From: Trichosphaerium sp. ATCC 40318
Lineage: Eukaryota; Protista; Tubulinea
Length of the DNA stretch: 64,000 nt
NCBI GenBank assembly: GCA_038496445.1
Contig: JALMLS010000414.1
Span: 124,001 to 188,000 of the forward strand
Reading direction: 5' to 3'
Below the pieces are notes generated by a model. It ran no database searches, was not told where the DNA came from, and worked only from the letters and a program-made list of their open reading frames with translations. Positions within the stretch are counted from its first letter, which is position 1, and the number at the start of each line of letters is the position of its first letter. The translations under genes were made by a program, and so were the position numbers. Shown piece by piece: positions 1 to 64,000 of the stretch.

Positions 1-38
1 TGTTACAGGCTCTCGAGGGTTTTATTTTATTCACAAAT

Positions 39-528
39 TTAAGTATCGAGGAAGTTAGCAGCCATGAGCAATTCCAAGGCGATTTCAGGTACAATTGGAA
101 ACTCTGAACAAGTGTCAGCATGGTTTAAATGAATAATGTTGTTTTAAGGCGCGTTTTTTCAAAATACAACGCGTTTATACGCACCTGGGATTTCGGATGT
201 GGAGTTAGACCACTTTTGTTTGTAATAGAAGTATTCAATTACTTTCTCCAAAATATTGGTTCTAATGTCTCTGAACGAGATCTCATTCATCTCATTCTCA
301 GTGAAGGTACCTAACGAAAGAGTTAGCTTCAACTAAAACATAAAAAAAAACGTTGAGAGTCCCAACGACTACTAATATAAACGGTATTATGTCATACGCA
401 CCAGGACCAGAAAGCATAGCTTTAATTGTGCCTGAAACCATAGCGCACTTGCGATCTACGACGAATTTGTGGCCTTCACACGACACAATTTTAATAGTGT
501 CCGGTTCAAAATCAGCTGCTTCGGACAT
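39..528 (-). CDS. ELOC: Elongin C (Skp1-family), 3 exons
   Basis: Spliced translation MSEAADFEPDTIKIVSCEGHKFVVDRKCAMVSGTIKAMLSGPG/TFTENEMNEISFRDIRTNILEKVIEYFYYKQKWSNSTSEIP/EFPIVPEIALELLMAANFLDT*. Two GT-AG introns with GTGCGT donors. Confidence 0.95.
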
Positions 529-731
529 CTTTTGCTGCAATTTTAGAGCTGGTCAAAGCAAAGACTTTGTGTAGAATTTCATCGAAAAACTCAAACAGAA
601 AAGAAAACACGAGTCTTCAGAGAATTTATTTATTTTTTTTACAGTTGAGAGAAGCGTTGCGTGACGTAGTGCGTAACGCTCTTTACTATCAGTACAAACG
701 AGGTGGGTATTATTAAGTTGTCAACAATCGC

Positions 732-2850
732 CTAATGAGCGAGGTATGCATCCACTACGCGCGTAATATAACGTCGACAAATTGGACCTACAACCGTCCG
801 TAAGTAACAGAAAGGTGCATACAATCAAGAATTGATTTAAAAACGTACACTGGCTGAGTTGCTTAGAACACTCTTTGCAACAACAAACGTGTCCACACTC
901 GAGAAACACGGTATTAATCTTAGCATCTAAGCATACAACACATTCCTTAATCTCAATTGGCGGTGCAGACTCTGAAAATCGATCTAGAGCGATAAAGTAA
1001 GCTACAAAAGGGTATCTATCAGTCTCTAAAAGGCAAACCTTTTTTCTCATCTGGCACTTCGTCTTCATCTTCACCAATTTCCTTCTTTATACGCTCTATT
1101 AGTTCCTCCTTTTCAACACAGTCATAAAATTGAACATTATGGCGTTTAAGAATTAATTTTAGCTCTCGGACGCGTAGATTATGTAGATTAGTGAAATCAA
1201 CAGGTTCTCTAGTGTAAGTAAAGTTAGCATGACCGAGAGGGAACAACAAAAGGAACTAAAGCCTCTTAGAGACTTTGTTTGAATGATTTTTTTTCAAGCC
1301 AAAACTTACATTTCAGGCTCCACAACTGGCGCTGGTTGTGGTGCAGGTTGTACTGGTACTTGTTGAGGTTGTTGTTGAGGTACATACTGCTGTTGGTAGT
1401 GTTGCTGTGGGGGAACTATAAAAGGGTTATATTAGAGTAGACTAAAGCGGAATGTTGGACTTTTTTTTTGGAAGAAAGTTTTTCTATTCTTGTCGTAAAG
1501 TAGGTACCGTTTCGTTGAGGTGCTCTTTGGTTTCCAGTACGTTGTGCTATCTCATCAACGATTAGCGTGACGAGCTCGCCTTTCTCTAAAGCGAGTGCTG
1601 TGTTGAATTGTTGATTACGCGCAAAACCTTTTAAATCGCTACTCTCAAGCTGCATTAACCCAGTTCTGTTGCCATTTGCTCCTTTTGATAAAAATGAGCA
1701 ACAAAAAAAAAATGAACGACTTGTTTTCATTCAATTAAACGGATGAAAGGAAGTTTTGAGTATTTCAGTTGTTTTGTTAGGGCTTTTAAACTTCTTGTGA
1801 TTTTCAGGAGACTATCGCAACTGGACGCACCATTTACAAGTATATTACAATGCATACATACACGTTGTGGTCTATTAAAACCCTTGATAGCGCATTAGTG
1901 TAAAAGTCTGTGTTAATACAACGATCCTCATCGTCTGTGCGACGTTGTAGTATACATGAGATTTACGTGCCTGTAGTACTAAGGAAAACCGAGAGCAGTC
2001 CGCACAGAATACTCGTCCACATTGGCGACAGCTATGCTATACATACTTAGTATTAAATGTAATAGAGTATTACCTTCCATGTTGCGAAACCAAATTTTTT
2101 ACGACAATGAGGACATTTTGTAATATGCCTAGGCAATGGCAGTGAGTTTGACTATGCGACAGAGCGCAAATTACGGTTTGAGGTAATTTAACGTTTTTTT
2201 TTATTAAATAAAGCTTATACTTACCGTTTATTCTCCCACTGCGATTGTGGTACTGGAGCAATGCCTTGCATGTACTTTTTTTTTTTGAATGTTTTATGCA
2301 GGAACTGGTCAGTCACTTCTAGTCAATCCAACATTACGAATAGCCTAGCGTTCTTTGTAGTTGACTTGAGCGGTTGTTCCGTTCAGGATCCGTTCTGTTG
2401 GATCTTTTAAAGCAAAAAACCTAAGCCGAGTGTATCACTGCGTGCCTATCTTTGACAGTGCCTAAAGTTGCTGCTACGAACAGTAACGAATGCTTAAAAG
2501 AGATATAATAGGTTGGTTGTGGCTGGAGTCCAGTACTAGTTCACTGTTCGAGCTAAGAATCCTGGAGAAGTTCTTCTTGAATTCCACTTGAAAAAAAATG
2601 CAACAGTTTTTCGTCTGACCGCCTTCGAATTCCGTCACTGTGACAATGTTATACAAACATAATATGATAGTTCTGGTTTGGTGCCGTTCCAGCTATCTCA
2701 ATAACTCCGTACTCGCTTAGTTTTTGTCTTGAAAGATACCACTGTACGTTTAGTTTCTGTTGAATGTTCGCATAGAACGACTTTAACATAACGAGCTCCA
2801 ATTTTCACCAAACATGAATTTATCGTCTAGAACGTAACAAAAGTATCGAA
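732..2850 (-). CDS. RNF34/RFFL (CARP)-like E3 ligase: FYVE-like finger, SAP-like helical repeats, C-terminal RING; 5' end uncertain
   Basis: Exons encode KCPHCRKKFGFATWK and CRQCGRVFCADCS (FYVE), LRVRELKLILKRHNVQFYDCVEKEELIERI (SAP-like), a Q/P-rich linker at 1321-1414, and CVVCLDAKINTVFLECGHVCCCKECSKQLSQC/PICRRYITRVVDAYLAH* (RING). Confidence 0.8.
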
Positions 2851-3531
2851 TTACTACGTAATAGAAGAAGCGGAAAGTACTACTAGAATGTAAAGGCTAC
2901 AGCAATAAGTAAATTAGTTTCCTGTTTAAAAAAAACCCTCGACGGTTTAAAGAAGATCAAGGGTTGACTACTCGAACAATTGGCTGAGCAGAAGTTACAT
3001 CAAATAACAATGCCTTATAGCCGAAGTGACTTCAGCACGCGCTTTATAAACCACAACAAGTGCAAGAAGGATGGAACTATTTTCAAGTGACCCCAACATA
3101 AAAACTTCAAACTTGTTCATTGTTGTATTGCCGATGTATGCTTGACAATAGAATCAAGACTTTAGAACTGTAATCCTCGTATCCATCACAGTATCACAAG
3201 CAATGCTATGAACGCATAAGCTTTAATACCTTCATCAGCAAAAATCACGTGATTCTTGACAATTAGAAAAACACAAACAAGCCACTCAGTCTTGTTTCTA
3301 CCACTCGAATAAACTACAAATAACAAAAAGCTAAGTGCCGCAATAGTTAACTCAATTAGGTTTAAATACGACAAATAGTCTGAGTACAAGTGTATTAGTT
3401 AACAGTATGGAATCCCACAACAATATTGTACTGGATCCACCTTTTGTAACGCTGTCAAGCCTTTTTCCTTATCAATCATTTTGCCAGCACTGTAACATTG
3501 AGCGTGTAATAGACCAGTTAACTAGTTCCAG

Positions 3532-4321
3532 ATGTCAAATAAATCACAGCACTTTCACATACTACACCTTCCGATTGAGCTTCACCTCTACATCACTGAT
3601 TTTGATGTTGACACATACATAAAGTGGCCTTTATTGTCTAAACAAACAGCAACAACTTCAAGGTTTGATGAAGACATGAATAAACAGGGGAAATGGACAA
3701 GTTATACAGGTGCTAGTGATCAAATCAAAGATCAAAACAAGCGATCATCAAGAAGAAGATTATCGCAAGGGCATTGGATGAATGGTAAACTTCATGGAGA
3801 ATGTAGAAAGTGGTATGATACTGGTCAATTGGAGAGCCAGTTCTATTATGCAAATGGTATCCCTGTGGGAGAGTTCAAGGCATATTACAAGAATGGGCAG
3901 CTAGGTGAGCACCATAAATATGTTAACAGTGAGATAGAAGGAGAGTGGTGTATGTGGTATCGTAGCGGAGAATTAAGAGAGAAGCATCAAGTCGAAATAT
4001 TGGCATGAGAATGGACAACTTCAAAAGCAGCTTTTTTTTGTCAAAGGCAAAAAAGAAGGTGAGTGGAACGGTTGGAATGAAGACGGCCATATGACATACA
4101 AGTTTAACTATGTCAATGACGTGAATGAAGGACAACAGCTCATGTGGCATTCACAAAATCAACTATCCATGGAGTATTTTTGTGTCAATGGTAAAAAACA
4201 TGGAGTTAGTAAGTCATGGTATAAAAATGGTTTACTACATATTGAGACTAAATACGACAATGGCAAGAAAGTAGGAGAATCAAAAGTATGGGATCAAAAC
4301 GGTCAATTATCCTATATGTAG
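3532..4321 (+). pseudogene. F-box-like + MORN2 (YwqK-type) repeat gene, frameshifted near 3990
   Basis: N-terminus ILHLPIELHLYI..WPLLSKQ followed by 24-aa W-x-x-NGQL...NGK-x-EG repeats. One repeat lacks about 8 aa and the frame changes (..ELREKHQ / KSKYWHENGQL..). Confidence 0.8.
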
Positions 4322-4744
4322 AGAACAATCAAGAATACAATGAGTTAGAGTTCTAACACTCAGTTGACTTTCTTCTATCAACTAACCAATGAACACTAAC
4401 TATAGACGATGTTGGGAGGAAGACAAAATGTATTGTGGCTCTAGTGCAGCGCCAAGTATTTGTTATATTATACAAGAACACTTGGAAAATAAAAGAAGGT
4501 TTTTACAGTTTGAAAAAAAAACAAATTGAAAAGGAAATTTTTGGGTGGGATGTGGGTGATTGCTGCTCGCCATGTTGTTTATGAGCTTTGTAGGTTGTTG
4601 TCGTTGATTTATACAAAGTCAACTGAAGTTTACCCAAACGTCTGTAACTGAGTAAAACACGTGTACAGCCATTTTGATGGTACTTTATCCATAGAGTTAA
4701 TATGAACAACTAAAGAAGAGTTCAAGTTTGATCGACTTGATCAT

Positions 4745-5545
4745 TTAGCAATCTATAAGTTCTAGATTTGGTAAAGGGTGTTTACCCCATACTTGTTTGA
4801 CACCCTCGTATGTTATTAAATTACAAGTCAAGGTTGATAGTGTGTACACCAGTCAATGCCTTCAACCCTTCATCTGTAACATCTGTTAATCTCAAATTTA
4901 TTGTGTGTACACCAGATAAAGCTTTGATACCAATGTCTGATATATATTGACAACATCCCAAATCTATAGTATGTACTCCAACTAGAGGTATAAGGCCTTC
5001 ATCTGTTATATCACAAAATTCTAGGTTGATAGTGTGTACACCAGTCAATGCCTTCAACCCTTCATCTGTAACATCTGTTAATTTCAAATTTATTGTGTGT
5101 ACACCAGATAAAGCTTTGATACCAATGTCTGATATATATTGACAATATCCCAAATCTATACTATGTACTCCAGACAAGGCCTTCAAACCTTCGTCTGCCA
5201 CATTTGTAAATGATAAATCTATAGTGTGTACTCCAGCCAATGCCTTTATACCCTCATCAGTTACAGCGGTAGCACTCAAATCAATCGTATGAACACCTGA
5301 AAGTAAGCGCACGTGACTGTCGTCTAAGGTACTTCTCAGTTTAACCAAGGAAATCTCCGTATTCTGTAGTAAAGGACTCCCACAGAGTGTTTTCAATTCG
5401 TCAATGCTTGAAACTTCAATACGATTGTATCCAACATGGTTGTGGACGATATCGTGGAGTAAGTGGCATGTTTGTGCTGAACAAAGCGTAAACGTTCCTT
5501 GTTTGAGAATATGAACTATTAATTCAACTGGTAGTGTTGTCCAAA
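4745..5545 (-). pseudogene. F-box + LRR ('GVHTI' repeat) gene, last repeat out of frame
   Basis: Upstream of the listed ORF the frame reads WTTLPVELIVHILKQ..CSAQTCHLLHDIV (F-box), then 21-22 aa GVHTIxLxxxxVTDEGxKAL repeats. The terminal TCNLITYEGVKQ.. continues in another frame after 4830. No in-frame ATG is visible. Confidence 0.75.
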
Positions 5546-5644
5546 CTTTTTATTTGTATTTCCCGTGTGCCACGTGTGTTGATGCGAAAGCTTGATAACC
5601 TGAATGTAGAGGTAGCAAATACCGGTCCGATACCGGTCCGGTTT

Positions 5645-7387
5645 GTTTGTTTGTTTGGTTTATTTGACTATGTTTTACTTTAGTCGAGCACATTTCGCGT
5701 TACATATATAGTACAACACAGGCCTTAGCCTGGGAAATGTCCTCTTTACTTTTTTGTTATGTGTATTCGTTGATCATATATTCCTCTCCGTTCCTCCTCG
5801 CTCGTTCTTTTACTCTTTTAAGTTTGATCGCATGATTTGCTTTCCTGTTAATTATATACTTTTTATATAATTCTATTTGGTGTATCATATGTGCCATCTC
5901 TTTCGCTCTCCTCCGGAGTAGCCTATTGGTGGATTTGTCTACATCTAATTCCCTAATGAATTGTGTAGATAGGCCAAGAAATGTGTAATCTGTAGCGTAT
6001 CCAAAGCAAGAGTGTGTTAGCTGTTTGTTGTATTCTTCATTTAATAGCGCCAGTGTATTTTTGTTGTAGAAAGTTGGGTATTTCATCGAGTCTCTGTACA
6101 TACATTCTGTAATTGCAAAGTGGTGTTTAGTGTACTCTCTTTTGTTGAATCCTAGTATGGCTAATAGCCATAATTCCGGTGATATTTTCCTATTTGGGTT
6201 TCTGTATTTGACGAATAAGTTAGTGTGATTGAAAATTCTGTCGTGTAGTGGGGTATTGTTTTCGTCTTGATCTTTGGAGAGTGGAGTTAGCACGCTTTTA
6301 AATCCATTATTTTCTAAATGTCCAGTGATCGGAATTGCTTTCTCTATACCTTCTAAGGTGCCTTTTGTGTTTATGAGGTGTTGTGTTACTTGACCTATGA
6401 CTTCACCAGTTGAATAGTAAAATGTGTTTTCTGGGTCACAGTAGTTGAAATGTTTTACGTCTTCTATTTCTCTTTCGTCGTCCTCTTCTAGGTTACATAA
6501 TTCGCATTTGTCATCATCATACATTTCTGTCATATATTTTTCTATGTAGTTGGATGGTGTTCCTATATTTGTAGCTATGCTATTAAGTTTTTGGTTCAGG
6601 TTCAGGTTATTTGTCTTGAGCCGAAATATAAAGTCTTGTACCCTTCCATATTCAGCTTCATTCCTCTGAAATATTAAGTTAGATGTGTGCATGTCTATAC
6701 GTTCGTATTTAGCTGGTCCTGTAGATTCAGTAATCCATCTTTTATCCCAGAATGTTTGGTTTTCGTTTTTGCGAACTTTTTGGTAGTTGCCGTATGTGAC
6801 CATACCATTCTTGCTGACTATAAACGTGTTATGCCCTTTACCTATCTTATTAAATAACGGAACGTCTTCCGATTCTTCATCTCTACCATGTTTTGCTAGG
6901 GTATCTGCGTTCTTGTTACCTTTCACTAACGCTTTGACTACGTCTTCTCCATATTTGTTTCTTAATTTAGTGAAGTGTTCTTTCTTTGTTTCTGTGATTG
7001 ATATTGTTTCGAAATCGTCTGTGTGTGCTGGTATCCATACTATTTTTACATTGACTAGCTCCATTGCTTTATGAATGCGATATAGTATTGCTTTGTAAGA
7101 CAGTTTTTTCCTACTATGTACGCTAGCTAGTTTGTACTGTTTAATAAGACTTTTGGCTCCTACACAGTCTGTTCCTAGCAAAGCTTTGCATCCTTTAGGG
7201 ATAGTTTTCAGCGCAGTTTCTATAGCATATAGTTCTGCAAAGATAGGCGTGGTATCAAAGGGTACTACACCACTAATTTTATAGTTTTCACTCAGGAAAA
7301 CACCATAACCTGCTCGGCAATCCACTTCTGTGTTGCTGTAACAACTACCGTCTGTGGCTATAATAAGCCAGTTGTTAGTTTTTGTTA
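5645..7387 (-). mobile_element. 5'-truncated non-LTR retrotransposon (L1/Tx1-like with RNase H)
   Basis: 13-bp TSD ACCGGTCCGGTTT at 5632-5644 and 7388-7400. The minus-strand 3' end has AATAAA followed by an (AAAC)n tail. The ORF stays open up to the truncation point. Confidence 0.9.
5757..7385 (-). CDS. C-terminal part of retrotransposon ORF2: RNase H + CCHC zinc knuckle (RT and endonuclease missing)
   Basis: RNase H motifs IATDGS (just upstream of the listed ORF start), FAELYAI, GTDC, WIPAH and GNKNADTLAK. Knuckle CELCNLEEDDEREIEDVKHFNYC. No introns. Confidence 0.9.
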   Translation of the reverse strand, partial: TKTNNWLIIATDGSCYSNTEVDCRAGYGVFLSENYKISGVVPFDTTPIFAELYAIETALKTIPKGCKALLGTDCVGAKSLIKQYKLASVHSRKKLSYKAILYRIHKAMELVNVKIVWIPAHTDDFETISITETKKEHFTKLRNKYGEDVVKALVKGNKNADTLAKHGRDEESEDVPLFNKIGKGHNTFIVSKNGMVTYGNYQKVRKNENQTFWDKRWITESTGPAKYERIDMHTSNLIFQRNEAEYGRVQDFIFRLKTNNLNLNQKLNSIATNIGTPSNYIEKYMTEMYDDDKCELCNLEEDDEREIEDVKHFNYCDPENTFYYSTGEVIGQVTQHLINTKGTLEGIEKAIPITGHLENNGFKSVLTPLSKDQDENNTPLHDRIFNHTNLFVKYRNPNRKISPELWLLAILGFNKREYTKHHFAITECMYRDSMKYPTFYNKNTLALLNEEYNKQLTHSCFGYATDYTFLGLSTQFIRELDVDKSTNRLLRRRAKEMAHMIHQIELYKKYIINRKANHAIKLKRVKERARRNGEEYMINEYT

Positions 7388-7649
7388 ACCGGTCCGGTTT
7401 CTATATCGGTTTTCGGTCCGTAACCGGTCCGCAATTTAGAACAAGAGTTGAGCTCATTCAGTGAACATCAAGTTGTTTCTTCCTTTTTGAACTGGTCTTT
7501 TGTGTTGCGGTCTGTAACTGGATAGGTGTGTACGTAGTCTTAGCAATCCACGGACAACTAGTTTGGACCGGTATTTAAGCAATGTCTACCTGAATGATGT
7601 TCAATGATTACAGTTGGTAAGAAGTCAACACATCTTTGTCAATTAAAAC

Positions 7650-7800
7650 GACAGGTGACTAAGGTAAATTGCACCCTGGCAGCTGGAAAAGAGTGGTATG
7701 AAAAATGGACTGGTAGCAATACATGGGCAATATAGTCTCTATGGAGACTATCAAGAAATAAGAAAAACTTCAAGAATTTGATGAAGAAGGAAACAATTGT
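7650..7800 (+). pseudogene. Degraded MORN2-repeat remnant
   Basis: Broken frames give KEWYE.NGLVAIHGQY, LYGDYQE and EFDEEGN, which resemble the MORN2 family elsewhere in the window. Confidence 0.4.
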
Positions 7801-8049
7801 AACTTTTGTGTCATTGAGTATTTCAATAAAGTTTGATTGAACTATCCAATTAAGAACGTGAGTAAGTTATATCCAAATACATTATAAGTACCAAAACCTC
7901 TATGCGTGTGTTTTGTACAACTTTGGGACAAGAAAACAACAAGAGTGTCGTACTTTTATTACTGGTTATGGTGACATTACCACGTGTTGTTTTTTCAACA
8001 AAGACGTACTTGTTTTAATAAATCTAGATAATCGACACCATTCTCGTTG

Positions 8050-10192
8050 GTTCAAAGGTGCACTCACATGTATAAGATACATGTTCCTAAACAAGACTTA
8101 TCAGAAGTACAAACCTTGAACCAGGAAACTCTCCCATTCTAACCAATTGGCCAGGCCACAATTATGAGTATTGACTGAGCTGACTTTGCTATCATTTGGC
8201 AAAGTTGTAACTAACTCCTTAATTGAAGGTTTTGGACCCACAAATGCGTACAAAATCAATTGATTTTACAGTGATTGGGGTACATAGAACGCCATCAACT
8301 CATGTGAGGTCAAAGGAAAAGTAAAACAGAATGTCAATTGTTGTTTTAATACCTTTCTTGAATATTAATGGTCATGTTGAGCAATTCACAATGTTTGAGA
8401 ACGTTAGCACTACATAATTTATTACTTTGTTTACCCCTGTGAAACCAACATAACTAACAGTATAATAATTAGATGGACACTATACAATTCTCTTGTTCCT
8501 GAACTACACGGGAATATATCGCCAATAAAGAATAGAGCACGTGTAGAAGAAAGTTCTACAAAACACAATAAACAAACGTTTGTACAAAACAATAATAGAA
8601 TATGATACCTGACTTTAGTGATGAGCAACCAGAAGCGTGCTTGACCAATACATCCTCAACTGAAGATTCATCACAGAATGAATTAGAGTTAAATAATTCA
8701 AATCCATTAACAACAGAATCAAGTGAAACTGTGAGACTACTAAATGAAGTACATCCTTCAACAATTATCGTTGTATTCTCATCAACTGTGATTACAGCAC
8801 TATCAAACGAAATGTTTCCTTACACCAGACTATTAATATAACGCATAAAGTACGTTATTTGTATGTACCTTGTACTTTGATGGTGATACCACGCAAGTCT
8901 AGCTCTCCAACCAACTCAACATTTTGATTCAAGAAGACACAAAAAGTAGTATTTGAACATGTTGCACCAAATGATTCGAGAGCGATTGCTTGGGTAGTTA
9001 ATACTACCGTTGGCGATGATGTTTGTGCTGGTGCGCTTGAAGGCTGATTGTATGCTCCAATACATTTACCAGCTTGCCCTAAACAGGAATTGATAAACAG
9101 CACTTTTTGGGTAAAAGACATTATGTTTTACCTGCTGCGTAGATGCTAGCTATCTCTGCGTCTTGAAGTGTTGCATTATAATATGACACCTGCAACATAT
9201 TATTAATTAGTAGCAGGATGATTTATACAGTACTTCATCTATTGCAAGGAAAACCCCCGTCTCTCCAATTTCAAATTGTTTTCCAGGATGAGTTATACAA
9301 CATTGGAGTTTACTACTAATATGACTAACGGCTCCATCAAGATAAAAGATAAACTGATAGTCAGGTCTAAAGAGAATGTGAACATAGGCGCTACACTCAG
9401 TAACATACTCAGAGAAGGTCAGAGCCACGTGATGCCATCTGCCATCAAGCAGACCAGGTGATACAGCCGGTACAAATTGATTTGTTCCATTGGCTACATA
9501 ATGTACTTGCAAACGCGCTTGTAGTGAGACAGCTACTTGTATGCCAGTGCGATCGTACATGTAAAAAAACCATCCGGTGTCAATGGGTGCAACAATCATG
9601 AACCAGAACTCAACAGTGAAATTGCCTACAAATTCAATAACGGTTTGCCTCAAATTCTGTTTCAAAGTGGATTGGCTGTCTAGTTGCGTACTGAAATTGG
9701 TACCGCTCGTATCACCAGTATTTACTTCAAAAGCTCCTGTTCCATCTAACAACACTCCGTTGCCTACATAGCCCTATAGAATGATTTAGCATCCACGAAA
9801 GCAATAGTACGAAAAAATAAATCAACGAACAAGTAGCGGAGTTTTTGCTCGGAGCACGTGATTAATTTCGGCTAAAAAAAAGGTAATTTAATTGTATTAA
9901 ATAGTAATTAATAGCGTCCAAGGTGTATTGATACAGTTACAAAACGAGTCAAAAAGGCGTTTTGAGACAGGCAACAATATAAACTTACCGCGGAACTGAT
10001 ATCACCTGATGCAGTTGAAAAACGAGAAGTTGAGTTCGTATTGTTTATTGTATTGGCTACTAAATTATTTTCGTCTTCGAACTTGTAAAGGGCAACAATA
10101 GAATCAGGAGCATTGTAGCATATACTCTGACATTCTTGGATAGTAAATAAGAGCGCTAGTACAAAGAACATGTCCGAGTTTGAGAATAACAT
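8050..10192 (-). CDS. Secreted/membrane LamG (concanavalin-A-like) domain protein, copy A, multi-exon; 3' end uncertain
   Basis: Signal peptide MFFVLALLFTIQECQS, then VALYKFED, NFTVEFWF, DGRWHHVALTF, FYLDG and AIDEV (LamG motifs). Confidence 0.75.
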
Positions 10193-12692
10193 TTGTGTTG
10201 AGAAGGCAAAAGAATCGTTTAACCGTGACTGATTTTTGACTTGTGCGTTAGCTCTCAGTTTTTCACACCAAATTAGTCAAACATGGAAAGTGTCCCAAAA
10301 AAATGCCACGTTTATTATTTTACACTATTTAAGCAATTTAAAACTTTGTCATACACCATGAACACCACTGCGCATATTCTACAACGGCGCCACTTCTGTC
10401 TGAGCAGCCATTCTCATGAGCTATAATCACACTTTAGCTGCGTCCAATTTGATTCAATTTGGGCACACCATGTGAGTACCACAATTGATGCACCACTTCC
10501 ACCCTGTGCCACCTCTCCGCGCCTGAAAACATACATTCACGACAGGTGTAAATTTGATGGAAGTACCTTTTTTTAGCACTTTTATCTTTTTTCAAATTCG
10601 ATTTTTTCGTTTGGATTCTGCTTGCTTCTTAATACTTTCTTGCTCCTTCTTTTTTGCGCTGTTTTCTGTTAACTTCAGAAGTGATTTGCGAATTCTTTTC
10701 ATAAGGTGCGGGCTTCATTTGTTGTTCAAAATTTTAGGGACACTTTACATGTTTGACTAATTATTGGTTTCACGTTGAGCAGTTCAAAACGGCAAATATT
10801 TGTACTTTGAGAACGCTAGTGTTATACCATTTATTGCTTTGTTTTACCTCTGCGACACCAACACAACTAACAGTATCATAATTAGATGGACACTATACAA
10901 TTCTCTTTTTCCTGAACTACACGGGAATATATCGCCAATAAAGAATAGAGCACGTGTAGAAGAAAGTTCTACAAAACAAAATGAACAAATGTGAAAAAAA
11001 AGACTGTTTAATCGAATGTGTACCTGACTTTAGTGATGAGCAACCAGAAGCGTGCTTGACCAACACATCCTCAACTGAAGATTCATCACAGAATGAATTA
11101 GAGTTAAATAATTCAAATCCGTTAACAACAGAATCAAGTGAAACTGTGAGACTACTAAATGAAGTACATCCTTCAACAATTATCGTTGTATTCTCATCAA
11201 CTGTGATTACAGCACTATCAAACGAAATGTTTCCTTTCATCACACTATTAGTATAACGCATACAGTATGTTAGCATTTGTGAATGCACCTTGTACTTTGA
11301 TGGTGATACCACGCAAGTCTAACTCTCCAACCAACTCAACATTTTGATTCAAGAAGACACAAAAAGTAGTATTTGAACATGTTGCACCAAATGATTCGAG
11401 AGCGATTGCTTGGGTAGTTAATGCTAATGTTGGTGATGATGTTTGTACTGGTGCGCTTGAAGGCTGATTGTATGTTCCGATACATTTACCAGCTTGCCCT
11501 AAACAGGAATTGGAACCTCCATTTGTTCAAACACCTTATGTTTACCTGCTGCGTAGATGCTAGCTACCTCTGCGTCTAGAAGTGTTGCATTATAATATGA
11601 TACCTGCAACTTATTATTAATTAGTAGCAGTTGATTTATACAGTACTTCATCTATTGCAAGCAAAAACCCCTTCTGTCCAATTTCAAATGGTTTTCCGGA
11701 GTGAGTCATACAACATTGGAGTTCAGAACTACTAGTATGACTAACGGCTCCATCAAGATAAAAGATAATCTTGTAGTCAGGCCTAAAAACAATGAGCACA
11801 TAAGGCAAAAACTCTATAACATACTCAGAGAAGGTCAGAGCCACGTGATGCCATTTGCCATCAAGCAGACCAGGCGATGCATCCGGTACAAATTGATTTG
11901 TTCCATTGGATACATAAAGTACTTGCAAACGCGCTTGTAGTGAGACAGATAATAGTATACCACTGCCATTGTACATGTAAAAAAACCATTTGGCATCAAC
12001 GGGTTCAACAATCATGAACCAGAACTCAACAGTGAAATTGCCTACAAATTCAATAACGTTGATTTATGGCTCAAGTTCTATTTCAAAATGGATTGGCTGT
12101 ATAGTTGTAGCGTACTAAAATTGGTGCTGCTCGTTTCATCAATCTTTACTTCAAAAGCTCCTGTTCCATCTAATAACACTCCGTTGCCTACATAGCCCTA
12201 TAGAATGATTTAGCATCCGCAAAAGCAATAGTACGAACAAATAAATCAACGAACAAGTAACGGAGTTTTTGCTCGGAGCACGTGATTAATTGAAAAAAAA
12301 AACGGCAAAAAAAAAGGTAATTTAATTGTATTAAATAGTAATTAATAGCGTCCAAGGTGTATTGATACAGTTACAAAACGAGTCAAAATGAGGTTTTGAG
12401 ACAGGCAACAATATAAACTTACCGCGGAACTGATATCACCTGATGCAGTTGAAAAACGAGAAGTTGAGTTCGTATTGTTTATCGAATTAATTAATAAGTT
12501 ATTTTCGTCTTCGAACTTGTAAAGGGCAACAATAGAATCAGGGGCATTGTAGCATATACTCTGGCATTCTTGGATAGTAAATAAGAGCGCTAGTACAAAG
12601 AACATGTCCGAGTTTGAGAATAACATTTTGTGTTGAGAAGGCAAAAGAATCGTTTAACCGTGACTGATTTTTGACTTGTGCATTAGCTCTAT
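8374..12692. repeat. Tandem segmental duplication (about 8374-10257 vs 10772-12692)
   Basis: Long stretches of near identity in exons, introns and 5' flank; offset about 2.4 kb. Confidence 0.9.
10845..12626 (-). CDS. LamG-domain protein, copy B (tandem paralog, possibly 3'-truncated)
   Basis: Near-identical exons and matching intron positions to copy A (DGKWHHVALTF, FYLDG, AIDEV). Similarity to copy A stops near 10770. Confidence 0.7.
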
Positions 12693-13489
12693 CTCCAAAT
12701 GTAGTACTTTGATATGCCTGGTTAGTTTGGTAAAGCGCTAATGAAAAGTCAGGTGATTTGTTATACTGTTGCTTATGGGTTACAGGATACTTTACCCGAA
12801 GTTTTTCGTTTTGGAAAATCCGAGAATTAAATAAGTCAACAATCGCGTGAGGTGGCTTAAGACAGTTTCAAATCATTCTCTCACATCATTAAAACAATGA
12901 GTTTTACAGGTATTTCGGTAGATCAAGCGATTTTATACTATCAGAAGAACCGTGGAGAGGTATTCAATGCAATAGTTGCTAAACAACGCGAAACATTCGT
13001 AGACCAACTTGAAAGTACCTTAAACAAAGTAAACAAGAGCATTATACAACAACTAGACCAATTTATCTTCAAAAACGTAAACACCAACAGCAACGAAACT
13101 GAACGCCCCAAAACGCAATTAATAGATATCGAGTTAACCAAACGAAGGCAAATAAAAGGGTACAAACCATCGCTTTTTTATCTTTTCGAATAATTTAGCT
13201 ACTTTTCGCCCACACGTGTTGTATTTCAATGAAATCGCATATTTTGGTCGCTTACGAGGCTTGAGTTTTCGTTACTTTCGAACTTCGACGTATTTTCTTT
13301 TGTACAAAATCCGTGCCCTCGCTTTAACTCCAAGTAAAAAACACATGTTTTAGCCCTTTTATCGAACATCTTTACAAGAGAAAAACAGCATGCCATTTTG
13401 TTGTCAGGCAGGCCTCTAACCACTTTCGCAAAGATTAGTATGAACCCTTTTTTTTGACTAATAAAACATTAGGTCTCGTAGGAAAGTCA

Positions 13490-14793
13490 AAGAACCAAAT
13501 ATTCAAGACTTTCCACCTGAAATCATTTCAACTATTCTACGTAATTTGGAAGCACAAGATAGATGTACTGCTGCTCAACTATGTCACTTAATGGCTGATA
13601 TTATTCATCAAGTTGTTGGTTATAAAGAAGTTAATATTTATGACGCTCTAGATATTTTAAAGATAAGACAGTACAAAGCTATCATGAACAACAGTGTAAT
13701 CAAACTGAAGTTATCTAATACTGTGCATTCTTTGCTTGCAGGGTGCCATTCATTGAATCAAGTAGATGATTTTATAAATGATCTTGACCTTAAAGCACTT
13801 GCAGGTGTACATATCATTAACCTTGGTAGTACATATGTAACAGATTCCGGTCTCAAAGAATTGAAAGGTGTTCGTAAGATAAACCTGAACAAATGCCGTA
13901 ATATTACAGATGAAGGTATAAAGGCACTCTCAGGAGTTCATACCATCAACCTTGAAGGTACTCCGGTTACTGATGAAGGCATTAAAGCACTATCAGGAGT
14001 TCATACTATTCGTCTTTCTGAGACAATGGTGACAGATGAAGGTATAAAGGCGCTCTCAGGAGTACATACTATTGGCCTTAGTGGTACTCAAGTTACTGAT
14101 GAAGGCATTAAAGCACTATCAGGAGTTCATACTATTTATCTTTCTGAGACAATAGTGACAGATGAAGGTATAAAAGCACTTTCAGGAGTCCATACCATAT
14201 ATCTCTGTGAAACCCCAGTGACAGATGAAGGGGTCAAGGCACTTTGTGGAGTGCATAGGATTGCACTTGATATGACTGGTGTGACAGATGAAGGTATGAT
14301 TGCACTTAAAGGAGCTCATACTATTAGTCTTATGGATACTCAAGTTACTGATGAAGGTCTTGAAGTACTTTCTGGAGTGCCAGCTCTTGATATTGCCTTT
14401 TGTGATCGAGTAACAGATGAAGGCATAATGGCGCTGAAAGGGATTTGTGCCATTAATGTTTCTAACACTTCAGTCACTGATGAAGGCATCAAACATCTAA
14501 AAGGTGTTCATGCCATTGATGTTTCTCACACTTCAGTTACTGATGAAGGCATCAAACATCTAAAAGGTGTTCATACCATTTCTCTCGCACACACATCAGT
14601 TACTGATGAAGGCATTAAAGAGTTAAATGGTGTTCATACTCTAAATGTTATTGGTTGTGATGAAGTGTCTGATGCAGGTATTATAGCACTTGAAGGTCTT
14701 GATTCTATTGCCTATGATCAACTGTCAATCACACCAGAGACAGTAAAAGACGTTAAGAAAATAGACAGTGTGACTATTAGTATTTTCAGCTAA
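13490..14793 (+). CDS. F-box + LRR ('GVHTI' repeat) protein, intact main exon; upstream exon(s) possibly from 12897
   Basis: After a cgtag acceptor the frame reads IQDFPPEIISTILRNLEAQDRCTAAQLCHLM (F-box), followed by about 14 GVHTIxLxxTxVTDEGIKAL repeats. Confidence 0.85.
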
Positions 14794-15781
14794 AAACGGA
14801 GCAATTCTCAGATCTTGTGAATAAACAAGAAGTTAATAGATAATAGTGTTGGTTCCATTTAAGCCATACTACCTCATTTTATCAAACGCGTGTTTATTGC
14901 AACTCTCTTTAAAAGCATACGGAACTTTGTAATGCTTCAAATATAAACTACAACTATACTGTAGTAGCTTGCATGCAACATCAAGTACTTGTACTGTACT
15001 TGTACTACACTTGTACTACAATTGTTGTAGCACCCATAAGGACCAATGTTACCTCACCAGCTGATGCAAACTATATTGGACCTTATAACTTCTCATAAGA
15101 GCATAGCTCTTTTTGAAAGTGGAGAAGGAGTTAGTTCAACTTTTTTTAGTTCGTCATTGCTCAAAACCTACACCTTCATCCTTAGAGTTGGTATGATAGG
15201 CGCTAGTACGCTACTATAACAATGTTTTACTCGGAAACTTGAAGTAAATACTTGCAGTGATGAACAAAACCGAGCTTCAAAAATGGATTGTTGATGTTGA
15301 TAATCTGAAACATAAAGTATTTACCTGACTTCCCACCTCAAAAGTTTTTTACTTGGAATTGACGTGGATTATCAACAAAATAGATTATCGAAATAATATA
15401 GGTCAAAGTCCGTTGATCTTAGAGCTCGGATAAGTTGTTTGAAGATTCTCTATCCATTTTTTAAACGTGCGCCCAAAGCAGGCATGTAACGTATACAAAA
15501 GAAGGGCCACTTTGTGGCTATGGGTTCAGCAAGTTGACAGAAGCCTCAAGTTCAATAAAAGCAAGTTCAAAATTCCAGATTGGCGATTTTACACTTCGGT
15601 CTAGAAAGTTAGCTGTAGCATCTCGGAAAACGACTGCTACTGCACCAGGTGTTTGTGGACGGGTAGATGCAAACAACTCGGACAATTAGTACGAGCTTTG
15701 TCCAAAGTTAAGCGCTATTTTCCTTGTTAGGTTCGCTTAAAAAAATCATTCGTACTCCATAACATCCAACACTTCCGTACC

Positions 15782-16171
15782 ATGCGTATTCTTATTTTAG
15801 CCATTATACTCTCTTCTCTAGCATATCTATCAATCGCTACCATTTGTAAGCAAGACTGCTCTCAGTTTAACGATCTTTGCAAAGACGCTCATATCGACCC
15901 TGAAATATGCAATGCTACTTTCGTTGCTTGCAACCAAGCTTGCGATAGCTGGACTCCTTCCGTACAAGACGATGTAGCAATTTCTGAAGAGAAAGGAGCA
16001 ACAACAGATATAACAGCACTACAGAAACAACTCAGCGTTGGTGATTGGCCTAAAGCATGCGAGGTTGTATGTTTGTGGATTGCGTTTATTTGCCAACTAG
16101 CTCATGTACCAGACCCTGTATGTGCTCCACCAGTCGGTATTTGTATGAAAATATCATGCGGCAATCAATAA
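15782..16171 (+). CDS. Small secreted cysteine-rich protein with two 6-Cys modules
   Basis: Signal peptide MRILILAIILSSLAYLSIA. Two C-x3-C-x6-C-x9-C-x6-C-x3/4-C modules are separated by an acidic linker. Intronless. Confidence 0.8.
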   Translation: MRILILAIILSSLAYLSIATICKQDCSQFNDLCKDAHIDPEICNATFVACNQACDSWTPSVQDDVAISEEKGATTDITALQKQLSVGDWPKACEVVCLWIAFICQLAHVPDPVCAPPVGICMKISCGNQ

Positions 16172-16970
16172 ACTCGCTAAACGTGTAAATAAGCTCACAT
16201 TTCTGCATTTGTTTTTTTTCTTCTTTTCGAATGCCAACCTGCGAATGTTGTTGTGGATGAGTCAATAGCCGCCCTCAAAGTATCCATGGTAACATCCTTA
16301 GCTGTGTTTTTGTTTCCAAATTGGCCTTTCTATGTCAGGTTAGACTGAAACGCCAGTAAATTCTTTGAGAGTAGATTATTAATAGATGTGCCAACAAGAC
16401 AGATTTTTGTATGTGTGACACTGGCGCGTTGCAATAGAGCTTTTGCTTTTTAGGCCGAAACCTTAACGCTTTCGTATCTGATAGTGTCGTGACTGATAGA
16501 AGCAAAGCGATGACATGTATGACAAGCCGAAAATCGTGCTTTGTCGTCTAGCGTAAAATATGAGCTAATATCTCTGTAGGGAAGTCCAGAATACTTGTTT
16601 CTGCACTTAGCACTGCGTTTATAAAAACAAACGAAAACGGAAACGTTTGGTCACCAAAGGTTGCGAGCATCAAAAACCGCTGTAGACTGTGAGTTTAGTT
16701 ACAATCAAGGCAAAGTAGTGGTGTTCGGAAAACACTTTTTTGCCACGTGAGTCAACTTATGCACAAAAACAGTACAACGAAAACTTGTAGTTTCTTATTT
16801 TCGAATGAAACAAGCAGCTTACTACTCTGTAAGTAAGCATTAGTTCCAAGTCTGTTTTGGGTTCTTTCACCGGAGTTTTTCTGTACTGGTAAATATTTCT
16901 GGTATCACGTGATAGAATTTAGTAGACTAAAGATTATTTAGTTTTTTTCGTAGATATCACATAAATTACG

Positions 16971-19900
16971 ATGGGCGCTTGCTCTGTTGTTACCCTGGTA
17001 CTATTTTTTGCAGGTACGATAATGAAAAATAACTACAAAAAAACCAACCGTCGTGACTACCGTATATCACGTGATTAGCGTATATCAGGTTCGTATACTT
17101 ATATATTCTATTATAGCGCTTGCGTCATGCCAAAATTACTTCTGGGACAACGACGAGGGTAATCCCTTACCTCTGGGTACAGACGCCACGGAAGCAGGGG
17201 CGTGGAGCATAACGTACTGTTTCCAATTTCCCTTTATCTCCTTTTTTTTTTTTTTTGAACACAAACCAGTCTAAACTGTATTACGCTATCGCACGCTCGT
17301 TTTAACAAAAAAAAAGAAGTAATACGTTAAATAACAAGTGTGTAAATTGGTTTTGTACGACCAGTCTATTTTTTGTTTACCATACGCGCACGTGACGCAA
17401 AAAATAATACAGAACTTCCTTTGTTGTTTCAATTTTTTTTGGTTTTCATTTTTTTGTCGTCATTTGTGATTAATGCAAGACTAAAATCAAGGAGTAATTC
17501 TCGTTTATACCTTTGTGATATTACACCTAGCTCCTCATACATACAAAACAGATCTTTGATTCGTACCTATGTCGTTTTCTTACTAACACTGAAAAAAAGG
17601 CCACCTCCCGGTGATATCTTTCCTTCCAAAGGAGATCAAGTTGTAGCTATTAATCCATTCACATCCAGTCCTAGCACTCCAAAATCTATTACGTTTGGTG
17701 TAGGCAAGTACAGTAAACTACACCTTTTGGCACTTTATCCTAATTTCGTTTTTTGAAAAAAATAACTGACACATTTGTTAAGACCCTTCAACCGTTGGCG
17801 CGCCCCCTGTTACTTCATTAAGGTTCCTATCAAATAATAGTAATGCAAATTGAAAGTATACTTATTATATTAGGCATCACCTATGGGTTAAAGCAAATAT
17901 TGAAGTGAATACAACAATGGTACGTGACAAAAAAAGTTACTTTTTTGTTAACAACCACGAATCCTTGTTTGTTTAAAATCGCAAGTTTCATGTTTTATAC
18001 GGGTTGCTTATATATTTTAATCTAAGAATTTCATGAATCCATGTCAAGGATTGGTTATAAACGAATATTGTACGAGAAACTTAAAAATATATTCAAAGAT
18101 TTTCTAACTTGACTGACATCTTCATCAAGCGGTTGAGCAGCAAGGAATTTTTCTCAACTTAATAGCTGCTGGAAATGGGGTACCTATAACATTCGATGAT
18201 TCCTCTACTGTCAGTATTGATAGGCCGTTCTTGTACGTACTTTCGCGTAAGAATTTCTATCTTTTTTTTGTTTTACTCTGAAGTGGACATAACTCAGATC
18301 CGCCCTAGTACCTCTATTTCTGTCGATTCAGGTGAATTCAACTTTAAAACGAAAATTGCAACGGAGCCAGTACGTATTCAATTTTTTTACTGTTTGTAGC
18401 CATTATGTGAACTTGTTTTTGTGTCTTACTATTTTTTTACCAAAAACCTTTTTTTGGAAAGTAACACAAAAACATCAAATTTTGCCCCTGTTGTAATATG
18501 AAACCATGCATCATTATTTAGTACACAACCACTAATAGAACTCAACTCGAAAAGCTGCTTATAGCAAGTGAAGCTGTATAACAACTTAACAAAACTTGTT
18601 CTTTTCTAATTTTTTTGTAATGTACTAACGATTCTTAACTAGTATCCTCTCATTAGCCTTGGATCACCGACAGCTGAACTTGGAAGACCGATTCTTGAAT
18701 TCGAGCAAATTCAGTCAACAACGTTGGATTCATGGGATGTTGATATAAAAGGAGGAACTTTAAAGGCAACACCTGCAACAATGCAAATTGTCACTTCAAA
18801 TAATGCTGAAGTAATTTGGAAAATACGGTCTCTGTTTGTTGATCGCTCTGGTGGGTTCGATGTAACTCATACTGGAGATGGTCAGGTCTCTATGGAGGCA
18901 AATAGTTGCAGGTAAGCAAAACCGTATATTCATCATACATACTTGTCACCTGACTTTTCGAATATAGTTTTACAAGAGGTGTTACAACACTTTCTTTTGG
19001 AGACACTATGTGCGGACAAGTCATGATTTTACCGGATGCTACCTTATTTAGTGACAACGTATGTTGTACATTCGTATTAGAACGAACAGACAACTGATTC
19101 AAAGCTTCCACAACTTTTTGCGCTAACTTTTTTTGAAAACAGGTAAACACTACACTAACAACTGTAACTGGTGGTGGCACACTTAGAGTTTCTTCTAATA
19201 CTATTACTATAACCGACGAAGTGCAAAATATAGACCTAGAGATAAATGATGGTTCTATAATAGCATCAACAATAAACGGTGGTAGTGTAGCGTTTAGTAC
19301 GTGGAAATGTAAATAAGTTGAGTTTAACACGTGATCATAGGTGGATCAACAGGAAGTCTTCAGCTCTCAGGCAAAACATCATTGTCCTCAGTATCAATGC
19401 AAACCGGAAGCTTTACATTGGAAGGAGGTCATATCGCTACTGAAAGCTACACTAGTTCGCAACCATCAGAGCTTCAAATCAAAGAAAATGCAAGGATTGA
19501 TTTGAACGGTACACTATTTTTTTTCCGAAAACACTAACTTCTCCTTTCTTCCAGGAACGGTCAATCGATTCGTTTCAACTCTTCAAGGTGGTTCAATAGG
19601 TCTTATAGCACCTTTGACAGCTACAGATAGTATCACAGGAACAGGATCTGTTTATCTTCTAGCAGGTTTGTGATTTCTTCAAACATCTTGTTTTTTTCTT
19701 ACAAAATCTCAAGGGACTTTTTCAACCACGACTGGCATCGCCACTACTTTGGATATCGTAGTAAATGGCGCATCATTTGTCTATGGATCGGGTGAACCAA
19801 TATCTAATAAGATAGTACTACAAACTGGCACTGTGACCTGGAACGGCCAGACAACCTCGAATATAGATATTATGGCTCCAGAAAATCCAGAAGATAGAGT

Positions 19901-22900
19901 TGAAGTTTCAGGCGACATCACAGTCACCACATTGTCGGCTGGAGGAGCCAATGTATTTTATAGGTAATCAGGAACGTAGCTCACGCTAGTTAATGTGAAA
20001 ATAGTTCTGGCACGTGGACAATCACAAACGGGACGATTGTTGGTTCAGGAGACTTGGAAATTGACTCCACAGCACAGATTATCAGCAATGGTGCTGTTAC
20101 CTTTGATGTTGGTACAGGAAACGTCTTCAACATAAAAGGACAAGGTACTTGGATGCTAAGTGAATTGCATGTGAGTTCCGGAACTGTTGTAATAGACGGA
20201 CCAATGCTTCAAGGAGCAGGTGAGTTGATGAAGCTAAAAAAAAAAAGTGCTTTTCTAAAGGTTTTTACAGGTGTGAATTCTGTACGTATATCGGGCGATG
20301 GTCATCTTGAAATAAGAAATAATATGCATCAATTGAGTACAATAACCATTTCTGACAGTGGTATTTTAACTTTTAATGTCGCTGCGGTACGAAACTTCGT
20401 TTTTTTCTAAAAGGTCACTGACACTTCTTGTCTTCAGAGTGTTACTTCAAGCGCGCTCCGTCTAGATGGTGGCGAATTCAAAGCTGTTTCTACTTCAACT
20501 AAGAGACAAATGCCCATCACTTCGTTCATAACTGATAGTATCACGTGGGCTGGTGGGCGTATAAATACTGGAAGTTTTATACTAAATATTGACAATTTAA
20601 CAATCGAAGAAACAGCTGTTCAAAAGGAGCTTGATGGTATTATTAGTATAAAATCAGCTCTTGATTTTAGTTCAAGTACAACGTATACACTTTCTGGTGC
20701 ATTAGGAACAAAGTAAGTACTGCCTGTACCTCAGACAAAACAACAACAAAAAAAAGGATATTTTGCTATTTTATTTTTTTTTGTTTATCTTTCACGTTCC
20801 GTTTGTACAGCACATAGGTAGCCAACTTTTATTTTAAACAACAGTCATATATTTCATTAAGTAAAAGAAGAGTTTTTTCACTGAAGTGATAGACACTAGT
20901 TTTCATCACTTGAAAGCAAAAATATTGAACTTTATTTTTATTCTTATTGATTTATTTTAGTGCCTTCGTTATGGATATCCCTTATACATTCGAAGCAGGG
21001 ACATATGACCTAGAAGTTGACGTTATATTCAATCAAGATGTTACTATAAGTCAAGGTGTTACAGTAACACTCCAAGCAGTTAACCTTGTACGAAGTCCAA
21101 ACAACCACAAAAAAAACTTTAAAATCTCTATGTATCATTTTCTGGCATCAGAAACCATAATTTACAGTTTCCCTAAGGTGGCCGGTAATACAATGATATA
21201 CGAGGGAAGAATGAATACAAACACATTTGTCATAAACGGCAGATTTATTGGAAGAGGAACTTTGGGTGGAGATATAACAAATAGTGGTACCCTGGAGATA
21301 GGTGCAGTTGGTGATCCTCCACCTCAAGTTATCAGTATCACTGGAGATTATGCTCAAGATGGTATACTATCTTTAGATGCTGGAGGAGAAGGTACGAAGC
21401 TTTTTCCTTTATTACTAAATTCTCCGTGTTTCTGATTTGGTTTCTCAAGTGGCTGACTCTATTGCTGCGTCTGGTGGCGTTTTTCTGAGCGGGACATTAG
21501 TTCTTAATCTTTCCAGTAATATCACATCTGATTTAATCAATATCATAACATCTGGAGTGCCATCAAACGAGCCTGGACAGTTCATTAGGTACGCGAAACT
21601 AATAAATAAGATTATACATGGCTGACTTTGTTACTTTTAGTGTTATTGGTGGTGCAGGTCTTCGTGTGACTTATACGAATGGTGCTAGGTTAGCTCAAGG
21701 ATGTAGTGTATTAGGGGCTTGTGGTATATGTCTCGAAGTTAGTTGTGGTTGGTGCTCAGCATCTGACTGGCCAGACGATGATAGATGTATAGACCTTCAA
21801 TTTCCAACAAACTGCACCGACATAAGAAGTGCGTTGAACAACAAAACCATGTTCACCTTTTTGTCTCTTCATATCACGTGATTTTGAAGAAACGAGCTTG
21901 ATCCTCTTCTTTTGTATTGATGAATCTGTTTAGGAGAAGAATGTGTTCCTACGACATCAGACACGAGGATTGCTGCTATTGTTGTACCGATTGTCATCGT
22001 TTTGTTGATACTGATTGCAATACTTGTCGTTTGGTTTGTTATACGTCGTAAGGCATATGGTGTTCGTAATATATTGAAGAATAAGCCTTCTCATCCTGAT
22101 TTCGCTCCTATCGCTTTTGGTCCAGTTATATGTAGTTCAAGGGTGCGTTTGCTTCCAGAAGATTTTTTTGATGTTTTTCTTTTTTTTTCTTCGGAATTTC
22201 CGCCCTTTATGTACTTCGTTCGCCTTCTTTCAAAGTTCATATCATCAACTATATTAAGTGCTACAATCAATACTAAACTTTAAACTAAAATTACCAGCAT
22301 GTTTGCGAACAACAATGATAAAAAGAATTGAATATTTACTTTTTTGTTTTAGATTGCCAAGAAAGACCTACCACGTGTTGCTGATTTAAGTGAACTCAAA
22401 GATTTATTACTTGCAGATGATTTAGTGCTCGCAGACGTCGTTGCTGATGCAACAAAGTCAACAGAGCAAGATGATATTGCACGTGCAATGGTTTATACTT
22501 TCGAGTCTGAAATGACAAGTATAAATTTAATCAAACATTTCATCTCAAGAGAAGTACGTCACACCCTCTGTTTTCAAACATCGATTCTGTGTATCCTCTA
22601 GTGATAAATAGTTATCCGCATTAGCGATCTTAGCCATCTTTTGTTGGCCTAGTAGTCCACAAAACAGAGTTTTTTGCACTTTTTTAAAAAACTTTTTTTG
22701 TTAACAAATGGTGTTAGGTTGCTGCAGCAGAGTCGGATTCTACTTTATTTAGATCAAATAGTATGGCCTCAAAAATGCTCAAGTTTTATTCTAAACTTGT
22801 TGGCCTTAAATATCTTTGGGATACACTTAGTGATGATGTTTACATTCTCATGGAAACACTTAAAGGTTTGTGATCTAGATTTTTTGCACAAGTTTTAATC

Positions 22901-24059
22901 TAATCTTCTTTGTAGCTGATAGAGACGATGAAGTTTCTTATAATGTTGGTGATCAATTTACATTTGAGTTGGATCCACATCTAAAAGATGATTGGGAGGA
23001 TATAAGGTTAGCAAAAAGATCTTTGTTTTAAAGTTAATTTCTTGGAATGATAGAATATCTTTTTTGTTCGTTTGTTAACAGCTACTTACACAAATGTCTT
23101 TTAGAATCAATAAATATCAGCTCTTACTCACTGCACAGAAGATACTAACACGCATAATTCGCTCAATTGATGACGTACCAGTGTACGACGATTTTCTGGT
23201 TTAAACCCATTCCCAAATTTTTCTCAACAAAAAAGCGCTCGAAGTGTCATGGCTCTATATTCTTCTAACCCATCCACTAACAAATAAATAATAGAGAATT
23301 CAGAGCTATATGCGCTCATCTACAACGAGAAATCCAAACTCGGTACATAACACAAGAAATCGCTTAACAAAGCCACAAGATCTTAACCTTAATAATTTAG
23401 GTTCAAAGACGCAAAGTACACAGCGATAGGTGGATTCATCTTTCTTCGTTTCTTTAATCCTGCTATTAACTTGCCTGAATCTTATGGATTATCTCGTGAT
23501 CCACCTTCAAAGGAAGCAAGACGTGTGTTTGTACTTATAACAAAGACTCTACAGAGCTTAGCAAACGGGATTGAGCTTGGAGGGAAAGAACCACATATGT
23601 CAAAGTTGAATGCTTTCATTGATGATAACCAAGACGAGATTAGAGATTGGTTTGATGATATTGCGACTATGCCTATGGGTACTAGTGAAGATGATGATTT
23701 TGTACCTACAGCTATACCACAGGATGTAGAGGTATGTTAAAAAGTGTCACTCTTATTGTTTTAATATTTTTTTTTTCTTTTCAGGCAATTTGTCTGGCAA
23801 ACATTTACAGGCATGTATTCTTGAACAAAAATAAAATCACAAAGGCTCTTGATGAAGTACGTACTTTTTATATTATTCAAAACCGTTTTTGTTACGAAAA
23901 AATTAAGAGAAACTTCAGTTTTGTTTTTTTTTTTTTTTTTTTGAAACAAAACGTGATTATTCTTATTTTGTGATTTAGGGTCTCAGAGGTGAAATAGAGT
24001 CTCTTGTTGACAGGATAGGAGATCCTCTTGAGATTATAAGAGATAGAAGTAATTATTAA
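16971..24059 (+). CDS. Single-pass receptor-like RasGAP: signal peptide, G/T/S-rich beta-solenoid ectodomain, PSI-like Cys module, TM helix, RasGAP domain (many exons)
   Basis: PSI-like CSVLGACGICLEVSCGWCS..C at 21700-21820. TM IAAIVVPIVIVLLILIAILVVWFVIRRK. Arginine finger TLFRSNSMASKM near 22742. Signature GGFIFLRFFNPAINLPESYGL near 23430, then LITKTLQSLANG. Stop at 24059. Confidence 0.85.
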
Positions 24060-24670
24060 TAATACAGAAAAGCAGTTGTACAGTGGGATCTAAATAAACT
24101 TTTTTCGAAGAAAAAAAAAAACCTGTGTAAAACAGATTTCCAGCAAATAGTTGTGACTCTCAGTAAGATAGTAGAAATACAAACAAACGGTACCTTTCCG
24201 CCAGTAACACCATCAACAAACAACATTTTTTCTCCGTAGCACCATGTTAATGGCATCCTTCCCCTTTGAAACCTATCCAGCACAAACCTTCAACTCAAAA
24301 AGTCCTTTGTATTTGTTGTAGTGTCATTTCCTCTTCCACCTTTGGATCTAGACCGAACTTTAACACTGTGTACTTCTCACAACATAGAGACTATGTAGCT
24401 ATGTAACAAGGCATCTTTACTGCAGCCTAAACCAAAGCACTGATAATAGAAGCCAAGAGTTCAAATAATAAGATTTCAAACATCCTCGGGCTTTTCTTGA
24501 GTAAGTTTCGATTAGCTATTCGTTTAAAATTTTGCACCTTACAATTTCTTAATGTCATTAAGCCTTATTGTTATTTCCGATGAGTTATTATAAAAGACCG
24601 AAAGCCAACGATAGTGGCTAAAAAAAACATGAAAACAAAATGAGATGCAATAGCTTTATTCGTGTAGACG

Positions 24671-25862
24671 TCAATGTATTACAACGGAATCTGCCTGCTT
24701 GTAAGAGCGTACATAGTCTATTTTATACACTGAAGGTAATGTATCAAACGGAGGTAGACCGAAATACATTGTCTCTGAATCAAAATCCATGTGCAAAGGC
24801 CTTTCAAACAATTAACCAAAAAAAAAAATCAAAAAGCTTTAAAATCACTAAACTTGCTAGGTCCGAACGCACGTGTTAAAACAAGTATTTTCAACGGTTC
24901 TTACAGCTTTACCATCAATGTACCTTGGTTTGTGTTATTAATAAGTAGGAGGGTAGATAGAAACGATGAATCTTTCGCACCAAACAATTTTTTCTTTTGT
25001 CCATTCCAAAGCATAAACATGAAAATCGGAAGCCAATTTGAATGGTGTAGTGTAAACTAGATTCCCCTTTTAGTACTCAAAGAATCAATTTCGTGACTTA
25101 CGTCCGCCCCAGTTTTTCTTGTTTCCAGGAGGACATTGTGCGTGATAAGGGTTTGGAGAGTCAAACACGTGCAAATTCATATGAAACGAGTATTCTTGAC
25201 CAGGAGCACCAGCACCGAGTTCGAATACATCTATCTCTGTACCCCACCCATTATCATATTCCTTTCCTTTACTAAACCACCAAGAAGAAGAACCTATAAA
25301 CCAGTTAATTAGTCAAAAAAAAACCGAAGAAAGAAAAAAAAACTGCAGCGAACCTAAACTGTTCATAGGCTTCATTTTCATCTCAAAATATCCGTATGTA
25401 GTCCTCTGTTTGCTTTGTACTGCAGCAGATGTATAATTGTGGTACCCTGATGGTTCATTCGGTGGTGAAGCGTGTCTCATCGTGAGAGTTAACATGCCGT
25501 CCGTTACTTCAACATTTTTTGGATCAAACCAACTTGGCTCTCTTCCTTTAACCTCGTTAGAGTATTTGGGAGTGTTTTACGCTTTATACCTTCCCAGTTT
25601 GGGTTATAGTTATTCCTACAATAACAATAAGGTTATTTCAAAACAGTCCTTTTTGGCAAAACCGCACCATTTAGAAAAGTTAAAGCCATTGTCAAACTCA
25701 TCGGTCATTGCTTCGTATGGAACCCAGTTTCCTGGTGGCAACGCCATACAGGCTTTTTACAAAACAGGTTAGCTTTTAGCCACAACAAGTATTTTTTGAG
25801 TTTATCTCTATAGTAGTACCTATCAAATAAAAAGATAGGAGAATTGTTGCCGGCTTGTACAT
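24671..25862 (-). CDS. Secreted glycoside hydrolase family 16
   Basis: YTSAAVQS, YGYFEMKMK, catalytic EIDVFE (about 25220-25240) and C-terminal YKIDYVRSY, with a hydrophobic N-terminus. Confidence 0.85.
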
Positions 25863-26190
25863 GATTGCTATTCGTTAGAAAAAGTGTTTGACTTTTACAC
25901 GAAAATTATCACGTGATAATGCAATTTTAGAATATCATTGACTATTTACTCCTCAACCCGTTCTTTACAAAGGTTGCTACAGGTAAACCTTATTGATACC
26001 TGCATACAATAAAATTGTCTTTCTTTGTAACTACGGTCCGCTTTAACTCTTGATTTTGGCGATTTAAAACATTGTTAAACAGGTCTTCGATGTTTGGTAT
26101 TCGCAACAAAGTACTGGGTGGGAGCCTAAAGACTATGAGACAGAAAAAGAAAAGGTTCTAACTTTAATAGCAACCGTTCTTTAGGGTAAA

Positions 26191-27608
26191 ATGTGGCTTC
26201 TTTTTTTACTATTGTTCCTTACAAGTTGCTACGTACTGCTGAATAGTGGATGTATCTGCAATGTCTGGAAATGTTGTTTACGAAACTTCCGTGAGGAGCT
26301 ATTGTGCTAAGCTCCTTAGTAATAATCCCACTAAGTGTAGGACAATGATACAATTGAGTGGCAGCGTTTTAGGCTGAGTAAAAACACGTGCTTCGCCACG
26401 CGACAAAACAATTACCCGAGATGTTTCATAGAATTCCATAGTGGCTTAACAATGCCACGCGCAGATATAGTGCTAGCACACAACGTATGAAGCCATACAT
26501 TATCATAATAACCGCTTTATACTTTGCTACTGTAACATGTACGAACAACAATTGGTTGGTAGAGCTTACTGATTTTGTGTAAAATCTCAAGATAACTTTA
26601 CGACCCAGTAGCGTTATGTATATACTCCCTAACTCCAATGGGATTCCGATTTGTTGTGGAGTTGGTTCTCAGATACCTTTTAATTCTTCAGTACTATTGC
26701 AGTTTGATAACTTACCTGTACCGCCATCAGTAGATGTAAGAAATTTAGTAGTTTTTCAGTTTTTATTCTGATTTTTTTTTTTTTCAAGATTTTGTATACT
26801 TCGATTAAACAGGCAAAAAATTCCATGTACAAGTATTTTCGGTTTGAACGTTTTGAAATAACCATAATACTACTTGATTATAAATATAATGGACCAATCA
26901 AGTGTGATAACGTCTCATCTTTTGATTACTACAAATGGGATTTTGGTGATGATGTTGGTATATTGGTTCTTTCACTCTGTTGTTATTAATATTTCGTTGA
27001 AGGTCAATCAATAAGAAAAACAGAAAGACGTGATGATACTCGTGAATTTAGTGTTTCGTTTAACTGGTACTTACAAAACAAATTGGAGTAAAAGTACGAA
27101 TCATTGAACAAAAGTTCAAGTCAAAAAAAACATAAAGTTAACAAAAAGCATTAGGCTACCAAAAAGATAGCAATACTCTATTTATATTGAAGAGACCCCT
27201 CACTTTCACAAGTAATCCTAGAGTGGCTTGGGAGTACACAGAAGTACATAGGACTCCTTAATTTTGATTTTACTTAATTTTTCAAGGAACTTCCGAATCT
27301 GTATATTCAGTGGAAAGCGTTTCCAGCGGCACCAATAGCACCTACAAGTCCTTCAAGTTATAAAGGGTATGATTTGTTCTTCATTTTGTTGTTAATCCCT
27401 ATCGTGGGCATTGGGATTGGTTTGTGTTTTGTCTGTAGGCAAAAGTGTTGGCGTGCCATGCATAATCCAGCTGCTACAAAATCGCCAGAGATTGATCAAG
27501 AAATGTGTACGCTAAGATCACGCACGTGTCACCAGCTTAAACCTTACATGCTTAGCCGAACCAGTTCATTATGAAGATTCTCCTTATGATGAATCATCCG
27601 CAAGTTAA
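26191..27608 (+). CDS. Hypothetical single-pass membrane protein, multi-exon
   Basis: Signal-like MWLLFLLLFLTSC, Cys-containing exons, TM LFFILLLIPIVGIGIGLCFVC followed by basic residues; consistent splice sites. Confidence 0.5.
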
Positions 27609-27698
27609 AGCATATCAACAAAATCTCGCCTGAACAACAACTTTGATGCGGTTTTTTGTCAACACTTTTGTCAATGTTTCTTTATCAATTGTATTAAA

Positions 27699-28594
27699 AT
27701 GACAATGCCCTCAATCAGCTATGTCATGCCATTAATTGTGTTCGCCAAGGCCGCCAAAGTTGTGCTTTGCTTAGTTCAAGGTAGACTTTACAACGTACTC
27801 ACGTGCCTCTGAAACGCTCTAAGAACGTTTCTTTGAAAGATGTGGTTTTGTTAGCAAACAAGACATGCACGTGACAAGTTTTTCTCTGAATTTAAGCACA
27901 AAAACACTTCAACAAAATACACTACCATTAAGGTCCTTTTTTTAGCAGTTGATGGAGTTTTGAAGCTGTATACAAGCCCTGACGAATTCAATGCTGGGTG
28001 TTTAAAGCAATTAAAGAGAATAATCGGTAACGTAGTTTAAAAGCACTATTAACGCATTATCTTACCCCCATAGGTGCTACTGGGGCGTCTATTGTAGCTA
28101 CATGCTCTTCAAAGTACACAAACTATTCTTAACAGCAAAACTATACGTTTAACAGCGTACTAGATATGAGAAACCGCTTGTGGCCAAGCTTAACGCAGAA
28201 TTAACTAAAAATGGCATTCCGCAGGTAATAGCATGTAGTACGTATTACAACTTACTCTTCACGCTTAGACAATCGATAATACATCAGATGAAGCAGTTGC
28301 TGAAAACGAAGAGTATAATAAGTCGTTTCAAATCGGAGAATGGGTTTCGGAACACTCTGACGTGGAAGCTTGGGTTAGCTCTTTACTACCACTAGTGTTA
28401 TTGATTAGTGACACTCTGATTCTAGGTTTCTATTGATTGTATAGATCTTCCGCTGGATGATGGACACCTCATTAAGCTGAACAGCAAAAAGGGTGTCACA
28501 AAGTGCGTTTTTTTTTTGTACTTTTTTTTGATTGTTCGTTGATTTAGTCTTTAGAAAAAAAGCTGACAAGGTTATTGCATTGCTAACTGCTTAG
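27699..28594 (+). CDS. HAD-superfamily protein of the Swiss-Army-knife (HAD_SAK) type
   Basis: KVLFLAVDGVL..CLKQLKRII/GATGASIV..QIGEWV..W/VSIDCIDL..KKGVT..ADKVIALL matches the HAD_SAK_1 layout. Start exon uncertain. Confidence 0.65.
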
Positions 28595-29143
28595 AACAAT
28601 ATAATTGTATTGTAAATATCAAACTGAAAAATGAACAAATAAAGTAACAAAAGTAATTAGTAGCTAGTAACAATATTCTTATTTTCTTCTGCTGTGAATA
28701 TGAATCAGCTGAATTTCATTGGATTTGTGGATTTTTGGTTGACTAGAGTTTTAAAAAAAGACCATTCCTCTCAAGTGGCAACAACATAGGAGGTGCTATT
28801 GCCGTTACAACTAGCATTAGTTGCTATAGTTAGCGTTAAGCAATAAACAGTTGTTGAGTGTTCGATTGCAAACCTAATGTAATAAACAACATGGAAAACT
28901 AGGAGGCTTAAAAAGGTTAATGAAACAGTGTACGGTGTACATAACCTAGAAGTTATAGGACAAGCAGTGGAAATTAGAGTGTAAAATTAATAAGATAAGT
29001 CTTGTTAAGGAAACTCCCATTCACTTGTTACAAGTAACAGGTTGTTTATTTTTATGGTATCTAGAGCATCTTGTTTTCGTATCGGCAGTTGTCAGTCTTT
29101 AGACTTTATTGGTAATGTTGACTTTCATGAGATGCCAATATGC

Positions 29144-30334
29144 TTAATCACACTTTAAGATTATTTGATGGGCACCATCAAGTGCTTTGACAACTTCATT
29201 TGTAATACCTTTGCAATAACTAAGATCAATAGTATGAACGCCAGCAAGTGCTTTGATACCTTCATCTGTAATTTCATTGCAATAAGTAAGATCAATAGTA
29301 TGAACTCCAGCAAGTGCTTTGATACCATCATCAGTAATTCTAGTACATATGAGACATATATTATACACACCACCAAGCGATTTGACACCTTCATCTGTAA
29401 TACCTTTGCAATAACTAAGATCAATAGTATGAACGCCAACAAGTGATTTGACACCTTCATCTGTAATATGACAAGAACGTAAACAAATAGTATGAACTCC
29501 CGCAAGTGCTTTGACACCTTCATCTGTAACACTTTCACAAGAACGTAGATCAATAGTATGAACTCCAGTAAGTGCTTTGATACCTTCATCTGTAATTTCA
29601 TTGCAATAAGTAAGATCAATAGTATGAACTCCAGCAAGTGCTTTGATACCATCATCAGTAATTCTAGTACATCTGAGACCTATATTATACACACCACCAA
29701 GTGATTTGACACCTTCATCTGTAATACCATTGCAATAACTAAGATCAACAGTATGAACGCCAACAAGTGATTTGACACCTTCATCTGTAATATGACAAGA
29801 ACGTAAACAAATAGTATGAACTCCCGCAAGTGCTTTGACACCTTCATCTGTAACACTTTCACAAGAACGTAGATTAATAGCATGAACTCCAGCAAGTGAT
29901 TTGACCTTCATCTGTAACATTAAAACAACAACTTAAATTAATTGTATGAACTCCAGCAAGCGCTATTACACCTTCATCTCTTACAGCACCACACCCGGCT
30001 AGATCAATGTTACAAACACCAGCAAATCTTTGTAAAATACTAACACGCAATACAGGGAACCTGAGTTTGATTTTTGTATGCTGTAGAATGCTACTGTGTT
30101 TTAACAGTGCTGTTACTTCATATTCACGTGTAATCGTAACACTGTCATATCCAATAACATCATGAATGATAGAAGCAAAGAGATTACAGGTTTGGCAAGC
30201 TGAAAATCGTGATTTTGTCGTTTGACGTAAAATATAAGCCAAAATCTCTATTGGCAAGTCTAAGATGCGTGTCGGCGTGCTTGTGGGTAGTTAGAAGGTA
30301 TAGATGTTTATATTAATGTATACCGTTTATTCAT
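29144..30334 (-). pseudogene. F-box + LRR ('GVHTI' repeat) gene with a 2-bp deletion near 29905
   Basis: MNKR/(intron)/TPTRILDLPIEILAYIL..CQTCNLF. At 29901 the sequence is ttgaccttca, whereas sibling repeats read ttgacaccttca. Repeats resume in the 29144..29920 frame. Confidence 0.85.
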
Positions 30335-31273
30335 GGGGAATATACATTTTTGTGACATACTGCAGCTGTATACTATTTATTCTGTACTGTACACGTGTAT
30401 CAAACCAGTTTTTTGTACAATAGTCAACTGAGGTCTCAGGCTTTGAAAAATAAACATCGACCTCTGTTTTCACGTTATCCACGTGCGTGAGCGTTCCTTT
30501 GTCAAATGTATGGACATGGTTCTTCGAAGGATACGAACAAAGAAACAAAGTCATTAGCCGTATGTATTGCTAATAAACAATGCCAGGTACAGAAGCGGCA
30601 AACGTATGCAACGCAGTGTCAAGAGAATGGACAAATTGTATTGAAGTAAACAATTGCATCACAATAACAAATGGTACTTACGAGTACACCTGTGATTATA
30701 TTCGGCCTTATCATTCTCGGTTTTTTTATGTCTCATCTAGCATAGGATTAGGTAAGAAAAGCATCAATACAACGGATCCTCAGTTAACATTTTCTTCTCA
30801 CTAAATGGTATCAAAAAATGAAGTCTAGAACTCGTACATCTTTAACAAAACTGGGTTGGTGGTTATGTTCACAAGCATAACTGACAAATTACTTTAGTCA
30901 TTTTTCCTGCTCTGTAAACAGTAGCAAGAAGTTGACCAAACAAATTGTTGATACACTTTATCGATAGGGTAAGAGCAATAACAATAAAGCTTCACAAGAA
31001 TTTAAGCGCGACAAAAAAATGTTTTGAATCATTTTTTATTTTTAGGTTTTAATCCAACATTTTAAGTATACATGGGTCTTATGTACAGAAAAATACACGT
31101 GTTAACTTTATACAAGTGAAAAACGGAGGAGAGTCTAAGCCCATTTTTATGCCCTTAGTGTTTTTGTAGGACAGTAGTCAGGGTGTAGATTTTGTGGGAG
31201 TTTTTAAAAGTGAAAATTTCGTTTTAGTGTTATTTTTTTTTTTGTTTTCAGCAGGCTGGCCAGACTTGTGTTA

Positions 31274-33773
31274 TCAGAACGACGTTGTTTGTGAGTTTGT
31301 AACGTGCACTGTAGGGTATTTTTGGCGTAGTATAAGTACATCATCAAAATGTAGATCTGTACAAACCAACTGCCGAAGGTTTGGCATGGAACATAATCTA
31401 ATAGTTCCATTAGCGAAACGGCATCAAAAAAAAAAAGGTAAAAAAAATGAGAAAAGCTTGACAATCTCTATCACGTGATTATTTCGGGCGTTGAAAATCA
31501 CAAAGTTGTAGAGGCGTTTTGTTTCAAAGATGGGAAAGAAATTTTTAGAAAGAGATAACGTACTCATTGCATATCTTTTGTACATTCTCATATTTAACGA
31601 GATAAAGGTGAGGTAGTTTTAACGAGTTAATTTGTGGCATCTCGCTAATAAGCACGTGCAAAAAAGTTATAAACACATCGCCTTTCGCATCAGTGTTCTA
31701 AAAAAAATACAGTCAATACACTGAGACAATGACGAGAACATATTTTGAACAGAAGTAAAAAAACTGCAGAAAAATTTTGACGTACATCAACTGTCAAGTG
31801 TTGAACTGTGTTTAACTTGTATATATCTCTAAACTGGATACTGGAGCAATACTTGAGGTGAAGTGATCTCAGAGTATCTATCTTTCCTATGAGTCTCGCA
31901 TCATCGTCGTTCAAGTATGGCAAGCAAAGTTTTGTCAAGTTTGGCAAATTCTCCAAGTTCAAAAAATCTACATCTCCACGAAACTCTAACGTCTCAACTC
32001 CACGTAGCCCATAGTTATTATAAAAATTAACCACGCCACGTGTTTTTAATCCGGGGTAAAGAGGTCGATATATTGTCAGGTTCTAACAAAAATGAGTAAT
32101 CAAAGAAAGACAAAAAACCTGAAAGTTGACATTTTCTATTGAAGTAGCAAAATAAAAAAGTTCGTACCTTTGTGTTAAGGTGTCTTATGCAACTCAGAGG
32201 CACAGCACAAGGCATGAAAACGTAGTTACTTCTCATAGGAGTCATAACGCCATGTATATCTAGTCGGAGTCCTTGTAATCTTGTACATTGCTCTAAAAAT
32301 CGCCAATCGATGTGTTTAACATTACCAAGTGTTAAACCAACAGAAAGCGATTCCAAAGACTCAAAATGAGTCAACCGTGTCATCTGCCTCCAGTTTAATC
32401 CAGCAACGGATAGTTCTTTTAAGTTAACGCTTGATATACCCTTTAACGTGCTTGAAACGCAAACAAGACGTGTAAGGTTCCCAGTATGCGGTAAACGTGT
32501 CAAACTGTCATCTGTCATTTTTGAAATGTCCAAAGATTCAAGTCTTGTAAGCGTATCAAACTTCCTTGATAGGTGTATAGGACGCCATGAAGGTTCATTC
32601 TTAGAAATAAAGTTAATTAAGACTTTTTAGAAGTATAGGAAATGAAAAATACAACGGAGAAATTTTACGGAGGAATTATTGTATAATGAGAGATGTCGAG
32701 AAAATACGTATAAGTAAGAGAAAAATCAAAAAACAACCATGTGTTAATCACGTGAAAGCAGAATTTTCATCACGTGAAATTTTTTTTTTTTCAACGGCAC
32801 AAAAAAAAAAAGCAAAGATATTTCCAGATACTAGTTGTATTTAATAATAACAGATGCAAGAAAGTTCGAAGGACTTAAGGTGATAGTACAGAAGCAAATT
32901 ATCAAACTTTCCAATTTGTGTTTTGGCGCGTTTGAATTGCAAAAAATGTCTTTTAAGAACGCATTGCATTAAATAGTTTTGTGAATTATGGTTATTTTGG
33001 GTTATTAATAATTAAAAACAAGCGATTTTAAGGCGAATTTTCGATAGCTCTACGCAATAGAAGAAAAGAAAGAAAAAAAAAACCGCTGTGGTTTTTTTTT
33101 AATGTGTTTCATTTCGTACCTCTCCTATTGTATGAACTGAAAGCCGCTTTATATTTGTCATTAAAGCGCATTCTCTGCTTGTTATTGAATATACATGTAC
33201 TTGCTCAAGCTGAAGTTGTTCAAGGCTCCTACAAGCGCTTGTCACGTGTCCTAATATATTTACATTATAGTCTCCAGTTATCTTCACACTTCTTAGTCTT
33301 AGTTGTCCAGATATTGAGAAAAAAGCGTTTAATACGCGAGCCATAGCTGTTGTGTTTCTTGTTACTTTAAAGCTCAGCTCTAGTACTTGTAAAAGGCGGT
33401 ATCTTCTACTCCTGGGGAGTATGCATGTCGGTTCTACGCGTATAGATAGTTTTGTGTTGATTGATGTCACTATTGAGCTCCATTTCTTGCAAACAATACG
33501 CCAACGTGCCAAATCTGTTCTACTAGATTGCTTTCGTGCGCTTTTTGAATTTTGTAATTGTCCGTCAGAGTTTGAACTCATCAATAGCTTGAGAATGACC
33601 GCTACAAGCTCGCTTGGTAGCCAAGAGAACACAGAGAATGAGATTCTAGCATTTAAACGAGTTGGAGAAATTGCTAAACCGTTCGGTTGTTCTGGCGAGC
33701 CATATGAGTAGAAATCGGATAGTAACGGTCGTTTTGATGATTTAAAGTCGCCTTCGAGATATTGTCTCTTCAT
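31274..33773 (-). CDS. F-box/LRR protein, multi-exon
   Basis: FSWLPSELVAVILKLL..WRIVCKKWSSIV followed by irregular LxxLxL repeats across several exons. Confidence 0.7.
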
Positions 33774-34582
33774 TTGCTTTAAGTTTGATTAAAGTGCTCG
33801 TCGCGTTGTCAAGCGATAAAACACGTAAGTGAAATGATTATTAGATGAGATTCCCAACTGTACAAGCGTCTGTAACAATCGGGTATTGCAGAATTCATAC
33901 GACTCACCGTTTTGGGATGAATTAGTCCGCAAAACGCTTTGAATTCGCTAACCCGCTTTCGTCGTGTCAATCCGTAACGGCCTTTTCGATCCACTCAGAT
34001 TATGTAATACAGCCCTGATATGTATGATACGAGATATTACGCTGAAACTACAGCGTCATCCGGAGAAATAAAGCATTTACGTATAAGCTAACCGCCGATG
34101 GAGTATTCCGTTTTCACCGCTCCTGAGAAGCACGCGTCGCGTAAGAGCGACTTGGATTACTCCCTCACGCTACAAGTAAAAACTCGTAATAATTATTAAT
34201 CCGAGTTTATTCGCTTTACAAAACGTTTCTTTTAAAAAAGTGGTATGTTGCTACCTAGTATTCTTTTCGCCTTCACAATCTTATGTTATTAAATTACATT
34301 CCTTTTAAGGTGTAAGGAATGGTGTAAAGATTCCTAAAATTAACTCGTAGGTCTGCAACGTTACTTACCACAATAGAAGAAAAAGACGTAATAAAACTAT
34401 GCCATTACGTTGTCACTATGCGTTATCGGATTCGATACCAAGTGGACGAATACGCCAACTTTTTTTTGTACCGAAACATTTTCACACTTTTTAATTATTC
34501 AACTCCGCACTTCGTACCTAAGCTAGCTTCTCTATCGCTATACAGAGCACCTTGCATCTAGGGTATATACGAGGTTGGTAGT

Positions 34583-35560
34583 ATGTCCTCAGGTACGTTT
34601 ACGCTGATTTGCGGTTTTTAAGATTTTGTTAGGCGATTTCAGTGTTGTTGCTTTTGAGCTATGTGCTCTTCACGTAGCTCGCTTGAAAGTGATAATTGGC
34701 TCGCTGGGCGCTTTCTTAAAAATTGCTACTCTCATGCGGCTGAACGTGGCTATTTACGCCATAACGTCAAAGGGCATGCGGTATGCGCGTACTGATATGT
34801 CTATGCGCCTGAACCTAACATACTCAGGCTTGTTGCCTCTACCAAAGACTCTACACAGTGCACAGATCACGTAAAGTTAATACATGAGCGTATACTGAAC
34901 ATTGTAAACGAATTTTGTGACAAGCAGCCTCCAAAACAACCGCCATCATTGCCTGTAGCACTCGCGTCTTCTCTCAAAGGTAGCGTTCACGTTTACGCCA
35001 ACAGCTTACATATTTAGTTATTGCCGATTGGAATGCGTTAAACAATACACAGCGTCAAAGTAAGATAATCGTGATCACAACAACGCCATCTATGACAACT
35101 TCCGAGCCTAAACCTATACAATACTCTATATTGGCAGCAAACTCTAGCGTACGCATTACGTACCCTTTTCAACACCCAGAAACCGTTTTTTGTTTGACCA
35201 CATCAATAAAATCACACTATTCGTACACTGACAGTAGCAGAACATACCAGTGCATATTCTAGACTTGCATAAATCGCGTGATGATCCAATCGCCATAACA
35301 GAGCTTGAAGGTCTTAATAATCTCCACTATGTAAAAATAACGGATTCTAAAGCGCTCCCGCAATACTTGATGGTACGGTTTGAGTGAAAAGTTTTTCATT
35401 TTTTTTAGTTTTGTTTAAATTTTCTCACCTGGCTGCTCTAGGCGACAATATGTCATGACTCTGATAGTGTATTATAAAGAAAAAAATTATGCGGACCAGA
35501 CAACGACAAAGGCAAGCCTCAAGTCGCAGAAAGAAGTAAAATATTTCTTGAGTTTAAAAA
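34583..35560 (+). CDS. Hypothetical multi-exon protein
   Basis: ATG at 34583 with a GTACGT donor. The spliced frame reads MSSARLKVIIGSLGAFLKIATLMRLNVAIYAITSKGMR/LVASTK... Family not recognised; end uncertain. Confidence 0.35.
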
Positions 35561-35768
35561 ACGATTTTTTCACAAAATAATTTTTAATCGTCCATCACTC
35601 AGACCAATAGCTGCCAATATCCCTGTATGGGAGCCTTATAACATTCTCTTTACTGGTGAATTTTTTCAATCGTAACCCAGAGCGTATAGCGGTAATAAAG
35701 GTCTGTTTTTAATTTTTTTTATTGTTGATTTCTTCCAAAAAAAAACAAAGCTGTGTTAGTGTACGACT

Positions 35769-36468
35769 TCACCTACGATACTCCTTTGCCTCTGATTCTA
35801 CTCCTTCGTAGAATGCATGCTTGTACACTTTACCATCGTTTGTCCAAATATCATAAAACCCTACTCTCAGGCCATCTTTGTATTTGCCTTTTATTCTGCG
35901 TGAACCGTTTTTTTGCCAATTTTCGTAAGTCCCATCTTCTAGACCGTTTTTGTACCCACAACTTAGATGATGTTGCCCATTATCATACCAGCTGTCGTAT
36001 TTTCCGTGTAATCTGCCGTTTTCGTAATGTGATTTTTCTTTGAGCTGCCCAGACTTGTAAAACTCCTTGTAAGTGCCGTGCATCTCTCCTACTCTAAAAC
36101 AACCGCTGCATGACAATTGTCCGTTATCATACCACTCTTTGTAGTCTCCGTCGGGTATGCCGTCGCTGTAGATAGTGTATACTCTTAAAACGCCCTTAAC
36201 CCACTTTGGCCATTTTCCTGTTTTAACGAGTCCTCTATTGCTTATTATCAATTTACGCAATGCGAGGAGGCGTATTGTACGTACGTAGTGTACCGCGTAC
36301 AAGTCGCAGCAGTTTTAGATAAGATTGCGTATTTCGCGAATACTTCAGCGTCAATGGTGCTAATTTGTACCTTTTCTCGCTGAGTTATTGGTAAAATACA
36401 TTAGAGTGTACCTGAAGCTCGTTTGGTAGCGCCAGAATACTAGCTGATAGCTTGTCTTGCCTTGCCAT
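35769..36468 (-). CDS. F-box-like + MORN2 repeat protein, intron-containing, apparently intact
   Basis: MARQDKLSASILALPNELQ/VQISTID..YAILSKTAA then GKW and EWYDNGQL..GKYDSWYDNGQ repeats. Confidence 0.8.
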
Positions 36469-36816
36469 TGGTAGCACGTACTTTTTTAGACTATTTTCGG
36501 TTTTATTCGTTGTGCAACAAAACCGAAAAAGTTGACCTCCAGTGAACCTTTCGCAAAACCAATCGTGGATTTGCCAGACGAATTGCCATTGACTTTGTGT
36601 TAAGTTGTTTCTCATCACCCTTTTTGTTTCGTTAGGCTGTAGGAAGTTCTCGTGATCAATGCCTTAGGGCTATTTGTACTTATTACACTGTTCTCTTGTT
36701 ACAGTTTAACTCTAGACCAGACTTTGCTTGTCAAATGCTCAGAGTTTCAGAAAACGAATTCGTGTTGGTTCCAAAACTGGCGGTCTTTTGCCGTATTTGC
36801 TATTGTTCGTAAAGAA

Positions 36817-37947
36817 ATGGCTTCTGCTCTTGTATATTCTTTAGCTGTTGGTACACACTACTCCTACGCTTTACAAAACTACAAACAAATGAACGCTCCG
36901 CGTTAACATACTAATACGCTTTCTTTCCAGTATGTATGCTCTCAGTTGCATACGGAGATGGTCAGGACTACTGGACATCTCACTCGTTCCAAAGTACGTT
37001 AAAACGATGAATTTCGCTCTCTAATTACGTTTTAGAACCTATAGATTCGGATAACATTACTTTTAACGACAACGAAATTCTGGGTGAGCAAGGTTTTGCG
37101 TTTAGTTGCGATCGCAAACTTTTTTCTTGAAGTCAGAAAATAACAAATCATGATAGAATATCATTTTCACGTTTATTGGTTCCAACAAAACAAACATAGT
37201 ATAAATGAAGCTATGCTTCTAAGAAAGAAACTATTGAATGCAGTTGGAGAAGGACAATTTATTGCTATTTTCCCTGGTGTCACTGATGCACTTGTTCGTA
37301 AGTGTTCCTTCTTCAGTTTTTTTCATCTCTGTACTTTTTTTTTTGACATAATTTTTCAGCGAAGCTTAACAATAGCAATGTAAGACCTATTCGTAGTGAA
37401 CCGTATGGACCACATCCTTGTGGTTCTTTTGAAGTTTGGGTGCCAAAAGAGTACCTTTCTCCAGTACTATCGTTTTTTATGGTACGCAAAGATGATTGTT
37501 TTCTTTTTTTTTTTTTCAGTATTTGAAAAAAATTGATCGTGAGGGCACTGCTTGTAGCTTTGATTGGAGTATAAATCTATGGAAATATTCTCTTTTATTA
37601 TATGCGAACGCGAGTATAAAAGATACACTGATACAACTGCAGCCGCAACTGTTGTTGCCATTGTTTTCAACTTCTAATATTCGCTGTTGTTTTGTTTACT
37701 GTTATTACAGATTAATCGTGGTGGGCTTACTATCTTGCACCATCCTCTATCAAGACATGAGATTGAAGATCATACTGGACGTACTATGTGGCTTGGTGCT
37801 CCTTATAGGTATACTATATAGTCATGTTATTACACGTTTTACTTACTTGATACAAGAATGGATTTAACAGTATTGAAAGAAGATATTGGTTTCCCACCTC
37901 TTGAGTATCCAGAGTTATGTTTGGGGTATGTAATTAACATTTATTGA
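36817..37947 (+). CDS. DOPA 4,5-dioxygenase family protein with a predicted signal peptide
   Basis: EYHFHVYW, EPYGPHPCGSFEVW and NRGGLTILHHPLSRHEIEDHTGRTMWLG. Confidence 0.85.
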
Positions 37948-38512
37948 TGTGTATTAACACTACAACAAAGGTATTCAAAGTATTCTATTGCGTGTGAGCA
38001 TGGTAAACACCCTTGAACATGTGCTACCCTTCAGTAGGATTTTCACCTTGGAGCAAAAGGAAAGATACTAATATTCTATTATTGCGCCATTTGTAAGATG
38101 TATTCTTAAATAAAGGCATTTCGGTTTGGTTTCTTCTTAAAGATCTTTAATTTCTTTCTTTTTTTGTTCTGTATCGGCGTTTTTGCCTGTGCAAAGAATA
38201 GACCAACAGTAAAGTGTAAGTAACATAGTTGGGTAGAAACTACAACATTCATTCGAGATCTATAAAGGAAATTTTTTCCAATAAGTTGCCAACGGCTAAA
38301 GATGAAGGTTTTTCAAAAAACGAATTAATAGCTAAAATTTGATCTGCCTAGTTTTTTGGTCAAAATCTCCTGTCGTATTCACTGTTTAACACGAGCAATG
38401 ACAAATACCAGAGATAGTGATACAAATTGGATAGCATTCGACTGACTTGACACGTGGTATCTATGAGCGTTTATTTTCTTACATTGCTTTATAGCTAGCC
38501 TATGATTGAGGT

Positions 38513-39668
38513 CTATGAACAAAAAGGAAGCTCTGCATAGTCTGATGCACCAATTTCAAATGATGGTTCACAACGTGTTTTAATAGCACTCTTTGATGAC
38601 GCAGTCAGCATTTTACTCCTTATTTTGGCCTCATCTGGTAACCTAATATCATATCATTAAGTACTCCTTTTGATGTTTTTTTTCTGTTTTTTCAAGAAAA
38701 GTTGTGTACCACAGGACCATCATTACTTTGCTATCACTGGCACCAAAGTTTACATTCTTGTAGTTTTGATCCCAATCTTCTTTGTACACTCTTGTGAAAA
38801 TACATAAAGATTCATCCTGGTAAAATAAATGAGAAAGAAACAAGAAAAAAAACTGAGGTAGCTGAGTACTTTCGGGCAAATACTATGCCAGCACTTGATG
38901 TGTCAAGCTTTTGATTCCCTGAACCATACACATGTGTCGTAGTGTCTTTTTCCACAGTAGTTTTTAGGGACATCCAGGTACAACTTCCATACAGGAGTCG
39001 ATAGTACGTGATCATAACTTCACCTGAAAAAGCAGGACGCGCAAAATCATACCAGAGTTTCTCAAGATTAGATGATGCTATAATCCTTTTTTCTTCCGCC
39101 GTTGGGTAGTTTAAATGATTTATATAGAACTCCTTGAGATTAGGAAATAATCTCAAGACCTTTGAGTGAATACCATCACACATAACAACTACAAGAAAAA
39201 AAGTTACATTGAAATGTCACATACTTTTTTAATATGACATAAACTCAGAGTGTATCCAGCTACCAGGGTACAATATGTAGCCATCACGTGGACAACCTTA
39301 GGGCGTTGTATGGTGAACACATTCTCTGCTATAAGGTCGACTTTCACGACATCAAAGAAAGAAGAAATCGTACCCAATCGGAGTTTTTGGAGTTTAGTGT
39401 ATTTTTTTGCTTTGGCGAGATCTGTTACCATGTTAGATGATGTTAAACGCCATTAATATAATAAACGTACCTGTTGATCTTCTTAAAGTCAAAGAGCGTA
39501 CATGTAGAACCGAAATACTGTTCCATTGCTTACAAACAGTTCTAATACCTCTTGTTAGCTCAAGGCTAGCCTTTATATTGCTTATTACCCTACAATAAAC
39601 AACGTTTTATCAGCCATACCAGAGAATACGAGAAAAAACAACTCTACAGGAAGCTGTGGTTTTTCCAT
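38513..39668 (-). CDS. F-box/LRR-like protein, multi-exon
   Basis: MEKPQLP.., IRTVCKQWNSI (F-box C-terminal half), KLQKLRL and FPNLKEF. Confidence 0.55.
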
Positions 39669-40019
39669 GACTGGCACACGCTGAGTTAGTTAAAATCACT
39701 TTTTGTGGTATGAAAGGGATCACTTAAGGACGTTAAAAAGCATTTTAGAACTTTTGGAAAGTGGGACTTAGTCTTTGTGCATTCTGTTCGCTCACCTCAA
39801 TTAGAAGTTGTGCGAAGATGACATGGCCTTATTGAACCTCAATTAGGTTGAGCTACCTGCAAGCAACATCAATCTTAGCTATGATAGTACCGTCTTTGAT
39901 CACGAGATCAGGAAAATACAATAGAAACAAATTGGATTGTATCACGTGCAAAGAAAAAACTTAAGTCAATGAAGTCCCGTGGTGCCAAAATTTATGTTTC
40001 ATTCTCAAGTTGGATCACG

Positions 40020-40530
40020 TTTAACAGGTTTATTTGAATTTTTATTTCTTTCTTGAACATTCCTAAAACCAGTGTATGTCAACTTAATCAAGTGCAACAT
40101 CTTCAGAGCTAAGTAAACATGTAAACAACTTTTTAACAAATTGTAAAATTTTTTTCTTATTTTTTTCGTGCCTCCGTGTGGTTTCAAGAAGTTCAACCTC
40201 CTTTTTGCTGTTGTCAACATTATCCTTTTTTTGTGTGTGAAATGATAGACTACAAAGAAAATACTTATCAATACTAATAAAAGACCAAAAACACATCCAA
40301 TAATAAGTCCAGTCTTTGCTGTTTTATTGGTGTTTAAACCTAAAATATCTCTTGCTTGTTGATCACTGATGTTATATTGATGAACTACAAGGTTAAAGAT
40401 TAGAAGTAAAATCCAAAGAGCGTAGTATTAAACAATGAATTGAATAATGTCGAAACCAAGAAAAAAAGAGGAAAAAACAAACCACTCTTTCAAAGCACGT
40501 TCAGTGTTTGTTTTTACCTCAACTGCTATG
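40020..40530 (-). CDS. Hypothetical small membrane protein
   Basis: Exon with hydrophobic GLIIGCVFGLLLVLISIF followed by a charged helical exon; structure uncertain. Confidence 0.35.
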
Positions 40531-40643
40531 AGTTCATTTCAAAGCTTTAAAAACGTGTCCAGAAAATCCAAAAACGAAAAAATAAATTATGTAGAAAGTT
40601 GATGGTGATCGTGAATAACAATGAAGAAAAATGTTGTTTAGAT

Positions 40644-41941
40644 TCAATTGAATCTGTTCATACCAGTGAATGGTGGCCATGTGTATACTTCTACTGCATT
40701 TCCATCTAATTTTCTTATAGCTTGATGCATATTGCCAACCTTTCTATAGGTAGTATGTCCAAAAACACCTTCTATTGGCCTTGTTCGTCCTGTTCTGTTG
40801 CGACTAAAGTTAGCATCTTTCGGGGTTTTTTTTTCCGTTTCACTTTGTACTTACGATGGGTCATAGACGTATGATGAGTACGGTATTTCACAGAAATAAT
40901 TAAAACCTTTTACAATGGTAAGTATATTAGCGTCAGAATACTAGTATTTGTGTTAGATGTGATAGTACTACACCGTAAAAGATAAAGATTAGAGTATGGG
41001 TTCTGAACTAAGCCGTACATATTTGACTGTTGTCAAGTTGTTGGCGAACTGTTCGCAATCATTTTGTGCAAAGCATATACCATCCCTTAAAGTATAAGAA
41101 CGACACCACGCAGTTGATGGTATCTGAAACAATGTCAATAGAACTTTGAACATAACTAGTTTTTTCTAGTTCTCTATCGTACCCTTTCAGCTTTTACTCT
41201 TGATACAATTTCAAAAGTTTCACGTGATACAAGAACGTTAATAGCATCCATATGAGATGACCCAAATTGAATAACAAAGTTATCAGTGACAGGATCATAA
41301 AAGAACAAGAGGGCTTCATAGCTATGAAAGAGAAATAAGACGTTCGTGTGTCAAATAGAATTACTTACAAAAAGTTGTCTTCATGCAGAAATTCAAATGC
41401 AAATTGACCTATTTTTGCGCCGTTGTTGCTTATAATCCACATGAGCCCATCTCTAGTACAATTTGCAGAGATACTATAATTATGTGCGACAGGTTCAGTA
41501 GGTTCTTTCAATTCCAGCAGGTAAGCACACCGATGGTCACGTGTACAAAAAATAACGTACCATCACATAAAGCAATGTAATCAGTAGCAGGGTATTTCTT
41601 AAGTGTACCATCACGTGCATCAATGGTCGCTAGCGCCGTTTCACCTAGTAAGATCGTTATGACTAAAACATAAAGTAAAAGTGTACCAACAGGTCCTAAG
41701 TAGTTCCATTCGCGAAAAGAGAGGATATACCTGTATTTACAACATTGTGAGCGGTTAGCTCATCAAACAAGATTGGCGTACATGTATGGATCAAGCGAAC
41801 AGCTGCGATAGTTCACGTGTATACCCTTAGTGGTTCAGTATGGTTGGTGAGTTTTTGTGGACGTACTGGCTGTACGAGTTGGGAGCACGCGTAAGCAATA
41901 GGTAAGACGCATAAAAGGAATATAGCTGGTTTGTTAAACAT
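40644..41941 (-). CDS. Hypothetical secreted protein, multi-exon
   Basis: Signal MFNKPAIFLLCVLPIAYA. Open exons such as YEALLFFYDPVTDNFVIQFG are bounded by GT-AG. Confidence 0.55.
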
Positions 41942-42466
41942 GTTTTGATCTACCGATTCATCGAAAGTGAACAAAAAAATATCGGTTAAGTTTTTGGTTA
42001 AGGAAGAGTTTGTTGATTGTTTTTGCACGTAATTAACCGTTAGAATGGTTAAAATTATCGTTAGAAGAGGCAAGGTTGATAAAAGCTTTGATATATCGAA
42101 GATAGAGAAAATACAAAAGATAAAGGAACGCATTCGCAAAACCTTTGATATATCTGATGATAACGACATACGGTAAAGCAGTTTATGACAGTTATATCGA
42201 TTAATACGTTGTTTTAATATTTAAAAGAGTTGTTTTTGGCGGTAAAGCTTGTAAAGACGAGTGTACAGCGTTTCAGTGCGGTATAAAAACAGGTTGTGTT
42301 GTTTTAATATTCGTTACGAAAAAACGCTCCGGGTACGTTTTATTACGATTTAAACACCGCCTTGGTACACTCTGAGTAGTAGATACTCATTTGCATGGCT
42401 AATACGCCTGGTCTAAGCCAATCCTAGCCAACGGTAACATTAATAAATTGTAGTACAAAAAAAGAA

Positions 42467-45400
42467 ATGCCTCTCACAGATGATGTGAAATCTCCATCAC
42501 AAGTGGATAGCGCGAAGCCTAATAACATTCCAAAAATTGATGGCATAAACGTTTCACCTAATGATCTCATGTACACGTGCGAGTAAGTAGTTAACACCAA
42601 AAAACTAAAAATTGTTTCTCAAACTTACTTTTTTTTAAACAGTCCTAAAGTTGGCGATGAGAACACATTCAAGTCATCCAAAAATCTGCCTCCATTCATT
42701 TCTAGCCTTTATAAAGGGTTTTGGGAGTTGAACCCAGTACGGAATATAGTATTATTCAACACCCTATCCAGCATTCCTTGTTTGACTAATTTTCTTCTGC
42801 AAAAAAGATTCCAGCAACAAAAAAAAAGGCGATAGTAATTAGATTTCCTTTACCATCTGGTAAGGATAGTGACGTCAATGTTGATAATCTGGGTATTGTC
42901 AATTATCAAACAGATTTTTTTGGGTACATATATTACTCGATGAAGATTTACACATTCTTCTGCTTGTGGTTTAAAAAGAAATCTATCTGACGATTTTATT
43001 ACATTGTGTTCTTTCTTTTTGTAATCCTGTTTTGTAGCTCTCCTGCCTATGACCTTGTACACTACTCAGAGCTTACTAAAGAAAACGGATACTTGGGTTT
43101 TACATTAAAACGGAGGCTTTTCAATACAATTAAAGGTGGTTTCTGGACTGTTTGTATTATTAACAAAGAAAAATTATTACATTGCCCTCATTGCCTCCAA
43201 GTAAGTTTCTCGATTTCCTTCAAGCCATCATACTCCTGTGCATTGACCTTTATAACCACACATCCTCTTACAATTGTATAGGCAGATAATACTCTTAAAA
43301 AACTACGATGCAATGACTGTGGACAATCGTGGCATTTTTATTGCATTCAAAAACCAAAAAAGATTCTACTTAAAACTTTCCATAAGATGCTAACCAGTAC
43401 GTTTTTGGTTTTCGTTTTCAGTTCATATAACAATGCCTGTTGCTTTATTAATACTAACTCACCTTGCTTAGCGACTGACGACTGGTTTTGTCCTCTATGC
43501 TATAACTCAGAGTTACATGACAAGAAGAACCAGTCTGTGTCAAAAAACGCAAAAAAGTCTTCACGGGCACAAAAGGCAGTGGCAAAAGGAAAGACTCATA
43601 TTGGTGCAGGACAATCTAACGCTGGCGTGTACGTTCTAGAATTTAACAAGGAAGAATGTTACTGTTCATAAAACCCTAATTTTTCTGAAGAAAGGAAAAG
43701 TGCCGGGTAGTGCCTCCTCATCATGTTGGTTCCATTCCTGGTGTCTTAGTCGGATCTCACTACAGATATAGAGTTGAAGCATCTCAGGCAGGTGTACATA
43801 GACCCCATATGAAGGGTATTGCAGGACGTAAAAACTGTACGATGTGACTCTTTATGTGATCTATTATTCAATTCTATTTTTCTAGTTTTTGCAAACAGTA
43901 TTGCGTCTTCTGCGAGATATGAAGATGATACTGATTCTGGATACGAAATAATTTATACTGGTGAAGGAGGACGCGATTTATCAGGAAATAAGCGCTGTGG
44001 TGCGCATACCAAGGCTCAAAAGGTACACTAAAGACAGCGATGTTTTTTTTCTGATTTTTTTCAAGTTTAAAGGCGCGAATACAGCCTTGGCACTAAACTG
44101 TGCAAAAAAGAATGATTGTACAAATGATAATTGTATTTGGGGCGAAAAACCTATTTGTGATGATTGTGCAGGATGTTGGAAAGAGGGAATACCTGTACAG
44201 TTTTTATTTTCTTTTTTTTTTTCTACTTACTCACGCTGATTTTCTGTACTTTAGGTTCGTGTTATACGTGGTTTCAAAGGGGCCAAAACAAAACATCCTC
44301 ATAAATATGATCCACAAGAACGTAAGTATCATCATCTTTGCGAAAAAAACCTTGTTTTCTTCTTTTTTTCTTGCTTCTTCTCAAAGCACTGTTTTTTCTG
44401 TCCTCACGTTTTCTTTAGCGTACCCTGATGTTGTACCTAAAAATAAACAGAACGTGTACCGTTATGATGGCCTATACAAGGTAGTAAATTTTTGGAAGGA
44501 AACAGGCCGTGCCGGACAGATTGTGTTTTCGTATTTGTTAAGGTACACAACCCGTTTTTGCTGGCATAATCCCTTACTTTTGGTAGGCGTGATGATCCTG
44601 AACCAGCTCCTTGGACACCTGAAGGAAAGGCATATATTAGACGGTATTGCTTAGATCGTATTGGATTACCAACTGGGGTAACAGCTAATGAGTACGACCT
44701 TGTTTTTTTTACTGAACTTTTGTTCCTAATATTTTCTTGTACAGAGCAGAGTTGATTCCAATCAGTCAAACTGATGCATACCTTACTTCCCTAAAAAAAG
44801 ACAAATTAGTAGAGCAATCACGTAAACGTAGCAGAGACGATGACAATGATAACGATGCTGACGAACGCCCCAGTAAGAAGAGAAAGATTGAAAAAGCGAC
44901 GAAAACCCAGAAATGTCTGATGATGTAACATGTGTTCTTCCTCTAGGAGATTTTCTCTAACCTTTTCTTTAGTCTATTGAGATAATATTAACAGATTTTG
45001 AAGACGAAGACTTTGACAACACAGAATCTGCTGATGGCGAAGAAGTCAATGAATATGAGAACAATAAAGAAATTGGCATGGAATTTGAATATAATAATGA
45101 TGTCGAAGATAATGGCATTGATTGCAATCAAATATTTGGTGACATCATCGCTGAAGATGCAAGGGTGATTGCTACGGATATAAGCAATAAAGATACTTGG
45201 AACCAACTGATACAAACGCACACACTAAACTGGGAAAATCGTTTCGAATTTTTACAGGCAGCTTTTGATGAGTTTTGTTGTGTCATCTGCCAAAAGCTGG
45301 TGTTTGAACCTGTGAAGTTGGAATGTACGTCTATATATGCTTGTGCTATTGTTAAACGTCATCTGTTTGTTAATAGCTATTTAGGTGGCCATGGAAAGCG

Positions 45401-45608
45401 TATGTGCAGAGTTTGTATAAATAACCTTATTAAGAATACACCATCGAAGGAAACACCTTGTTGTCCGATGTGTAGGGAAGACCTACCTGATATTGACAAT
45501 ATAGAAGACAATGAAGCTCTTTACAATGTTATTACAAGATTATTTCATACGATAAAGAAGCCAAGAAGAAGGAGGAAAAAAGCAACTAAAAAAACAAAGA
45601 AAAATTGA
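42467..45608 (+). CDS. UHRF1: UHRF1/VIM(ORTH)-like protein: PHD, SRA/YDG, C-terminal RING
   Basis: PHD LRCNDCGQSWHFYC..WFCPLC. SRA HVGSIPGVLVG..SQAGVHRPHMKGIAG, YEDD, YTGEGGRDLSGNKR, YRYDGLYKV and RRDDPEPAPW. RING CVICQKLVFEPVKLEC..H..CRVC..CPMCR. Confidence 0.9.
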
Positions 45609-45812
45609 AAAGTGTTTGACTTCTGGTAAGTCGCACAATCAAGTTTTTTTGGTTCTCTGCTGGTAATGATGTTATGTAAATTTTGTACTATGGAGCTTTG
45701 GTGAGCCGTCCTTGTATTAGTAAACCTAGATGTTAAAAAAAGTCAAACATTGATGATTTTGAAAGAACGACAAACACAGTCGGAGGGAGATGTCTTTATT
45801 CACTCTTATACA

Positions 45813-47156
45813 TTAGCAGTCATGCCAAGTTACTGTAGAGACATTTCTATTTGATAAATCCACATAAACGCTTGCATACTCAAACTCACGAGTATAAACC
45901 CACGTGTTTGAAACACGTTTTGCTGGTCCTTTTGGAGCTCCAAGTTTACACTTCAATTGAGGATAAAAGTCAACTGGGCATGTGTGATCTGTTCCAAAAG
46001 GTATGAAATCAGAGATATTCCACCATAGAGAGTATCCCCACCAATGATTCTCTTCAGCAATAAGCAAAAAATACGATACAGCATTGTTGAAATAATCAGC
46101 CATCATTTTTTGTAGTCCCTTTGTCGTTTTAGGTATAGTGTTGTTAGGCCAAGTTTGAGGATGTATAATGGGTCCAGGCCAACTCTTGATCTCAAGAGTA
46201 CGATCAGCGTTCTTAGGGGAACCGATGATATCAAAGAGGAGATGCTGCATAGCTTCAGGTTTCATTTTACCTGTCTTATGATCTAGGAACTGAAGAATGG
46301 CCGTGTGATCAACCATTGATGCTGATGCGCCTTCCAAGTGAAGACTTAGAGCGTAGTCTGAATCTAACGCGTTCATTAGAGCTATTTGATTATTACCTAG
46401 TTTATCTAGCTCTTCTTGTAATTTTCCTATCATTGCTCCTTGTGCTTTGTTGTGAGCATCGCTTTGCTCTGGTGTTAGGTCAGGAATTGTCTTATTAGAC
46501 GTAGGTATATCATCAAGGAAAAACCCGTCGATAGCTATCTTTCCATTGCTGAGTGTTTGTTTGGCTAGATCCAACAAGTGACCAACAAAGAAGTCGACAA
46601 AATCTTGGTTTGTAGGGTCGAACAATGGATAATCTAACAAATGAGGTGAGTACAATGCGCACGTGCGAATTTTTTACTTACTATCTCTGTACAGAATTTT
46701 TCCGTCGTCACCGTGAAGAGACCATTCATTTTGGTTGTGTAACCATGTTTTTGACGCACTAGAACACTCAACGACTTGCTGTGCTTCATCTGATTTGTAG
46801 TAGAAAATTACTCTGACATTCGGATTAACCGCCTACAAAAAGTCGTTAACGCTAGTTTACAACAGAATGTACTACTACTGCGTTACCTTTAATTCTGTTG
46901 CTGCTTTCAACACAGCTGCTTCCATTGTAGTACCAACAGCGAAAGATCCAAAGCAATTTCCAAACGTGATAATTTTAAAGTTTGTTGCCATAAACTTTGT
47001 TTGTTCCTCTGTTATCATACCACTTGCGTTCTTACCATGCATGTACAACATATCCGATAAAGTATCCCATGTATGTACCCAGGGCTTACATTCGCACGTG
47101 TGGAGTAATAGTATACTTGCTATTACAGCAAAAAGACAATAGTGTAGCCTTAGCAT
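45813..47156 (-). CDS. Secreted putative glycoside hydrolase (GHL15-like), one intron at about 46834-46880
   Basis: Signal MLRLHYCLFAVIASILLLHTCEC; VNPNVRVIFY, IDGFFLDD, LGAPKGPA and VYTREFEYASVYVDL, motifs recalled for hypothetical GH family 15-like proteins. Confidence 0.65.
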
Positions 47157-47679
47157 TGTAGTAACCAAAAAAGACTGCGTTCTGACTAAGGGGTGTATTT
47201 GTCCGATGTAGACTTTTCGATTACATGTGCCGATAAACTTAAAATGCTAAAAACAAGCACAAAGTCCTTTTGTTGCGCGTTTCATTCATGGTAGAGCACA
47301 TGTCGATTTTCATTTAAACTGGTACATTTTTATTTGGCTAAGACCTTTTTATTGAATACATTACGCCCACAGACAACTACAAAGCAAATGTAGATAAAAA
47401 GAAAAGTTTGGAAAAGAGCTACTAGAGCCTTATCGTCCAATAGCTCCTACAAACAACACAACACAGATTGGAGGAGAAACTATCTCTTGGCTGCACTGCT
47501 TGTGTGTTTTTAGCTTTTTGCCTTTTGTTGTATTCAACTATTGAAGAACTTGAACTATATATTGATGCGGAAGGAAAAAGGTATTGGGTATTGCAACTTT
47601 TGTTTTATTTCTGGTAGAACCATTAGACAAAGTTGCAGCTTGTTTCATCTTTATCACCTTTATACTGTTATATTAATTG

Positions 47680-47880
47680 AATAAACGCAACAAGTGATTA
47701 GACACCTTCATCTGTAATGCAATCACAGTAATTTAGATCAATTGGATAAAACCCAGTTAGTAACTTTTACACCTACATCTGTGACTGAAGCGTTGGCAAG
47801 GTTGATTGTATGTACACCTTTTAATTCTTTGACACCTTCATCCGTGGCTGATGTGGAGTTAAGGTAAATCTTCACGCTGT
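47680..47880 (-). pseudogene. Decayed 'GVHTI' LRR fragment
   Basis: TDEGVKELKGVHTINLANASVTDVGVK followed by frameshifts and stops, and another ITDEGV remnant. Confidence 0.75.
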
Positions 47881-48873
47881 CAGGTTAATTAATCCTGCAT
47901 CAACAAGTAGTTTTGTACAAGCACACGATTGTTGAGACTGAAAATACATATTTGTGCCTACATATTGTGAAAGTAGCTGTAAACGCACTTCGATCTTTTT
48001 CTCGCCTCCGCTTTGGGGTCCTTGCTATGTTCTAACCAAGGGCGTACAGATTGATATTATGCAAACTACGGAACATAGTACTAAGATGTAATAGCTCACT
48101 GGAGAAACGCGACACCAGTCATTCATAACTTATTCTCAATGGCATGTTTTTTTGTGACACGTGATTTACCATACGTTTTTTCAGAAACGGAATTGTTACA
48201 CATGATAAATAAACGCTTGTGACGTGTGAAAGCTTGTATTGGGACTTCAGTAACAGATGATAGGATAAAAGGACTAAAGTCGTACATACCTTTACTCTTA
48301 GAAATACTTCTGTTACACACATTGGCAAAATCAAGTGCTTGATATTAATGACCTGAAGATAATTCAGTAACAAGCACTGTATCAAATGAACCTGTAGACA
48401 TGTTCTCGTGTTAAAGAGGTGCATACAGATGAGACTTCATTTGCATGGAAGGCTATCATTCAGTAATGTTAACGTATTTGCCACCATCGCCTTTATAGAA
48501 CAAGCTAATATGTAAATGTCAGGCATGCTTACCAAATCACATAAACGTCGGTTCACTTTAATTAGATAGCATGACAACCACTAGTAAAAACGCAGATAGA
48601 TATGACAGGATAGTAATAGAGTAGTCAGAACGAACTAAGAAATCCGGATGCAATCAACAGGTTGAGTTGATTTTAAACGACAGCGGTTCGGTAATACAAT
48701 GCAACTAAAGGCTCCAACATGCGAAATGAAAGTTCTATTTTGAGTACTTTGAGTGCACATGCTCTACTATCCTTTGTACTGCTACTGGTACCCATTAGGT
48801 ATACGTTCCATAAAGGAAATGTTTTATTGTTACTTGCAGTACAAGCGATGGCTTAAATTAAATCATAGTTTAT

Positions 48874-49670
48874 TAACTCACATAGCACCACAAAAGGTAA
48901 GAAATCAAACAAACCAACAGGCAGTGCAGCCAAAATGCCTGTTTCCAATATACGTACCAAAAGGGCCCATAATATTCATTTTTAAGTAATTTACCATCAC
49001 TTGACCACTCTTTTAGCTCACCATAATACTCTCCCTCCATATTTTCTTAAGCTGACCATTCTCGTGGTAATTCTTAACTTCTTCACAGTCTCTTTTCAAA
49101 CTACTTAGCTTGTGACTGTTAATCTGTCCAGTATAATAATAGGTCATACGTTCATGTTTAAAATTGCGGTAGTCATCTATTTCCTGTACTACCATGTTGT
49201 TGTTGGCATAGAGGCAGTTTTTTACAAATACTTGGATGCCATTGAGGATAATCAACACAGTTGATCCTTTGTAGAATTGCCACTCCTTATACTCTCCTTC
49301 TATCTTACCATCTTTGTAATAACACCTCATCATGAGACTGCCACAAATCCACCTTTTGTTAACTCCATGTAGTTTACCATGTCTCCAATTATCTTCAGCC
49401 TAAGTTTTTTATTACTTTCCTAAAAAGGTAATACAAGAAATTCTCAATTACCGAGCAATGTCTTTTTTCTTCTCTCCCTACTTTTGTAGTGTATTGCTTC
49501 CACTTGCCATGTTTTCTCAGCTCAGAATCGAATCTTGTCATCATTGCGGCGTGTTTTGATAACAGAGGATACACTTTATAAATGCTCAAGTCGTCATCGA
49601 TGATATCAAGCTGTAGCTCCACAGGAAGGTTCAATAAGTGGCAAATAGGCAGTTCCGAAGCATTTGTCAT
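48874..49670 (-). pseudogene. F-box-like + MORN2 gene, divergent, frameshift near 49040
   Basis: HLLNLPVELQLDII..YPLLSKHAA..RF..GKW. A probable intron at about 49400-49450 restores NWRHGKLHG. The final repeat YGELKEWSSDGKL is in another frame. Confidence 0.65.
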
Positions 49671-51288
49671 CTATTTCTTGCAGTTAGCGTAGTTTTACGT
49701 TAAAAGCGCTTACTTTTGTTTTCTTAGGCGTCGTTTAGTCTTTTGATGGTTTGGTTAATGGCGGGAACAGAAATAATCAAAACTTGACGTTGGTTGACTT
49801 AACAGCTGAGTGTTGATTGAAGCTCAACTCTACATTTTTACGAGTTGGTTTTGACATGGTAAGTTGATTTATTGAAGCTCGATGCTACTGGTAACTACCA
49901 ACGAAGCCACTAAACCTTTAAAGTTCTTTTATTATGCGTTTCTCAGAAAATACTTACAGCGCTTTACAAGTCTACATTTGGTAAAATTTAGACTGAAGTG
50001 CATGGCAAGCGCTTAATGGCTATTGCCAGTTAAAAAGAATAAAGATCTGCTTTGCACATATGCAATCATGTTATGCGGTTAATGCAACACATGTCCTGAT
50101 TCCAAAGACCCAAACCGACCTATAAAGATCTACTACAATATATAGTTGAAGACAACATCTAAACAAACATGATACCGTGACTGTTTGTGTAGACAAGAGG
50201 TTTGTTGTAGCCTTGAGGTTCTGCGGAGATGTCGCCATCACATGCCATGATACACTTAGAACGGCCGTTCCAGCATCCTTCGTTTCTGGCGTAAGCTAGT
50301 TGACACTATTTCCTTTCAACTGAATATAATATAATACCAGAATACGCGCACTACCTGAGAAAAGAAGTTAGCACCTGCAAGACTTCTTTGAATCTATAGT
50401 GGACTAACACTTGCGTACAAATACCTATTGAATACTCTGAACTTCCTTGATACTGTGGGTTTGATACAAACGAGATTTGAGTACCAAACGTGTCAGAGTA
50501 GCTACTACACCAAACAGTATTCGGGCAGCCACTTGCAACAAGCATAGTGGAACTAGACGCAATATTCATGCTAGAATATTAATAGATGAAGACAGCGAAT
50601 CATAGCTGTCACGTGTTTAATCCTTTTTGCTGAATAGCCGAGATTGACTTTAGAAGCAAGCGAGATTATAAGCTGCTAGGCTTCAGTGAAAGTATCAGAA
50701 CACGTGCATATTCGAGTTTTCGTGGATAACTGCAGCTGACAACATTGTAGAACGCTACATTCAAATTTGTTAAGTCTCTCTACTGATACTAGCAGTAGTA
50801 ACAGTTTGAAACATGTTTGCAAAGCAGCACATGTTATGGCTTGCGTTGGTACAACAAGGACTGAATTACAATTGGTTGAAAAATCAAGGACTGCGATTGA
50901 AACAGTGTAGGAATGAAGACGTGCAGTATATAAAAAATGTAGCACACAGAAGATCAATTACAACAGCTGTAAGTTTAAGGTATAGTAGTGTTTATAATCA
51001 TTTGATGGCTACAACATTCTAAAAAAAGCGCCAATTCTTGCTAGATCGTCTGACAATGACAGCACATCGCAATGGTCAACCTTTCAGAATAGCTAATGAA
51101 TGTAAACTTGTTTTCGGAACAGCAGTTTTATTTCTCTTTGGTTTTAATGCTTGTGACTTACAACAGCAATAGTAAACTCAGTGTTGTTCAGACTATAAAA
51201 TTTATTTGCTAGCAGCACGGCTACAAAGTTTAACATTTCAAGGCAATCTTTTGGACAACGTGAGATTGTATACAAACAAACGTACAAT

Positions 51289-52175
51289 TTAGACGTCTTC
51301 CAGCTTTGATCCATTAACATAAGTCCAATGACGTTCCAATATACCATCACGATTCCATGTCTTATATTCTCCATGTAATTTACCCTTGACAAAATAACTA
51401 CTCTCCTTCAATTTACCATTTTTATGCCAACTCTCATACTTCCCTTCTCGTTTCCCATTGACATACTCACTGTGTGATTCAGGTTTACCAGTATCATACC
51501 AAGTGTTCGAATTGCCTTCTAGTAATCCATGTGAGTAAGTACAATCTGCCTTCAATTGGCCGTTAGCATGCCACTGCTTGAACTCTCCTTCTCTCTTATC
51601 TTTAACATAGTTTTCCTTAGCTCTCAGCTGCCCATTAGAGTGCCACCTTCTGTGCTCTCCTTCATACTTCCCATTGACGAACTGGAAGTGATTTTTAATT
51701 TGACCATTCTCATGCCAATCCTTTAAATCTCCTTCCAGTTTACCTTTAACAGTATAAAACTGAGACCATAATTGACCGTTGTAACTCCAAGATAAACTCT
51801 CTCCATCGAGTACACCGTTATCAAAATAATCCTTTCCCCACATCTGCCCATTATCGTAGCATTTTATACATTCACCATGTTGCTTTCCGTTGAGGAAATG
51901 AAACTTACGAGATAATTTACCTTTTCTGTATTTCGTCCATTTTCCTTGCTTTTCAAGGTTCTCATTAAATCGTGATGTAATTGCGGCTTGTTTTGATAAT
52001 AAAGGCCATTTAATGAATAAATCGTGATCATAATCTGTTATATCCATGTGTAGCTCTACTGGAAGGTCCAGTAGACGTTTACCATAGACGAGTTTTTCCT
52101 GGTAAAAGTAATTAGTTCAACATATTTAAAACAATTACGGCCTACGGTATGTTGTTCACCCAACATCTGTAACAT
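51289..52175 (-). CDS. F-box-like + MORN2 repeat protein, intact
   Basis: RLLDLPVELHMDI..WPLLSKQAAITSRF..GKW plus about nine 24-aa MORN2 repeats. A short upstream exon is inferred from the ttttaccag acceptor near 52100. Confidence 0.85.
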
Positions 52176-52495
52176 GCTAGAAACTAAAGACTTGATTCGT
52201 TGAGTTGTTACAGAAATATGGATGAAGAAAATCACCCTGCTTACTTTAAAAGACTTTACAGTAAAATCTTTCAATGAATTTTGTTGTAGCAGACTTATCA
52301 GTTTCTTTGATGTTTATGGTAAACGTATGGTTATCTTTTAGCAGACGTATTATTTGATTTGGTCACATAATAACGAGACCACTTATCCACATATTATGGA
52401 AATTATATAAAACGTTGTAGCTGCTACTAAAACATTTACATTTATTGTAAAACTCTTTTAAATCATCCATGTGTATCGTATGATAAGGCGTTTTA

Positions 52496-55220
52496 CTAAC
52501 AGAATGGAGTCCAAGTACTGGTATCCAGCATCTTCTCATATGCTAGTGCTTGAATACGTAGAGGTTGTCTTGTTGGAGCACTTGGTATATCTCTTGGTTT
52601 TAATTGTATCATTTTTTGTCCTGTTATCCTTTTTGCAATCTCTTTACGGTCTTTTACTGGAATTCCTTTGATTTGAGACAAGTCCAACTAAACACGTGAG
52701 ATCAAAGCACAAACCAAAATGGTAGGAATGAAATGATGGAGTTACCTTGGTGAGATTAATACAGTGCTCTTCAATTTGTTTCAGTGTGACTTGAGTGATG
52801 GATGTACCTTTGAGACTCAAACATAATAAAGAACAAAATGGGAAACTTTCAAAAGTTCTTTTGAATGATTTGTCATTGAGTTTACTGTTCCCGTCAAGCA
52901 ACAGTGTCTTGAGATGACACATTGGTTGATCACCCCATTTTATCATGGTTAAATGATATAAGTTGATCAATGAGAGAAACTGTAATTGAGGTGTATTCAG
53001 CTCCAAATATTCAATAAAGCTTTCCGACAATTCTATATAAAGATTATGATTTGTAGATTAAGGTTAACGTACTCAATGTTTTCAAACAGGCGTTGGTTAT
53101 GGATAGTTGTTCACCATCAAGGCAACGAACTTCAGAAACAATAAGAGATGCTAGGTTATCAAAGTTCTCAATTGTTTCAGAGAAGATAAAGCAGTTAACC
53201 TTTACATCAATTATCTCAATATGTGTCACATTTCCTGTCCTTCTTGAAAAATGAGGAAACATACTGTGATTTCTTAGATACAGCTCTTTCTAAAAAAGAT
53301 TAATAACAGAACAAGTGTCTATGGTGGTTAAAGAGGAATGCTTGCTACAGTTGATCTACTGCTCATGTTGTTGTGCATCAAATGATCAAGCTCAAAAAAT
53401 GTTTGTTGTTGAAAGTTTACATACCAGAGAAGGACAATCAATCGTTGCATACACTGAATATTGGTCTTCACATTTATTCGCAATGTATTCAATTTTATCA
53501 TGAGAGATGAACCAAGTGATATTGCTTTTGAATGTGATGTATTTGGTCGTTGGAAAGCTTGTTATATACTTCACACCATCACCCGAACCCAAAGATATAT
53601 ATTCCAGTAATGGACAATTTACAGACACATTGCTAAATATGCTCATCACTTTATACATATGCAACACCCGCAGTGATGGCCTAAACATTTTTATGACATC
53701 TGGATTCAAGGAATTGAAGCCAAATGAAGCAATTTGTAGGGATGGATAGTTTGTGTCTTGTACAGCACGATTTAAATATAATCGCTTGAGATTTGGTGCA
53801 TCAATTGTTTTCTTTTGGAAAAGATAAGTCAGAGTATAGCAAAGAAAAAAGAGAAAACCTGACAAAAGTAACTTACAACAGACTCTCTGATGCACAAGAA
53901 CGTTTCAAGTGTGTCCGACTTAATAGAATCTAGTATAGTGCAATTCTCCAATTTCAATATTTTAAGTTGTTTAACAATCTTGGGAAGCACCTTTGTAATA
54001 ATAAGAGTGATTCCTATTCTTAAACAAAGGAACTACCTGTACTTACTTGTTTCAAGTATTTACACCGACCAAGTTTATCAACAAGTGATAATGCCTTGAG
54101 ATTTGGCGTTACAAACTTGGTAAATACATCCCGTCTCCGGCCTATACCAGCCACCTGAAGTGCCCTAAGTTATTTCAGAAAAAATTTAACAACAATCTTA
54201 TCATTTGTTTAGTTACATTACTTGTGGTAAGTTCAGTTCCATTAATTCACTTCCCATAAGAAATAGCTCTAGTATACTCAGACTTGGCATGGTTGCTATT
54301 ATATCAAGCATTGATTGATGACGTATTGAAATTCTCAAGTGTTCCAACCTTTTTTGTGATTGTAGTTAGTTGTTTAAAGTTCAATCCTAAAGAAGCACAT
54401 ACCCACTTAGTCCAAGTTCTTTAAAGTTTTTTACCTCTTCATTGCTTTTAATATGTAAATGATATTTCAAAGTCTTCAGTCGCTGCAACAGTCTTCTTTT
54501 TTTGGCACTTGAAAAAAAAAAAACAGTTAGAAGTCAACCACTATTTTTGTTTAATCTTTGTCATACTCATTGCTGTACTCCAGAAGCTTTTCCTCAAGTG
54601 GCTTACACAACAAAAAATCCAGGTATTCAATAGGACACTCTGACATTATTGCATCAAACCAGTCCCATGTGAACTCAAACAGTATTAAACATAACCTATA
54701 TATTGTTTAACATACCTTGAGCTTCAATGTTTGACCACCCATTGTCTATGATTGTACATTAGATCACAACAAGTAAAGAATATAAATAAGTTTAATTACC
54801 AACGATTTGAGATTTTTGTAATCCTTTGCCATTTTCTTTAATACTGTGAGGTCAGAAGCAAGCAACTTTTGTTTTTTGATGATCAATGATCCAATAGACA
54901 TCTTATTTGGAACCTTTTTAAGTACGTTTTTGAGATCCTCTAACAAGAAAACCAGTTAGTGAGACATTTGAATCAGTTCCTTTTTAAGAAACAAACCTTG
55001 TTTTAATAAATACGTACTTGTTATTGTTAGACTTTTAAGCAAATGTGCTTCACACATGTCAAACCAATATTTACACGTTGATCTACATGCCACGTGATCA
55101 GAACTTTCTAGAAACTTGATAATATGTACAAGTACTTCCAGAGGAACACCGTCATTCACCTATTATGCACAACAGTAAGATGAATCACCAAATAGAAATA
55201 CATTACGAGACATACATAAC
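52496..55220 (-). CDS. F-box/LRR protein, many exons
   Basis: VPLEVLVHIIKFLESSDHVACRSTCKYW followed by LRR-like exons (APNLKRLYL, CPLLEYISL, PQLQFLSL, LKTLLL). Confidence 0.75.
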
Positions 55221-56394
55221 ATAATGTATTTGTGTTTGTCAAATCTTCTTGTTTTCTCTTGGTACCAGGCTGGCGAATATCATCCGTATCGGCTTTAATC
55301 TTCTCGCTTGTTTTTCGTTCCTGTAAAAGAATTAATCAGAGAATGCACGTCGTACAAACCAACGAGCGAACATAAAGCGAAACAACTTCAGTTTTCGGTT
55401 TAAAAGACGTAAGATCTATATTTGCATTACATCAATCCGAGAATCGAAGACAGCACTTGTACAAACCTAAAGAGATATTTACGTACTGGTTTTATGCTAA
55501 ACACTTGTCTTTGCTTTGAATAAAGCACATTGCGAAGTTTAGAGATTTCTTGTAACAGCGATTTGCGTAAATCTAGATTAAACGTCATACTCTAGATCCT
55601 CACGATGTTTTTAGCGTACCAGCGCTAATAGAGAGTGTTTTCTTTATTTTTGCGGTTGTTAACGCCATTAATTGTTTTCCGTTTAATCCAACCTCTCTAA
55701 ACGCGATTTAGTGTAATTACATGGAGTACAGCGTACTTGGCACTATTAGCGACTTCCCCAAGGCCTACATTGTCCAACCACCCACACACCTCATCTACAG
55801 ACCAGTACGTTTCCATAGTGTAGCTTGCAGGTGTAACTGTAGAGCAATTAAGCAACACTAAGGCAAATGTCACGATTTGTAATTAAAAAAAGGTGCAATA
55901 TGGTTTCCAAGCCTGAAAGCAGCGTATCAGTCTTATCGGTATTAACAAAGTGCTACAATTGATTGAGATACATCACGCGAGGTTTTAACCTGAATAGCGC
56001 TATTTTATTTTAACGCTAAGCTTACTTTCTAAAAGGCCATTCCCGGTTTGTAGTACTCACGTGACTTTCTGTACTTATGCTCACATGAAGTACTCCCGCC
56101 ACAAGGATACACTAATGGCAGAGCTTGCAGAGTTGCAAAAGGCTATCTATGCTCACAAACCAACTCGAAAAATAAGGCTTAGCGCTAGCACAAAATAGCG
56201 TTATTTCAGGTCAAATCCTCGATCTTGAACAAGAAACAGCACTTTATTTCTTGAACACCATAGCACCCAGTAATAGTTTCCTTATTTTTTCGATCTTCTT
56301 TTTTCGCTTATTTTCCATAAGTAAGCGGTCAGTACAACAAAAAAAGCACATCAAATACTCTTAGTCTACACAAAACACTAATTGAAGAGCGAAT

Positions 56395-57206
56395 ATGGCA
56401 TCACTAAACCCAAGAGATGACGAATACACTGGCATTAATATTTCAACGGATACAATTCTATACAAACGACAGAGAAGGCGTAAAATTGGTTATTGGATAG
56501 CTTTTGCTTTTACGACTACAGCTCTCGTATTTTCATTCTTCGCCATGATTGCGCCTTCCTGGCAGGTAGAAATAAAGTACATGTCTCAAAATCAGCTTTT
56601 CTTTTTTGGCAATCCCACGTGACAAATCACATGAGTTACAGTTTTTTTTTTTTAGAGGCTCCAGGCACTTTGGTTTACTGTGGGGATCGAGCAATAGCAC
56701 TTCGTTCGCGTTACCTACTGAAAAGAGGTTAGAAAGACAAAACGGCTTTTTTTTTCGCTTCGTTGATTCGTAAATAGGTCTGCAGGCGTCGTAGGCTTTA
56801 TTTTGTTTTTGATTGCATTCATATGGGGTATAATCGCTGCTGTATACTATATTTTAAAGGCTGTCAATAGGTACGTCAAAAGGTAATGGCTTAGTAACAT
56901 TGAAATGTATTAGGAAGAGTATCAATTTAAAATTTAAAGTTGCATTACTTCCGTGGATGCAAAAAATGCTGCTAGGAGCTATTACTACAAGTACAGTATT
57001 CTCTCTCGGTGGTATGATTGCTTGGGCTGGATTGGTAGGCTTCAATGGCTATAGATTTGGGTACACAACAGACAGCAACAGATAAAAAGATTGATTGTTC
57101 GTTTTTTAGATATTGTTTCTACTTTGAACTGTTGGCCATACTACTTTCCGTAGGCGCTGCAGTGATGATACTACTTCGGAAGAGAAAAACAATTTCATAC
57201 GTGTGA
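56395..57206 (+). CDS. Claudin/PMP22-like four-TM protein
   Basis: Four hydrophobic segments, P-S-W after TM1 and GYCFYF before TM4; four GT-AG introns. Confidence 0.65.
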
Positions 57207-57428
57207 CAATGCAGCGAACGAGCCAAGCTCAAATGTAGAGCAAGAACAAATAAACAAGTTGACAAAAAAAGTTTGATTTATTTCTCAGTTTTTTGAACAG
57301 AGTATTCTTTACAACTTCGCTCTTCGTCAGTTTCATTCTGCTGATTTACAGTGTAGTGCGCTGACCTGTAAAGTTATGAGTAAAAGAGCATAACAATAGT
57401 AAAATCAAACAAGATTTTTCGGTTTTAT

Positions 57429-57505
57429 GCGAATGTCAGTAATGGTTATTGTTTTCTCTCAAATAATTTCGGATGTCCCTACGCCATTAATTCTCATCAC
57501 GTCGC
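57429..57505 (-). ncRNA. Box C/D snoRNA, SNORD74/snR64-like
   Basis: gcgac-GTGATGA(C)...GGCGTAGGGACAT-CCGA(D')...CTGA(D)-cattcgc with a GCGA/TCGC terminal stem. The guide is antisense to the conserved LSU TGTCCCTA. Confidence 0.85.
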
Positions 57506-57678
57506 GTTTCGGAAGAAAAAAAAAAAACAGGAAACGTATTGGTGACTTACCAAAGAGTTTTGAAGCCTGTGTATCATGTCACCGATTGACCATTACGTCG
57601 TCTACTTGCTTTTTACCTTGATTGGGTCAGTTCCACTTCAAAGAGAAGAAAAGAAGAGAAATAAAGTTGAGTTTTTTT

Positions 57679-57749
57679 GTAGAATCATTAACGAAAGGTA
57701 AAATCACTAACAGTCATACGGTAACACCCGTTAACATAATCACTTCGAC
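57679..57749 (-). ncRNA. Box C/D snoRNA candidate, SNORD65/snR77-like D' guide
   Basis: gtcgaa-GTGATTA(C)..GGTGTTACCGT-ATGA(D')..GTGATT(C')..TTACCTTTCGTTA-ATGA(D)-ttctac with a terminal stem. The guides resemble antisense to SSU CGGTAA and AACGAAAG. Confidence 0.6.
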
Positions 57750-57924
57750 TTTGTAAAAGAAAAAAAAATCAAAAGGCAAATAAGAAGGCATATCGTACAT
57801 TAAGAGCAAGCAAATCACTGTAAAGGCATTCTAATCGATGCAGACAACGTCTGGGGTAACACTAGAGTAATCGTCAACAAGCTATACGACAGCATAGTTG
57901 CAAAAAAGTGAGAAAGTTTTTGAG

Positions 57925-58005
57925 AAAATCAGTAGTGTGCTTGTGAAGCGTTGTGAATCACGAAGTCCTCTTAAACACGGATCAAGTTAATTGGGCATCA
58001 TAAAA
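57925..58005 (-). ncRNA. Box C/D snoRNA, U18 (SNORD18)-like, copy 1
   Basis: ATGATGC(C)..CTTGATCCGTGTTT-AAGA(D')..GTGATT(C')..CTGA(D). The guide is antisense to the conserved LSU AAACACGGA(C/T)CAAG. Confidence 0.8.
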
Positions 58006-58252
58006 GACGGTTTCTTGCGCACATCAAACGCAAAGCGAAGGATGTACGGTCGGATGAACCAAAAATAATTTGAATCGATGCGATTTGACAGAAATAAGTA
58101 CCTTTGGTGTTATGACGTTGGCGTGAGTGCGCTTTTTAAGGCGTTCGTTTGTTTTTCTCGATACATTGACGGATTGTTATCTCATCGCGTCCTAGTTTGA
58201 TTATTAGATTGGTTTCTTGGGAAAATCGAAAGAACAAGGGTTTTTTTGCAAT

Positions 58253-58333
58253 AGAATCAGCGGGGTGCTTGTGAAGCGATGTGAATCACGAAGTCCTCTT
58301 AAACACGGATCAAGTTTGTTGGGCATCACTTTA
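58253..58333 (-). ncRNA. Box C/D snoRNA, U18-like, copy 2
   Basis: GTGATGC..CTTGATCCGTGTTT-AAGA..GTGATT..CTGA. Identity with copy 1 is confined to the span from box C to box D. Confidence 0.8.
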
Positions 58334-58711
58334 AAAGCAACAAACAGCGTTTTGGAAAGCAAGGAACGTACCATGTATTGTCTATGTACAAACGATAGTC
58401 GTAGACAGCAACTTTATAGTCAGTTGTGTTGTTGAAGGCATTTGATGTGGAATTTATGACAATTTCGACCCAAAAAAAACTTCGCAAAGAAAAAGAAGGG
58501 CGAAACTTGGGTGATTTTTTTTTATACTGCACTTGAAGCTATTAACTGCATTGGTGGTGAACGTAGAGTGTAAATTATGTCAAGTGTCAAAGACGCTCCA
58601 AATCGAAAAAAATTGACAATTTCATTATCTTATAAACAAAGCGGTGTCTAGAGGCTAGAACACCGGTTATGTAAACAAGGTTGACTCGTAACATTACTAA
58701 GTGTCAAAGTT

Positions 58712-60440
58712 ATGCAAGGTGGAGAAGACTACGACATACTTACCGCAAAATGGCCTGAGGACGATACAAGACGCGGTAAGCGCCTACTACGTGAGCTCAC
58801 TGCAGAACGCGCAATAGAAGAGGCACAGACTAAACTACAGTACGTAATTTATAGCGCCTTGGCATGTTTAAAAGGTGTTAACGCCGTCAGGGAAGAAAAG
58901 GATGCTCTCATCATCTGTGGCCATGAACCACCCGAAGAGAGCCCTAGTAACATAGCAAAAGCTTGTTTAGCTGCTAATGATAAAATTTTCGCTCGGAAGC
59001 GCGCTGAGAACCTATCCTTCACGCCGGTACGCATGTTAGAATACTGTAACATGCATAACACGCCCAGCAATGCGTTTTAATTATTCCAACTTGGAATTCC
59101 TTGCTATCGCATCACCAAGTGTCATAATCGCTACACCAGCTGCTTTCACCTATTTCCTACGTATCCGTTAAATTGTTTCAACTAATCTCCACACAAGGAC
59201 GAAAAAAAGGACGTCTACAACCGTGTAGCAAAATCGTGCCAATTTGGGGACCTTTGGGCTTGTTATCAAGAAGGTACGAATTCAGAAAAACATTTTTAGG
59301 ATAAACTTTGTGCATTTTGTATTTCCTTCTCTTGCCTCTAATTGACTCTATAGCCGCTATGAAAGTCGAAGGATATGGTACAGATAAGAATGCAGAGAAA
59401 GGTATGTCATACAGGGTGCCACAAAACGCCATTGCGCCTATGTTGTATCAGGAGTGTCTTCGCTTTTTGAATTTTAATAATGCGCCGTTTAACTTGCGTT
59501 AAGGTAAACAAAACCTCGGAGAGGCTTTGAAGAACGCATCAGACCTCTGTAATGAGTGTGATGATGCAGTAGCATGCAATCAGTTGGGTAAGTTCAGTCT
59601 TACAGTACGCCATGATCCAAAGGCGGCAGTAGCTCTATGGGATAAAGCGTGCACTTTGGGAGATGTAAGTTTTTTTATGTTGAATTCAATAGAAAACACG
59701 TTTTAACCATGTGATTGTATACTCACAGCGTATAGTCAGAAGCATGCCATAATGTAGGCGTTCATTATTACAATATAAAGAAAATTGGGTTAGTTTTCAC
59801 TTACAAGAAATAAAAGTAATGTTTTTCTGCTTAGGTTTGAAGATTACTTCGAAAAAGGATGTGACCAAGGTAACATTACTAGCTGCGCGTACTTGGCACA
59901 TCACAAAATGTACGTCAATATCCGCTGTTACTATTTTTCTCCTGGTGACTGAGACCACTCTTTTACTTTTTGCGTAGAAATCTGGATCTCTCGTCAGCGT
60001 TAAAACTTGCTGTAAAAGCATGTGATAGTGGTCATTGCGAAGGTGATGATCCTACTTTTGATCTTAATTTCTGGCTCTCAGAGATGTACCAAAGGAACCA
60101 ACGTGTTGATTTAAAACATTTACTCATACATTGGCGAAATTTTAATGAAGCAACAAAATACGCATGGTTGTCATGTCAAAATTGCAAATTTTCTCAAGGT
60201 AAGAAAACACAACCAACACCAACAAGTATTCTCGCCAATAGTACTAATTTCTTCCCAAAAGGATGCCTGAAAATGGGTTTTTGGTACGACAAAGGCCTCG
60301 CTGGTTTGAATAAGAGTAAAGAACAAGCAGAACGATTTTATAGAGAAGGATGTCAACTAGGTAACCTAGAGGCATGCGTGCATCTTGGATACGTGTCTGA
60401 AGGTAGAGTAACACCAGATATTGTTGACTTTATGGTCTGA
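58712..60440 (+). CDS. Sel1-like (Cys-rich Hcp/COA7-type) repeat protein, multi-exon
   Basis: KSCQFGDLWACY, LWDKACTLGD/SEACHNVG, YFEKGCDQ and FYREGCQLGNLEACVHLG. Confidence 0.75.
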
Positions 60441-60866
60441 AAAAAAATAAAACAAAAAAAAAAATAAAATCAACAATTTTTTCAACTCATCGCACTTCGT
60501 CCATGTATTACTCTATACCAGTTTATTATAAACACGGTTTTCTAGAGCGTCAATGTAGCTTTTCGACATGAGTACCTCAAGCAAACAAGAAAAAGTCGTT
60601 TAGGTTCAAAAAAATACGTCTGATTTGGTTGGATTGAGGTATTTATTATAAAACAGTTCAAGAGTACCACAAGACATCTTGTCGTTCCAACTAAAAGAAG
60701 AAGAGTCAGTTGAAGTCACTAAACGAGAAGAGGAAGAGAAAAAAACCGAGCAAGACGCCACGTGAGACGTTTGAAAGTTTTTTAAAGTTCAAAAAGTCTG
60801 CGGGTGATTTCCCTCCTAATTGCGCGAAAAGTGGTTCAAAGAAGATGTAGTAATACGTACGCCAAT

Positions 60867-61489
60867 TTACCAGTCATCATCGTCATCGGAACCACCAAAG
60901 AGACCACCACCGCCGAGGTCTGCTTCAGATTCTTCTTCTTCCTCCTCTTCTGGTTCTGGTTCAGCTTCAGCTGCAGCATCGCCAGCAGCAGCAGGGGCAT
61001 CACCACCAGCAGCTATAGCGAGTGTTAGTTGAATTTTGCTTTTTCGTTCCCACACAACAAAAATACGGCGTTTGTGGTGTTTTTTAGTGATACGCGAGCT
61101 ATAAAACGTATTTTTTGTACGAACGCTGTTTTTTGCATCGCACATCAAACGGTGAAGAATTTATGTAGAAAAGCCGCCCGCTATAGAGTCTAGAGTGTCG
61201 CTAACGTACCAGCGCCGCCAGATGTGCTCAAAATAAGATCGTCAATACTGTTAGATTTGAGGACCTTTGCGAATAGACCAGGCCAGTACGGTTGCATGTC
61301 TGTAATATTAGCAGCTTTTACGAGAGTGGCCAATTTTTCAGCTGTGACTTCGAGCCCTTCATCGTGCAAAATAAGGGCAGCGTATGTGCAAGCAAGTTCG
61401 TCGCGTTTACCTGTTTCATTAGTTATTTAACAATTCTCTTTATTTACAACGCGTTTAAACGTTTTTAAGAGCTACGTGCCGTCAGACAT
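60867..61489 (-). CDS. RPLP1: 60S acidic ribosomal protein P1, 3 exons
   Basis: [50 protein letters not shown].., an Ala-rich hinge and [25 protein letters not shown]. Introns at 61411-61479 and 61013-61209. Confidence 0.95.
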
Positions 61490-64000
61490 TTGTAATTATG
61501 AGTTTAAGCTGAAAGGGTGCGAAAAAATTTGGATGGCTTTCACAATAACTACGAAAAAATTCTCACGTTTGGTGACCTTAGTCAGAAGTCGGTCAATGAA
61601 CGCTTCTAAATGCTTTCCTCGGTGTCCTAACTCGCTTCAACTCTTATCTGTGTGTTGTTAGAGACAATTACAAACGATTGTAATTTTGAGTTATTTTTGT
61701 AGGCTACACTATCGCTGGGTACGGTAATATTGCTTGTCTTGAAGCGTTCCGTGTGATAGCGCTTGAAAGTGTGATTACAAGCTCACAGCGCTTGTATCGC
61801 TCGTGCACAAGGAACTAATGCGTTGTACGCAACGCTGGCGGCCTCCGCACCTTTCCGGTTTGCAATGCTTTGCAAAAATGTACCAGTTCTCCAAAAAGCT
61901 CGGCTATAACGTCTATAGCAATATTTAACGCGAACAAGCCACTAAACGCCCAAAAAAAAACTTTGTGAACATACAACTCCGTATTGCGTATAACACTCAC
62001 TGCAGTAACTACAACGCCATCCACATTAGCATTTTAGCAAGTACACAAAAGAGAATACACCTGTGCATCATTTGCTGGCTAAACAAACGCCTTAGGCAAT
62101 AAGTGGGCGTCTCCAACTTTAGAATTCCAAAAAATAAACGACGTGTTAACAAGTAGAAAGGAAACTCCAAATCATTGGGTTTTTAATCAACAACGAGTCA
62201 AAAACAAAATCATTCTGCCTTTCGCCTACGTCACCCCTGGCTAGTTCCCCTCTGCTGTATAAAATCCAATTGAGAAATATCTCTCTCTTTATGAGGTATT
62301 AATCAATGGCTAAAAACGGTGGAGGGTACATCTAGATGATGTTATTAACGTGATTGTAAGCCTTTAATTTTATCAACAAAAATATTTTTAACCATTTTTA
62401 ATACTAAAAAACCAAACTCATTTAAAATACGAACCTCTTCGCAAGCCTAGAAACTACATGATGTATTAACTGTATTGTAGATTTCCTCCAGTGTCAGCTG
62501 ATTTCTGGCTAGTATTAATGACAGTGGAGTGGCACAGCATCTAGAGCACTGGCAAAACAATCAGCTTCATAATAAAACAAGGTAATAAAAAAGTTTTTTC
62601 GAAGCGCCAATGAGCGTGAAGAACTTGTTTTCTTTTTGGTTGTTGTGTTAGTACGAAAGAAATAACCTACCTAGCGCTGGAAGATAAACTGATATCAATA
62701 TATCTACCCGAGTATAAAATCGCAAAAAAGTCAGTACTGACATTTTTTTGATGGTTTTCAAGATAGCACGTGATAATGGAACTTTCTTTTTTTGCCTTCG
62801 CTTTTCAGGGCTTGTATTCTTGTGGGCAAAGCGCAGATTGTCTATGGAGTGGGAATCTCATTGTCGAGATGTAGAAACACCTTACGATCACGTGATTATC
62901 TGCAAAAGAGTTTTTTTGTTTAGACAAAAACTTCAAGATTTGTAGTGTCGGGTCGACAGGTAAGTATTTAGATAGCGTACCTATAGCAAAAATGGACACT
63001 AAAGCACCATTTAAATATTTTCATGCCTAATGGCTTTGTCTGGAAACCATACTTGCTTGTGCATCCGCTCGTATTCCCAAACAAGAGATTTTTAAAGCTA
63101 AATTTGAGCAATGCAGTGTTTTATCACAAATCTGACTGTACAAGGAGTTAGGTTTATAAAAACGGCCACAAATCGTAGGCAAACGTGTGGTACCTCTTAT
63201 TTACGGAGTATGGCGGCGGCAGCTTTGTTGTGAGTAGATTTTTTGAGCTTTAATTTTCTTTTGTTTTTTTAACATTACTCTTTAGGCTAGCCTCTGTGTT
63301 CGACTCTGGTTTACCTGCCCCAAATAAGGCTTGCTTTGTGTGTATGGAGACCATTCGTATTAATGGATCGGGTATGAATACGTTATTACGGTGAATACAA
63401 GGTAGTGTAAAGGAGGTACGAACTAACTCAAAATTAAGGGACTAAAACAAAAAAGAAATTTGCCGACCCGTTTTTTTTGGTCTGTTTTAACGCTGCCTGG
63501 AGGGATTTATTTTCGTCAGAAATGTTTTATACAGCGATAGAGCGTCTTTAGTTAAAACTAACAGTGTTTAGGAAACACATGACACAAGGTATTGCCGCAA
63601 AATATGTTAAACTTTGCAGTTCATTCTAGATAGTGGCGCCACTGAATCTTTGCTCTCTTACTATACCGGGTGATTCAAAACCGACGAAAACCTACCACAC
63701 AAAACTAAAATTGTTATTTATGCTTATCTAGTGCTAATGTTAGTACGTTATCTCATTTTATTAAGAACACATATCAAAATTTGTTTTTTAGTGTGTTCCG
63801 TAATTTTAGATACTGGTTTGGGAAGGCAACACCACTGCAAAAAATGGATGAAAAGAAATTATACGAACCTTTCTGTACGTGTCAATATTAGATAAATACA
63901 ATAAGAAGTAACCCGAGGTTGTAAACGCGCAACAAAAGAACGGGATCAGCTTTTTTAATTTGATATTTAATATTTTATTTAGGCTCCAGGTTCAGCGTTA

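Follow-up and report, generated by a model that had tools for sequence, protein, structure and literature searches.

Four predicted box C/D snoRNAs in an intergenic gap of the protist Trichosphaerium suggest a GAS5/UHG-style non-coding host gene

Introduction

Non-coding host genes that carry one small nucleolar RNA (snoRNA) in each intron are already known in animals and fungi. The animal examples GAS5, UHG (SNHG1) and Drosophila dUHG are multi-exon genes with no meaningful open reading frame (ORF), in which a box C/D snoRNA lies some tens of nucleotides upstream of the splice acceptor. Hosts of the UHG/GAS5 type start with a 5' terminal oligopyrimidine tract, a trait they have in common with ribosomal-protein genes, and give a spliced RNA that is short-lived and sensitive to nonsense-mediated decay (NMD). 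Clusters I-V of Neurospora crassa are compact, RT-PCR-confirmed non-coding hosts that have short ORFs only, carry one C/D snoRNA per short intron and use alternative splice sites, and one Neurospora cluster holds an exon-encoded snoRNA (PMC2780460). As to the rRNA sites that concern us here, three 2'-O-methylations are common to Arabidopsis, human and yeast, namely the U18 site (Arabidopsis Am660, human Am1313, yeast Am647), the site of SNORD74, snR64 and AtsnoR44 (Cm2327 / Cm3820) and the site of AtsnoR77Y, HBII-135 and snR77 (Um580 / Um627 / Um578) (PMC3511168, Table 1).

A keyword literature search, narrower than a review, found no reports of one-snoRNA-per-intron non-coding hosts in Amoebozoa or other amoeboid protists. 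Here we describe a locus of Trichosphaerium sp. ATCC 40318 that is predicted to encode four guides for these three sites, and that compares closely in its layout with the animal and fungal hosts. An earlier sequence-only reading had interpreted it as a GAS5/UHG-style host; the analysis below supports that interpretation, the host part of which is read from splice signals and composition.

Results

Four box C/D units occupy the minus strand of an apparent intergenic gap

The window analysed is a 64-kb stretch of one contig, and genome-wide searches covered the 70-Mb assembly. Four box C/D units, designated A to D, were located on the minus strand within positions 57262-58526, in an apparent gap between two protein genes where the sequence-only reading had announced four such units. 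No box C/D pair at snoRNA spacing was found on the plus strand of the gap. The left neighbour is a plus-strand, membrane-protein-like gene with its stop codon at 57204-57206, and the right neighbour is a plus-strand gene that begins at 58712. The latter had been called a Sel1-repeat gene from which the locus is divergently transcribed; a Sel1-repeat signal does exist in its product, but at 27 bits it is weak and lies below the cut-off of 30.7. The predicted units and their elements are as follows.

58328-58257, minus strand: snoRNA A, U18/snR18 type, 72 nt, inside predicted intron 1
58328-58323, 58300-58297, 58288-58283 and 58260-58257, minus strand: boxes C (TGATGC), D' (AAGA), C' (TGATTC) and D (CTGA) of snoRNA A
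58314-58301, minus strand: guide of snoRNA A, 14-bp perfect duplex with the organism's own LSU 815-828
58000-57929, minus strand: snoRNA B, U18/snR18 type, 72 nt, inside predicted intron 2
58000-57995, 57972-57969, 57960-57955 and 57932-57929, minus strand: boxes C (TGATGC), D' (AAGA), C' and D (CTGA) of snoRNA B
57986-57973, minus strand: guide of snoRNA B, 14 bp, identical to that of A
57742-57685, minus strand: snoRNA C, 530-loop guide, 58 nt, inside predicted intron 3
57742-57737, 57717-57714, 57706-57701 and 57688-57685, minus strand: boxes C (TGATTA), D' (ATGA), C' (TGATTT) and D (ATGA) of snoRNA C
57729-57718, minus strand: guide of snoRNA C, 12-bp duplex (11 Watson-Crick and 1 G-U) with the organism's own SSU 867-878
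57499-57436, minus strand: snoRNA D, SNORD74/snR64 type, 64 nt, inside predicted intron 4
57499-57494, 57472-57469, 57462-57457 and 57439-57436, minus strand: boxes C (TGATGA), D' (CCGA), C' (TTGAGA) and D (CTGA) of snoRNA D
57486-57474, minus strand: guide of snoRNA D, 13-bp duplex (12 Watson-Crick and 1 G-U) with the organism's own LSU 2711-2723

All four units show the general anatomy of box C/D snoRNAs (consensus boxes RUGAUGA and CUGA, 50-130 nt apart), with C and D boxes at 58-72 nt spacing and a D'-anchored antisense element of at least 10 nt, and their duplexes with rRNA terminate at the D'-like box or one base short of it. In unit C, the variant C box UGAUUA is matched by the variant D box AUGA, so that the k-turn pair G6-C1 would become U-A, and a U-A compensation of this kind also applies to C' and D' in units A, B and C. 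The terminal stems, as read from the sequence, comprise almost no pairing in A and B and 3-4 bp at most in C and D, and minimum free energy (MFE) folding of the units with their flanks was no better than that of shuffled sequences.

Units A and B are paralogs. Their identity is 92% across a stretch of exactly 74 nt that opens with the C box and closes just beyond the D box, and their flanks are unalignable. All six differences lie outside the boxes and the 14-nt guide, an arrangement for which our own arithmetic gives a chance probability of ~0.02.

An Rfam search, which had been proposed as a check, returned nothing at the gathering thresholds across the whole 64-kb window, and sub-threshold matches to two of the units. 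The best match of unit B was snoU18 (22.2 bits, E 1.7, against a gathering threshold of 47 bits; RF00093 / RF01159), in a full-length alignment that placed the guide and the D' box base for base. Unit D matched SNORD74 and no other family (13.2 bits, E 1.2, against a threshold of 41 bits), with GUAGGGACAUC in common and the guide and D' box again aligned base for base; this is the SNORD74-type guide that the sequence-only reading had reported. For unit C, no Rfam match was obtained at E up to 10, the SNORD65 / snR77 model included.

Several further candidates were evaluated and rejected. A possible fifth unit at 57345-57290 has neither an acceptable C box nor an anchored guide. The upstream part of predicted intron 2, where TGATGT at 58026 overlaps a 13-nt SSU match, is anchored to no box. 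A plus-strand C/D look-alike at 57157-57215, with weak Rfam matches to sn2841, SNORD29 and SNORD58, overlaps the stop codon of the plus-strand gene and carries no guide to rRNA. Predicted exon 2 was also considered as a fifth snoRNA and was dismissed since it lacks a D box and terminal pairing; its C-like box reads CGATGA, an 11-bp match to the SSU lies beside TCGA (a score reached by 3.6% of shuffles), and this C-box/guide element is possibly a snoRNA relic.

The guides pair with the organism's own rRNA at conserved methylation sites

The rRNA of Trichosphaerium is unusually divergent, with an SSU of ~2.65 kb in which the 530 loop itself departs from the eukaryotic consensus. The guides were assayed against the organism's own rDNA (contig C481), with numbering from the Rfam-defined starts (SSU base 320, LSU base 3571), and each was compared with 500 shuffled guides scored identically. 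Pairing with this rRNA had been named as one of the points on which the reading could fail, and all four units were found to pair with it over 12-14 bp. The score of the A/B guide was reached by none of the 500 shuffled guides, that of D by 6 of 500 (1.2%) and that of C by 15 of 500 (3%).

By the fifth-nucleotide rule, the predicted target of A and B is LSU A819, the central A of GAAAC-A-CGG in LSU domain II, which is the target that defines U18-type guides. The predicted target of D is LSU C2714, the first C of UGUCCC (context UGU-C-CCUA), in agreement with the SNORD74 / snR64 clan (CL00069), whose guides are directed at the first C of UGUCCCUA in the LSU. The predicted target of C is SSU U871, the 530-loop U that follows GCGG (context GCGG-U-AA) and corresponds to the snR77/SNORD65 site. 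On the Rfam rRNA models, the targeted bases occupy LSU 661 (A/B), LSU 2343 (D) and SSU 580 (C), within a few nucleotides of the Arabidopsis and yeast numbers. In yeast numbering, we take LSU A819 to be approximately Am649 (Am647 in the published table) and LSU C2714 to be Cm2337, and SSU U871 is presumably U578, a placement based on SSU model position 580, on the published table and on the equivalence of yeast G577 with E. coli G530.

Supportively, the guides follow the peculiarities of this rRNA. Within the duplexes, the organism's own rRNA deviates from the eukaryotic consensus at 8 positions, of which 1 lies in the A/B duplex, 3 in that of C and 4 in that of D, and the guides pair with all 8 lineage-specific bases, 7 of them by Watson-Crick pairs and 1 by G-U.

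These observations bear on whether the box and guide matches could have arisen by chance, with no functional RNA made. Such an origin would agree with the sub-threshold Rfam scores and with the yield of the loose C-box/D-box/anchored-guide scan, which returned 7-10 false matches per 64-kb strand on reversed-sequence controls. The same scan, however, found four matches in a 1.28-kb stretch where ~0.17 were expected; moreover, all four address conserved methylation sites in the correct fifth-nucleotide register, the guides track lineage-specific rRNA changes, and the conservation between the paralogs A and B is confined to the functional unit. We regard chance as an extremely improbable explanation. 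A and B can be taken as genuine snoRNAs with high confidence, and C and D are very likely genuine too, with slightly less assurance. That the four units are genuine methylation guides is well supported by these pairings, from which methylation of the target bases would be expected to follow.

Next to these 5' guides, the D-box (3') guides of A to D gave no credible rRNA target, the single borderline match of A being absent from B. No other copy of the guide-plus-D' strings occurs in the 70-Mb genome, and since these strings are unique there, A to D are the sole guides for the three sites. Two one-mismatch guide matches on contigs C19 and C24 were discarded as further copies because they lack boxes. 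A DNA search for paralogs of the locus elsewhere in the genome returned the locus alone, and a search for relatives in metagenomes gave three chance matches only, all without C boxes.

Predicted splice signals typical of the organism flank each unit

The sequence between and around the units was then modelled as a gene on the minus strand, with the following predicted features.

58526-58515, minus strand: putative promoter, TATA-like element TATAAAAAAAAA, 26 nt upstream of the 15-nt pyrimidine run
58500-58372, minus strand: predicted exon 1, start approximate, in the pyrimidine run CCCTTCTTTTTCTTT (58500-58486)
58371-58192, minus strand: predicted intron 1, 180 nt, donor GTACGT, CTAAT branch-like motif at 58207-58203, acceptor TAG
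58191-58102, minus strand: predicted exon 2, 90 nt, stops in all frames
58101-57882, minus strand: predicted intron 2, 220 nt, donor GTACTT, acceptor TAG
57881-57799, minus strand: predicted exon 3, 83 nt, stops in all frames
57798-57636, minus strand: predicted intron 3, 163 nt, donor GTACGA, long pyrimidine tract ahead of the acceptor AAG
57635-57551, minus strand: predicted exon 4, 85 nt, stops in all frames in this 85-nt form
57550-57366, minus strand: predicted intron 4, 185 nt, donor GTAAGT, CTCAT branch-like motif at 57380-57376, acceptor CAG
57365-57255, minus strand: predicted last exon, AATAAA at 57282-57277, end approximate

The reference for splice signals in this genome was provided by true introns, seen as gaps of mostly 38-90 nt between the exon matches of four HSP70 paralogs. 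Donors in the genome typically read GTACG, and at acceptors a T-rich tract runs into TAG, CAG or AAG, often with CTNAY ahead. Of the 19 donors that could be read in true introns, 13 start with GTAC, as do 3 of the 4 predicted ones. Within the gap region, the minus strand has four copies of the donor-like motif GTA[CA][GT][TA] (58371, 58101, 57798 and 57550) and the plus strand has none; each copy stands 43-101 nt upstream of one unit, with one per interval and none elsewhere. Downstream of each unit, at 47-70 nt, a T-rich tract ends in TAG, AAG or CAG (58192, 57882, 57636 and 57366), and a CTNAY motif precedes each predicted acceptor by 10-37 nt. The predicted introns, at 163-220 nt, are three to four times the usual length, and each amounts to an ordinary intron with one snoRNA added. 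Their flanks contain 41% T and 12.5% G, compared with 47% T and 13% G in true introns, and the predicted exons contain 27% T, compared with 26% T in true exons. The splice signals that had been claimed to lie between the units match the organism's own intron grammar, and the predicted introns and exons can be told apart by their base composition.

Some of the junctions have alternatives. Intron 1 could use an acceptor AAG ending at 58216, and exon 4 shrinks to 19 nt with an alternative donor, GTAAAA, at 57616. Units A and C are each directly preceded by an acceptor-like site as well, a T-run followed by AAG, so a short intron could end there and leave the snoRNA exonic.

The principal competing explanation is that the snoRNAs are real and are released by other means than splicing: an unspliced polycistron, or units with separate promoters, would be cut out by RNase III-type and exonuclease excision, as modelled on plant, trypanosome and yeast clusters. 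In several plant and protist lineages, clusters are as a rule polycistronic (PMC2780460). At the locus itself, donor-like motifs are as numerous as chance would give (~3.3 per kb), and only their arrangement is unusual, one donor per interval being expected by chance with a probability that we estimate at ~0.016. The T-runs before the C boxes and the A-runs after the D boxes could in addition form external processing stems; in MFE folding, however, such stems appear for unit C alone, and no recognisable repeated promoter elements precede the units. Against excision also stand the single organism-typical donor before each unit, the pyrimidine tract and YAG after it, and the alternation of intron-like and exon-like composition in register with the splice sites. 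We judge release by excision to be fairly unlikely, and release from introns to be the better account of the signals around the units.

The predicted start of the gene has its own parallel. Pyrimidine runs occur in the leaders of both ribosomal-protein genes checked, L15e and S8e, and the start of the predicted exon 1 in such a run resembles the 5'TOP habit of vertebrate snoRNA hosts, a resemblance that is only suggestive with two genes compared.

The predicted exons join into no significant ORF

The joined exons were searched for coding potential in four exon models, which accommodate the alternative junctions. In all four, no ATG ORF longer than 25 aa was found, and the micro-ORFs that do occur span 19-25 codons, in keeping with the earlier claim that the short exons join into no ORF. 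The single ATG ORF of predicted exon 1 has 19 codons, and predicted exons 2, 3 and 4 contain stops in all three frames. Exons that carry no significant ORF are the mark of UHG/GAS5-type hosts, and those predicted here conform to it.

A protein-coding host with mis-modelled exons, in which the snoRNAs would sit in introns or in a UTR, was weighed on the same data. The exon boundaries are predicted, two of them with an alternative acceptor or donor choice, and the micro-ORFs of 19-25 codons offer such a host some coding sequence. It is opposed by the outcome of the four exon models and by the stops throughout exons 2-4; furthermore, the two unspliced ORFs in the region (56 and 68 aa) have no Pfam match. 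Plus-strand genes on both flanks leave no room for more minus-strand coding exons, the predicted last exon already converging on the stop codon of the plus-strand membrane-protein-like gene. A coding host is improbable on this evidence, and the locus is best read as a non-coding one.

Discussion

A model for the locus

We propose that the four snoRNAs are probably spliced from one transcript of a GAS5/UHG-style non-coding host gene. It would be an RNA polymerase II gene of ~1.25 kb on the minus strand, divergent from the Sel1-repeat gene and yielding no protein, and each of its four introns would house one box C/D snoRNA. Splicing would free the introns, which would be debranched and trimmed by exonucleases until the snoRNP assembled on the C/D boxes, for this class of stable RNAs expected to comprise fibrillarin, Nop56, Nop58 and Snu13, halts the trimming, and the spliced exons, ~490 nt in all, would be a non-coding by-product. 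The 5' (D') guide of each snoRNA would then direct fibrillarin-type 2'-O-methylation: A and B at LSU A819, the counterpart of human Am1313 at the U18 site; C at SSU U871, the counterpart of yeast Um578 and human Um627; and D at LSU C2714, the counterpart of yeast Cm2337 and human Cm3820 at the SNORD74/snR64 site. That the locus is transcribed as one unit and spliced, how the snoRNAs are processed and that the targets are methylated are all inferred from the arrangement of boxes, guides and splice signals.

Three rRNA methylations of deep conservation would be served, in this organism of highly divergent rRNA, by guides that only this locus encodes, and the locus would offer a clean example of guides that change together with their targets. 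If the units are indeed released by splicing, the GAS5/UHG type of non-coding host would extend past animals and fungi, which bears on whether this layout is ancestral or recurs easily wherever introns and snoRNAs coexist. A wider reading, in which this protist lineage systematically makes snoRNAs from non-coding hosts that carry one per intron and start, like ribosomal-protein genes, in a pyrimidine-rich stretch, can be entertained only tentatively and seems doubtful at present. Were it true, the UHG/GAS5 architecture would be much older than the opisthokonts or would have evolved repeatedly, and perhaps the same would hold for growth-linked co-regulation with ribosomal-protein genes. For annotation, the locus indicates that the seemingly 'empty' intergenic gaps of this genome can hold essential RNA genes.

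Comparison with known snoRNA hosts and guide families

In its predicted architecture, the locus resembles GAS5, UHG (SNHG1) and Drosophila dUHG in being multi-exon, in having no meaningful ORF, in carrying one box C/D snoRNA per predicted intron and in placing it some tens of nucleotides upstream of the acceptor. With GAS5 it further shares a SNORD74-type guide among its cargo, and, as in 5'TOP hosts, a pyrimidine run lies at its predicted start. It differs from these animal genes in belonging to a protist with divergent rRNA, in its intron lengths of 163-220 nt, in a cargo of four snoRNAs that includes two paralogs, and in exons that share no sequence similarity with theirs.

Similarly, the locus is like clusters I-V of Neurospora crassa in its compactness, its short ORFs, its single C/D snoRNA per short predicted intron and its alternative predicted splice sites, and the exon-encoded snoRNA of one fungal cluster recalls the possible C-box/guide relic in predicted exon 2. 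The two differ in their snoRNA sets and in lineage, and whereas the fungal hosts were confirmed by RT-PCR (PMC2780460), the protist host is proposed from sequence alone.

At the level of the individual guides, A and B share with U18 (SNORD18 / snR18 / AtU18) the guide GAUCCGUGUUU and the D' box beside it, the same target adenosine and a length of ~72 nt, and they are predicted to be intron-encoded, as vertebrate and yeast U18 are. Their D' box reads AAGA rather than AUGA, and at one guide position an A opposite U stands in place of a G opposite C, guide and rRNA having changed in concert. The usual hosts of U18 are RPL4 or EFB1, in contrast to the predicted non-coding host in the protist. Unit D has in common with SNORD74 / snR64 / AtsnoR44 the guide core GUAGGGACAU beside the D' box and a predicted target at the C that opens UGUCCC in LSU domain IV; unlike SNORD74, it has the D' box CCGA, and the 5' part of its guide has been rewritten to follow the lineage-specific rRNA. 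Unit C agrees with snR77 / SNORD65 (HBII-135) / AtsnoR77Y in its predicted target, the SSU 530-loop U after GCGG, but differs in having no detectable sequence similarity to them and in its variant C/D boxes, UGAUUA and AUGA, and half of its guide differs because the rRNA differs. All four units score below the gathering level of every Rfam snoRNA family, yet by their boxes, guides and predicted targets they would be the functional equivalents of U18, SNORD74/snR64 and snR77/SNORD65.

Guide use in the four snoRNAs and a possible remnant in exon 2

All four box C/D snoRNAs of the predicted non-coding host gene (A, B, C and D; window 57436-58328, minus strand) were found to use only the D' (5') guide, and no rRNA target was found for their 3' guide regions. 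Despite this lack of an rRNA target, 13 of 14 bases of CGCTTCACAAGCAC plus the preceding base are conserved between the 3' guide regions of A and B. Within predicted exon 2 of the host gene (58102-58191, minus strand), a CGATGA motif is followed by a stretch complementary over 11 bp to SSU 1576-1586 (the GCAUUGACGGA region) and then by TCGA, and a D box is absent from the exon. Predicted exon 2 is perhaps the degenerate remnant of a fifth C/D unit that is nowadays used as an exon.

Candidate structured elements flanking the predicted host gene

58562-58681, minus strand: two-hairpin element in the divergent promoter, between the TATA-like run of the host gene and the ATG of the Sel1-like gene
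57157-57215, plus strand: C/D look-alike that reads CTGCA-GTGATGA...GTGA..TGCAG and has a terminal stem of 5 bp

The two-hairpin element matched Rfam ceN93 with 24 bits (E 0.22), and its fold z-score was -2.55, with equally good folding in 4 of 200 shuffles. One of its features is a palindromic stem of 11 bp, CGGTGT.CTAG...CTAGACACCG. Two possible identities for the element are an H/ACA-like RNA and a palindromic promoter element. The C/D look-alike showed weak Rfam matches to sn2841, SNORD29 and SNORD58 and no rRNA complementarity, and probably arose by chance. The membrane-protein-like gene on the plus strand has its stop codon within this look-alike.

Ribosomal-protein genes and rDNA

Two ribosomal-protein genes were inspected, those for L15e and S8e (contigs C10 and C61). 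In each of them, the first exon consists of ATGG alone, followed by an intron, and the leader carries a pyrimidine run of 12-14 nt. The rDNA contig C481 has two LSU copies in tail-to-tail arrangement, and across contigs, many of the SSU copies are located no more than a few kb from a contig end, which suggests that the rDNA is palindromic or subtelomeric. The rRNA of this organism is highly divergent, with an SSU of ~2.65 kb and a 530 loop that reads GCACCCGCGGUAACACCCACUCC, compared with the consensus GCAGCCGCGGUAAUUCCAGCUCC.
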